Origin: Eledone cirrhosa
Lineage: Eukaryota
Assembly (NCBI GenBank): GCA_964016885.1
Contig: OZ024743.1
Location: 274,722,001 to 274,786,000 of the forward strand
Reading direction: 5' to 3'
DNA: 64,000 nt
Part shown: piece after piece, positions 1 through 64,000 of the stretch
How the letters are laid out: each line of letters opens with the position of its first letter
How positions within the stretch are numbered: position 1 is the first letter of the stretch
The notes under the pieces: generated by a model
The model's database searches: none
What the model was told of the DNA's origin: nothing
What the model saw: the letters and a program-made list of their open reading frames with translations, nothing else
Translations under genes and position numbers: made by a program

Positions 1-467
1 TTTTCTCTCTCTCTTTCGTCTGCGACTTCACAAAACTTGCGTTTACCGAATTCGTAGACCAGACCCCTTTATCTTCTTCTTCTTCTTCTTCTTCCTCTTC
101 TCTCCCTTTTCTGTCTCCCCCCCCCCCCCCGTCAAACTTGGGCGAAATTCTTTCCTTGCTCACATTTCAACCAGGTTTGATGGTCTTTTGTCTCTTGTTC
201 ACGATTTCACAGAGTTTATATTCATAGAGATCTGGGACTTGTCTATTTCTACTCACTTTCCGTTGCTAAAACTTTTTTGTTGTTACTCTGGCGTCCCCCT
301 TTATTTACGTGTCCCAACGACTTTTTTTAGCCGTTTTTCGCACCAATCCGAGGCATATGGCCCTTAAAGCGATGAAATGCCCAGGACGGTTGGAGGGTCA
401 CTGATGAAGGACTCACTTTTTCATATGTATCCCATTTGCAACGCCGCAGCTCCATTATTATCATATT

Positions 468-581
<114 letters not shown>

Positions 582-682
582 CAGTGTGCCCCCAAAAAAT
601 GTGTACACATTTTGATTACCTCTACAGCCAATGTTTATTAGAATGCTGTTGAATTGTGTATATATTTTTGGAGAACACCCTA
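582..682. mobile_element. Tc1/mariner-type mini-MITE in (TA)n
   Basis: CAGTGTGCCCCCAAAAAATGTGTACAC / GTGTATATATTTTTGGAGAACACCCTA imperfect TIRs. Confidence 0.55.
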
Positions 683-683
683 T

Positions 684-831
<148 letters not shown>

Positions 832-1004
832 AAGAGAGAAAGAGAGAGAGACAGAGAGAGAGCGGGGTAAGGAGAGGGGAGGGAACTGAGATGTAGGGAG
901 ACCCAGAACGAAGGAAATATATAAATATCGATTGATAGATAGATAGATAGATAGGAATTTATACATGATATACATATGGCGATAAATCTGTTACTATATA
1001 CGCA

Positions 1005-1122
<118 letters not shown>

Positions 1123-1176
1123 CATATATATATTTACAAGTGGTATATATATATATACATATATATATATACAAGT

Positions 1177-1232
<56 letters not shown>

Positions 1233-1237
1233 CAAGT

Positions 1238-1297
<60 letters not shown>

Positions 1298-1299
<2 letters not shown>

Positions 1300-1452
1300 A
1301 GTGGAAACTTGGTAAAATCGAAACCTTTGGCTGTGGTCAAGCAAAGTCGACCTACAATAGTAGGTCTTAAGAGTAATAACATACGTTTAATAGCTTGACA
1401 AATTGAACATTGCGGTAGGTAAACCCAGCCATACAATACCAATGCAACGAAA
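1298..1452 (+). mobile_element. Short interspersed element in (TA)n, unclassified
   Basis: Homologous to the reverse complement of 48544-48723. Confidence 0.7.
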
Positions 1453-1519
1453 GAACTAATATATATATATATATATATAACATTATAAACATCTGTATAT
1501 ATATATACTTTTATATACT

Positions 1520-1562
<43 letters not shown>

Positions 1563-1575
1563 TTGAAAATGAACG

Positions 1576-1611
<36 letters not shown>

Positions 1612-1619
1612 TTGTTTAT

Positions 1620-1793
1620 AATTGTTTCTACTTTTGGCACAAGGCCACCAATTCACCAGTAAATTACTGGTACTTTATTTTATCGACCCCGTAAGGATGA
1701 AAGGCAAAGTTAACCTCGGTGGGATTTGAACTCAGATCGTAAAGGGACGTAACTAAGCTGGAAAGCATGTCCGACCCTCTACCTATACTGCCA
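1620..1793 (-). mobile_element. SINE family A
   Basis: Reverse complement of family consensus. Confidence 0.85.
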
Positions 1794-3054
1794 TGTTTAT
1801 AATGTTTTCCGTACGATGACTCTAATCTACTGTGACGGGGAAATCATTCGCTGCGAAAAATGTGTATTAAAAAAATCCCGACAGCATAGGAAAATGATAT
1901 GGTAGTTCTCATACATGGATATATATATTACACATATATTAATAGATTCTACATATTGGCTTCCAGCGGCTTACTATGACACACAATGTTACATGGTGAC
2001 ATACTGTATTAATGATATACTTATGCTATGACTAGCTTCACAAGTTTTGATTTTTGAATTCTCCAGCTGTATATTGTAAAGGAACTCTCTTAACATTTAC
2101 ACCCATTATATCAAAGTTTGCATCTAATTATTTTCCCATCCGTAATAATCCATAGAATTGGTGTGTGTTTGTAACCTTCTTTATGTTATTTCTTTTGTCT
2201 TTTTTAATGTGAGAAAAATCTTCCCTCGGAAGAAATATATTCAAGCCTATCAATCAACGAAAGAATTCACCACGGTGGTGAAATATGCAGTTGTGTTTAG
2301 TCATAGGTCATCTAACAATTAAAAGGGCCAACTCGAAACATCAAGTTTTCTTTTAGACATATGGTATCTGTAACTACATTATCTAAAAACCAAAAAATTT
2401 AATATTTCAGCTAAGAGATTTCGGTGGGTATTTCTCGCAAGTCTTGTTATTATATTCAGGTTACCATGCTGGCTTGGTGCAGTTAGTTAACTTACATACA
2501 TAAAGCAAATATGCCAATTTGCAATATCTACTTGTAGGATTAGGACTCGGCCGTTCATATCTAAAAATGTTGGCTATTGGCATTGTGCAATACCAGTAAT
2601 GTGATACAAACATACAGAGTTAGTCATATAACTTTATACACCACTTTATATCATTTTTTTAACGGCCTGTCTAGTAAATTATATAGGCTCACCAGGTTGA
2701 AACATATTCCGGTTTCAAGAGACATTAAGCGACTGGGAACATATGTCCGTCTTAAAGTTAACCACACCAGCTGCTGCTGGTACTTGTATTTTCGGCTGAG
2801 TGGACTGGAGCGACATGAAGTGAAATGCCTTGCTCAAGGATATAATGCATCATCCGGTCTGAACACCACATTCAGTGTGCTATGGGTTGAAAGTCGGTGC
2901 CATGCAATGTTGAAATGATTGACATCTTGCATAATATAGTATTAGATAGACTATGTGGAATGTCTGTGATATTACGTTAGCTTTATCAGAGCTGGGCTGG
3001 AGCTAATCAATAGCAACACCTGAAAATTGCACCAATGTACTGACAAGAGTCCGC

Positions 3055-3240
3055 GGTGGATTGGCAGTATCAGTAGAGGGTCGGACGCCATGCTTTTCAG
3101 CATAGAATTACGGCCCTTGCCATTCTGAGTTCAAATCCTGCCGAGATTAACTTTGCCTTTCATCCTTACGGGGTCGATAAAATAAAGTACCAGTAATGCA
3201 CTGGGTAATTGCTGGCCTTGTGCCAAAAGTAGAAACAATT
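3055..3240 (+). mobile_element. tRNA-derived SINE family A (approx. 185 bp)
   Basis: A box TGGCAGTATCAGT, B box GAGTTCAAATCC, core TTTGCCTTTCATCCTTACGGGGTCGATAAAATAAAGTACCAG; more than 10 copies in window. Confidence 0.88.
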
Positions 3241-3899
3241 ATATTAATGGTACTATACAGAGGGAAGAGTACAACATGAATAGACTGTCCAACTATATCC
3301 TCCAAAGCTAGAAATAGCAGCCAAAGCTCTCTTACATAACATACTACTACGATAAAAGACAAAGATGTGTTGTTTAAGGTGATCCTCGATATTTATTGCC
3401 TGAAAGAAAAATAAAGGATGGTCATGACTTGAACACTATAGATTACATATCTGTTCAAATAGAGTTGACGTACGGTTAATGTAGAATTTCTTTAAAAAAC
3501 ATGAAACATTGCATGTCAAAATTTGCATTGTTGAATTTGTAAATATATTGATAGAAACTGGAATTTTTAAATACATGAACAGAAATCAGAATTATAACAT
3601 ACGCGTATATGAAAACAAATAGGCTTCAATAAAGTGAGAAAGCTAATAAAAATTAAGGTATCATAGGCTAGCAATTTTTAAAGGTTTGAAGTATAATCGC
3701 TTAATTTTTTTTAAATATCTACAACGTCATTAAATTTAACAAAGAAAATTAAATTATATAATGTTTGCAATAAACAATAAAATAATAACATTAAATAATG
3801 AAAGTATGGGTAAGGAGGTGAACGGCGGACTCTACACTGAATAGAAATTAGAAGTTGGAAATATAAGAACAGAATTCATTCTTGTATTGTATAGAAAGC

Positions 3900-4060
3900 G
3901 TAGCATAGAGTTACGTCCCTTTGCGTTCTGAGTTCAAATCCTGCTGAGGTTAGCTTTGCTTTTCAGCTTTACAGGGGGTCGATAAAATAAAGTACCAGTA
4001 ATGCACTGAGTCGATTTAACCCCCAAAATTGTTGGCCGTGTGCCTAAATCAGGAACCATT
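3900..4060 (+). mobile_element. SINE family A, partial
   Basis: B box and core present. Confidence 0.75.
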
Positions 4061-5290
4061 ATATAGACTAAGCTATGCTCTCAGGTGGGGGTCGATGGAG
4101 CCTCTATGTAGCTGCTTGATCAGCAAGAAATAGCAGCCAAATTTCTATTTAAAAGAGATACATTGGATAGCGTGATTCTGGGTTCTCTGTATATAAGAAA
4201 AAGACGGGATAGTCACAGGCAGAATGCCTTTGATCATAAGTCTGCTTCATCAGCACATGTCTGGATCAACTCCAAAAACAAAATAAAATGTATACAATGA
4301 TATACATAGATACATACATACATATATGCATTCATATACATACATACACACACATACATATATACATATATACATTCGGATACATACATACTTACTTACT
4401 TACTTACTTAAACATACATACACACATGGGTGAAAATTTCACCACCCGAGATATGATTTAAATTCACTCAACCAAATATCAGAGCGTCGTGGAACATTAA
4501 ATCTTTATGATGAAGATTATGATTGCAGAGATGGAAAGACTTGTGGGTGGTAGTGATAGAAATGTAGATGATGGGAAATTTGGAGGAGTGGGGTGGGAGG
4601 AGGATAGATAACTGTGATGATGGTGGTTTGAAGAAAATGATGAGGAGGAGAAAGTGGAGGATGACGAAGTGGAGGATTGGGTAATAACGGTAATGCTAGT
4701 GATGATGATGATGGTGGTGGTGGTGGTGGTGGTGGTGGTGGTGGTGGTGGTGGTGGTGGTTGTGGTGGTGGAGGAGGAGTTGGTGTGGTGGCAATGAAGA
4801 TGATAATGACGATGACGACGATGATAATGATGATGATGAAGATGATGAAGATGATAATAAAGATGATGAAGATGTTGATGATCGTGATTATGATCATGAT
4901 GATGACAACGATGATGATGATGATGATAATGATGATGATGATGTTGATGATGATAGTGATTGCTGGGCAAAAATCCCAAACAAAATGAGAAAGAAAAATA
5001 AACATAGGTTGGTAGGACTCGGGAATATGGCATTTAAACATTTTAAAAGAAAAAATTAAGACCATTCCCATTTCTAATATCTACATACCTATGTCTTACC
5101 TGCCTACCAACATAGATACATACATACACATACATACATACATACATACATACATACACATACTACATACATACACATACATATATACACATACATACAC
5201 ATACATACATACATAATACATACATACATAATACATACATACTGTACATTATACATACATACAAACATACATATATATACATATATATAC

Positions 5291-5900
5291 ATGGTGGCTG
5301 CCAACTCGTTTACGAGTACGGCCACTACTTTATATCCATGTGGGAGAACCCCTACCGATGCGCTGAACGAGTGTGACTTTTTAGTCCAGCCAGCGACTTG
5401 AAAACTCTGGTACAAACACTACACTTGTGACAATTACTGACACATAGTGCTGGGCCCATGGTACCATGTGACGACAAGTGCAGAGAGATCTCCAGATATA
5501 AAGCAATGCCTGTGCCGTGAAGCTTTTATAGTGAGCAAAGGCACTGCACAAAGCCAGTCCCACTCTCTTAACCAAGATGATATTTACCAAAAAGAAGAAC
5601 AAGTCAACATCATTGGATACCATCAGGGTTGCAGGTGTTATATCAGAGTTTTCCTTCTCCTAGAATTCTGCCTTGACAAAGGCTAAGGGGTCATCTCTCC
5701 CGGTGATTTTGGATGGCCATTGACTCTTAAGAGCTCCTTTGCCCTTTGACAGGTTTTTGTTTTTAGTCCTGCAGGATATCCAATGTCACCCTCCTCACCA
5801 AGAAACCTTGGTGGGGTTGCCAGTTTAGTCGCCAACGACCCGACCATGAGATAGGTTGTACTGGGATACATGTTACCAGTAGCACCACTGGTGACCTGAC
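5291..5900 (-). mobile_element. Non-autonomous RTE-derived retroelement (approx. 610 bp)
   Basis: RTE-type leader motif CTAGGAGAAGGAAAACTCTGA; 3' end GGCCGTACTCG..CGAG..GGCAGCCACCATG; near-identical partial copy at 39289-39687; (CATA)n flank. Confidence 0.75.
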
Positions 5901-6122
5901 ATACATACATACATACATACATACATACATACATACATACATACATACATACATACATACATACATACATACATACATGTGTGTATGCGTATTCATATTG
6001 GTGTTGGGGGAAGACAGTGAGGTAATGATATTAAGGTGCGGGGTGGTGGAGTTGCCTATGTGTGTGAATGTATAAATGTGTGTATATATATATATATATA
6101 TATGCGGGTGGTGTATACACTT

Positions 6123-6177
<55 letters not shown>

Positions 6178-6299
6178 GAGAGAAACATACATGCATACAT
6201 ACATACATGCATAGATACGTACATACATATATACATGCACACATATAACTATATGCAAATATACTCTTTTCTATGACTGTTCATACATATTCAGTACTC

Positions 6300-7300
6300 T
6301 TTACTTTTTTCAGTAAAGATGATTCTGTTAAAAGGCCGCAATCAACTGTGATTCTAAGGGTTGAAAAAATCTAGATGCTAGACAACATTGAATATTCAGA
6401 AATATTGATTCTTCTACCAACAAAGCGACAGAACATTCCAGAACAGCACGATTAAGAAGATGAGTGCCATAGTGGCACCCAATAGTAAATAATTCCCCTT
6501 ACACCACATCTGAAATTCATACCATCAAGATGAGACTAACCAATGTATTTCAGCACAGATGAGATATTGTTTAATGCAAATGCCGGCTTCATTAGCTATG
6601 CTAACCTCTGAGTGTCTCAAGGTTTACCGATGTTTAAGAAGGCATGTATGTAATTCCATGAGATCCCAAGTAATCCATTGGAATTTCTGTGACGGTATTT
6701 GAATACCGCATAATTAACAACGCCCTCTTCTCGTCACTATCAGCAATCGAAAGGTCGTTGATCCACGCAGCTTAATGTTTCCTTGTTATATTGGCACAAG
6801 TCCGTTGATTACAATGCGTTAATAAACTGTAAAATTTACATCTTATCAAGAAAGCATCACACTCTAGTTGTTCTGTTCTATCTGAAGATACTTCTCTATT
6901 CATACTTGCCCAACCTGTTAAATCCACCTTTATCTACCTGAAGAATTAGAATTCCTATTAACGCAGATGAGGATACGGTTTTCTATAGACAAAGAAACAT
7001 GGAAAGATGCCAAGAAACAAACCAAGTGAAAGTTTCTACAACTGCGGGAACCCAATCCACCATGAGGTTTGTGTTGAGATAAAATAAGATGACAAATCAA
7101 TATTACACATTTTATCAAACTTTTGTCTCTCAAATAGTCCAAAATCAGTTGGAAGACCAATAAATTAAAAGTTCTGGCCGCTTCTTAAACAGGAATCAAC
7201 TTTGCTAACAGAGACAATTTTGAAGAAGTGCTATCCCGTCAGTTGCATTAAGTGTGCAGATCCTGTATCTTTTTCAAGAGAGTCGTTGGCATACAAAGAT
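6300..7300 (-). mobile_element. Highly degenerate RLE-type (CRE/R2-group-like) non-LTR fragment
   Basis: ORF 6930-7160 PHGGLGSRSCRNFHLVCFLASFHVSLSIENRIL resembles the post-RT GGLGxR..AFLAS motif; rest of region riddled with stops. Confidence 0.4.
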
Positions 7301-7413
7301 CGAATAAAGTTACACCGATTTTTTTTTTTTTTATCTTAACGGACGACAATTAATGGAAGATGACAGCTGAACATCCCTACGGTGTTTTAGTACTCGCCGA
7401 ACTTGTAATTAAT

Positions 7414-7582
7414 AATTGTTTCTACTTTTAGACACAGTGCATTACTGGTACTTTATTTTATCGACCCCGTAAGGATGAAAGGCAAAGTCAACCTCGGCGG
7501 GATTTGAACTCAGACCGTAAAGGGACGTAACTATGCTGGAAAGCATGGCGTCCGACCCTCTACCGATACTGCCAATCCACCG
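7414..7582 (-). mobile_element. SINE family A
   Basis: Reverse complement of consensus, internal deletion. Confidence 0.85.
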
Positions 7583-8189
7583 CCCTCGGTGTAATTAATA
7601 ATACGTTCACATTTGGCAATATTCAAATTTATGTATAGTTCCTTCATAGATTATTCAGTAGAGTTTAATACTAAGACTAGAAACAATTACCAAGGTACGA
7701 AACATTCAATTCATTTGACACATTATTAACAGCGTTTTTAATTAGTAAACTAAATAGTGCGGGATCTAGCGTATCATCCTGTTGAACTCTTGATTTAGAA
7801 GATATCTGATTCCATCGGAATGTTAGATATTTTCTGAATCATGGGTTTAATAGATGAGATGACGATGACTACCAATCCCATGTGAATGGATATCTATCGT
7901 GGAAACGATCTTTAACAAGTCATCATTTTGACGCGACGGATCGAAATAAAATTAGTTGAGATATTGAACTTGAGAAGGGCTTTAGCTTTATTATGTTCAG
8001 CTTGCAGATAATTACAGAGGATTGGTAGGATCGTTACAGAGGCGGCATTCCTTTCGGATCTCTGAGTTCTGAGTTCAAATCCTACCAATGACACCTTCGC
8101 TTTTTTGGGGTTTTTTGTGGGGTTTGATAAAATGCCAGTCTAGTTCTTGCGGTGATTCTTCTGTCTCTCTTTCCATCTTTATTTCTGTT

Positions 8190-8225
<36 letters not shown>

Positions 8226-8701
8226 TCATTCTCTCTGGGAGAAATCAATTGGGATGAACGTGGAGAGTGATGGACTTGAAAATCTCCGAGTCAGGTCAAA
8301 GGTCATGATGGCGCCCTTTAAGTCCATACCAAGAGTTCTGAGCCAAGACAAAGCAAAGCAGGGTAGGTTCGTGTAGTCATGGACAACATGCACAGCTGCC
8401 TCACACCAAAGGGACGTAACAACAACCACATAAATAGACAACAAATTCATCCTAGTTATGGTTGTTGATTATATCCAAGTAAGCCGAGACGGTGAAGACC
8501 TATGGTCAAAGAAGTTCCAACCTTGACCGTCCTAGTATTTTTCTCCAAACAATAATCAAACTTAAGATGTTAGGGTATGTAATACGAAGATTTGGCTACT
8601 GTTTCTAGAAGGTCGAATAGCCATGTAGAGGTTCCTTTATTAGATCATACGTAATGGTATATCACGTTGATGTTACTTCTGTCCTTATCTTTGTAATCTG
8701 C

Positions 8702-8795
<94 letters not shown>

Positions 8796-8975
8796 GTAGT
8801 AGTAATAGTAGTAGTAGTAGTAGTAGTAGTAGCAGTAGCAGCAGCAGCAGCAGCAGTAGTAGTAATAGTAGTAGTAGTAGTAGTAGTAGTAGTAGCAGCA
8901 GCAGCAGTAGTAGTAGTAGTAGTGGTAGCAGTAGTAGTAGTAGTAGTAGAAGTAGTAGTAGAAGTAGTAGTGTCG

Positions 8976-9028
<53 letters not shown>

Positions 9029-9220
9029 GGTGGTGGTGGTGGTGGTGGTAATAAGTAGGTTACAGTAATAGGTAGGGTTTTGTTATTGTTGCAGCTATTG
9101 TCCCTACATCTGTTGCCTTGGCAGTGAGTACACGTGCGTTCCTATCTGCGTATGCATGTACATGAGTCTGTGCGTGTAGGCGTGTGCATGTAGTTATACA
9201 AACATGCATACATACGCCTA

Positions 9221-9255
<35 letters not shown>

Positions 9256-9884
9256 CCTTATGCATTCAAACGTACACACACACACATCCTTATGCATACA
9301 AACGTATATACACATACAACCTTATGCACACATACACACATGCGCAGACGTACACTCAAAAACACACGCACGCTCTTATACATACACACACACGCTCAAA
9401 CGTATACACAAAAGCACATCACATACGCACGCACACTTGCACAAATTCAATTGCATGTTACACGCATGTTATCTCTAATAAGACATAGAAACACAGACAC
9501 ACACACACACACAACAAACACGCACACAGACCTAACATACCAACACAAGCACACACCCTCACACATACACGTGAGTGTGTATTGCGTACGCAGCATGCCC
9601 ACTCACTCATCACTCATTCACAATCAAAGCATGCAAAAATTCAGAGCGTGTCGCTGGAGGCTATCTTCTATCTTATCTATGGATCGAGAACGCCAAACGT
9701 TTCATCAAACGGTCCCTTTGTTCAAGAAGTGCTTCAGAGATAAGATCCTGCATGTACGTACGGCGTATGTGTGCGTACGTGTGTATGTGTGCATGCGTAT
9801 AATTTATATATATATATATATATGTGTGTGTGTCTGTGTGTGTATATATAAATATATATATATATATTTATATATATGTATATA

Positions 9885-9950
<66 letters not shown>

Positions 9951-10004
9951 TATATACATATATATATACATATATATAAATATATATATATATATTTATA
10001 TATA

Positions 10005-10045
<41 letters not shown>

Positions 10046-10213
10046 ATTGAAAGATTGAAAGAGATGTAATATTAAAGATTCAACAGTTCTCTCTTAGCAT
10101 GTTAACATTAAGTCTCTGATTTGTTCACTTGGATCACGCACACGCGCATATATGTATGTGTATACATATGTATGTATATATGTATGTATGTATATATATA
10201 TATGCATATATAA

Positions 10214-10295
<82 letters not shown>

Positions 10296-10409
10296 GTGGT
10301 CTGCGAATACTCCACTTCGTCCACCAAGTATTGCCTGAACTAGTGCACGTGTGGTACCAGAGTGAATCATCAACCGATTGCTAGTATATATATATATATA
10401 TATATATAT

Positions 10410-10457
<48 letters not shown>

Positions 10458-10662
10458 ATCCATATATATATATATATATATCCATATATATATATATATA
10501 TATATATCCATATATATATGTGTGTGTGTCTGGGTCTGTCTGTGTGTTTGGTGTTCGTCTGTTTGCATCGTTGTGTAAGTGTGTGCGTATGACTTCTTAT
10601 GTGTCGCGAGTGCGTATTCTTAAATTACTCATCATTAACTCTATATTACTTCGCAAGAAATA

Positions 10663-10752
<90 letters not shown>

Positions 10753-10863
10753 TCTCTTTCTTTCTATTGCTGTCTTTCTCAGGATTATGTTGACTCACAT
10801 GAAACCTAACAGGTTCATGAAAGTTCCTACACAAACACATATCTATCTATCTATCTACCTACT

Positions 10864-10905
<42 letters not shown>

Positions 10906-11846
10906 ACTCTCTCACACTCTTACTCTCTCATTATATATATAGTGAGAGAGTGACAGTGTGAGAGAGAGTAAGAGAAAGAGAGAGAGATAAGTAGATATAT
11001 AGATAGATATGAACAAAACAAAATAAACTTAGTGCGACAAAAACACAGTCTTATTAGTTTCACGCTTAGGATATATATAACTATCATATATACATACATA
11101 TATGTATAATTCCTATAATATGAATATGATATATCTATATGAATTTACAATAATAATATCGTAGGTTCGTGTCGTCGACTGGGTTATGTGTTGTGTTCTT
11201 GAACAAAATATTTTATTTCGCATTAGTCGAGTATATACTGAGCTGAAAAATAGAGTACCAACAGTAGTTGGGGGTTTAACCCTTCGGTAGACTGGCGTCC
11301 TATCCGGGCGCCTTGTATTCTCCGTCACATAATGTCAAGGAAATCGGGATAAGACTTTATATACATGTGGGGGAGGGGTGTATGTGTATGTGTGTGTGTG
11401 TGTGTGTGTTTTATATTCAAAAACACGTGCTGGGAATACGAAATGTTGGTCCACCATCGACTCCAACGGGCAAACTCCCTGTGATTGATAGAACTTTTCA
11501 AACCTTTTCACCTAACACTCCCTTTCAACGATGTACATTATCTTATATATAATCTAAAATATACAATTCTCTAGCCACACAGTCAGGATACGTACCCTGG
11601 CCTCTGAGGCAAGCATTTACCAGTATACAACAATTGTTCATTAATAATGCACGATTTTCTTAATTTCTCACAATCTATCGATCAGCCATTTGTAGACCAG
11701 ATGCGAGGTATATTATCTTCGATCGGCCATTTACAGACCAGCCGGTGACCTTAACTAATTTAGTATAATATGGTTATAGAGTAACAAATATAGCTTTTCA
11801 ACCACAGAGAGTTCTTCTCTCATCGGTTGTTTATTTCTACAGGTAT

Positions 11847-11974
<128 letters not shown>

Positions 11975-12660
11975 TGAACATGGGTAAATACCCTTTACTA
12001 GTGTAGATCTTCAGAGGCAGTATAATGAAAAACAGTGACCCTAAATTCGGAATGACTGCGGCCCGCTTGAGCAGGAAGCCCCGTGAAGTGGGGTGGCTAT
12101 TGCAGCGGGTGTTTCTGGCCATTCTCCAAGGTAACGCTTTTAGTGTTTTGTTCGCGAGGTGCGGCTGATGCACCGCTCAGACTGAGGGAAGAGGGGGGGG
12201 GGACTGTCCCCGCCCCTCACGTTTTCTTTCGTTAGTTGATCCTGCTTTCCTTTTTCCCCTTTTATTTTTCTTCTTTTCCTGTTCCTTCTAATAGTATGTT
12301 TTGTTTTTCTCAGCTTCTGCTCCATATGTACTTCTATTTTACATTCATTAATAAAGATACTCTGTATTGTGCAATTAAATAAAACAATTATTTACTTATT
12401 CAATTAATTAACGTGAAAAGTTACTGATGCTGATTATTTCACACACACACACACGTGTACCTTAGTGTAACTTACCTTTGGAATCAGTGTGACACACTAT
12501 GACATGGCAGCACATTTGAATTAGAGCAATAGCTCACCCGATGGGCATCTACATAGATTTTCCTCTACCCAATTTTATTCACAAGACTTTTCCCTCTCTT
12601 TATCTCACGCTTTCTCTTTCCCTCCCTTCTCACACGTATGCACACACACACACACACACA

Positions 12661-12704
<44 letters not shown>

Positions 12705-12886
12705 TACACACTTTTCTCTCTCAATCTCTGTCTCTAGTACAATGTTGCCAATGCAGACGGGATATTCTCGAGACAAGGTTTTCAATACTCAATTGTATCA
12801 ACAATATTACTTGAGAAACAGCAAATGTTAATACATATATTCAACTTAATTATCATGTTGGTTGCTCTTTTTATTCTTTATAGCCA

Positions 12887-12949
<63 letters not shown>

Positions 12950-12954
12950 GTATG

Positions 12955-12985
<31 letters not shown>

Positions 12986-13022
12986 GTATGTATATATATA
13001 TATATATATATTTATATGTATG

Positions 13023-13081
<59 letters not shown>

Positions 13082-13363
13082 TGCATCTTATCTTCCTTAT
13101 AACATTATGTCTTGTATCTACCTAATTTGCTTCCGGTAAGCTTTAAACTTCACTCACGATTACTGATTCTCTGATCGAATTAAGATGGTGGAATGGCTGG
13201 AAAGACTGCACGTTGATTATGTTTAACAGTAATCGAAAGGGGAGAATACCTTGGGGAATCTGATTTTCTTATCTCAGTTTTTCAACATATATATTGTCTT
13301 TTGTATGTATTTAGTGTCTTCCACATACATTGATATTTGCATCGAAATTCCTTGCAATGCACT

Positions 13364-13419
<56 letters not shown>

Positions 13420-13421
13420 AT

Positions 13422-13504
<83 letters not shown>

Positions 13505-13661
13505 AAGTGAGGAAGTGAGGAAGCGTGGAGGGAAGGAGACACAGATATTCACAGAGACCGAAATGAGATGAGATGTGCAATTTCCCATCTGGCCATCAAA
13601 ACGGTTTAAGGTTGACCGGCGGACTCCCCACCCTATAACATTATATATATATATATATATT

Positions 13662-13747
<86 letters not shown>

Positions 13748-13767
13748 TGTGTGTGTGTGTGTGAGTG

Positions 13768-13799
<32 letters not shown>

Positions 13800-13899
13800 A
13801 GTGTATATTAACATAGTATCTGTATACCAGGTTCCACATTGGTCAATCTGAGGCTATCTGGTCAATCACAGTGATAGGCAGTTCCACGCAGTTGAATTG

Positions 13900-14400
13900 A
13901 ACTTGGAAATATATAGATGCCAACCTATTTAACACCAACAACGGTCCTTCGGGTGCTATTAGCAGAGTCCAATTTGTTGAAAACCTTCGGGACATATTTT
14001 TTTTTTAATATCTCTGGTAATGCACGGATAAGTCAAACCGTTATAGCAGAAGATATTAAAAGAACGTATTCGTCCTCAAATCGCAAACACAATCATCAAC
14101 ATAACCGCCGTTCCTGCAAACTATGAATGTCTTCATTGCAACTTTTCAGCTAGGTCAAATGATGACCTAAAACGTAATCTCACGACTTATATCGCTCCTC
14201 AAAACATAGACAACCTGACATTCAATGTCTGCAACCGTCCTTGTAAAAATGGCCTGGAATTACTGATGCGTGCTCACCAAATGGAATAACGTTGAGATAT
14301 TTTCAGTGCTGAAATCCACTAACCGGTTCCTGCCTAGGATCTGCTTTTACATTATTTTCTGTTGAACATTCACGTCATTTTCGACGGGAGACTCCATCAT
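13900..14400 (+). mobile_element. Degenerate RTE-like 3' end with decayed zinc fingers
   Basis: Manual translation YECLHCNFSARSNDDLKRNLTTY and VCNRPCKNG; ends ...CCATCAT like the 38.2 kb tail. Confidence 0.4.
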
Positions 14401-14418
14401 ATATATATATATATATAT

Positions 14419-14620
14419 AACGAAGTAGTTGTGGTAAGGAACCAGATGGATCATAACGTACCAGAGTACTCAATACTTAGGGTACTAGAGTGGGTAATAG
14501 GAGAAAGTAGGACCCCGACGACAGAGCTCAAGCTGTTTCGACGACTATTTCTGGACTAAATTCAGTCCAGAAATATCCGTCGAAACGGCTTGAGCTCTGC
14601 CGTCGGAGTCATACTTTCTC
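14419..14620 (-). mobile_element. Approx. 200-bp hairpin-ended element in (TA)n (putative Penelope-like terminus), copy 1
   Basis: Homologous to 32901-33093, 47648-47843, 48358-48530; terminal approx. 55-bp stem containing GAAACGGC..GCCGTC. Confidence 0.75.
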
Positions 14621-14657
14621 ATATATATATATAAAGCGAGAGAAACAAAGAGATGGT

Positions 14658-14737
14658 TTCTACAGGACTAAAACTGTTTCATTCAAAAGAAATCATCAGA
14701 TGATTTCTTTTGAATGAAATAGTTCTAGTCCTTAGAA
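14658..14737. repeat. Approx. 40-bp-arm fold-back palindrome containing a hammerhead core (minus strand) that lacks the 5' strand of stem I
   Basis: TTCATTCAAAAGAAATCATC-A-GATGATTTCTTTTGAATGAA; minus strand reads CTGATGA..GAAACAG..CTGTA. Confidence 0.75.
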
Positions 14738-14936
14738 GTAATTTCTAAATTAAACTTGATGTTTACAATCTACTAATGTATTGAATACCTTACTAACTGT
14801 GGGTGTACCCTTAACAGTTGGACGTAACTCCGCACTTGACGAAATAGCCGTGTATACGCCTTGAAAATGCTGGTAATACCGAGTTAAGTGAAACTGTTAA
14901 TATAGATATATATATATATATATGTATGTATGTATA

Positions 14937-15448
14937 TGCTACTGGTAACATGTAACCCAGTACAACCTGTCACATGGTTGGGTCGTCGGCGACTAAACCG
15001 GCAACCCCACCAAGTTTACTTGGTGAGGAGGGTGATTTTGGACACCCTGCAGGACAAAAAACAAAACCTGACAAAGGACAGAAGAACTCATAAGAGTCAA
15101 CGGCCATCCGAAAGTGTGTAAATATGTATATACACATGTACCGCGCGGTTAAACCACTGGGAGTGAAGGACCCCTAGCCTTTGTCAGGGCATTCTTCTAG
15201 GAGAAGGCAACTCAGGAAACTGGGATCACTCCGATATAAAACCTGCGGCTCAGTAGTTACCGATGATGTTGATCTTTTCTTCTTTTCGGGTTATAGCTAC
15301 TGTGGCTCAGAGAGTGGGATTGGCTCAGTGCACAGTCTATCCTCACTTTAAAGAATATCCTCACGCACAGGCATAACACGATAGAATTATATTAATAATG
15401 GTATATCGTGCAATGGCCATACTCGATAACGAGGGGGCATTCATCATG
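14937..15448 (+). mobile_element. Related non-autonomous RTE-derived element
   Basis: 5' part homologous to 5640-5885 (revcomp); 3' end TATCGTGCAATGGCCATACTCGATAACGAGGGGGCA matches the RTE tail at 38.2/38.5 kb; (TATG)n flanks. Confidence 0.75.
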
Positions 15449-15666
15449 TTTGTATGTATGTAAATATGTGCATGACAAAAAAATGTTCGTTTCTCTCAGA
15501 AATGAGCTGATCACAGTGAAACGAAAAGTTGTCAGGATAAATAATATCAAATAAATATATATTGTCTACTATTTTATATTGAGTACTCAGCTGAAAAGGT
15601 CCCCCATTACTCGTGTAGTAAGCAAAAGCAATAAATTATATGTGCGAGTATGTGTGTATTTGGACG

Positions 15667-15802
<136 letters not shown>

Positions 15803-16431
15803 ATGTCTACATCTATCTATCAATCAATCTATCACAGTGACAGGCCAACCCAACTCTAGTTACTCCACCTGCCGACAACAATCTGCACAATACAACGTCA
15901 CTGCATCACATTGGAGGGACATATTGACTACAAAACTATTATTCAACATCCCTAATTGACTCGGTTTTCTTCATATACGTAACCTTCGCTTCTTTTCCCT
16001 CGCTCTTTATGCCTCTCCTCCCCTTCCTCATCCTTCTACTCATCCTAACTCTTCTATTCATTCAGCAACTCCATCAACCTTCCTCTTTTGTTTATTTCAC
16101 TCTCTTTCTCTCCTTGTCTTTATTCATTCTATCTTTCTCTATCATTCCCTCTCCAGTTAACTTTGTCTGGCTCCCCCTCTCTCTTTCTGCCCTCTCTCTC
16201 TCTCTCTCTCTGCCTCACACTCCCCCTTCTCTCTCTCTCTCTCGCCCACTCTCTCTCCCTCTTTCTCCTTATATCTCATTCATACTTTTTCTTACAATAT
16301 TTTTACCACCATGTCATTAACTGTTCTTCTCTCACCCCCCTCTCCCTCTCTTTATATATATATATATATACATATGTGTACTCTCTCTCCCTCACACACA
16401 CACACACATACCATACATACATACATATATA

Positions 16432-16464
<33 letters not shown>

Positions 16465-16527
16465 TGTGCGTGTGTGCTCTCTCTCCCTCACACACACACA
16501 CACATACCATACATACATACATATATA

Positions 16528-16563
<36 letters not shown>

Positions 16564-16597
16564 ACTCTCTCTCCCTCACACACACACATACCATACA

Positions 16598-16640
<43 letters not shown>

Positions 16641-17005
16641 TATATTCTACTTTCTCTCTATTGATCTGCAGCTACTCCTACACGATTTGCAACCCCCTAC
16701 ATTCATGTTAAAGTCTGTCTCCCACCCCTCCCCAACTGCCCGCTTTCCCAAGTTAACAGACACGAGACGTCATCAATTTTGTCTATACGCTAATTGGAAC
16801 TTATTAAAGCAAACTCGTCCGTCATTTTAAGCCCCACCCGATCTCCTCTGTGTCCCCTTCTCCTTATACTAGCCTACGCACACACCCTATGCATACACAC
16901 TACATGCATGCTTTCATGTGCATGTCTTATATGTATGTATATATGTATGTGTGTGTGTGTGTTTGCATATATATGTGTGTGTTTGCGTGTACACACACAT
17001 ATAAA

Positions 17006-17075
<70 letters not shown>

Positions 17076-17692
17076 ATGTATGTATATACATGCATGCATA
17101 CACATGGAAATGTGTGTGTGCGTGCACGCGCTAAAATAAACCACCGCATCGCACGCTTACACATACATACATACATACATACATACATACATACATACAT
17201 ACATACATACATACATACATACATAAAGCACATCCGCACATGCTCTCTGAGCAAAATCACTTACACTTTCATCCACACACACATTGATATTCATAAATAC
17301 GGAGGCACACGTGTTGGACATCAATTGTTTCCAACGAACAGTGTTCCAATTGTCAAATCGACGGAACATCCTGCTCGTGAAATTATCATGCTAGTGGCTG
17401 TGCATTCCACAGAGACGGATACATTCTAACGTTGTTCTCAGACAGACTCTGCATGACAAAGTGTGACAAGGGTGGTATATTGCATTGCATTAGAAGTACA
17501 ACTCATTTTTGCCGGCTGCGTGGACTGGAGCAACGTGATATATAGTATGTTGCCCAAGGGTACAACGTGGCGCAGTCATTCGAACGTACGACCTTACGTT
17601 GGTAAGTCGAACGCGCTAACCACTAAGCCATGCATCTCCACTGCCCCCCCCCCCCCCACCACCACCACCACCACCACACTCACATACACGAT

Positions 17693-17870
17693 TAGCAGTA
17701 TCGGTAGAAAATCGGACGCCATGATTTGAAGCATTGAGTTACGGCCCTTGCCATTCTGAGTTCAAATCCCGACGGGGTTAACTTTGCCTTTCATCCTTAC
17801 GGGATCGATAAAATAAAGTACCAGTAATACACTGGGATAATAGCTGGCCTTGTGCCAAAAGTAGAAACAA
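17693..17870 (+). mobile_element. SINE family A
   Basis: Matches consensus. Confidence 0.85.
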
Positions 17871-18189
17871 TAATCATTGTTTACACATTTCCATACCTTT
17901 AGGCGATATTAAATCCTACCGTAATACAACACCTATATTATAGTACACATTTTCTTGTACTACACATTGTAGCGTACTATACATTGGGGAGTACTACACA
18001 TTGTAAGGTACTACACATTGGTGTGTACCAAACGTTGCATGGTACTATATATCATAGGGTACCACATATTGTAACGTTCCTCACATAGAAACGTTCCACA
18101 CATCTTAGTATACCATACATTTTAGTGTACAACATATTATAATGTACCATACACCATATAGTGTACTTACTACACATAATACTGTACTC

Positions 18190-18448
18190 ATGCAATTAAC
18201 GTACATGTGGCTAAACATTCCACAGACACGCGTACCCTTAGCATAGTTCTCAGGGAGATTCAGCGTGAAACAGAATGTGACAGGCTGGCCCTTCGAATTA
18301 CATGTACAACTCATTTTTGCCAGCTGAGTGAACCGGAGTAACGTGAAATAAAATGTCTTGTTCAAGGACACTACACGCTGCCGGGAATCGAACTCACGAC
18401 CTTACGATTGTGAGCCAGATTCCCTAACCACAAATCACGCGCTTTCAC
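18190..18448 (-). mobile_element. tRNA-derived SINE family B (CORE-like segment)
   Basis: B box GAGTTCGATTCC on minus strand; AAATGTCTTGTTCAAGGACAC; relatives at approx. 2740-2900, 17380-17640, 53995-54240. Confidence 0.78.
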
Positions 18449-18497
18449 TATAGTGTACTATACACATAGTGTATTGTACATCATTATGTACTATACA

Positions 18498-18682
18498 GTG
18501 GATTGGCAGTATCGGTAGAGGGTCGGACGCCATGCTTTGCAGCATAGAGTTACGTCCCTTGCCATTCTGAGTTCAAATCCCACCGAGGTTAACTTTGCCT
18601 TTCATCCTTACGGGGTCGATAAAATAAAGTACCAGTAATGCACTGGGATAATTGCTGGCCTTGTGCCAAAAGTAGAAACAAT
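18498..18682 (+). mobile_element. SINE family A
   Basis: Matches consensus; TGTACTATACA repeated on both flanks (possible TSD). Confidence 0.88.
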
Positions 18683-18820
18683 TGTGTACTATACACATAT
18701 CCTAATGTACCACACAACACAATGTACCACACATCATAATGTCCACCATACACAGAGACCACTGTACACCCTACACATATTCCATCATACAATCTCCACA
18801 TAGACATTCACCATAACCTC

Positions 18821-19195
18821 CATATACACAGATTCAACACACACACACACCTTTTACATATACACAGATTCAACACACACACACACACACCTTTTACATA
18901 TACACAGATTCAACACACACACACACCTTTTACATATACACAGATTCAACACACACACACACACACCTTTTACATATACACAGATTCAACACACACACAC
19001 CTTTTAATTATACACAGATTCAACACACACCTTTTACATATACTCAGAATCAACACACACACACACACCTTTTACATATATACAGATTTAATACACACAC
19101 ACACACACACACCTTTTACATATACACAGATTCAATACACACACCTTTTACATATACACAGATTCAATACACACACCTTTTACATATACACATAC
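18821..19195 (+). repeat. Approx. 30-35-bp minisatellite with variable (CA)n
   Basis: CCTTTTACATATACACAGATTCAA(CA)n. Confidence 0.9.
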
Positions 19196-20995
19196 ACTCT
19201 TACCTTTTGTAGATACACTTACACAGACTTTCAACCAAAATTCAACACATCCAAATACTACCACACAACTTCCGCATGTACAAGCTCCACGACACCACAC
19301 CACACCACCTAACAACCACAACCTACACCACAAACTACCACCAATCACCACCATTACAACCACCCTTAACACCAAGTTCACCACCACTACTACCGCCACG
19401 ACGACTAACACCACCAACCACGACAGCTACCATTGCTCAAATTAACCCCACCATCATTCTCACCGCCACTACCACCACTACCACCCCACCACCACCACCA
19501 CCACATCACCGCCACCATCACCACCACACATTACCACCATCACCACCACCACCACCACCAGCACCATCATCACCACCACCATCACCACCACACATCACCA
19601 CCATCACCATCACCACCAGCACCACTACTAATACACGAGGGGTTTCTATCTTCGATTTATGCTCCATTTCCTCGCTGAAACTAATTTCAATGACTGAATT
19701 ATTTCCCCGTCGCAATCTCATCATTCCTGTAGTGATGGTAATGGTTGTGGTGGTGGTGGTGGTGGTGGTGGTAGGGATAGTAGTGGAGGTGGTAGATGTG
19801 ATGGTGGCGGTAGTATAGGTGGTAGTGGTGGTACAAATAGTAGAGGGGGTGGGAGTTGTGATGGTGGTGGTAGTGGTGGTTGTAGTGGTGGCGGTGGTAG
19901 TAGTTGTGGTGGCGGTGGTGATGGTGGTGGTAATGGTGTTTGTAGTGGTAGTAGTGGTGGTAGTGGTTGTGGTGGTAGGGATAGTAATGGAGGTGGTAGT
20001 TGTGATGGTAGTGGTAGTAGTGGTTGTAGTGGTAGTGGTGGTGCTGGTAGTTGGTGGCGGTGGTAGGGAAGTAGTGGGGGTGGTAGTAGTGATGGTGGTG
20101 GTAGTAGTGATGGTGGTGGTGGTAGTGATGGTGGTGGTGATAGTGATGGTGGTGGTGGTGGTTTTGGTGGTGGTGGTGATACTGTTGCTACCCTTACTGT
20201 TATCAAAGCCATTGCCACTATAAACACTACTACTACACCTAACAACAACAACAATGACAACCCCCTCCCCTACCAAGAGAGCATATGTGGTTACTTGATA
20301 TCCTAGAAAAACAACCAAATCTCTATCGAATCATACTCCACTCTCTTAGAAAGGGAACAAAACGATGATTAATGATATAGTCTTTCATACAGTATGTATG
20401 ACAAAAGATGGGATGGTCACAGCTGGAATACCTTTTATCATAAGGATTTTTCTTTTAATCAAAACCGGTCTGGAGTTAAACAACAACAACAACACAAGAT
20501 CACCCTCAACATGGCGGTCGCTGGATATTTGTTCCAGGAGTCTGCGTTCTGAGTTCAGACCATACCGTGGTCCATTCTGCCTTTCATCTTTTCGAGGTCG
20601 ATAAAGAAAGTACCTGCCCATTGCTGGTACGGCCTTCTCTCCTTCTAGCTGTCACATGCTGGATGTTCTGCTGTATCAAATGAGGGAGAGTCGAGAGGGT
20701 GCCCCTGTGTCTGCTCGCAATAACATGAGGACATAGAACACTTAGCGAAAGCATGGTAGCTATTACCAACTCATACTCAATTGCTAGTGGTGGCTGTAGT
20801 AGTGTAGTTACCACTCCTACTAACAGCAACACCATTACCACTCTCATACATATAAACACACACACATAATCTCTCACTCTCTATCTTTCTTACTTTATAT
20901 ATTTAACTCGGCCTCATTCTATCTTTTTTTCTCATTCCCACATATACCTACTCTCTTCTATTCATTCTCATTTTGTCGCTCTCACATTCTCTGCA

Positions 20996-21033
<38 letters not shown>

Positions 21034-21742
21034 AACACACACATAAACACATACCCATTCTCTCCCCTCCATTCACTTTATCTCTCTCTCTCTCTCTCAG
21101 ACACACACACACTGACTCACGCACTCTCTCTCTCTCCTCCTCTCTCTCTCCTCCTCTCCTCTCTCTCTCTCGTTCTCTCAAGCACAGACATACACCCAAG
21201 TTCTTCCTCCCTCTTCTCCTTCTCTTTCAGACACACCCACACACGCTCTAATTTCCTCTTACTCTCACTTTCACTTTCACTTTACCTCTCCTCCTCCCCT
21301 TTTTCACTAAGGATAAATCAATAGTAAGTCTGTCACTTAACTTAATCTAAGATTTTATCAAATATTCTTCTCTGACATCCTTCCATTGCTCACTGTCAAA
21401 TCACTGGCCTTACCCGTACCCACCTGTCTGGATCCGTTTCTATCTATTTCTACCTATTTCTACCCCTTTCTACCTGTTTTCACCTGTCACTAACTCTTCC
21501 CAACTATTTCCGTCTCCATATGTGTACATCTGTAACTACATAGATCTACCTGCTTCCACCTGTCAGCTATCCAGATTAATTTCATTAGACACCTGGCTCC
21601 ACATGTCTTTGCGTGACTCAACCTGTGTTTCCACGTTTCTCCGGCCATTTTTACCTATCTGTCTTTCATATACCTCTATCTGTCCCAACCTATCTTCAAG
21701 CGCCTACACGTATCTCCACCTCGGAGCACCTACCTGCCTTCC

Positions 21743-21836
<94 letters not shown>

Positions 21837-22606
21837 AATATGTCTGCATCTGTCTTCAACTCTCCCCACCAACAACCTCCACCTATCGTTCATCTGTCGT
21901 CCACCTGTCGATCAAATTCCGACTACCTGTCGTCCACTTATCTCTACTTCTTTAATATCATGATCCAGCACCTGTTCTTCTCGTCTCCACATGCCATCCA
22001 CTTATTTCCACTTACCATACACCTGTCTGGATCTGTCTTTCTCGTTTACACCTGCCGTTCCCCTATTTCCAGACACCTTCTTACCTACCTTCATCTCTCT
22101 TTCGTTTCTACACGCCGTCAACCTGTTTCCACCAGACGTACACCTGTCTCCATCAGTTTCCAGGTGTCCTCTACTTATTCGCACCTGTCTTTTCCTGTCT
22201 CCACCTATATCCAAATACTCCACCCCCAACTATCTCTAACTGTCTCAACCTGCCGTCTACCTGTCTTGAGCTGCCATTCCACCCGTCTTCACCTTTCAGC
22301 TAGCTAGATTACTTTCATTAAGCACCTGGGACTCTTTATACGAAGTCATTCGACATTGCTGAAAATTCCAGAACAAATCTCACTGAATTCCCAACCCACC
22401 GTGTAAAGAAAGACAAAAATATATTATCAGAAGCAGAGATAAAGAAGGTGGGGAAATCATGGTGAAGGAAAGGAGTGAGGTCTTACATAACAGAAATGGG
22501 CCGAGAGTTGGTGCTGATATATTTTCTCTTTCATATATAAAAGGTACAAAAGAATAAAAGAATTTTTTTCTTTACGGACAGAATCATATATCAATATTAT
22601 TATTAT

Positions 22607-22791
22607 AGGTGGATTGGCAGTATCGGTAGAGGGTCGGACTCCATGCTTTACAGCATAGTTACGCCCCTTTACGATCTGAGTTCAAATCCTGCCGAGGTTA
22701 ACTTTGCCTTTCATCCTTATGGGGTCGATAAAATAAAGTACCAGTAATGTACTGGGTATTTGCTGGCCTTGTGCCAAAAAGTAGAAACAAA
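22607..22791 (+). mobile_element. SINE family A
   Basis: Matches consensus; (ATT)n upstream. Confidence 0.88.
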
Positions 22792-22836
22792 TATGATTGT
22801 TATAGGCACGTACATATACACACATTCACCACCCTG

Positions 22837-22906
<70 letters not shown>

Positions 22907-23085
22907 GGTGTGTGTGCGTGTGTCTGTACATATGCAATCAGATCGGTCGTGTTGTGTATTATTTCAATATACATACACACACGCGCACGCGTACACACAT
23001 ACAAACACATACATCCTACCGCTATACATCATTTCTTCATGTAATCAACTCCATCTTCTCAAGCAGCAGAAAATCATTCATGTAT

Positions 23086-23120
<35 letters not shown>

Positions 23121-23181
23121 TCACTCTCACACACACTCTTTCTCTTTCTCTCTCTCTGTATATATATATATATATATATAT

Positions 23182-23256
<75 letters not shown>

Positions 23257-23400
23257 CATATATATATATATATATATACATATATACATACATATATATA
23301 TATATATACACATACATATATATATATATATACACATACATATATATATATATATACACATATATACATACATATATATATATATATATACATATATACA

Positions 23401-23450
<50 letters not shown>

Positions 23451-23912
23451 GCGTGTGTGGTGTGTGTATATATATATACCTGCGTGTGCGTGTTTATTTG
23501 TGTGTATGTGTATGTATATATGTATATATGTGTATATGTATGTATGTATATATGTAGGTATGTATAAATGCATGTATATACGTATAAATGCACGTATGTA
23601 TATACGAGCATGTATGCATGTTTTCTAAGATCGACTTTGACAAATAAGATGAATGGCTGCGAATATCAGTGAATGCAGCCGGATTACTGTGAACAATGTG
23701 TTGCTCTTATCTACATAATCCCACATGCACAGACGCTATCTAGCGGCGTCTGTGGGAAACACCAGAAATTCCTGGAAACCTATAAACAACATGGCTGAGA
23801 AAGAAAATAAAAAAAAGTGGGGGGATTTTCCCTTTTATTCCTAAGAATACCTCGTTTCCTTCTTTTCCAATTCTCTTTAGTATCGTTCTTGTCTAAAAGT
23901 TTTTTTTCTTTA

Positions 23913-24041
<129 letters not shown>

Positions 24042-24274
24042 GAGAGAGAGAGAGATTTAATTATATGCTTCCTTCTTCTGTTGACTCTTACTCTTCCATT
24101 CCCTCTTTTAGTTTCTCTCTCCGAACAAACATGTACATGTATACACACATACAAACACATACACACATACATATGCATACGTACAAACACACATATATAT
24201 ATATATATACATACATACATACATACACCAACACACATACTTACATACAAACATACATATACACATACATACAT

Positions 24275-24306
<32 letters not shown>

Positions 24307-24419
24307 GGTGGGGATATATAATAATCTTATATATATATTCTCTCTCTATTATAATTCCTTCTCTATGATAGCTATTATTTTTCTATATTGTTATTGTTTT
24401 AATTTTTTGCTTTATTATA

Positions 24420-24929
24420 TGTAATTCCTTATTATTGTGGCTAATAAATGAAAATCCTTTAAGTGCTTCAGCCCTTTCAAGTGCTCGTCTTGAAAGGGCT
24501 GAAGACGAGCACTTACCTCTTCTTCGGTGATGCCCTGATTAACTTTTTCAAATTTCATTTGAAAAGGAAAATCAGAGTAGAGAGGGAAGTGCTCTCGTCC
24601 CAGCATTTTGTTGAAAGATGGGTGAGAGAAGCAAGAATGGCCCGAGTGAATGGGCCTACTCTGAGTATGTATCTGTAAATTAAAGGTGGAAAACTGGGAG
24701 AGGGCACTTGCCTTGGTGGTCAGGGTCACTGTGGCCTTTTAATGGTCTTTCTCCACCAATGTCCCTCGGAAGTCTCCCCACTATTGGGGAATTTTTTTAT
24801 TGTTCTATTATTACATCCTCTGTTTTTGTTTTTTTTACACGCAGAAATGCCTTTTTGTACAGTCCTGTATTGTCCTGTACTGTCCTTAATGTCTACTTTG
24901 TCTAAACCCTTGTGGTTAATAAAGAAATC
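24420..24929 (+). mobile_element. Divergent Tx1-clade LINE 3' fragment ending in (ATT)n
   Basis: ORF 24463-24678 RKIRVEREVL..ERWVREARMARVNGPTLSMYL* is homologous to the C-terminus of the 604-aa ORF; different 3' UTR. Confidence 0.85.
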
Positions 24930-24951
24930 ATTATTATTATTATTATCATTA

Positions 24952-25237
24952 TTCTTTGAGTCTCAGTCATTGATGTTAGTTAACTGGAAAGTTTGTTGAA
25001 ATGAATATCAAACCACTACCTGCAGCCTCAGATATTCAGGACGTATCGGAGGGTTCTTGCTGTTCCCAGCAAGCATGCATTTTGAAGCGTTCCAAAAAGC
25101 GTGGCGGGGCCAATTTTCTTTAACCATCCCTGGAAACTTTTTGAGATAGTCCCTAGTGCGCCTATGACAATCGGGACCACTTTGACCTCATGGCAGTTCC
25201 AAATCCTTTTTACCTCCCACGTTAAGTCCTGGTATCG
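24952..25237 (-). mobile_element. R4/Dong-clade non-LTR element 3' end (restriction-like endonuclease C-terminus)
   Basis: Manual translation RYQDLTWEVKRIWNCHEVKVVPIVIGALGTISKSFQGWLKKIG..LQNACLLGTARTLRYVLNI* (stop 25028-25030); (TAA)n on both sides. Confidence 0.85.
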
Positions 25238-25258
25238 TTATTATTATTATTATTATTA

Positions 25259-25425
25259 TTGGCAGTATCGGTAGAGGGTCGGACGCTATGCTTTGACGCC
25301 CTTGCCATTCTGAGTTCAAATCCCGCCGAGGTTAACTTTGCCTTTCATCCTTACGAGGTCGATAAAATAAAGTACCAGTAATGCACTGGGTAATTGCTGG
25401 CCTTGTGCCAAAAGTAGAAACAATT
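25259..25425 (+). mobile_element. SINE family A
   Basis: Matches consensus; (ATT)n on both sides. Confidence 0.88.
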
Positions 25426-26058
25426 ATTATTATTATTATTTTCTTCTTCTTCTTCGTCTTCTTCTTCTCCTCCTCCTCCTTCTTCTTATTCATTCTTCTT
25501 TTTCTTCTTCTTTTCCTCCTTCCCCCTCCTCCTTCTTCTTATTCTTATGCCTTCTTTTTCTTCTTCTCCTCCTTCTCTCCCCTCCCTCTCCTCATTCTTC
25601 TTATGCCTTCTTCTTTTTCTTCTTTTTCTTCTTCTCCTCTTTCTCTCCCCTCCCCCTCCTCATTCTTCTTATTCCTTCTTCTTTTTCTTCTTTTTCTTCT
25701 TCTCCTCCTTCTCTCCCCTCCCCTCCTCATTCTTCTTATTCCTTCTTCTTTTTCTTCATTTTCTCCTCCTTCTCCCCCTCTCCTCCTCTCTTCTTCTTCT
25801 GCTTCTTCTTCTTCTTCTAACGTAATTATTTATTCTTTTATTTTTTATCCACCTAATATAATTTTTCTCTTCCTATTTTTGTATTACCATTCTTGTTGCT
25901 AATGTTGTTCCCGACTGCTGCTAGTGGTGATGGTGCTGCTGCTGTCCAGGATGACGCTGCTGATGTAATTCTTTATTCTTTACTAAAGATGATTTTGATG
26001 ATGATATAGTCGTGACTGTTGTTTTTCTTATATATAAACATATATTAATATATTATTA

Positions 26059-26191
<133 letters not shown>

Positions 26192-26477
26192 TACACAGAC
26201 ACATATATATGATGTTAGGGTGAAAAATATTTGTGCACAGCAAGCGTGTGTGAAAAATTGGGTTAGAGAAATATGGATGTGAAATTGGCGAATGATATGA
26301 ATGGAGATGGTGGTAGGTGGAGAGGGGGAGAGAGAGCACACTTCGTAAACTCGAGAGGAAGACAGACAAACAGGCAAAGAGAGATGGGGGTAGAGAGAGA
26401 GGGGCTAGATAGGTAGAGAAGGGGTAGGAAGAGAGAGGAGGGAGGTAGGGAGGTGGATAGATAGATATATAGTTATG

Positions 26478-29400
26478 TTTCTTTATTAGCCACAGGGGCA
26501 CAAATGAAGGGGACAAATACAAAGAGGGAAGTTTACATACAATAAAAACGTGTAAAATATTATCACAAATGTAATTTAAAAGTTAATCGATTTTCATATG
26601 GGTAACACATACCCCCCGAAAAAAATGTGCAACCCTCATCTCCAGGAGTACGAAGAGTGAGTACCCCTTTCCTCTCTTCCTCCTTTTCCTCAAACTACAG
26701 GCTGATATAGAGAGAAGGCCCATTCACTCGGGCCATTATCGCCACTTTCACCCACCTTTCATAAAACTTGCTGGGGTACAGCACCTCTCTCTCCATCCTG
26801 ATTCTTCTTCCAACGTGGTATTTGAAAAAAATAATCAGTTGTTGGCCGGAGAAAAAGTGTCTGACCTCACCCTTTTTAACCTCGTCCACCATACAACCTC
26901 TTTCGCCATAGCTATCACACAAAGGAAAACCGCCTCTCCTTCGTTTTTGAAGAAGGGTGGCGGTTTGATTATGACAATAGACTCGGTGGTCAACTGGATT
27001 GGTCCAACCCGCGACAATAGTCGTTCTACATAGCCCCACAGGCCGGTAACGCCCGGGTAGTGTATGAATGCGTGCGCGACGGTTTCCTCGTCGCGCACGC
27101 ATCTCGGACAGATCTTTTTCGAAAGGTCCCTTCCCGGGCGCCCGTGTCTGTAGGGCTTGTCTCGAACTGGTAGAGCTCCTCGGTAGCACTGCCGGGCCAG
27201 GGACTTTTGGAAGTTGTCCATCGGTCCCGGACGGAAGGTTCTACCGAATAGACTGGCCAGTTCGTCTTCATCTACACTCAGAGTTTCACTGAGCGCGTCC
27301 TCACACTTTCTGCGGACCAACCCTCTATAGAATGACGAAGTGGAGTCTCCACTGATCGCCGGGTCCGCCTGCCAGAGGGCTGTGAGCGCATGAGCACATT
27401 CGATGTGCGAGTCGCCCATTTTCCTCGGTCTTTGCTTGACCCAGGACTGCAGCACGGTCAACGAGACGAGTCGTGAGAATGCTCGCTTCACGAACGGAGC
27501 CCACACCGGTTATCCGGTGAGCAATACGTGGAGGTGCCACAGGCTGAGCGCGTGTTTGCGCATCGTCAGCCACGGCATCCCCAGCCCTCCGTTTGAAAGC
27601 TGTTGGCAGCAGATGGATCTTCTCACCAAAGGACCCCGCTTCTTCCAAAGGAATTGGAAGAGCGCGCGCTCCATTTTGGTGAGCGTTTTGGCTGGACAAG
27701 GCACGACGGTCAAGCGGTAGTAGATGACGGGCGCTATAAAAGTGTTCGCCACCTCCACTCGACCTTTCAAGGATAGTTTGCACTCGGCCCACTTCTGGGT
27801 GAGTGCAAACACCTTGGCCGTCACCTCGTTCCAGTTCTTCTCCACCTGGAGGTCCGGACCAAACCAGACCCCGAGCAGCTTTACTGGTCCTTCCGTCCAG
27901 CGTCCGACGACGCCATCAGAAGGCATCGGTTTGCCTCTCTACGATCCGAGTTGCAAACCGATGGACCTGTCCCGGTTCAGCTTCGCTCCTGTGAACCTTT
28001 TGTATTCCTTCAGTAAGGTGTCAACTTCCTCAATTTGCGAGGTGCTCGACACCATTACTTGTTACGTCGTCGGCCTAGGCCGACGCCGCTTTCCGCAGTC
28101 CCGGTTCCAGAGGGATGCCCTGCAATAGCTCCAACTTCCGCAGTAGTGGCTGGAGAGTCAGTACGTAGAGAAGGGAGGAGCGAAGCCATCCCTGTCGAAT
28201 GGATCGCGTGATATGGAACGGCTCTGAGAGGTAGCCGTTCACCTTGACCCTTGAGCAGATGTTGCTGTTGTGCATTGCAGAAATCCAGCCCCTGAACACG
28301 GGTCCGAAGCCTGCCGCCTGGAGCACCGCATCCAGGTAACGATGGTCAACCCTATCGAAAGCCTTAGACTGATCCAAGTTGATCAGGGCCCCACCGAAGC
28401 CGGGTTTACACCCAACCCTCTCTATGATGTATCGCATGAGGTGGAGGTACGTGTGTATGGACCAGGTCGGGATTGCGCATGTCTGCACTTCTCCCACCAG
28501 GTTTTCGACGACAAGCGCTAGCCTCTTTGCCAACACCTTGGCAAAAATCTGTAACTCTGTGTTTAGCAGAGTTATGGGCCGGAAGTTGCCTATGTCATCC
28601 CCCTTATTCTCGTCCTTCCTGACTAGTGCGACTACGCTCCTGGACACAGAACTGGGAATTCTCCTGTTCTGCTTCCAGTTGCAGTAGACCGCTTCCAGAA
28701 GACCGGAGAACAAGCCCGGCATTGCTACGTAAAATTCGTAGGGTAGCCCGTCGAGAATTTGAGATATGCGTTTGCCGCATTGGCTCAGTGCGTCCTCTAT
28801 CTCAGCGGCTGAAATCAGCGTTTCGCAGAACTTCGCCTCGCTGTCCGAGAGTCGCGGTAGGCCGTCGAGGTATGAACCGAAATAACCCCTCCCGGCGCGC
28901 CGCCCTTCCCGAGCAGTTGAGCAAAGTGCCGCTGAAAGGCCGCACACATCTGCTTCGGCTCACGTATCACGCGTCCGTTTTGGTCCTTCAAAGACTGAAT
29001 CGTGAACTTGTTGCCACTTTTTGCCTCCGTCACTCGGGCCCAGCTAACAGCTTTGGCTGCCTCGTTTCCCAGAGCACTATTTTGCTTCTGACAACGCAGC
29101 CCTCGTACTTTGCGTCGAAGAACTGGTCCAAGGCCGTTCTCGTTGCTAGCACGCTGGCTACGTTGCCACTTCTAATTGCCTCTTCTACTTTATCTACCAG
29201 TTCCTTCTCGGTTCTATTTCTATCTAACGCTAATTCTTTACTAAAAACTAACGAGTCTAATCTAACTGCCCTCTAATCTAATCTAACTGCCTTGACAGTG
29301 GCCCCTGTCAAGTGCTGTTTAACTAAAGTGCTAATCCGTCTACTGTAGGCTTTGCATGTCGGTAATGACAAGTTCAGCTTCCAGTAGCCGGGTCCTTGTC

Positions 29401-29616
29401 TATGGGTTCTATCAAGGTTGGCCATGCAGGTCACTAGTTTGTGATCTGAATAGGCAACCATGAACATTTGTGGACAGCTTAACATCTCCCTATCCTTATT
29501 TCTAACTAGAACCCTATCTAGGTACGATCTAGATGTTCCGCTAAGATTAGTCCACGTCCACAGTGGCACAGTCGGAAAATCTAGTCGATATTTATCGGCC
29601 AGGTCAAATCGGCCGC
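26478..29616 (-). mobile_element. Tx1/L1-clade LINE, 5'-truncated and frameshifted (end of APE endonuclease, RT, zinc knuckle, 3' UTR)
   Basis: ORF pieces: SYLDRVLV..SDHKLVT..GPGYWKLN (29273-29569), NFRPITLLN..DQSKAFDRVDH (28075-28947), KLLGVWFG, CPRC..H; (GATA)n on both sides. Confidence 0.92.
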
Positions 29617-29916
29617 GATAAATAGATAGATAGATAGATAGAAGTGATGAATAAAGATGCAGAGAGTAAGAGAATAAAGGATTAAAACGAAGAAAGGTAG
29701 ATGTGAAAGAATAAAGAGAAAAATACAGTAAAAGGATAATGGAAACAATGAATTAAATAAAAGAAAGAAACGAAGAAAGAAAATACGAAAGGAAGAGAAG
29801 TGAAGATATATTTAATGAAAGAAGGAAAGTAGAAATATTAGCTACAGAAGGAGAAAGATAGAAAGAAAATAAGAAGAAAGTGAAACTAAATGAAGAAAAC
29901 AGATAGGAAGGGAGAG

Positions 29917-29950
<34 letters not shown>

Positions 29951-30361
29951 GAAAAGAACGGAAGCAAGAAAGAAAGCAAGAAAGAACGAAAGAACGAAAG
30001 AAAGAGAAACCTTTCATTACGATATTTGTAATGAAAAATACTGCTTATGAATTTCAAATAAGTTTGAAAATAATGAAAATTGTTTGGGATTAAGTAACAA
30101 TGACTAACTTTTTCATTATTAAACTCGTTTTTAGAGCAAAATTTAACAAATGTTTTACATAAAAATGCTGGTGGTGGTGCTGGTTCTGGTGCTGGTGGTG
30201 GGGGGGGGGGGATTACGTTGTTATAATGGAGAAGTATTGATTGAGGTGGTGATGAAATATTTGTGTAGCGAGCAAGTGTGAATAATTGTAATAGAGAAAT
30301 ATGGATGTAGAATTGGTAAATATCTATTGATGGTGTCGTTGGGGACCTTATAATCACACTG

Positions 30362-30556
30362 CAGACCTGTCAACTCTCCCCGTCGGACGGAGAGATCTCC
30401 CACCCACTATGGGGTGGGTGAGAGATGTCTTCACTTGTGAAAATAGGTATAGCTTTCATTATGCAAAATCTCCCCCATTTAGCCTCATTTCTTTCCGTTT
30501 GGGGGCACATTTTATCATGGTACTCCCGTTTGGGTTTTTAGAGGTTGGCAGGTCTG
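30362..30556. mobile_element. MITE with CAGACCTGYCAAC TIRs
   Basis: CAGACCTGTCAACTC / GAGGTTGGCAGGTCTG; TSD unclear. Confidence 0.62.
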
Positions 30557-30792
30557 ATATTGGTTATTTAAACCCGCTGGAACCCATCCTTCAACCAGAA
30601 AGAGAGAAAATAGGTGAGAAAGAGATATAAAAGAATAATAGAACCCGGTACTAGACTGGTACCACGAACGGATGAAAGACATAGTTGACCGATTTGAACC
30701 AATAACGCAGACAGCCGGAACGAATATAGCAAAGCATTCAATCTGACGCTTTAACGACTCTAACAATTCGTCGACTTCTAAACCTAGATATA

Positions 30793-31129
30793 CAGGGGCG
30801 GTGGGAGCATTTCTAAATTGCCGGGGTTAGGAGGATTTGGTCAATATAGTTGTAAAGAATAGTTTAGCACTCTAAAATGGTCAAAAAATGCAATTTGAGT
30901 CCAAGCAGGTCATATTACATTTACAACTTTCAATAATTATAAAGTGATTATAGCAAAATGACCTATGAAATATGTCTCTCAATACATACACTAGCAATTG
31001 GCAAATAGTGATATGTGGAGAAAAAATTATGACATATTATTACAAAAAAATTTACTATGAAGGTTAACATAATATACTACAGTGTTTGGAGAAGAAAATT
31101 GGGGGGAGGAGCATGTTCCACCGCCCTTG
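30793..31129. mobile_element. MITE of the same CAGGGGCGGTGG family
   Basis: CAGGGGCGGTGGGAGCAT / ATGTTCCACCGCCCTTG; ATATA on both flanks. Confidence 0.75.
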
Positions 31130-31285
31130 ATATATTATTCGTTTATTCATTTACTGGTTCGACTCATTCGGCAGTGGCAATGCCAGATCTTTGTCTTCAA
31201 TGGTTTTAATATCCAATCCAGTATTTATTTCAAATTTATTGTTTAAGTTATTTGCTGATCCACTAAGTGACTCAACGTAAATAAT

Positions 31286-31478
31286 TATTTCTACTTTAGG
31301 CACAAGGCCAGCAATTTGGGGTGAAGGGAAAAATCGATTGAATCGACCCCAGTGCGTTACTGGTGTTTTATTTATCGACCCCGTAAGGATAAAGGGTAAA
31401 GCTAACCTCCACAGGATTTGAACTCAGAATGTAAAGAGCCAGAACAAATACAATCTGCCAATCTGCCAGTCTACCACC
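31286..31478 (-). mobile_element. SINE family A, longer subfamily
   Basis: Core plus extra AATCGATTGAATCGACCCCAG segment. Confidence 0.75.
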
Positions 31479-31667
31479 CTCTAACCAGTAATAATATCGG
31501 AACCCTCGTGCTGAAAGGTTCATTAGCTGACTGTAAAGGAAGGATGATAGAGTCGTGAAATCTTGCATGGATTAATTTCAACTCTTCTTATTACAACATT
31601 GTGTCGGTCAGCCTATGATCTTTTCATCCTGTGAACTTTTCAGCCGACCCTAGTAATATTGGGTTCT

Positions 31668-31860
31668 GATTTAGGCACAAGGTCAACAATTTTGGGGGAG
31701 GGAAAATCGATTAGATCGACGCCAGTGCATTACTGGTACTTTATTTTATCGACTTCGTAAGGATGAAAGGCAAAGTTAACCTCGACAGGATTTGAACTCA
31801 TATCGTAACCCTATGCCATAAAGCAATTTGTCCGACGCTCTACCAATACTGCCAATCCAT
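31668..31860 (-). mobile_element. SINE family A, longer subfamily
   Basis: As for 31286-31478. Confidence 0.8.
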
Positions 31861-32169
31861 CGTCCTAACCGAACCTGGTAATATTAAAACCAGAATAAAT
31901 AAATATCTAATGTTATAGTAGATATTTGATATTATAGGCAAACTAAATATAGAGTTAACTTAACTATCTGTCAGCTGATGACATGCAGTAAATTAACTAA
32001 CATTGACCTACTGTTCGCTTAACCTGATTATATATGTGTGTGTGCATGTGTGGGTGTGGGTGTGGGTGTACATGCTCTCACACCGCATGTATATATAGGG
32101 GAGTGAGTATGTATGTGTATTCGTGTATATATTTGGGCATGTATGCATATATATATATATATATATATA

Positions 32170-32370
32170 TGCGGTTCAGTAGTTACCGATGATGTCCTTT
32201 TCTTCTTTTCGGGTTATAGCTACTGTCTCTCAGAGAGTGGGATTGGCTCAGTGCACAGTCTTTCCTCACTTAAAAAAAAAATCTTCACGCGCATTGCTTG
32301 ATAGAATTAATAGATAATTATTAATAATGTTATATTGTGCAATGGCCATACTCGAGAGGGCACCCATCAT
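32170..32370 (+). mobile_element. 3' fragment of the 14.9 kb element family
   Basis: Matches 15244-15447. Confidence 0.8.
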
Positions 32371-32503
32371 ATATGTACAAATGTAAGTACGTATATGTAG
32401 GCAATACGACTGGGTTCTAGTTTAAACATTCCTATAAATGATCTTTTTCCTATTTCCTTATCAGTTCTTTATGTAACAATAGCATTCTGAAAGTCGTGTG
32501 TGT

Positions 32504-32541
32504 ATTAACGTTTCGAGCCTTCATCGTGTCATCTTCAGAAT
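32504..32541 (-). ncRNA. Minimal degenerate hammerhead-like motif
   Basis: ATT-CTGAAGA-TGACACGATGAAGGCTC-GAAACGTT/AAT; only a 3-bp stem I. Confidence 0.35.
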
Positions 32542-32588
32542 CAAAATGGTCATACCCGTGGCTATGGGAGTGTTACAATGCCATTAAT

Positions 32589-32736
<148 letters not shown>

Positions 32737-32840
32737 CTCCTGAAGATGGGTCACAATTTTGATCCCTCTTACATTTCTGGGGATATGGTCAATATTGAAA
32801 CTTGAAATTGACTAGTGCTTGTGTTCCATGTATGAACATA

Positions 32841-32900
<60 letters not shown>

Positions 32901-32904
<4 letters not shown>

Positions 32905-33093
32905 ATGTATGACCCCGACGGCAGAGCTCAAGCCGTTTCGACGGCTATTTCTGGACTCCAGAAATAGCCGTTGAAACTGTTTGAGCTCTGCCGTCGGGGT
33001 CATACATTTTCCTGTTACCCACTCTACTACCCTAAGTATTGAGTACTCTGGTGCGTTATGGTCCATCTGGTTCCTTACCACAACTCCTTCGTT
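32901..33093 (+). mobile_element. Hairpin-ended element, copy 2
   Basis: Same family; (TA)n on both sides. Confidence 0.8.
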
Positions 33094-33417
33094 TTATATA
33101 TATATATATATATATATACAAGTGTGTGGGTATACGTATCTATGATTGTCTAACCCCTGTACTGTTGGCATAAGAAACAGCTGAACACTGCGCTTGTACA
33201 TGTACACACACACACATATATACACACATACATACACACACACATATACACACGCACAGACACAAACACACAACTTCGTGATTCATTCATTCATTTATTC
33301 TCACGAGGATGAAGTCGATGTCGACATCGTAAACCAAGAAAACACATCATTTCACAATGGATTCTGTACTCCACCATTGTAATCTCCCCCTCTCTCTCTC
33401 ACTCTCTCTCTCTCTCC

Positions 33418-33448
<31 letters not shown>

Positions 33449-33581
33449 ACTCACTCTCTCACTCTCTCTCTCGATATATATATATATATATAAAGTTACG
33501 TATGTATGTATATATGTATGCGAATTACGTAACCTATAGTAGGCAGCTTCCTTCTATTACTTTTTTACCCCCTCCCCCTAT

Positions 33582-33623
<42 letters not shown>

Positions 33624-33684
33624 TTATAAATACACACATATATATATATATATATATACATACATACATATATATACATGTATG

Positions 33685-33715
<31 letters not shown>

Positions 33716-33921
33716 TTGTGGTGTGTATGTATGTATGTATTATCTTGTTTTATATTCAATAACTGCGGCGACTGTTACTTCAAATGTTCACCTAAACAAT
33801 CGTTGGATTAGAGATGTGCGGGATTATCAGAACGTTCTACAAAATTGATTACGGCATTCTTCTCTCTTTAAGTACTGATTGTACAAGGAAGTGTGGACAA
33901 ATTGTCTAGCCCACAATGGTG

Positions 33922-33970
<49 letters not shown>

Positions 33971-34204
33971 ATATATGTATTGTTATATACCCGAAATATA
34001 TGTCTGAAGGAAGGCAAGGAAGGCAACAGGAAAGCATATATATGAATATGTCTGTGTGTATGTACGAGTGTATTTATGTGTGCGTCTATATGCATGCATT
34101 AATGTACATAAGCATACACTATATATATAAATGTATATGTGTGTATGCGCGCGCGTGTGTGTGTGTGTGTGCGTGTGCGTGTGCGTGTGCGTGTGCGTGT
34201 GCGT

Positions 34205-34237
<33 letters not shown>

Positions 34238-34955
34238 AATACGGCGATGAATTGCTCAGTGGAGTATCGGATTCAAATAATTTGCGCCATGTGATCCAAT
34301 TCTCCACGCTCTTGATTCAAATTCTGCATCGACTAACTTTGAGTGTTGATACCAGAAGGTAGGAGTCCAGACCGTGTCTTGGCTCCATAGAGACGGGCGA
34401 AAACGAAGATTGAGAGTTTATAGATAGGTGTAAAGGTTTCTTGTTCGATAAACGTAATCTTGAATGACATACATTGCTGTTTTTATGTATAACACCACCA
34501 TTTGGCCTCTAGGGGATGCTTTTGGCGGAGTAAATTATTTTACAGGCGTTCAGCAAATAAACCTTCTTAAATTATTTAATTGCATTTTCAGCTAGTTTTA
34601 CTTGTATATATATATACAGTTATATATATATATACAGTTATATATATATATAACTGTATATATATATACAGTTATATATATATATATATACAGTTATATA
34701 TATATGCTTTTAATAATATTTTTGTAATTTTCTATATACACTCCGTAAATTGTTACACATGGAACCTATATAAGTACCACAAGATCTACCAATTGGAATA
34801 ATTCGTACGTTTAGTAAACACTATCGTATACGGTCGTTGATTCTTCTTGAACAATCAAATTAATTGATTACACTGACGGAATTTGAATAATTATATATAT
34901 AACAAGAAGTGTAAGTCAACCGGTTAAAATTAACTTTGTTTATTCATATTCGCTG

Positions 34956-34990
<35 letters not shown>

Positions 34991-35105
34991 TATATATATA
35001 TATATTCATATATATGAATATATATTAAAGGAGTCATGTCCGAGACATGCGCCATATCCACTGTAGAATAAGCTCAAAGATTCCAATGAATAGATCCGAG
35101 CATTT

Positions 35106-35802
35106 TATATCAACTAGAAATTGATTGACATATATATATATATTTAAAATAAACACATGAAACAATCACAGGGGATAATTTGTAAAGTGTGTAATCACAC
35201 ACAGTTAGGTAGGTAACTAATTAAAGTTTAACTAGATCTTCAAATATTACCTTTTAAAAAATGATTAATCCTCCTTGTATATATTTCATTAAAGAAATAT
35301 ATTTCACTAAAAATCCGTAAAGCCACAGTAGTTAAATCCTTGGATCATCAGGAAGGAGGAAGAAATAACTGTCTGTGTTTACGCATCAAATGCAAACCTG
35401 CGAGTGACCCTTCGCACGTGCAGCAATTCTAAAACTACTAAAAACATGCTAGCGTCCTCCCATTGTCGTGAATAGGGTGGTCGACAGCTATAAATAGCAG
35501 CCAAGTCCTTTCAAACGATTTAGCTCTACAGATAAGGAGCCGTTTATATATCCGAAATAAATTTAGTAAATGATCTAAGATTTAACTACTGTGACTTTAG
35601 GGATTTTTAGTGAAATATATTTCTTTAATGAAATATATACAAGGAGGATTAATCATTTTTTAAAAGGTAATATTTGAAGATCTAGTTAAACTTTAATTAG
35701 TTACCTACCTGTGTGTGATTACACACTTTACAAATTATCCCCTGTGATTGTTTCATGTGTTTATTTTAAATATATATATATATGTCAATCAATTTCTAGT
35801 TG

Positions 35803-35807
<5 letters not shown>
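35106..35807. repeat. Inverted repeat, approx. 240-bp arms, approx. 220-bp spacer
   Basis: 35106-35348 versus 35570-35807, few mismatches, one 4-nt indel. Confidence 0.92.
35269..35360 (-). ncRNA. Hammerhead-like motif at the inner end of a long inverted repeat
   Basis: TCCTCCTTC-CTGATGA..GAAA-TATA-TA/CAAGGAGGA; 8-bp stem I with a C-C mismatch next to the core; stem II poorly paired. Confidence 0.55.
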
Positions 35808-35838
<31 letters not shown>

Positions 35839-36342
35839 TCGCTGCAATATATATATACATATATATAAAGAGGGGGAGAGGGAGAGGTGAACGAGAATCG
35901 GCCACAATACTGAACAAATATTTATTTAACGACCTCGAAAGGATGGCACCGCCGCGAGAATTGATCTCAGAGCGCAGCGAGACGGAACAAACGCCGAAGA
36001 CATTTATAATCCGATTCCCCATCAACTCTTCCAATGCGTCGCCTTAAGTAGCTAAATAGATAGATGGGTAAATAAGTTAGTACGAAGATGGATTAGCTAG
36101 AGGCAAAAGATGATCGTGTTTCGACACATTGAAACTTACAAAGAAATGATACTCGAAGAATTTGGGTGGTCTACAGAGGTCTTGTTGCATAGAAATGGTA
36201 TTAATGGCGCTGGAGCATAGACAGGCATTTATTCTGAGTACAAACCGTAAAACGTTGTCATGAAATGTATATACGTAAGAAAAAACACCCCTCCGCAGAA
36301 AAAAATATATCTGTATTTGAGTGTGTCTATATATACATGTAT

Positions 36343-36407
<65 letters not shown>

Positions 36408-36411
36408 ATGT

Positions 36412-36449
<38 letters not shown>

Positions 36450-37039
36450 ACATAAATACATTTACAAGTATACACAACATATACACAATTATATGCATGT
36501 ATATGTGTGAACGTGTGTATGTATATTATACACATACACACATGTTCTCCACGCCATATTGTACAGATTTACAGCTTCATAACTTCTATCAATTTTACAT
36601 TTTATGCTCTATTTATGACACATTATTCCACTCTAGTGTACAGTGTACTCTATTTAGCATTAGCACTAACATAGCGTGATTCATAATAAAGGCCTATGTA
36701 TAATAGATATACACAAGTTTCGCTATGAATGTTTTAAACTGTGATTATGTCATAGATAACTCAGTAGATATTTGGGAAGACCAGACACGTGTTTCATGAT
36801 TTTTATCCGTCATCGGCGACGTTTACTCACTCGATACTAAGACAAGAATCAGCTATAGCTTATATACATTTTGCGAGTGAAACATCTGTGATGCTCATTT
36901 GCATATAGTGCCAGCTTGACCGGCTAGGATTAATTAGCAGCAGCACTAACATAACCTGGTTCATAATAGCGGTCAACTTTATTATACTATACATTATAGT
37001 ACTATACATTAGTGTTGCGTATTTGGACCTCCGTCGTCT

Positions 37040-37545
37040 CCGGCGACGAGTGCTCCAGTTATTTGAACAGTGGAACAGACTAGTCGAGAAATTAACGTAC
37101 AAGTGGCTGAGCATTCCACAGACATGTATACACTTAATTAGTTCACAGGGACATTCAGCGAGATTCAGTACGATGGTCGGCTGAAATGTTTATAGACTAA
37201 CCAAGTTACTCTCATGGAATGATCAAATGAGGTTTATTTCTCAATATAGTCCCTGGAAAGAAACAATATAATCATCAATAAGAAGAGTTAAAATTAATGC
37301 ATGCTAGATTTCACAGCTCTAGCATCATTCCTTCATAGTCAGCCTGTGGACTTTTCAGCCTACCTTCGTATATGACCAGGCTGACTTTTCAAGTGAGAGT
37401 ACAACTAAATTTTCGTCAGCTTTATGGACAAGAGCAACGTAAAATAAAGTGTCTTGCTCAGGGACACAACATATCACTGGGAATCGAACTCATGAACTTA
37501 CGATCGTGAGCCAAATACTCTACTCACTAAGCCACATGCCTTCAC
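37040..37545 (-). mobile_element. SINE family B interrupted by a mariner-like MITE
   Basis: Family B sequence on both sides of 37169-37370. Confidence 0.75.
37169..37370. mobile_element. Mariner-type MITE (approx. 200 bp)
   Basis: TIRs TACGATGGTCGGCTGAAATG / CTTTTCAGCCTACCTTCGTA with TA ends; relatives at approx. 31505-31654 and 51860-53299. Confidence 0.75.
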
Positions 37546-38195
37546 AGTGTAGTACAGTGTATCCATGTACAGTGTGTCCACTAATGTACAGTCATTTATA
37601 CTGAATTATCAGGGCTGGATTTAATCGAGCGTTGTTCCTGTTACGCTCAATTGAACAACACCATAACACAGACAGATAGACAGACAGATAGACACACGAA
37701 CACACACATATATATATATACACCCCCACACACATACGCCACACACACCTATATATAAGCACACACACCAATATACACGCACATACACACATTCTGTGAG
37801 ATATACATATATACAAGCATATACCTACATAGATACATACATATAGACTTACTAGTTAGGAAATTACAAGTACAATTCATTAATGGAACAGTAAAAATAT
37901 TTAAAAAAAACATTCCAAAACTTTTGATTCTAATAACTGCATATACACATATACAGATACAAAGCATATACACATGCATACATACAACTCAAAACATACA
38001 CATCCACACATACAATAACATCCATATCTACACATGCATTCATACATATCTACCTAGTTGATGTGTAAATTCCAATGAGAGAGGCTTGTGTTTATGTTAG
38101 AAACCGACTCTCTCTCTATCGGTAAAACTTTGCGAAATTATAAAACCAGAAGAACATACATACATACATACATACATACATACATACATACATAC

Positions 38196-39020
38196 ATGAT
38201 GGCTGCCCCCTCGTTATCGAGTATGGCCATTGCACGAGGAGTAAAAAAAAAAACTAATAAATAAATAAAAAAGAAAATAAAATGAATAAAAAAAGAAATA
38301 TATATATATATATATATACACACATACATATACATATATACACACATATATATATACATACACACATATACATTAATAACAATAATAATAATAATAATAA
38401 CAACAACAATAATGATATACATATACATATATATATACACACACATGCACACACATAAACATATCTATACACACACACACACACGATAGCAACTAACAGC
38501 GCTGCGATCGAATGTGGCTTTTTAGCCCAGCCAATGATCTAAAATGTCTTGCACAGAGTCGGCAACCAAAACATTCACTGGCAATAGCCGGCTGTGGTTG
38601 GAGTTCGTGTACTTTTGCATGTCGTTTGAGCCCTCCTGCTGATTTACATTCTCTACCACATGTTTGGCAAGCATGATGAGTAGCATCTCCAACAGCAGCC
38701 TGGTAGTCAACCACTGGTCTTACTTTATGACTGCGAAGATGACTTTCGAGTCCAGCTTTGCTTAGGCAGAGTCTCGCACATACGCTGCATGTCAGCACCA
38801 TAGGAGGACCCTCGCCGTCTGGAAGAGCAACAGCAATGCCCTTCCTCACATCCCGCTTTACTTTCTCGTATGCGATTCGAGATGCCCCCAAGGCAACTTT
38901 TCCCTCAGATACAGTCTTTCTCCATTTATTACGATCAGCAGCAATATTTTCCCATGTATCAGCAGAGATGTTAGCGTCTTTCAGAGAGGCTTTCAAGGAA
39001 TCATTATACCTCTTTTTATG
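38196..39020 (-). mobile_element. RTE-clade LINE 3' end with three C2H2-like fingers; 3' UTR split by microsatellites
   Basis: ORF 38493-39023 KKRYNDSLKASLKDANISADTWENIAADRNKWR, then CxxC..H motifs x3; UTR tail at 38196-38238; (CATA)n flanks. Confidence 0.82.
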
Positions 39021-39156
39021 CATTCATACATACATACATACACATACATAAATACATACATACATACATATATGCATTCATACATACATACATGTATGCA
39101 TTCATACATACATACATACATACATACATACATACATACATACATACATACATACA

Positions 39157-39187
<31 letters not shown>

Positions 39188-39288
39188 CTTTTCTTTTACA
39201 ACCTTGCCACCAGGAAGGTGGCCGGTCAAAAAAAATATACTCGAAATTAAGAGAAAGAGATAACATACATATATACATACATACATAT

Positions 39289-39687
39289 ATGGTGGCTGCC
39301 AACTCGTTTTCGAGTACGGCCACTACTTTATATCCATGTAGGAGAACCCCTACCGATGCGCTGAACAAGTGTGACTTTTTAGTCCAGCCAGCGACTTGAA
39401 AACTCTGGTACAAACACTACACCTGTGACAATTATTGACACATAGTGCTGGGCCCATGGTACCATGTGATGACAAGTGCAGAGAGATCTCCAGATATAAA
39501 GCAATGCCTGTGCCGTGAAGCTTTTATAGTGAGCAAAGGCACTGCACAAAGCCAGTCCCACTCTCTTAACCAAGATCATATTTACCAAAAAGAAGAACAA
39601 GTCAACATCATTGGATACCGTCAGGGTTGCAGGTGTTATATCAGAGTTTTCCTTCTAGAATTCTGCCTTGACAAAGGCTAATGGGTC
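39289..39687 (-). mobile_element. 5'-truncated copy of the 5.3-5.9 kb RTE-derived element
   Basis: Colinear, few substitutions versus 5291-5692; (CATA)n on both sides. Confidence 0.85.
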
Positions 39688-40427
39688 ATACATACATACA
39701 TACATACATACATACATAAATACATACATATATACATACCTACATACACACATACATATAAGCATGTATATATGTATGGATGCATGTATGTATGTATGTA
39801 TGTATGTGTATGTATGTATGTAGGTATGTATATATGTACATGTATATATGTATGTATATACGGACATATGGCAATATATTTATTTATTCTTTTATTCTTT
39901 CACTGGTTCCAGTCACTGGACATTTCTATACATTTTAGTAAGACATTACTAAACTCCCTCACACACTTTCCCGCTCTCCCCCTCTCTTTCTCTTGCTTTC
40001 TGTCCCTTATTCCCTCTCCTTCCTTCTCTCTCTCTCTCTCTCCCTCTACCTCTTTCTCTCGCTTTCTCTCTCTTTCTCTTTGTCATTCAATCTCTTTGCT
40101 TCTCTCTCTTTCTCTCTCTCTCTCTCCCTCTCTTTCCATCCCTCCCTCCTCTACACATGATCACACATACACACACTCACACGCACGCACCTACACACAC
40201 ATACATACACACACACGCGCGCACCTACACACACATACATACACACACATATGCACACACACACATATGCATGCCACACACACACACACACGCGCACATA
40301 CGCACCCAATAACTTGAACGTGAGGATGATGGTGATACACATACAGACAGACACACACACACACCACACCACACACATACATGTTCTATGTGTATGTGTG
40401 TATTTGTTTCTGTATGTCTGTATGTGT

Positions 40428-40515
<88 letters not shown>

Positions 40516-40624
40516 CTGTATGTCTGTGTGTGTTTATCAACTTGAATGTGAAGATGATAGTGATACACAGATACAGAGAGAGAGAGAGAGAGAGAAGCAC
40601 ACACACACACAGACACAGACACAG

Positions 40625-40668
40625 ACACACACACACACGTACATAAACAGATACAGAGGGAGAGAGAA

Positions 40669-40706
<38 letters not shown>

Positions 40707-40734
40707 ACATAAACAGATACAGAGGCAGAGAGAA

Positions 40735-40768
<34 letters not shown>

Positions 40769-40807
40769 ACATAAACAGATACAGAGGCAGAGAGAACCAC
40801 ACACACA

Positions 40808-40838
<31 letters not shown>

Positions 40839-40881
40839 GTACATAAACAGATACAGAGGCAGAGAGAACCACACACACACA

Positions 40882-40912
<31 letters not shown>

Positions 40913-40942
40913 GTACATAAACAGATACAGAGGCAGAGAGAA

Positions 40943-40976
<34 letters not shown>

Positions 40977-41017
40977 ACATAAACAGATACAGAGGCAGAG
41001 AGAACCACACACACACA

Positions 41018-41050
<33 letters not shown>

Positions 41051-41091
41051 GTACATAAACAGATACAGAGGCAGAGAGAACCACACACACA

Positions 41092-41122
<31 letters not shown>

Positions 41123-41163
41123 GTACATAAACAGATACAGAGGCAGAGAGAACCACACACACA

Positions 41164-41196
<33 letters not shown>

Positions 41197-41258
41197 GTAC
41201 ATAAACAGATACAGAGGGAGAGAGAACCACACACACACACACACACACACACGTACAT
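40625..41258 (+). repeat. Compound minisatellite: constant approx. 32-bp unit plus variable (CA)n, about 11 copies
   Basis: GTACATAAACAGATACAGAGGCAGAGAGAACC(AC)n. Confidence 0.92.
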
Positions 41259-41304
41259 AATATAAAATAAAATATACATATTTAATTATTTATAGACGTG
41301 TGTT

Positions 41305-41402
<98 letters not shown>

Positions 41403-41799
41403 GCAGCGTTAATATTTCAATAATATCATAATACATGTATACTTAAATATCAAAGCTTGAAAGAGATATTTCAGTTGATATTAAACTATACGCAACATTA
41501 AGGATATCGTTTCATAAATACTGTCTTTTCCTTTGTGTATCTGTGTGATGGCGTGTATTTGTCTATGCTTTCCTTTGTGTGTTTGTGTGTGTATGTCTGT
41601 ATTTGTGTGAGTGTGTGTGTGTGTGTGTGTATGCGAGAGAGAGTGTGTGCGTGTGTGTATCTGTATTCCTTTGTGAGTGCGTGTGTGTATGGATTCATAA
41701 AAAAAGTTATTTACATAGAAAAAATACATCGACCCAATAATACATTTATACATTGAAGCAAAAATATGAATAGATAGATAGATAGGTAGATAGATAGAT

Positions 41800-42181
41800 A
41801 TGTTTCTTTATTAGCCACAGGGGCACAAAAGAAGGGGACAAATACAAAGGGGGAAGTTTACATACAATAAAAACGTAAAATATTATCACAAATGCAATTT
41901 AAAAATTAGTCGATTTCCCCAATAGGGGGAGACATTACAAATGGGTAACACATACCACCGAAAAAATGTGCAACCCTCATCTCCAGGAGTACGAAGAGTT
42001 TGTACCCCTGTCCTCTCCTCCTCCTTTTCCTCAACCTACAGGCTGATATAGAGAGAAGGCCCATTCACTCGGGCCATTCTCGCCACTTTCACCCACCTTT
42101 CATAAAACTTGCTGGGGTACAGCACCTCTCTCTCCATCCTGATTCTTCTTCCAAAGTGGTATTTGATAAAAATAATCAGTT
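41800..42181 (-). mobile_element. Tx1-clade LINE 3' fragment (same 3' UTR type as the 26.5 kb copy)
   Basis: Near-identical to 26478-26842; GATA/GAGA flanks. Confidence 0.88.
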
Positions 42182-42275
42182 GTAGAGAGATAGAAAGATA
42201 GATAGATATATAGATAGAGACAGAGAGAGAGAGAGAGAAAGCCAGAGAGAGAGAGAGAGAGAGAGAGAGATAGCG

Positions 42276-43859
42276 TTCTTTTTATTTGCCACCAGGGCAT
42301 CAAAAGTGGGACAAGTACAAAGGGGGGAGTTTACATGCAAAGGCGTCCTCAATATGGAGGAGGCAATAACGAGATATAAAAGTATAAAATAAAATAAAAT
42401 ATAACAAAATAAATTTTATTACAAAATCCTCAATAGGGAGGAGGCGCCTTGGGGGGTCGCACACACCCCCGAAAAAAAGTGTGCAACCCTTCTCCTCAGG
42501 AGCACAGAGAGGGGGTGCCCCCTTGGTCTTTCATCTTCCTCACCTATAGTCTGATGTAGAGTGAAGGCCCATTCACACGGGCCATTCTCGCCACTTTCAC
42601 CCATCTTTCATAAAAACGGCTGGGGTGCAGCACCTCTCTCTCCATCCTGATCCTTCTTCCGAAATGATATCGGAAGAAACGGACCAGTTGTTGGCCAGAG
42701 AGAAAGGTGTCTGACCTCAGTCCTTTCAGACGCGTCCACCATACAACCTCTTTCGCCATGGCTATTACGCACAGATACACCGCCTCTCATTCGTTTTTGA
42801 AGAGGGGAGGCGGCTTGATCGTTACAATAGACTCGGTGGTCAACCGGATCGGTCCCACCCTTGACAGCAGTTGTTTGACATAGTCCCACAGATCGGCAAT
42901 ACCCGAGCAGTGTACCAATGCGTGTGCAACGGTTTCCTCGTCGCACACGCATCTGGGACAGATCTTTTTCGAGGGGTCCCTACCCGGGCGCTCGTGTCTG
43001 TAGAACCTTTCTCGAACGGGCAGAGCTCCTCGGTAGCACTGCCAGGCCAGGGACCTCTGGAAGTTATCCATGGGTCCCGGCTGAATGTCCTACCGAACAG
43101 GTTGGCCAGTTCGTCTTCCTCCATGCCTAGGGCTTCTCCGAGGGCGTCGTCGCACCTGCTAACCACCAGCCCTCTATAGAATGACGAGGTGGATTCTCCA
43201 CTGACAGCCGGGTCCGCCTGCCAGAGAGCCGTGAGCGCCTGGGCACACTCGGTGTGCCAGGCGCCCAGTTTTCTCGCTCTTTGCTCGACCCAGGATTGCA
43301 GCTCGTTGAGTGAGACGAGTCTGGGAAAGGCTCGCCTCACAAACGGGGCCCACACCGGTTGACCGGTGAGGAATACCTGGAGGTGCCGTAGCCTTAATGC
43401 GTGTTTACGCATCATTAGCCACGGCATCCCCAGCCCTCCTTTCGAAGGGTGTTGACAGCAGATGGATCTCATCACCATAAGAGCCCGCTTCTTCCAGAGG
43501 AATTGGAAGAGTGCGCGTTCCATTTTGGCGAGCGTTTCCCTTGGGCAAGACACGACGGTCAGGCGGTAGTAGATGACGGACGCTATATAAGTGTTCGTCA
43601 CCTCCGCCCGACCTTTCAGGGACAGTTTGCACTCGGCCCACTTCTGGGTCAGTGCAAACACCCTGTTCGTTACCTCACCCCAGTTCTTCTCCACCTGGAG
43701 GTCTGGTCCGAACCAGACCCCGAGCAACTTCACCGGGCCCTCCGTCCAGCGCCCGACGACGCCATCGGAGGGCATCGATCTGCTCCTCCACGTGCCGAGT
43801 TGCAGACCGATCGACTTGTCCCGGTTCAGCTTAGCCCCTGTAAACCTTTCGTACTCCTC
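42276..43859 (-). mobile_element. Tx1-clade LINE, 5'-truncated (second 3' UTR type)
   Basis: ORFs 42544-43775 match the C-terminal half of the 604-aa ORF; 5' junction into ATAGATAGATAG. Confidence 0.92.
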
Positions 43860-43863
43860 ATAG

Positions 43864-43902
<39 letters not shown>

Positions 43903-43905
43903 TAA

Positions 43906-44862
43906 TTTTCTTTTTATTTGCCACCAGGGCATCAAAAAGTGGGACAAGTACAATGGGGGGAGTTTACATAAAAAGGCGTCCTCAATAAGGAGGAGGCAAT
44001 AACGAGATATAAAAGTATAAAAATAAAATAAAATATAACAAAATAAATTTTATATAAAATCCTCAATAGGGAGGAGGCGCCTTGGGTGTTCGCACACACC
44101 CCCGAAAAAAAGTGTGCAACCCTTCTCCTCAGGAGCACAGAGAGGGGGTGCTCCCTTGATCTTTCATCTTCCTCACCTATAGATTGATGTAGAGTGAAGG
44201 CCCATTCACACGGGCCATTCTCGCCACTTTCACCCATCTTTCATAAAAACGGCTGGGGTGCAGCCCCTCTCTCTCCATGCTGATCCTTCTTCCGAAATGA
44301 TATTAGAAACGGACCAGTTGTTGGCCAGAGAGAAATGTGTCTGACCTCAGTCCTTGCAGACGCGCCACCATACAACCTCTTTCGCCATGGTTATTACGCA
44401 CAGATACACCGCCTCTCATTCGTTTTTGAAGAGGGGAGGCGGCTTGATCGTTACAATAGACTCGGTGGTCAACCGGATCGGTCCCACCCTTGACAGCAGT
44501 TGTTCGACATAGCCCCACAGATCGGCAATGCCCGAGCAGTGTACCAATGCGTGTGCAACGGTTTCCTCGTCGCACACGCATCTGGGACAGATCTTTTTCG
44601 AGGGGTCCCTACCCGGGCGCCCGTGTCTGTAGAGCCTTTCTCGAACGGGTAGAGACCTCTGGAAGTTATCCATGGGTCCCGGGCTGAATGTCCTACCGAA
44701 CAGGTTGGCCAGTTCGTCTTCCTCCATGCCTAGGGCTTCTCCGAGGACGTCGTCGCACCTGCTAACCACCAGCCCTCTATAGAATAACGAGGTGGATTCT
44801 CCACTGACAGTCGGGTCCGCCTGCCAGAGAGCCGTGAGCGCCTGGGCTCACTCGGTGTGCCA
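43906..44862 (-). mobile_element. Tx1-clade LINE, 5'-truncated
   Basis: Near-identical to 42276-43260 with small deletions; GATA flanks. Confidence 0.9.
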
Positions 44863-44863
44863 G

Positions 44864-44894
<31 letters not shown>

Positions 44895-45041
44895 GAGATA
44901 GATAGAGAGAGAGGGAGAGAGAGGGAGAGAGAGGGAGAGAGAGAGATAGAGAGGTAGTTAGAGAGGTAGATAGATGCGAACGTCAGACATATGGATACGA
45001 GACAAGCAGACAGACAGAAAGACAGACAGACAGACAGACAG

Positions 45042-45105
<64 letters not shown>

Positions 45106-45106
45106 A

Positions 45107-45223
45107 TTTCTATTTATTTGCCACGAGGGCACAAAAGAAGGGGACATTTACACAGTGGGGTAGTTTACATAAATCGAGTAAAGAAAAAAGGAATAACAAT
45201 AATAATATAACAATAAAAAGTCA
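45107..45223 (-). mobile_element. Tx1-clade LINE extreme 3' end (third UTR variant)
   Basis: TTTCTATTTATTTGCCACGAGGGCACAAAAGAAGGGGACA resembles the other 3' ends; lies between two (GATA)n tracts. Confidence 0.75.
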
Positions 45224-45239
45224 TAGATAGATAGATATA

Positions 45240-47316
45240 TTTCTTTTATTTGCCACTAGGGCATCAAAAGTGGGACAAGTACAAAGGGGGGAGTTTACAC
45301 AAAAAGGCGTCCTCAATAAGGAGGAGGCAATAACAAAATATAAAAATAAAATAAGATATAACAAAAAATAAAATTTTTAACAAAATCCTCAATAGAGAGG
45401 AGGCGCCTTGGGGGGTCGCACACACCCCCGAAAAAAGTGTGCAACCCTTCTCCTCAGGAGCACAGAGAAGGGGTGCTCCCTTGGTCTTTCATCTTCCTCA
45501 CCTATAGTCTGATGTAGAGTGAAGGCCCATTCACACGGGCCATTCTCGCCACTTTCACCCATCTTTCATAGAAACGGCTGGGGTGCAGCACCTCTCTCTC
45601 CATCCTGATCCTTCTTCCGAAATGATATCGGAAGAAACGGACCAGTTGTTGGCCAGAGAGAAAGGTGCCTGACCTCAGTCCTTTCAGACGCGTCCACCAT
45701 ACAACCTCTTTCGCCATGGCTATTACGCACAGAAACACCGCCTCTGCTTCATCTTTGAAGGGGGGAGGCGGCTTGATCATTACAGTAGACTCGGTGGTCA
45801 ACCGGATCGGTCCCACCCTTGACAGCAGTTGTTCGACATAGCCCCACAGATCGGCTACGCCCGAGCAGTGTACCAATGCGTGTGCAACGGTTTCCTCGTC
45901 GCACACGCATCTGGGACAGATCTTTTTGGCGGGGTCCCTACCCGGGCGCCCGTGTCTGTAGAGCCTTTCTCGAACGGGTAAAGCCCCTCGGTAGCACTGC
46001 CAGGCCAGGGACTTCTGGAAGTTGTCCATAGGTCCCGGGCTGAATGTCCTACCGAACAGGCTGGCCAGTTCGTCCTCCTCCATGTCTAGGGCTTCTCCGA
46101 GGGCGTCGTCGCACCTGCTGCGTACCAGCCCTCTATAGAATGTTGCGGTGGAGTCTCCACTGATAACCGGATCCGCCTGCCAGAGGGCGGTGAGCGCCTG
46201 GGCACACTCAGTGTGCCAGGCGCCCAGTTTTCTCGGTCTTTGCTTGACCCAGGATTGCAGCTCGGTGAGTGAGACGAGTCTGGGAAAGGTTCGTCTCACA
46301 AACGAGGCCCACACCGGTTGTCCGGTGAGGAATACGTAGAGGTGCCGTAGCCTTAATGCGTGTTTACGCATCATTAGCCACAGCATCCCCAGCCCTCCTT
46401 TCGAAGGGTGTTGACAGCAGATGGATCTCCTCACCATAGGAGCCCGCCTCTTCCAAAGGAATTGGAAGAGCGCGCGCTCCATCTTGGTGAGGGTTTCCCT
46501 TGGGCAGGGCACTACGGTCAGGCGGTAGTAGATGACGGACGCTATGTAGGTGTTCGCCACCTCCGCCCGACCTTTCAGGGATAGTTTGCAACTGGCCCAC
46601 TTCTGGGTCAGTGCAAACACCCTGTTCGTAACCTCCGCCCAGTTTTTCTCCACCTGGAGGTCCGGTCCGAACCAGACCCCGAGCAACTTCACCGGGCCCT
46701 CCGTCCAGCGTCCGACGACGCCATCGGAGGGCATCGGTCTGCCCCTCCACGTGCCGAGTTGCAAACCGATCGACTTGTCCCGGTTCAGCTTAGCCCCTGT
46801 GAACTTTTCGTACTCCTCCAGTAAGGTGCCGACCGCCTCGATTTCGGAGGCCGTCGACACCATTACTGTCACGTAATCGGCGTAGGCCGACACCGCTTTC
46901 CGCAATCCCGGTTCCAAAGGGATGCCCTGCAACAACTCCAACTTCCGCAGTAGTGGCTCGAGAGTCAACACATACAGAAGGGAGGAGAGAGGGCACCCTT
47001 GTCGGATGGACCGCGCGATTTTGAACGGCTCCGAGAGGTAGCCGTTCACCTTGACCCTAGAGCAGATGCGGCTGCTGTGCATAGCAGTGATCCAGCCCCT
47101 GAAAACGGGTCCGAAGCCTGCCGCCGCTAGCACCGCATCCAGGTAACCATGGTCGACCCTATCGAACGCCTTAGATTGATCCAAGTTGATCAGAGCCCCA
47201 CCAAAGCCGGGTTCGTTCCCAACCCTCTCTATGATGTATCGCATGAGGTGGAGGTTGTCATGGATGGACCTGGACGGGATAGCGCATGTCTGCGCATCTC
47301 CCACCAGGTTGCCCAA
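45240..47316 (-). mobile_element. Tx1/L1-clade non-LTR retrotransposon, 5'-truncated (RT, C-terminal zinc knuckle, 3' UTR)
   Basis: ORF2 motifs LDQSKAFDRVDH, SIRQGCPLSSLLY, KLLGVWFG, GGLG, CPRC..H..HC; 3' UTR ends AAATAAAAGAAA; (GATA)n at both junctions. Confidence 0.93.
45502..47316 (-). pseudogene. 604-codon open fragment of LINE ORF2 (reverse transcriptase); catalytic YADD reads YADY
   Basis: Uninterrupted ORF in track; starts directly at a (GATA)n junction with no endonuclease domain; AYADYVTV here versus GCC GAC GAC (ADD) in the 28 kb copy. Confidence 0.88.
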
Positions 47317-47374
47317 GATAGATAGATAGATAGATAGATAGATCGGTATGTAGATAGAGAGAGAGGGGGAAGAG

Positions 47375-47426
<52 letters not shown>

Positions 47427-47647
47427 GTCGATTGATTGATTTGTATGTGAGAATCCAACATAGATTGATTTAAAAAAAGCGGGAAACCAGCATATGTGGA
47501 GAAAGAGTGAAGAATAGTGAACAGCGTGATAACAGAGAGGGGGGTAAATAATAGATTAATAAATAGAGAGCGACACAGAGAAACAGATATAGTGTTGTAG
47601 GAGGGGGGGAGACACCGGCTGATGAATATATATATATATATATATAT

Positions 47648-47841
47648 AGGAAAATGTTCAAGACCCCGACGGCAGAGCTCACGCCGTTTCGAGGGCTATT
47701 TCTGGACTGAAATAGCCGTCGAAACGGCGTGAGCTCTGTCTTCGGGGTCTTGAACATTTTCCTATAACCCACTCTACTACCCTAAGTATTGAGTACTCTG
47801 GTGCGTTATGGTCCATCTGTTTCCTTACCACAATTCCTTCG

Positions 47842-47843
<2 letters not shown>
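47648..47843 (+). mobile_element. Hairpin-ended element, copy 3
   Basis: Same family; (TA)n on both sides. Confidence 0.8.
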
Positions 47844-47887
<44 letters not shown>

Positions 47888-48172
47888 GTGGGGATGATGA
47901 ATAGATAGAGATATAAAAGAAACAACGATAAATATAGTGAAGATACAGACTATATTTAAAAATGGTTGAATGTAAGAGAGAGAGAGAAAACAAATACAAC
48001 AAGGGATAGAGAGAGAGGTAGAGATAGAAAGAGAGAGGGGGAGAGAGACGGTGGCGTGGGTAATAGAAGAAAGAGAAAAAGACTGACGAAAGAGGGAGAC
48101 TGGCGAGATCATGGGTCATAGGTAAACGGGAGGTGGGAAAGAAAATACAATACATATTAACTAGTATAACAG

Positions 48173-48224
48173 GGCTTTCCTAATGATTTCTTTCGAATGA
48201 AACAGTTCTAGTCCTGTAGAAGCC
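48173..48224 (+). ncRNA. Hammerhead motif with core mutation (CUAAUGA)
   Basis: GGCTTTC-CTAATGA-TTTCTTTCGAAT-GAAA-CAG-TTCTAGTC-CTG-TA/GAAGCC; homologue at 14655-14699 has the intact CTGATGA. Confidence 0.65.
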
Positions 48225-48258
48225 ATTTGTATATTAAATTTGATACATATATATATAC

Positions 48259-48317
<59 letters not shown>

Positions 48318-48357
48318 CGATATTGGAAAATCCCAATGTTACCATATATATATATAT

Positions 48358-48530
48358 AACAAAGAGGGTATCGTAAGATACCAGGTGGACCATAACACAC
48401 GAGAGTACTCAATACTTAGGGTAGTAGAGTGGGCAATATGAAAAGAGTCAGGGCCTCGATGTCTGAGCTCCGGCCGTTTCGACAGTGGATCTAGCTGGAG
48501 CTCAGCCGTCGGGGTCCTGACTCTTTTCAT
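48358..48530 (-). mobile_element. Hairpin-ended element, diverged copy 4
   Basis: Shares GAGTACTCAATACTTAGGGTAGTAGAGTGGG and the hairpin; (TA)n flanks. Confidence 0.7.
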
Positions 48531-48543
48531 AAATATATATATA

Positions 48544-48723
48544 CGTTGTTTTGGTATTGTATGGCTGGGTTTACCTACCGCAATTTTCAATTTGTCAAGC
48601 TGTCTAAACGTATGTTGTTACTCTAAGGACCTACCCTTATTGAGTACTTTGCTACTCATTCCTAATTGTAGGTCGCATTGCTTGGCCGCAGACAAAGTTT
48701 CGATTTTACTAAGCTTCCACCTG
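48544..48723 (-). mobile_element. Second copy of the 1.3 kb (TA)n-embedded element
   Basis: Shares GCTTGACAAATTGAA.ATTGCGGTAGGTAAACCCAGCCATACAATACCAA. Confidence 0.7.
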
Positions 48724-48750
48724 TATATATATATATATATATTTATATAC

Positions 48751-48784
<34 letters not shown>

Positions 48785-48800
48785 ATATATATTTATATAC

Positions 48801-48832
<32 letters not shown>

Positions 48833-48842
48833 ATTTATATAC

Positions 48843-48874
<32 letters not shown>

Positions 48875-48895
48875 ATTTATATTAGAGAGATGAGG

Positions 48896-48970
<75 letters not shown>

Positions 48971-49040
48971 GAGAGAGAGAGTTAGAATATATAGGTATCT
49001 TGTGAGAGGGCGGACTGTAAGTGAGAGATAAAATCAATGT

Positions 49041-49777
49041 AAGACACCGGCAGGTAGATAGAGTAAGAGAAAGAGTGACCAAAGACACCGGCAGGTAAAT
49101 AGAGTAAGAGAAAGAGTGACCAAAGACACCGGCAGGTAGATAGAGTAAGAGAAAGAGTGACTAAAGACACCGGCAGGTAGATAGAGTAAGAGAAAGAGTG
49201 ACTAAAGACACCGGCAGGTAGATAGAGTAAGAGAAAGAGTGACTAAAGACACCGGCAGGTAGATAGAGTAAGAGAAAGAGTGACTAAAGACACCGGCAGG
49301 TAGATAGAGTAAGAGAAAGAGTGACCAAAGACACCGGCAGGTAGATAGAGTAAGAGAAAGAGTGACCAAAGACACCGGCAGGTAGATAGAGTAAGAGAAA
49401 GAGTGACCAAAGACACCGGCAGGTAGATAGAGTAAGCGAAAGAGTGACTAAAGACACCGGCAGGTAGATAGAGTAAGAGAAAGAGTGACCAAAGACACCG
49501 GCAGGTAGATAGAGTAAGAGAAAGAGTGACCAAAGACACCGGCAGGTAGATAGAGTAAGAGAAAGAGTGACCAAAGACACCGGCAGGTAGATAGAGTAAG
49601 AGAAAGAGTGACCAAAGACACCGGCAGGTAGATAGAGTAAGAGAAAGAGTGACTAAAGACACCGGCAGGTAGATAGAGTAAGAGAAAGAGTGACCAAAGA
49701 CACCGGCAGGTAGATAGAGTAAGAGAAAGAGTGACCAAAGACACCGGCAGGTAGATAGAGTAAGAGAAAGAGTGACC
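49041..49777 (+). repeat. 41-bp minisatellite, approx. 18 copies
   Basis: Unit AAAGACACCGGCAGGTAGATAGAGTAAGAGAAAGAGTGAC[C/T]. Confidence 0.95.
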
Positions 49778-49796
49778 ATCGAAACATCGACATAAT

Positions 49797-49983
49797 AATT
49801 GTTTCTACTATTGGCACAAGGCCAGCAATGACCCAGTACATTACTGGTACTTTATTTTATCGACCCCCGTAAGGATGAAAGGCAAAGTTAACCTCGGCGG
49901 GATTTGAACTCAGAATGGCAAGGGTCGTAACTCTATGCTGGAAAGCATGGCGTCCGACCCTCTACCGATTCTGCCAATCCACC
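49797..49983 (-). mobile_element. SINE family A
   Basis: Full-length reverse complement; CATAATAAT on both flanks. Confidence 0.88.
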
Positions 49984-50391
49984 ATAATAATGAATTGAAA
50001 GAGAAACTAAGAAAGGATAGTGGGAACGAATGGAAGCTTTAATAAAAGTGTTGTTTATCTGTGGCTGTGTCAAAGTCTGCATCTATGTGTATGTACGTGT
50101 GTGTCTATGTGTATGTATGTGTTTGTGTATGTATGTGTGTATGTACGTGTGTGTCTATGTGTATGTGCGTGTGTGTGTGTGTGCGTGTGTGTGTATGTAT
50201 GTGTGTATGTAGGTGTGTGTCTATGTGTATGTGTGTGTTTGTGTGTGCGTGTGTGTATGTGTGCGATGGTGTGCTTACGTGTACGTGAAGGTGTGTATGT
50301 ATTTGTTTGTATGTGAGTGTGTTTATGTCTGTGTGTGATATTGTGTATGTATGGAAGTATATATCTGCCTATGTGAAAGTGTACAAATATA

Positions 50392-50433
<42 letters not shown>

Positions 50434-50510
50434 TGTGTGAAGATGTGTTTCTATATCTCAAAACGTGAGTAGTTATTTGCTTGTGTGTGTGTGTGTGTGT
50501 GTACAGATGC

Positions 50511-50614
50511 CCAAATCTGTATATGTGTACGTACATATGTATATGCATACATATACAGGGAGAGTGTATGTGAGTGTGTGCTTGTGATTGTATGCATGTA
50601 TGAATGTATGTGTC

Positions 50615-50660
<46 letters not shown>

Positions 50661-50833
50661 AACATATATTGTATGCATGTATGAATGCATGTGTTTGTGT
50701 GTATATATATATATATATATATATACACACAGACACATACATTCATACATGCATACAATCACAAGCACACACTCACATACACTCTCCATTTATATGTATG
50801 CATATACATATGTACGTACACATATACAGATTT
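50511..50833. repeat. Inverted repeat, approx. 115-bp arms around (TA)n
   Basis: AAATCTGTATATGTGTACG..TGTCTGTGTGTA versus TACACACAGACA..CGTACACATATACAGATTT. Confidence 0.85.
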
Positions 50834-51015
50834 ATATATATATACACACACACAGACATATATATATGCTAATAAAGTCTATAAAGTTTATTGACTTCTT
50901 GCTATATATATATAAAGAGGAAATATATATATAGAGAGAGAGAGAGAGGAAATATATATATATATAGAGGAAATAGTGTATATATGTTATCAAATGATTC
51001 TATGGACATAATTTA

Positions 51016-51110
<95 letters not shown>

Positions 51111-51143
51111 CAAGAAGTTAATAAACTTTATAAACTTTATTAG

Positions 51144-51231
51144 CATATGATAATTGTTCCAATATCGATCAGCACAGGGTTCGATCATAATGACCGGGGT
51201 CCAGCTCTGCATCTACATCTCATCAGATATG
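51144..51231 (-). ncRNA. Degenerate hammerhead motif
   Basis: CATAT-CTGATGA-GATGT..ATATT-GGAA-CAATTA-TC/ATATG; GAAA is mutated to GGAA. Confidence 0.5.
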
Positions 51232-51393
51232 TGAGTTCGTAGGCTCACTGCACGTTAAGCCGCTCTAGTCCTGGAGTATACAGACATATAAACACCACAA
51301 CAGACGGACACTCGTAACAGCATTGAGTGCTTTAATCGGTGAACTGTTAGTAACGATGGACGCCCAACATACACGCACACACAAACACCCGTG

Positions 51394-51430
<37 letters not shown>

Positions 51431-51459
51431 AAAACACACACATATATAATATAAGAGAG

Positions 51460-51700
51460 GTGAAGGCGTACAGTTTAGTGATTAGGGTGTTCGGCTAGCA
51501 ATCACGAGTTCGACTTCCAGCAATGCCCTGTCCCTGTGTCCTTGAGCAAGACACTTTATTTCAAGTTACTTCAGTTCACTCAGCTGGCAAAAAATAATTC
51601 AAGGGGCCAGCCTTGTCACACACTGTGTCAAGCTGAATCTCCCTGGGAATTCAATTTAGGGTGCACGTGTTTGAGGAAAGCTCAGCCACATTCACATACA
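51460..51700 (+). mobile_element. SINE family B
   Basis: GAGTTCGACTTCC B box, TGTCCTTGAGCAAGACACTTTATTTCA. Confidence 0.72.
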
Positions 51701-52358
51701 AACAGTGGTGTAAATATAACACAACATACATGTATATATGCGTAGATGGAACAAAATATTCACATCATAGATAAATACTCATACAGACACACAACACACA
51801 CACTATTCCGTTGTTCAAACAACTGGAACACTCTTCATCGGAATCCACATAACAGCGGTATACGAGGGTCAGCTGAAAAGTTCATAAGTTGACTATGAAT
51901 GAGTGATCCTAGGGCTGTGAAATCTTGTATGCATTGCTTTCAACTCTTCTTATTAATAACTCTATTGTTTCTTTCTAGAGACTATGTTGAAAAATAAACC
52001 TCATTTGGTCATTCCATGAGAGTATCTTTGTCATTCCAGGAAAGTATCTTGGTCATTCCATTAGAGTATCTTGGCTAGCCCGGGGGCGGTGGAACTGAGG
52101 GTCGGGGGAGCTATGCCCCCCCCCCCCTTCCTCATACACACAGCGACAATAATTATATTTTTCTCCCAAACTACCAAAACACACATCTATTTGTATATAC
52201 ACTACAATTTATGCACATGTTATGTTCATCGCATATCGAATTTATTTATATATATATATAAATATATATATATATAAATATATATATATATAATTTAATA
52301 CATTAACAGAGAAAGCTTTAAGCAATACTCCGACCGACTTCCGTCTCACTCAACAAAC

Positions 52359-52420
<62 letters not shown>

Positions 52421-52431
52421 TATATATATAT

Positions 52432-52506
<75 letters not shown>

Positions 52507-52513
52507 TATATAT

Positions 52514-52590
<77 letters not shown>

Positions 52591-52646
52591 TAAAAAATAA
52601 TGAATAAAACAATGAAACAGTTCCTTATATTAAACAAAAAAAGTTC

Positions 52647-52794
52647 ATTATTTAACGATCGTTTCTAGGATATATATGTGTTAGGATTGGCATGCATATT
52701 CAACAGATCTATGTACAAAATTATACAAAATTATACAAACTATCAAAATTAAATATACATACCAACACATATATATGCCGTCTTCAGAAATAAT
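52647..52794 (-). ncRNA. Mirror-image hammerhead motif (left arm of palindrome)
   Basis: Reverse complement of 52798-52945. Confidence 0.78.
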
Positions 52795-52797
52795 GAA

Positions 52798-52945
52798 ATT
52801 ATTTCTGAAGACGGCATATATATGTGTTGGTATGTATATTTAATTTTGATAGTTTGTATAATTTTGTATAATTTTGTACATAGATCTGTTGAATATGCAT
52901 GCCAATCCTAACACATATATATCCTAGAAACGATCGTTAAATAAT
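52798..52945 (+). ncRNA. Type I hammerhead motif with very long stem II (right arm of palindrome)
   Basis: ATTATTT-CTGAAGA-(115 nt incl. ATATATATGTGTTGG/CTAACACATATATAT)-GAAA-CGATCG-TT/AAATAAT. Confidence 0.78.
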
Positions 52946-54749
52946 GAACTTTTTTTGTTTAATATAAGGAACTGTTTCATTGTTTTATTCATTATTTTTT
53001 TAATATTTTATCTTGACTCTGTATTCCGTTTATCTTTCACCGAAAGTGATTTTTCATTGCATCTCTTCTTTCCATGATATCCGGATTACATTGAGTTCTT
53101 CATACGGATTGGACACTACCGTAAACTCTTGGTAGATTTATCTACATATATATATATATATATATATATTGGTTGATATTTGATATTAACAACTAAACTA
53201 ATCACTACAACTAAATTGATCAGATTTGCACCCACCCACCCCATTCAGAAATGCTTCCACCGCCCCTGCAGCCTATGAACTTTTCTGGCGACCCTCATAT
53301 ATATATAAGTACAGTGACATGACTTACACATGTGTTGCGTGCATATAAACATATTAACTGTACTTGTTGTTGAGGGGCAGGGGCTGTTGTTATAAATTAA
53401 CTGTTGGTAATATATTGTATGTCATTCATGCAAACTGTTGAAATGATCTATGTACATACACATCATATTACAGTGTTGTATACATGCGACTGCATATATA
53501 CGTATATATATGTATGTGTGTGTTTGTGTGTGTTTGTGTGTGTGCGTAAGTGTGTGCGTAAGTGTGTGCGTAAGTATTAGTTTGTGTGTGTGTGTTGTAT
53601 ATGGCTCTATACTTTCTCTAATACAGATAGATAGATAGATAGATAGATAAAATTGGTGGCAAACAAACGTAGAGTACACGCGTATGAATATGTGTGTGTA
53701 TGTGTGTTCGAGTGTATAGACATATACACATACATACATAGACACACACATACATATAGACACACATACACATACATACATACTTACACACATATATACA
53801 CACACGTACATACATACATACATGCATGCATGTATATATATCGGAGGTTTTACGATACATCCACGATATTTAACAGTTGTAAAGGGGCCTATATAAAACA
53901 AATGAGCGCAACAGGCTTAATCACATAATATACTTTCTTATAACTTGTTACCGACTGTTTAGGGACCTCGGCCGGTTTCGACGGCGAGTGTTCAAGTTGT
54001 TCGAACAACAAACATACTTCTAGTGAAATTAATGTACAAGTGACACGTGCACCTTACTGGAAGATACGGCGTGACAGAGTGTGTGAAGAGGCTAGCCCTT
54101 TGTATTACGGGTACAACTTTTTTTTTGTCATCTGTGTTGACTGGGGCATCGTGAAATAAAGTGTTTTGTTCGAGAATCGAACTCACGACCTTACGATCAT
54201 GAGCCAAATACCTCCTACTACAAAGCCATGTGCCTTTACAGTTATTACGATATTGATATAAACATACATTGCATTTATGTATATGTGTAAGTGTCTGTGT
54301 CTCTTTGTGTAGGTGAGAAGAGTTTTCTTTCTAACCCATAACGCCTGTGGGCGCCGTAAGGGTGCCATAATGACATACGGCGCTTCTCGGGCATTTTTTA
54401 TATCTGCTAAAGCCCATCTCCTCTCCAGGTTTGAACATAGAGAAAGAGAGACAGTGTGAGAGAAAAAAAAGGAGAGGGAGAGAGTGGGGAGAGTTATAGA
54501 GAAAGCATCGATCCCAGTACTGGACAGGTACTTTTTTTATCGATCACGAAATGATGAAACGCAAAGTTGATCTCAGCAGAATTTGAACCCAGAGCTCAGA
54601 GAGCCGGGGCTAATACCACAAAGCATTCTGTCCGACCTTCTGACTCTGGCAAAAAATTAGACATTCTAATTTTTTTTTTTTTTAAATATATATTTTGTAT
54701 TTTGAATCGAAAGGAAACCAGCTCCTATACTTATTTTACTTTTACCTTA

Positions 54750-56180
54750 GGTTTATTGATAACGACGAATAGAAGGACATTACAAGGACAGGTTCCAAAT
54801 GTTATGTATGTTATATGTATCTTTATGTAAGGGTGCGTAGGCATTTTGAACATGTGTATATAATTAAATGTCTTTCTTCAGCCGTTTAGTCCAAGAAAAT
54901 GCTGATCGAGAAATTGTATGAATGAAATACGTGTAGAACAAAAAGAAAAGAATATCAGGAAATATGGTATACATGGTATACCGCTAATCACTGAACCCAA
55001 CAGATCGATGGTCACGCTGACTACCGAGGGAAATTTACCCCTCTTAGTTGTTAATCCCCATCCAACAGGTACATGTTGAGCGTAGGCCTATTCCCTAGGA
55101 ACAACCACGGCACTGCCACCAATTTTTCCAAAAATTTACCGAAGACCAGCACCTCTCGCAGTACCCTCACTTTTCTACACAAGTGGACCTGGAAATATCG
55201 AAGATGGCTTGGCCAAAGAGGAATATATGGCGTCAGTTAGTCCTTTCAATCACGTCCATCCCAAGACGGAGGAAAATTGCCTGTGCTCCCTGGCCAAAGG
55301 AAGGCGATCTTCACAATAAAATTAGCAGATAGCTGGATCCATCTTTTTTACATGCAACAACAACTGTTCGACGAAACTCAGCAATGCTTAGACACTGAAC
55401 GAATGCATACGAAACGGCTTCCTCGTTCTGTGCGCATATCGGACAGACCCTGATAAAGAAACTTCCGTGCCTATAAAATATGTATCTTGGACTGACAACG
55501 AGTCCTGGAAATAATGACAGACCGGGGATTTTAGGATGTTAGCCAATATCCTCGAACCAAAAGCTGAATGTCCCCCGGATCAGACCAGCCTGTTGATTAA
55601 GATCCAGATCTAGAATTTACTCAAGAATGCCGTCACTTATCCTCACCACTAGTTATCTATAGAATGTCATGGTGGAAGTTCCACTGACCGCATTGCTTGC
55701 CTGGTAGTAAGCAATGAACTCCTAACAACAATCCAAATGCTAATTGCCTTGTCTCGGTCTTCTTTTGACTCTAAGGTGCAGTTCCACCAAAGAGAGGGTC
55801 TATAAGAAAATATGCCTAACAAATGGTGACCACACCTGCTCACCATCTAAACATCTCTGCATATACCGAAACTATAACGCATGTTAACGCATTAATGCTG
55901 GTAACAGATAAATAACCTGACTCGTGAAAATGATCCCATCCACAAGAATCTAAAGCGCAGGAGCTCCTGTCTAGTCTCGCCCCGATCCGTTTCTGAGGTG
56001 GGACTAGCTACCCTGCTTGTAACTTTATCACATTTCTTATACATCTGTAGCAACTTTAACCGGACCATTGGTCCAACACTTAATATCGCTGGCTGGTAGG
56101 ATAGACTTCCCTGTCTAGGTAAATTTGAACTTAGAATGTGAAGAAAACTTAAATAAAAAATACCGCAAGGTATTTTCTCC
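54750..56180 (-). mobile_element. Old, degenerate Tx1-clade LINE ORF2 C-terminal fragment
   Basis: Minus-strand remnants VCPICAQNEEAVSYAF (approx. 55400-55450) and similarity to the GPVKLL/WDKVT region near 56030-56090; many stops. Confidence 0.6.
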
Positions 56181-56755
56181 AATAACTTACCGATTGTAAC
56201 ATCGTAATGCTAATGGTAACACTAAAACACCAATTACAACAACAGCAGCAGCAGCTGCAGCAACAACAGCTGCAGCAACAACAACAAGAATAACAAAAGC
56301 AAAAAAAAAAAAACAATGACAATAATAACGACGACATCAATACCAACAATAGCTACAAGAAGAACAGTAACAACAATAATAACAATAACAGCAGCAACGG
56401 CAACAGCAATAACAAAAATAAAAACAATAAAATAGTGATAACAAGTGCAACAGCAACAACAACAACAACAAAAACACGAACAGCAACAACAACAACAAAA
56501 ACATCAACAGCAACAATAACAACAACAAAAATACCTTCATCATCATGAACAACAACAACACAACAACAACAAAAACAGCAACAGCAGCAACACCAACAGT
56601 AACTTCATCAGTAACAACGAAAATAACAACAATAGTAATAACAACATGGACATAACACGATTGACGTAACACTGAAACCATTGTTACAAAACTGACTGAC
56701 ACAACAGGTAACGACAATGTCATAATATATCCTATATTGAGACGGATATATGTCG

Positions 56756-56858
<103 letters not shown>

Positions 56859-56902
56859 TGTGTGTGTGTGTAATAGTCAGTCAGGCAGAAAGACATATAT
56901 AA

Positions 56903-56988
<86 letters not shown>

Positions 56989-57034
56989 GTTCACGGCTGG
57001 AAAACACAGAAAGCAACTCGTCACATATTTACGT

Positions 57035-57091
<57 letters not shown>

Positions 57092-57137
57092 AAAATAACA
57101 GGAGGCTGGACTGGTGTAAATCCTTGAAAGGTTTATT

Positions 57138-57195
57138 ATACTATGATCATTTCAATGACCGGCTTCCGTATGAATCCGGTGATATCATCAGGTAT
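57138..57195 (-). ncRNA. Type I hammerhead ribozyme motif
   Basis: ATAC-CTGATGA-TATCACCGG..CCGGTCATT-GAAA-TGATCA-TA/GTAT; palindromic stem III ATGATCAT. Confidence 0.78.
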
Positions 57196-57553
57196 TCGAA
57201 ATATAATAAATGCATGTAACAGATAAAATCCATGCGGCTGAAAATCATAGACCCGAGGACGACCGACCATCTAGCATCTTCCACTTTAGTCGGTCGCAGT
57301 GGTGAACCTTCAAACCTAAATATATATATATACACACGCACATACACACGCATACACTCTCGTATATACATATATATATATATAGAGAGAGAGAGAGTCA
57401 GAGAGAGAGAAAGAGAGAGAGAGAGGGAGAAAGAGAGTGAGAGAGAGTAAGATATGAATGCCGGGTTCAATCGGGGGTAACCACAGTAAGCAACAACTCA
57501 ATACATTAGTAGAGTGTAAACATCATATATATTAAACATGATATATATTTATA

Positions 57554-57691
57554 CAGGTAAAATTCCGTTATGACGAATACCATTATAATGAATTTTTCAG
57601 TATAACGAATTTTTTTCGTTATACTGAAACGCTCGATTTGTTTCGGTCGATCTCGTTATATAGAATTTTTCGTTATAACCGAATTTCACTG
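57554..57691. mobile_element. Tigger/pogo-like MITE
   Basis: TA-CAGGTAAAATTCCGTTATGACGAA ... TTCGTTATAACCGAATTTCACTG-TA. Confidence 0.72.
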
Positions 57692-57998
57692 TATATATAT
57701 ATATATATATATATATACAGATGGCGTAGGTATACAATGCAACGGGAGGAAACATAATAGCACCACTGACGATGTTGCAGATGTGCAACGAAAGAACTTT
57801 GTTAGACTATATATATGTGTTTGTGTCTATATTGTATCTGTATTTTTGACCGTTGGTCAGTCAATGGCAACATTGAGGACTGAATAAATTAAATTAACCG
57901 ATATAAAAGACACAGAAGCGAAAACCAACCAAACAGTGAGTGTGTTCTGTTATTAATTCTGGCAATATTATTACACAAATATGACCCTCCCCAAGTAT

Positions 57999-58052
<54 letters not shown>

Positions 58053-58088
58053 AATATTAATAAATATAGACATTCATGTGATCAAATA

Positions 58089-58154
58089 TATTTTATTATA
58101 CATATTTCAGAGGTACTGAGCTATTTCAACAGTACGTCCTCATCAGATAAAATA
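58089..58154 (-). ncRNA. Type I hammerhead ribozyme motif
   Basis: TATTTTAT-CTGATGA-GGACGTACTG..CAGTACCTCT-GAAA-TATGTA-TA/ATAAAATA: 8-bp stem I, paired stem II, AUA site. Confidence 0.85.
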
Positions 58155-58219
58155 AGTTGATGCCTGACATACCTTGACTATGTTGATGGTTATAATTTAG
58201 TCATGGCAGTCATATATAT

Positions 58220-58303
<84 letters not shown>

Positions 58304-58326
58304 GTATATATATGCATGTGTGTGTG

Positions 58327-58406
<80 letters not shown>

Positions 58407-58621
58407 CAGTATATCCACAACATATAATGTATCAGTGTGCATGTATGCGTGTGTATGTGTTATAAGACTTTGTTCATAAAGTAGACAAAATTCAGGTGTC
58501 ACTTGAAACCTACTCGTGTCTTTCACATACATCTGCTGTAATGAATCAATATAGAAAAAGACTACAAATTCTGTAAACATTGTCACGTTTTTCATATACA
58601 GGATATTCTTCAATGTATACA

Positions 58622-58700
<79 letters not shown>

Positions 58701-58830
58701 GTGTGTAGGAGGTGAGTTTTATTGTAGTACAATAAAGCAATGCAGATATCGGATAAGAAGCACTCTACAGTTTGTAGGACTGGAGTATACATAATATATA
58801 AGATCAAAAGATGGTTAAAAGAGTTCCATG

Positions 58831-58901
58831 TATTTTATTATGCGCATTTCAAAAACAAATATCATCATGCAATAATATTTGTGTTTTCATCAGATAAAAT
58901 A
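58831..58901 (-). ncRNA. Type I hammerhead ribozyme motif
   Basis: TATTTTAT-CTGATGA-AAACACAAATATT..ATATTTGTTTTT-GAAA-TGCGCA-TA/ATAAAATA; palindromic stem III ATGCGCAT. Confidence 0.85.
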
Positions 58902-59085
58902 GGAAGACATGATATGAAGGTTAAAAAACACTTGTGAATAGTGCAGTTTTAAATCAACATATATATATATATATGTAGAGGTTATATTTAATTTGTTGGG
59001 ATACAACAAGCAAAATATTTTTATAACTGAAGGTTGCATTTTTTCAGGGTATGTCAATATTTATTTATAAAACTAATCTATATTA

Positions 59086-59151
59086 TATTTTATCTGATGA
59101 AAGCGCACCATAATCTGCCTTGGTGGCCCTTGAAATACGTATAATGAAATA
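59086..59151 (+). ncRNA. Type I hammerhead ribozyme motif
   Basis: TATTTTAT-CTGATGA-AAGCGCACCA..TGGTGGCCCTT-GAAA-TACGTA-TA/ATGAAATA; palindromic stem III ATACGTAT. Confidence 0.85.
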
Positions 59152-59399
59152 AATATGGTTTTATAATTATAGTTTCCATTTGTTAATATATTGTGTATAT
59201 ATATATATATATATATAATACATACAATTATACATACACATATATATATATATGTGTGTGTGTGTGTATATATTTATGGACAAACATATATATATACATA
59301 AATATATATATGTGTGTGTGTATATATATATGGACATACATATACATACATATACATATATATATGTGTGTATATTTATGCACATACATACATATACAT

Positions 59400-59430
<31 letters not shown>

Positions 59431-59469
59431 CATATATACTTATATATATACATATATACTTATATATAT

Positions 59470-59541
<72 letters not shown>

Positions 59542-59988
59542 CACACACATATATATACACACACTGATATAATTATAATAAATGATGAGACAGAAGACTT
59601 TATGAAATAAACAGTCTTACCTTGATGGCTAATACCGGGGTTTGTAACACCCGCTACATTCATGTAACATAGCTGTTCACACTTTCTTACTTTCCGCGCT
59701 AGTTTTTATGTTTTCCTTTTGATTTTTGAAAACACGAGAACCAACTAAACTTATGTGTTGACTGACTGAGTGAGACTGAGAGAGTAAGAGGGTGGAGTGA
59801 CTGTGTGAGTGAATGACTGTGAGTCTGTGTGTATGTCGTATACGTTGTGTGGTTGTTAACTAAATGTGTGTGTTAACATATGTGTATGTTTGAGCTAATG
59901 TATGTTATGTATGTGCGTGTGATTGTTTATTAAATGTATATATATAATATATAAGAACAAAAGATGGTTAAAAGAGTTCCATGTATTT

Positions 59989-60022
<34 letters not shown>

Positions 60023-60511
60023 CGTACTTATGTATGTACGTGTGATTGCTGACTAAATGTATATATGTGTATGATGAGCTTATGTATTTTATGTATGTGT
60101 GTGTGATTGTTTACTAACTGTATATATGTGTATGTTTGAGCTTATATATGTATATATGTGTGATTGTTTACTGTATATATATATATGTGTGTGTACGTGT
60201 GATTGCTGACTAAATGTATATATGTGTATGTTTGAGCTTATATATGTATGTGTGATTGTTTACTGTATATATATATATATATATGTGCGTGTGTATGCGT
60301 GCTTATGTATGTACGTGTGATTGCTGACTAAATGTATATATGTGTATGTTTGAGCTTATGTATTTTATGTATGTGTGTGTGATTGTTTACAAAATGTATA
60401 TATGTGTATGTTTGAGATTATATATGTATATATGTGTGATTGTTTACTGTATATATATATGTGTGTGTGTGTGTATGCGTAGTTATGTATGTACGTGTGA
60501 TTGCTGACTGA

Positions 60512-60574
<63 letters not shown>

Positions 60575-60614
60575 TATGTGGTGTATTTGCGTGTATGTTG
60601 TATATGTTGCGTAG

Positions 60615-60680
<66 letters not shown>

Positions 60681-60775
60681 ATGTTTATGTATTTGTGTGT
60701 GAGTGTGCGTGTGTCTGCGTGTGTGTTTACTGTGCTTTATGTATGTATATATGTATATACATATATGTATATATC

Positions 60776-60815
<40 letters not shown>

Positions 60816-61102
60816 CTATGTATATAGGTATGTATATATACAGATAGATATATAGATAGAGATAGATAGATAGATATTATCTGTATATGTATGTATGTAT
60901 GTGTCTATATATGTACATATATATGTATCTATGTATCTATGTATGTATATGTCAGAGTTGTAGCTACTTGTGCCTTGTTTGTAAGTTTTCATATGTTTAC
61001 TGCGGTTGTTACGCCTGTTGTGATTGTATGCGCATGTGTATGTGTGTGTGTGTATGTGTATGTGTGTATGTGTATGTGTGTATGTGTGTATGTGTATGTG
61101 TA

Positions 61103-61135
<33 letters not shown>

Positions 61136-61579
61136 GTATGTGTATGTGTGTATGTGTGTATGTGTGTATGTGTGTATGTGTCTCTGAATGTTAAACTTAA
61201 CGTACAGCTGTCTTCACCTTGCGTGTATGTGTGTATGTGTGTATGTGTGTGGTGTTTTAGTGTCGCTGTCAATGCTGTGTGTGTATGCGCGCATTAACTT
61301 TGCGTGTGACAGTCTGTTTCATGTATGTACATGTGTTCGTTATAGTGTTCATGTTTTGTATGTATGTGTCTTTGTATCTGTGTATGTATGAATGCGTGTA
61401 TGACTGCATGTCAATATGCAAGTATGTATATATGTAGGTATGTAAGTACGTATGTATATATATATATTGTATATGTATGGGTGCGTGTATGTTTGAATGT
61501 ATGTATGTTCGAGCTTATGTGTGTATCTATATGTAGGTGTGTGTGTGCGTGTACGTTGCTGCTAGTGGCAGTTCTTTCT

Positions 61580-61663
<84 letters not shown>

Positions 61664-61929
61664 GTTGTGGTTGTAGCTGGTGATAGTTGAGTAAATGTGA
61701 ATGTGTGTGTTGTAAATTAAGTGTGTGTGTGAGAAAGAGAGAGTGTGTATGTGTGCGTGTAATTAAATGTGTCGCTTTCTAGTTGCGTCGGTTTAAGAAT
61801 GAGTTTAAGATTGAGTGTGAGAGTGGCTGTGTGACTGAGTGTAAGTGTGAGTGTGAACCGTTTACTTGAGTGTCGATGGACTCGAACAGTTATTGTCAAC
61901 AGTAGATGTTAGTGAAGGTGCGACAGATT

Positions 61930-63336
<1,407 letters not shown>

Positions 63337-63512
63337 AAGGCTGTACGTTTCTCTGGCAACGGTGATGCTAAAACAATGATTACACGTGTGTTATTCCTCG
63401 GAGTTAGGAGTTCTCTATGTATTATATCCATCAATCTCACTAGCTATCTATCTAGCTATTTGTTATCCATATCTATCTCTTTAACTGCCAATCTATCTAT
63501 CTATCTATCTAG

Positions 63513-63629
63513 CGACTAATTTTTTAAATTGCATTTGTGATAACATTTTACACGTTTTTTTTTTATGTAAACTTCCCCCTTTGTATTTGTCCCTTTCTTT
63601 TGTGCCCCTGTGGCTAATAAATAAACATA
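63513..63629 (+). mobile_element. Tx1-clade LINE 3' UTR fragment
   Basis: Reverse complement of 41800-41915; (TCTA)n on both sides. Confidence 0.85.
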
Positions 63630-63760
63630 TCTATCTATCTGTATCTATCTATTCATCCATACCTATCTATTTATCTGCCAATCTATCTATCTATCTATCT
63701 ATCTATTCATCCATATCTATCTATGTATTTATCTATCTAATCTATCTATCTATCTAACTA

Positions 63761-64000
63761 CCTTCTCTCTATATCGGCCTGTAGGTTGAGGAAAAAGAGG
63801 AAGAGAGGAAAGGGGTACTCACTCTTCGTACTCCTGGAGATGAGGGTTGCACATTTTTTTCGGGGGTATGTGTTACCCATATGAAATGTCTACCCCTATT
63901 GGGGAAAATCGATTGTTTTTTAAATTGCATTTGTGATAGTATTTTACACGTTTTTATTGTATGTAAACTTCCTCCTTTGTATTTGTCCCCTTCTTTTGTG
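63761..64000 (+). mobile_element. Tx1-clade LINE ORF2 stop plus 3' UTR (runs off window)
   Basis: CCTTCTCTCTATATCGGCCTGTAG matches the ORF end PSLYISL*; UTR matches the 26.5/41.8 kb copies; preceded by (TCTA)n. Confidence 0.87.

Follow-up and report, generated by a model that had tools for sequence, protein, structure and literature searches.

Hammerhead motifs with palindromic stem III in a TA-rich patch: probable ends of Penelope-like elements

What kind of mobile element leaves four hammerhead motifs, each with a self-complementary stem III, within about 2 kb of a TA-rich patch, and in which form would such motifs cleave? The window, meaning here the whole 64-kb stretch of DNA that was analysed, is microsatellite-rich and of animal type. 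An earlier, sequence-only reading had placed four full-core hammerheads in this patch, and all four are present at those coordinates and on those strands. Published work is drawn on below through the parts of each source that were available.

Four hammerhead motifs

Positions within the motifs follow the established hammerhead numbering convention.

57138..57195, minus strand: H1, type I hammerhead; C3 at 57191; stem III AUGAUCAU; predicted cut after A57142
58089..58154, minus strand: H2, hammerhead; C3 at 58146; stem III AUAUGUAU; predicted cut after A58097
58831..58901, minus strand: H3, hammerhead; C3 at 58893; stem III AUGCGCAU; predicted cut after A58839
59086..59151, plus strand: H4, hammerhead; C3 at 59094; stem III AUACGUAU; predicted cut after A59143

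In each motif CUGAUGA is followed by helix II, GAA, 8 nt running from A15.1 to U16.1, A17 and helix I; CUGAUGA, GAAA and an AUA triplet are present in all four. Helices I, II and III surround the core and helix I is open, as in type I. A strict descriptor (helix I of at least 4 bp, self-complementary stem III, helix II region of up to about 60 nt) returned four loci in the 64-kb window, every one within 57.0-59.3 kb, against about 0.01 per shuffled window (none in 198 and one in 2 of 200 block-wise dinucleotide shuffles). The type I core (CUGANGA, GAAA, UH, A15.1-U16.1) is complete at six of the window's 28 CUGANGA sites, all six inside 51-59.2 kb.

When H1-H4 are aligned, 54 of 60 cells are paired and both sides change in 9 of 15 pairs, with 25-56% pairing in a slid-partner control; since the structure was set from the same four sequences (n=4), the pairing count is consistency support and less than an independent test. 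A stem I common to three motifs had been proposed and is borne out: H2-H4 share an 8-bp helix I that resumes past a bulge or internal loop, and H1 has only 4 bp adjoining the core. With H6 (below) included, H2-H4 form a set with an AU-rich helix I of 8-10 bp. The active fold sits 3-11 kcal/mol above the minimum-energy fold, tertiary contacts lying outside the model.

Searching with motif or covariance models, as the earlier reading had advised, gave a divided answer, with the strict descriptor recovering its four loci and Rfam models matching none. At the gathering score there were 0 Rfam matches, and hence no hammerhead model; at E up to 10, the searches of 55-61 kb, of H3/H4 and of H1 gave 120, 12 and 2 weak matches, none to a hammerhead and mostly of microsatellite against microRNA models. 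Hammerhead pattern scans of viral contigs and of prokaryote genomes each gave 0 matches. All three metagenome pattern matches (L001-L003) lie in AT-rich coding frames without a hammerhead fold and were rejected. Within the window, two relaxed-search matches near 4.5-4.9 kb and one at 19.0 kb were dropped, being at simple repeats. At 32538 (minus strand) there is a weak remnant like a minimal PLE (Penelope-like element) hammerhead, in which the core halves are followed by CGUU and helix II is poor.

At the level of sequence, H1-H4 are thus confirmed as real type I hammerhead motifs; the description of the ribozymes as intact stands at that level, and their status is limited to it.

Further motifs and the design of helix II

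Relaxed searches added two more complete motifs and a decayed one:

52798..52945, plus strand: H5, hammerhead; C3 at 52805; helix II of 115 nt; stem III ACGAUCGU; U17; stem I of 7 bp
52644..52797, minus strand: H6, hammerhead; C3 at 52787; core as in H5; helix II region of 115 nt; stem I of 10 bp
52583..53010, no strand assigned: head-to-head inverted repeat carrying H5 and H6; (TA)n on its left side only
51144..51231, minus strand: H7, decayed hammerhead; C3 at 51226; GGA in place of GAA; one stem III change

The arms of the inverted repeat are identical across 213 columns apart from one T, its turn falls in helix I, and (TA)n meets the left arm only. The centre of this near-perfect 214-bp repeat is a 7-bp hairpin with a GAA loop, an arrangement that fits cDNA snap-back. 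The tail of H7 runs for 42 nt and then enters (TA)n.

All six complete motifs (five distinct sequences) build helix II in the same way: a C-pyrimidine mismatch at the fourth position separates the first three from a long stem. The mismatch sets C opposite C (as in H1) or U (as in H3, whose helix II has 16 positions), and the neighbouring pairs vary between motifs. Stem II had been described as wholly different between H1-H4 yet pairing: it does pair, and the difference is not complete, as the fourth-position mismatch recurs in all four and the length is 31 nt in three of them. A sister family, represented by a loose end in 13,714 reads (agreement 0.92), looks by eye to fold alike: its fourth position is also C-C and its length 31 nt. 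The sole exception is the decayed H7, with G-U. G10.1-C11.1, which is usual and not obligatory for type I, occurs in none of the six, which have U-U, G-U, A-U, A-U, C-A and C-A instead. The first helix II pair of H1 is U10.1-U11.1, and natural U-U variants at 10.1-11.1 are reported in the available part of PMC3088659.

The design is kept among families with no common stem sequence, so that a new tertiary contact may exist. Structural selection would maintain the fixed mismatch, which may serve as a docking site for helix I. Lunse et al. 2017 may, reportedly, already include long-helix variants. Neither this form of helix II nor these cephalopod motifs were found in the literature searched, which was thin on subscription papers. 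Because standard searches miss the form, hammerheads may be undercounted in such genomes.

One further structure lies upstream of H1:

57259..57302, minus strand: 11-bp GC-rich stem with a possible 5-bp H-type pseudoknot; none of 200 shuffles scored as high

It has no Rfam match. A pseudoknot common to all motifs was rejected, as only one of six upstream flanks passed and it is absent in the five others.

Units, tails and copy number

H1-H4 each lie within a unit of 160-235 nt that ends 48-56 nt past the predicted cleavage site, at or near (TA)n. Across all motifs, 42-69 nt of downstream sequence lead to (TA)n or to the point where other copies enter (TA)n, the exception being the arm with H5.

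57086..57319, minus strand: H1 unit, between (TA)n arrays; tail of 56 nt past the cleavage site
58049..58212, minus strand: H2 unit, between TA/CA arrays; tail of 48 nt
58786..58958, minus strand: H3 unit; tail of 53 nt; other copies stop in (TA)n at 58786
58704..58785, minus strand: high-copy 82-nt far-3' extension, or separately inserted piece, beyond the H3 tail; from read depth and loose ends
58977..59030, minus strand: inverted piece, similar to the H4 group's far-3' extension and fused to the H4 unit at its 5' end; breaks at 59030/59032
59032..59195, plus strand: H4 unit, 5'-truncated; tail of 52 nt to (TA)n

Read mapping covered the H3/H4 region (58700-59196), where the counts are of records and not of copy numbers: 9,683 of 17,142,217 contigs in X1, 102 of 8,254,286 in X5, 41 of 6,943,267 in X6, and 32,984 of 12,467,656 reads in the RAD-seq run X21. 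These records represent many distinct copies, under three organism labels, and show that H3 and H4 are separate high-copy families. Reads share ends into (TA)n at 58704, 58786 and 59184-59194, and other copies of the 58704..58785 segment also end in (TA)n. The H4 family runs 5' of 59032 into other sequence in reads, so the local H4 copy is truncated. The piece at 58977-59030 is joined elsewhere to an H4-like tail end on the opposite strand (joints from 59030 to 59169-59194), which identifies the local piece as far-3' sequence in inverted orientation. The two families also meet elsewhere, as joints from 59184 to 58704 and 58786 place TA and then an H3-type end after an H4-like tail at one or a few other loci. 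The segments past the H3 and H4 tails (58704-58785, 58977-59030) both start with TACTCC, have GAGTG soon after and ACCTC before TA; at 51278 (minus strand), 52 nt upstream of H7, there is a similar start.

Among 40 of 101 variant rows (core variants may sit among the rest), 22 fall inside H3/H4 and none at an invariant core base. Eight are in loops, the bulge or N7, eleven keep a pair, and three break one when taken singly; two of these three have a compensating change in the same table, and the third appears in one X21 read direction only. Covariation, which the earlier reading had named as a check, is seen in the 9 of 15 pairs that change on both sides; of the listed read variants, 11 of 22 keep their pair.

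The suggestion that several distinct ribozyme-bearing families share one TA hotspot also holds, as H3 and H4 are separate high-copy families and other copies end in (TA)n. When six insertion events were placed at random among the 88 merged (TA)n arrays (200,000 trials), all six fell within 8.2 kb in 0.07% and four fell within 2.1 kb in 1.7%, figures that overstate the clustering since the window was picked for its hammerhead cluster. Clustering is above a random choice among the window's TA arrays, and PLEs are described as inserting into or beside earlier copies (PMC6765202, available text). The patch also holds an inverted-repeat element at 57550-57690 with cgttataac-like ends and TA flanks, which is MITE-like.

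Which element carried the motifs

We consider it probable, at roughly three chances in four, that the motifs are type I hammerheads in the 3' pLTRs of several TA-targeting PLE families, or in short derivatives moved by the same enzymes. H3 and H4 offer multi-copy 5'-truncated ends with a hammerhead near the 3' end, and 52583-53010 and 58977-59030 offer an inverted 5'-adjacent copy with a one-sided tail; all of these features (inverted 5'-adjacent copies, a tail at one end, 5' truncation, (TA)n targeting) are described for PLEs in the available text of PMC8557442. The leftover units would then be 5'-truncated element ends. A GIY-YIG endonuclease would nick (TA)n and reverse transcription would start at the RNA 3' end, stopping early and sometimes inverting, which would give short ends and inverted pairs. 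As insertions would keep flanking TA, later ones could accumulate in the same patch.

A Pfam scan covered 127 of 190 non-repetitive frames, the other 63 being mostly alternative frames over two LINE regions. It returned RVT_1 at 28078-28959 and 45505-47313 and some C2H2 fingers, with no GIY-YIG or PLE reverse transcriptase (RT) domain in the 127 frames. The two RTs are, judging by their motifs, presumably of L1/Tx1 type. For the 45505-47313 protein, the closest named animal relative is in Argonauta hians (62%, full length), with cuttlefish at 36%; one relative labelled as a bacterial MAG, also at 62%, is taken as contamination. These relatives make a cephalopod host, probably an octopod, likely. 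One LINE family, bearing RVT_1 and zf-RVT, is present as several copies or pieces at 26587-29620 and 41600-47316 (minus strand), with a 603-aa open stretch at 45505-47313. C2H2 zinc finger frames lie at 38496-39023, 5355-5525 and 39353-39523 (minus strand), and we take the 38496-39023 frame to be like the C-terminal part of a LINE protein.

The motifs had earlier been read as markers of PLEs or retrozymes. Their anatomy fits PLEs, and the linked RT/GIY-YIG frame that this reading advised seeking is absent among the 127 of 190 frames scanned, an absence to be expected of truncated copies. With no PLE protein gene found in the window, we infer PLE membership from anatomy. By design, the motifs would behave as dimer-type PLE hammerheads, and membership of a PLE family is likely. 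No direct tandem pLTR pair occurs within the window. The marks of min-HHR (no helix III, an extra base after A9, G10.1-C11.1) are not found in the motifs, which are accordingly not filed as min-HHR.

The units could instead be dispersed monomers of non-LTR retrozymes, non-coding elements of about 200-350 nt that form small circular RNAs and are inserted by PLE enzymes. Unit sizes are comparable (H3 with its extension measures 255 nt), an axolotl retrozyme has a 2-bp stem III capped by a tetraloop and a helix II that begins with U-U (PMC7229834), and solo monomers are common among retrozymes, which derive from pLTRs (Li et al. 2026, 10.64898/2026.07.22.740005; both in available part). This origin is nonetheless unlikely, as no unit forms a head-to-tail tandem array in the window, none of the 15 joints listed of 32 links a unit head to tail with itself, the motifs lack the canonical geometry of a 6-bp helix I and a 4-bp helix II in loop-loop contact, and the H4 family extends upstream of 59032 in other copies.

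A non-PLE LINE or SINE that targets TA and acquired its hammerheads independently would account for a helix II design that, together with the lack of G10.1-C11.1, distinguishes these motifs from PLE hammerheads in the published text available, and for the lack of a linked PLE gene among the 127 of 190 frames. Dong-R4 and unclassified SINEs are also numerous among recent insertions in O. vulgaris (PMC13282606, in part). We regard such a source as highly unlikely, since the PLE pattern is the combination of 5' inversions, tails on one side and, at the 3' end, a type I hammerhead whose stem III is palindromic, and the LINE ribozymes reviewed in the available text of PMC6765202 and PMC7761336 are HDV-like or twister and sit at the 5' end. 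That the motifs merely resemble hammerheads by chance in AT-rich DNA, or result from misassembly, is extremely improbable. Rfam gave no hammerhead match, microsatellite-rich regions are hard to assemble, and no listed contig covers the whole 58700-59196 stretch, so that its exact arrangement stands without independent confirmation; against this, 0.01 loci are expected per shuffled window, H1-H4 covary, and the H3 and H4 motifs occur in thousands of independent records. For the motifs themselves, chance is largely refuted.

Stem III palindromes and dimers

Stem III is self-complementary in all six complete motifs, as an 8-nt palindrome in H1-H4. The claim that self-complementarity is kept while the sequence varies holds for all four, with the qualification that in H2 AUAUGUAU self-pairs in a dimer solely via two G-U pairs. 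Helix III would have 2 bp in a monomer and 8 bp in a dimer; the calculated stem III energy is unfavourable for the monomer hairpin (+2.4 to +4.7 kcal/mol) and favourable for the homodimer duplex (-2.2 to -10.5 kcal/mol). AUAUGUAU was also considered as CpG decay of a single copy and this was rejected, as T stands at the matching H4 position in 97-99% of records; there, a partner change to A is also seen in about 30% of records. In reads, the H4 site is mostly AUAUGUAU or AUAUAUAU, with AUACGUAU the minority form.

Between local copies, stem III cross-pairs at 5 of 8 positions for H1 with H2, 6 of 8 for H1 with H3, and 7 of 8, two of them wobbles, for H2 with H3. H2 and H4 match in full, yet lie on opposite strands. 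Dimers in cis among local copies are therefore unlikely, there being no matching partner on the same strand. The helix I common to H2-H4 and the match of stem III between H2 and H4 make mixed dimers of sister families possible in trans.

On a tandem transcript of the parent element, a pair of copies would anneal via the 8-nt palindrome, cleave, and set the 5' end of the element RNA. The energies and published work suggest that the dimer would be the more efficient form in parent transcripts. Invertebrate retrozyme hammerheads with a 2-bp stem III are described as cleaving well as monomers (PMC7229834 and PMC7761336, available passages), so a dimer step is not forced. The solitary copies in the window probably cleave weakly or not at all.

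A tail copy that begins at a predicted cleavage site

59939..59991, minus strand: T3, 53-nt copy of the H3 tail (51/53 identical); begins at the predicted H3 cleavage site; in a TA run of a minisatellite

Since the minisatellite whose TA run T3 interrupts goes on to either side of it, T3 is a separate insertion. For the same reason, T3 and H3 as the bounds of one 1.15-kb element are ruled out. The minisatellite itself (59847-60527) is degenerate, with units of about 60 nt, and is broken by T3.

Judged by its sequence, T3 may be a reverse-transcribed 3' cleavage product. Its start at the cleavage site is only a hint of self-cleavage after H17, drawn from one case, and because the H3 tail opens with ATA, which the target could supply, microhomology favours the junction and leaves its position uncertain by up to 3 nt. 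The role of PLE hammerheads is still termed a mystery in a review passage (PMC7761336, in the part available). Insertions piled up exactly at the cleavage site could be counted in a good assembly and would directly test PLE hammerhead cutting in vivo.

A bolder proposal, which we put forward tentatively and with the odds against it, would make the motifs a distinct hammerhead subclass, high-copy in octopod-like genomes and missed by Rfam and short-stem descriptors. In such a subclass, helix I would dock on the fixed mismatch of a freely extendable helix II instead of on loop 2, the palindromes would determine which families cleave together, and T3 would be a retrotransposed cleavage product recording PLE hammerhead cutting in vivo.

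Comparison with known systems

The kind of element proposed is already known, as dimer-type hammerhead PLE ends number thousands in animal genomes. In the available text of Cervera and De la Pena 2014 (PMC4209133), PLE hammerheads are dispersed and highly variable, with palindromic helix III, opposite-strand pairs and low activity. Those of D. willistoni, Aedes, shrimp and rotifer are likewise type I, dimer-type and dispersed as solo copies with palindromic helix III, and are variable within one genome, with opposite-strand neighbours 100-700 bp apart. As palindromic stem III, variability within a genome and opposite-strand neighbours are thus already published there, the present cluster is ordinary in kind. 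The D. willistoni hammerhead, with an 8-nt palindrome, A17 and U10.1-U11.1, matches the stem III layout seen here. In contrast, helix II is here 31-115 nt with a mismatch at position 4, where the helices shown in that source are short and mostly uninterrupted; the present motifs also have no G10.1-C11.1 and, in H2-H4 and H6, an AU-rich helix I of 8-10 bp.

Metazoan non-LTR retrozymes, as far as the available parts of PMC7229834 and 10.64898/2026.07.22.740005 describe them, are likewise PLE-derived, non-coding units of a few hundred bases with a type I hammerhead of 2-bp helix III and tetraloop. Unlike them, the units here are non-tandem and have no canonical loop 1/loop 2 geometry. Li et al. 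2026 (10.64898/2026.07.22.740005, in part) tie retrozymes to pLTRs and report cleavage in one of nine dimers tested.

Cephalopod Naiad PLEs share (TA)n targeting, 5' truncation, inverted copies and tails (PMC8557442, available text). Naiads are described there as being without canonical hammerheads, and the 3' ends of Naiad_Obim and Naiad_Ovul carry no motif like these. Comparison by eye with the available octopus Naiad 3' ends led us to reject the motifs as the missing hammerheads of Naiads ('half-core' cases). The motifs are, also by eye, unlike the available hammerhead of Hydra-1_oBim, a Hydra-clade family from octopus (PMC8557442).

Hydra-clade PLEs (Craig et al. 2021, PMC8557442, in the part available) likewise have (TA)n targets and a hammerhead near the 3' end, with frequent U17 or A17 and a frequent non-G-C first helix II pair, as here; they differ in having a short helix II and a stem III of 9-10 nt. 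Set beside these systems, an interrupted, conserved helix II and an insertion at the cleavage site are the parts that could add to what is known of PLE hammerheads.

Follow-up and report, generated by a model that had tools for sequence, protein, structure and literature searches.

Does a 48-bp genomic copy that starts exactly at a predicted hammerhead cleavage site record cleavage of its RNA template in vivo, or does its end fall there by coincidence? The question is raised by two related pieces of DNA in the window, by which we mean the whole 64-kb stretch of Eledone cirrhosa DNA that was analyzed. Element positions are numbered along the RNA (minus) strand, +1 being the first base after the AUA triplet of the hammerhead (window 58838) and -1 the base preceding it. 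The short piece had been described as a duplicate of 58791-58838 whose homology stops at the first base after the AUA triplet and which is followed by (TA)n, and this description was borne out by comparison within the window: 47 of the 48 bases are identical, the homology ends at 58838/59991, i.e., at +1, and a (TA)n run occupies 59992-60007 (Table 1).

Junctions of the 48-bp copy

The flagged copy belongs to a known type of element, of which it is an ordinary truncated representative: it gave a 96% blastn match to a full-length copy (locus L202) of a Penelope-like family, it has (TA)n on both sides, and its left end, +48, is one of the two fixed 3' ends of that family. Of the original prediction that it is a retrocopy of the 3' self-cleavage product, the retrocopy was retained, as a 5'-truncated arm of a Penelope-like retroelement, whereas an origin from the cleavage product found no support for this copy. 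We assign a probability of roughly 0.7 to the reading that the piece is a heavily 5'-truncated Penelope-like copy in (TA)n, joined to the repeat by TAT microhomology, and that its end at the cut is coincidental. The first three letters of the copy in RNA sense, ATA (TAT at 59989-59991), already extend the TA run, and the 5' junction is therefore ambiguous between +1 and +4. The same three-letter microhomology to (TA)n is offered by ATA starts at element positions +1, +6, and -3; the caveat entered at the outset, that an AT-rich junction may coincide with the cut by chance, proved apt, as these three sites are used about equally. No feature of the single 48-bp copy distinguishes a coincidental end from run-off at a cleaved template.

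That the two window pieces lie only 1.15 kb apart in the same orientation would fit a local duplication of 58791-58838, and a few copies with TAT-bounded internal deletions would fit erosion of a longer copy by deletion between TA microhomologies. Both are very improbable here. The sole mismatch between the pieces, at +35, corresponds to a variant that is common among the subfamilies (76 A/A and 44 T/T among 123 two-arm insertions) for which the neighbor carries the other allele, and since this mismatch is a subfamily marker the 48-bp piece is an independent insertion and not a copy of 58791-58838. Moreover, its left end is the fixed +48 end of the family, whereas the neighbor continues to +135, and the same layout of TA repeat and +1 to +48 is present at no fewer than five unlinked loci (L206-L210). 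Small tandem arrays were also seen, with two +1 to +48 units in one TA tract at L210 and three 83-bp units at L374.

Table 1. Coordinates of the Penelope-like arms, the hammerhead motif and the flanking repeats in the window.
Feature	Position	Strand	Basis or remark
Long arm of the same family, 259 bp, -124 to +135, (TA)n on both sides	58704..58962	-	98.8% match to L202 across 260 bp
Type I hammerhead motif: stem I of 8 bp, stem II of 12 bp, helix III ATGCGCAT self-complementary	58831..58901	-	motif scan; predicted cut between 58839 and 58838
Short arm of Penelope-like element, 48 bp, +1 to +48 as counted from the predicted hammerhead cut	59944..59991	-	47/48 identity to 58791-58838
(TA)n target, 5' junction	59989..60007	.	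TAT 59989-59991 common to element and repeat (3-nt microhomology)
Short (TA)n, 3' junction, overlapping the +48 end of the element	59937..59946	.	sequence; putative nick and priming site

A Penelope-like family with a type I hammerhead

A 21-mer taken from the 48-bp copy had 8,653 exact matches in the genome, while its reversed control had none; the family, a 3.7-kb Penelope-like element bearing Hydra-clade motifs, numbers at least 8,653 copies. At L202 a tandem arrangement was found in which two hammerheads, 3,709 bp apart, flank an open reading frame of 798 amino acids, the 3,709-bp unit including a microsatellite in the 3' UTR; L203 combines a tandem with an inverted arm. Together with 150 short inverted joins, these loci display the pLTR-ORF-pLTR partial tandems and inverted 5'-truncated copies of EN+ Penelope-like elements, and the inverted insertions, in which a long and a short arm are combined, agree with the tail at one end only that is seen in such elements. 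Further EN+ traits are the single ORF with a reverse transcriptase domain, here with FDIA and YRDDG motifs and 37 homologs, 16 of which were aligned and one of which carries a precomputed PF00078 match, plus a GIY-YIG endonuclease at the C-terminus. The latter is assigned by homology only: one of six homologs scanned (P0031) reaches the cut-off (E 1.3e-4), its matching region aligning with LIYECKV...YFGSTS of the ORF, whereas the 798-aa ORF itself matched no relevant Pfam family and no PDB chain. A tblastn search of the ORF against the 64-kb window gave no match.

Assignment of this Penelope-like family to the Hydra clade is likely on the basis of its motifs. DKT at 123, CNCPVKNKC (the CxCX5C linker) at 657, CNLCLNE (CxxC) at 757, and NRRTDLFSLCLH (CxH) at 776 are all present, the CxxC and CxH motifs lying around the conserved E and N, and nearly all 3' ends of 97 unselected arms enter (TA)n or a related microsatellite; according to the available part of PMC8557442, these motifs and insertion into (TA)n mark the clade. 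That text also describes for Hydra-clade EN+ elements the single ORF with RT and C-terminal endonuclease, the hammerhead in the pLTR, tandem and inverted 5'-truncated copies and the one-end tail encountered here. Contrarily, the unit of 3,709 bp in L202 exceeds the generally reported length below 3 kb, which is given there as a tendency and not a rule, RWI stands at 37 in L202, where most aligned homologs have RWK, and the two 3' ends enclose a tail of about 87 nt as compared to the published 30-40. The family may already be catalogued in the family list of that source (PMC8557442). A non-LTR retrozyme, defined in the available portion of 10.64898/2026.07.22.740005 by tandem non-coding monomers that each carry a hammerhead, was rejected, the tandem unit being a 3.7-kb coding element and the short copies being inverted or solitary, with no phasing to the cut site.

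The type I hammerhead of the long arm was called by a pattern scan, not by Rfam, which lists no hammerhead either at the gathering score or when 102 matches up to E 10 are considered. Its minus-strand layout is TATTTTAT-CTGATGA-stem II-GAAA-TGCGCA-TA^ATAAAATA, and the scan found the CUGANGA and GAAA core, the NUH triplet, and helices I-III. Stem II was computed at -9.1 kcal/mol and helix III at +7.1 kcal/mol as a monomer hairpin but at -11.1 kcal/mol as a dimer duplex; the unconstrained fold of the hammerhead shows nothing out of the ordinary (z -1.3). From its palindromic helix III, the motif would be expected to cleave as a dimer, the architecture described for metazoan Penelope-like hammerheads (Cervera and De la Pena, 2014; PMC4209133, available part). 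In the same text, type I cores in the pLTR, a long helix II, a palindromic helix III suited to dimers, motif pairs 100-700 bp apart on opposite strands, and mostly solo, truncated copies parallel the present case, whereas helix I of the minimal motifs has 4-5 bp as compared to 8 bp in our predicted motif. The core is intact in 69 of the 97 unselected arms, and the long arm in the window contains the hammerhead intact and uncut, its 5' end being the commonest of the family (-124).

The motif scan detected three type I hammerheads in the window, namely 58831-58901 (-), 58089-58154 (-), and 59086-59151 (+), which share the core and, almost entirely, stem I, whereas stems II and III differ. The latter two belong to other repeat families, with palindromic helices III TATGTA and TACGTA and with stem II and flanks differing from those of 58831-58901, and relatives of both occurred in the fetched loci. 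All three hammerhead-bearing fragments are situated within 1.1 kb of one TA-rich tract. Elsewhere in the window, about 40 bp at 33073-33112, 47823-47864, and 14401-14439 match the flank of the L202 3' end and probably represent the end of another small repeat. Several decayed non-LTR retrotransposon copies with RT motifs were seen at 26587-29752 and 42608-47469 (-), including a 655-aa open frame at 45502-47469, and a 176-aa open frame with C2H2-like zinc-finger motifs at 38493-39023 (-) resembles the C-terminus of another non-LTR element. Beside the full-length element in L202, at 6069-8001 (-), there are open frames with a Walker A motif and helicase-like features, possibly of the PIF1/Helitron type.

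Ends of the family copies relative to the cut

The ends of 97 distinct arms, obtained from the first 100 of the 8,653 matches and unselected with respect to the cut, were mapped. Their 3' ends fall at two fixed positions, about +48 (+45 to +53 in 50 arms) and about +135 (+128 to +139 in 39 arms), both running into (TA)n; three more arms enter the ORF and five end elsewhere. The 5' ends are spread: 93 of the 97 arms cross the cut site, four end within +1 to +6, one of them at +1, and 23 at -122 to -125, ends below -128 being unreliable as extension halts at subfamily differences, indels, and microsatellites. The pile-up at -124 carries the sequence ATATGTTGA and often forms a perfect head-to-head palindrome about CATATG (e.g., L161, L169, L181, L186, L195, and window 58962). 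An exact 30-bp head-to-head palindrome centered on -124 was present at 716 loci in the genome, and among the unselected loci five symmetric joins lay at -124 as compared to none at the five other centers tested. Microhomology alone was rejected as the cause of this pile-up, given 716 loci at -124 as compared to 16 at a stronger 8-bp palindrome, a ratio that is rough as the search patterns differed. Position -124 is likely the RNA 5' end, i.e., the transcription start, probably set by an internal pLTR promoter by analogy to Penelope of Drosophila (PMC2377424, in the part available), and most templates would be uncut RNA. Palindromes at -124 give rise to many MITE-like inverted elements of about 430 bp.

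Copies breaking off between +18 and -24 were filtered from the genome (1,447 matches), and 98 of the first 100 were scored, of which 17 were dropped as indels. Among the remaining 81 junctions, four were at +1, seven at +5, and eight at -14, the probability of four or more at +1 being 0.13. Taken together, +1 to +5 accounted for 20 of the 81 junctions, about twice the uniform expectation of 9.6, and this excess is partly due to T-run/A-run microhomology with -13 to -17. When all 40 matches with an A/T-only flank were classed by eye, pure (TA)n followed +6 in ten cases, +1 in four (five if an imperfect TA run is included), and -3 in three to five. TA-flanked ends in 44 loci among the matches listed were distributed as six at +1, six at +6, four at -9, and none at -3, so the upstream TAT site (-3) is used less in these 44 loci.

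Matched whole-genome patterns for +6, +1, and -3 returned 53, 68, and 46 rows, of which 14, 11, and 21, respectively, were dropped by eye as substitutions or indels. The arms that remained, 39 at +6, 57 at +1, and 25 at -3, differed in number (p=0.002), and so did the count by locus (47 at +1 as compared to 39 and 25; p=0.035). However, 27 of the 57 rows retained at +1 belong to 17 symmetric palindromes, and the excess of +1 over +6 and -3 is due to these loci. After their removal, the non-symmetric arm ends, classed by eye, numbered 39 at +6, 30 at +1, and 25 at -3 (chi-square p=0.20), and since the excess is then gone, single and asymmetric ends do not pile up at the cut. The fossil evidence of cleavage in vivo that the 48-bp copy had been thought to supply is thus unsupported, as the ends of the family in the main show no accumulation at +1, whether counted in the unselected arms (1 of 97), in the junctions between +18 and -24 (4 of 81), or in the (TA)n-flanked copies. 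The more general idea of cleavage survives in a rare class, the symmetric head-to-head joins at +1.

Following these end maps, we propose that the endonuclease of the element nicks (TA)n, that reverse transcription starts internally in the RNA at +48 and/or +135, as in an Anolis element, that the cDNAs usually pass through the uncut hammerhead toward -124, and that their ends join the target or each other at short microhomologies. For the 48-bp copy, reverse transcription would have started at +48 and the short-arm cDNA would have been rejoined to the TA repeat via TAT. The Poseidon element PAc of Anolis, as described in the available sections of the study by Frangieh et al. (2024; PMC11167929), has a tail that was attributed to two internal sites of RT initiation downstream of the hammerhead, an AT-rich target, uncut RNA as the main template, and a predicted dimer, all resembling the present family; uncut RNA was there the prevailing substrate in vitro, and none of the RNA-seq reads ended at the cut. 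PAc differs in belonging to another clade, and both 3' ends here lie upstream of the ORF start. That study maps 3' ends, and in the sections available no 5'-end pile-up and no symmetric joins at the cut are described. Reading a self-cleavage site from genomic 5' junctions has a precedent in the HDV-like ribozyme of R2, which also provides one for 5' junctions that chance microhomology determines (Eickbush et al., 2013; PMC3774820, available part); there, the cut defines the normal RNA 5' end, whereas at least 93 of the 97 copies here run through it.

Symmetric head-to-head joins at the cleavage site

At 17 loci in the genome both arms of an inverted insertion end at +1 and share the terminal AT. 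The 12 of these loci whose sequences were retrieved differ in their flanks and comprise at least three sequence variants, which makes propagation of one palindromic progenitor unlikely. Of all 150 short inverted joins that matched the anchors, 141 distinct joins were scored by script, one was a duplicate, and eight were left unscored, their listed rows showing no such join. Eight of the 141 were symmetric at the AT center of +1/+2, as compared to five in all at eight other 2-bp centers (1, 1, 0, 2, 0, 1, 0, and 0; binomial 1.8e-5), and the computed duplex energy of the +1/+2 center is no better than that of the others. The cut site was set in advance by the ribozyme, although the symmetric class was picked after the data had been seen. 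A comparable test in the second hammerhead family (58089-58154) yielded one locus, with an asymmetric join, too small a sample to weigh.

The arms of an insertion agree in their subfamily variants well above chance, in 120 of 123 cases (expected 53%), 86 of 87, and 129 of 131, which suggests that one RNA or source served, through two RT starts, as the template of both arms of an inverted insertion; if that template was cut, the two arms would therefore both stop at +1. A single cDNA folding back on itself fails to explain most inverted joins, as it is the short-tail arm that reaches the more 5' position in 82 of 141 (the long-tail arm in 18, both equally in 41; L241-L378), nor can the short arm template +49 to +135 of the long arm. 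A spacer deletion converting a +1/-63 join through stem I into a +1 palindrome gained no support, such joins numbering 0 in 381 loci that had not been selected for them, while the genome-wide +1 filter would miss them. Recurrent asymmetric joins of the A-run +3 to +6 with the T-run -13 to -17 (L272, L278-L281, L284, L299, L301, L317, and others) were observed, their symmetry register coinciding, or nearly so, with that of the helix III palindrome.

These joins bear on the possibility that the 48-bp copy is itself a run-off product of hammerhead-cut RNA, with about 2% of transcripts cut at +1, reverse transcription from +48 running off the 5'-OH end, and the terminal AT annealing to the (TA)n target in the case of the 48-bp copy or to a sister cDNA in the case of the symmetric palindromes. 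The 17 loci and the enrichment at +1/+2 without an energy advantage speak for such run-off, as does the same geometry at the presumed true RNA end, -124, with its 716 loci; arms that share variants would both end at +1 if copied from one cut RNA or source, and the palindromic helix III predicts dimer cleavage by comparison with the architecture in the available text of PMC4209133. Nevertheless, +1 is not in excess among single or asymmetric arms, the symmetric class was defined only afterward, one of the 17 loci lies on a small unplaced contig and another has a complex junction, and symmetric joins also occur at internal palindromes that are not RNA ends, namely 16 at the 8-bp ATGCGCAT center upstream of the cut and 11 at CATG (three of them in one tandem array). 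An unrecognised sequence preference behind the symmetric joins is possible. Weighing these points, we consider it unlikely that the 48-bp copy arose by run-off, and a coincidental end remains our preferred reading for it. For the symmetric +1 class as such, the chances that it reflects real cleavage are even or somewhat below even. If this class is real, roughly half of the TA-flanked +1 copies could derive from cut RNA, judged from the background at -3.

The ratio of 17 symmetric palindromes at +1 to 716 at -124 is about 2%, a rough figure as the two patterns differed. It leads to a tentative view, held at somewhat below even odds, in which the 5' ends of the copies map the templates used in vivo, about 98% of them being uncut RNA reaching to -124 and about 2% running off at the cut +1, the 48-bp copy being potentially one of the latter. 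In literature searches that covered openly accessible articles and their main texts, no paper on symmetric joins at a Penelope-like hammerhead was listed.

The role of the hammerhead in Penelope-like elements has been described as unclear in the available text (PMC8557442; Craig et al., 2021). In PAc, the single active element that has been studied, cut ends were not found in vivo (PMC11167929). The 48-bp copy alone does not settle this role, whereas the family-wide end map provides a modest hint of rare cleavage in vivo. According to the same map, most inserted cDNAs would stem from uncut RNA, and the likely RNA start can be deduced from genomic sequence. From the symmetric palindromes, a few percent of transcripts would be predicted to have a 5'-OH end at +1, and any genome that harbors a young, high-copy family would allow the same end count. 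If the tentative view of cut and uncut templates is true, it would be genomic evidence of germline cleavage by a metazoan Penelope hammerhead, which would be rare and dispensable for transposition.
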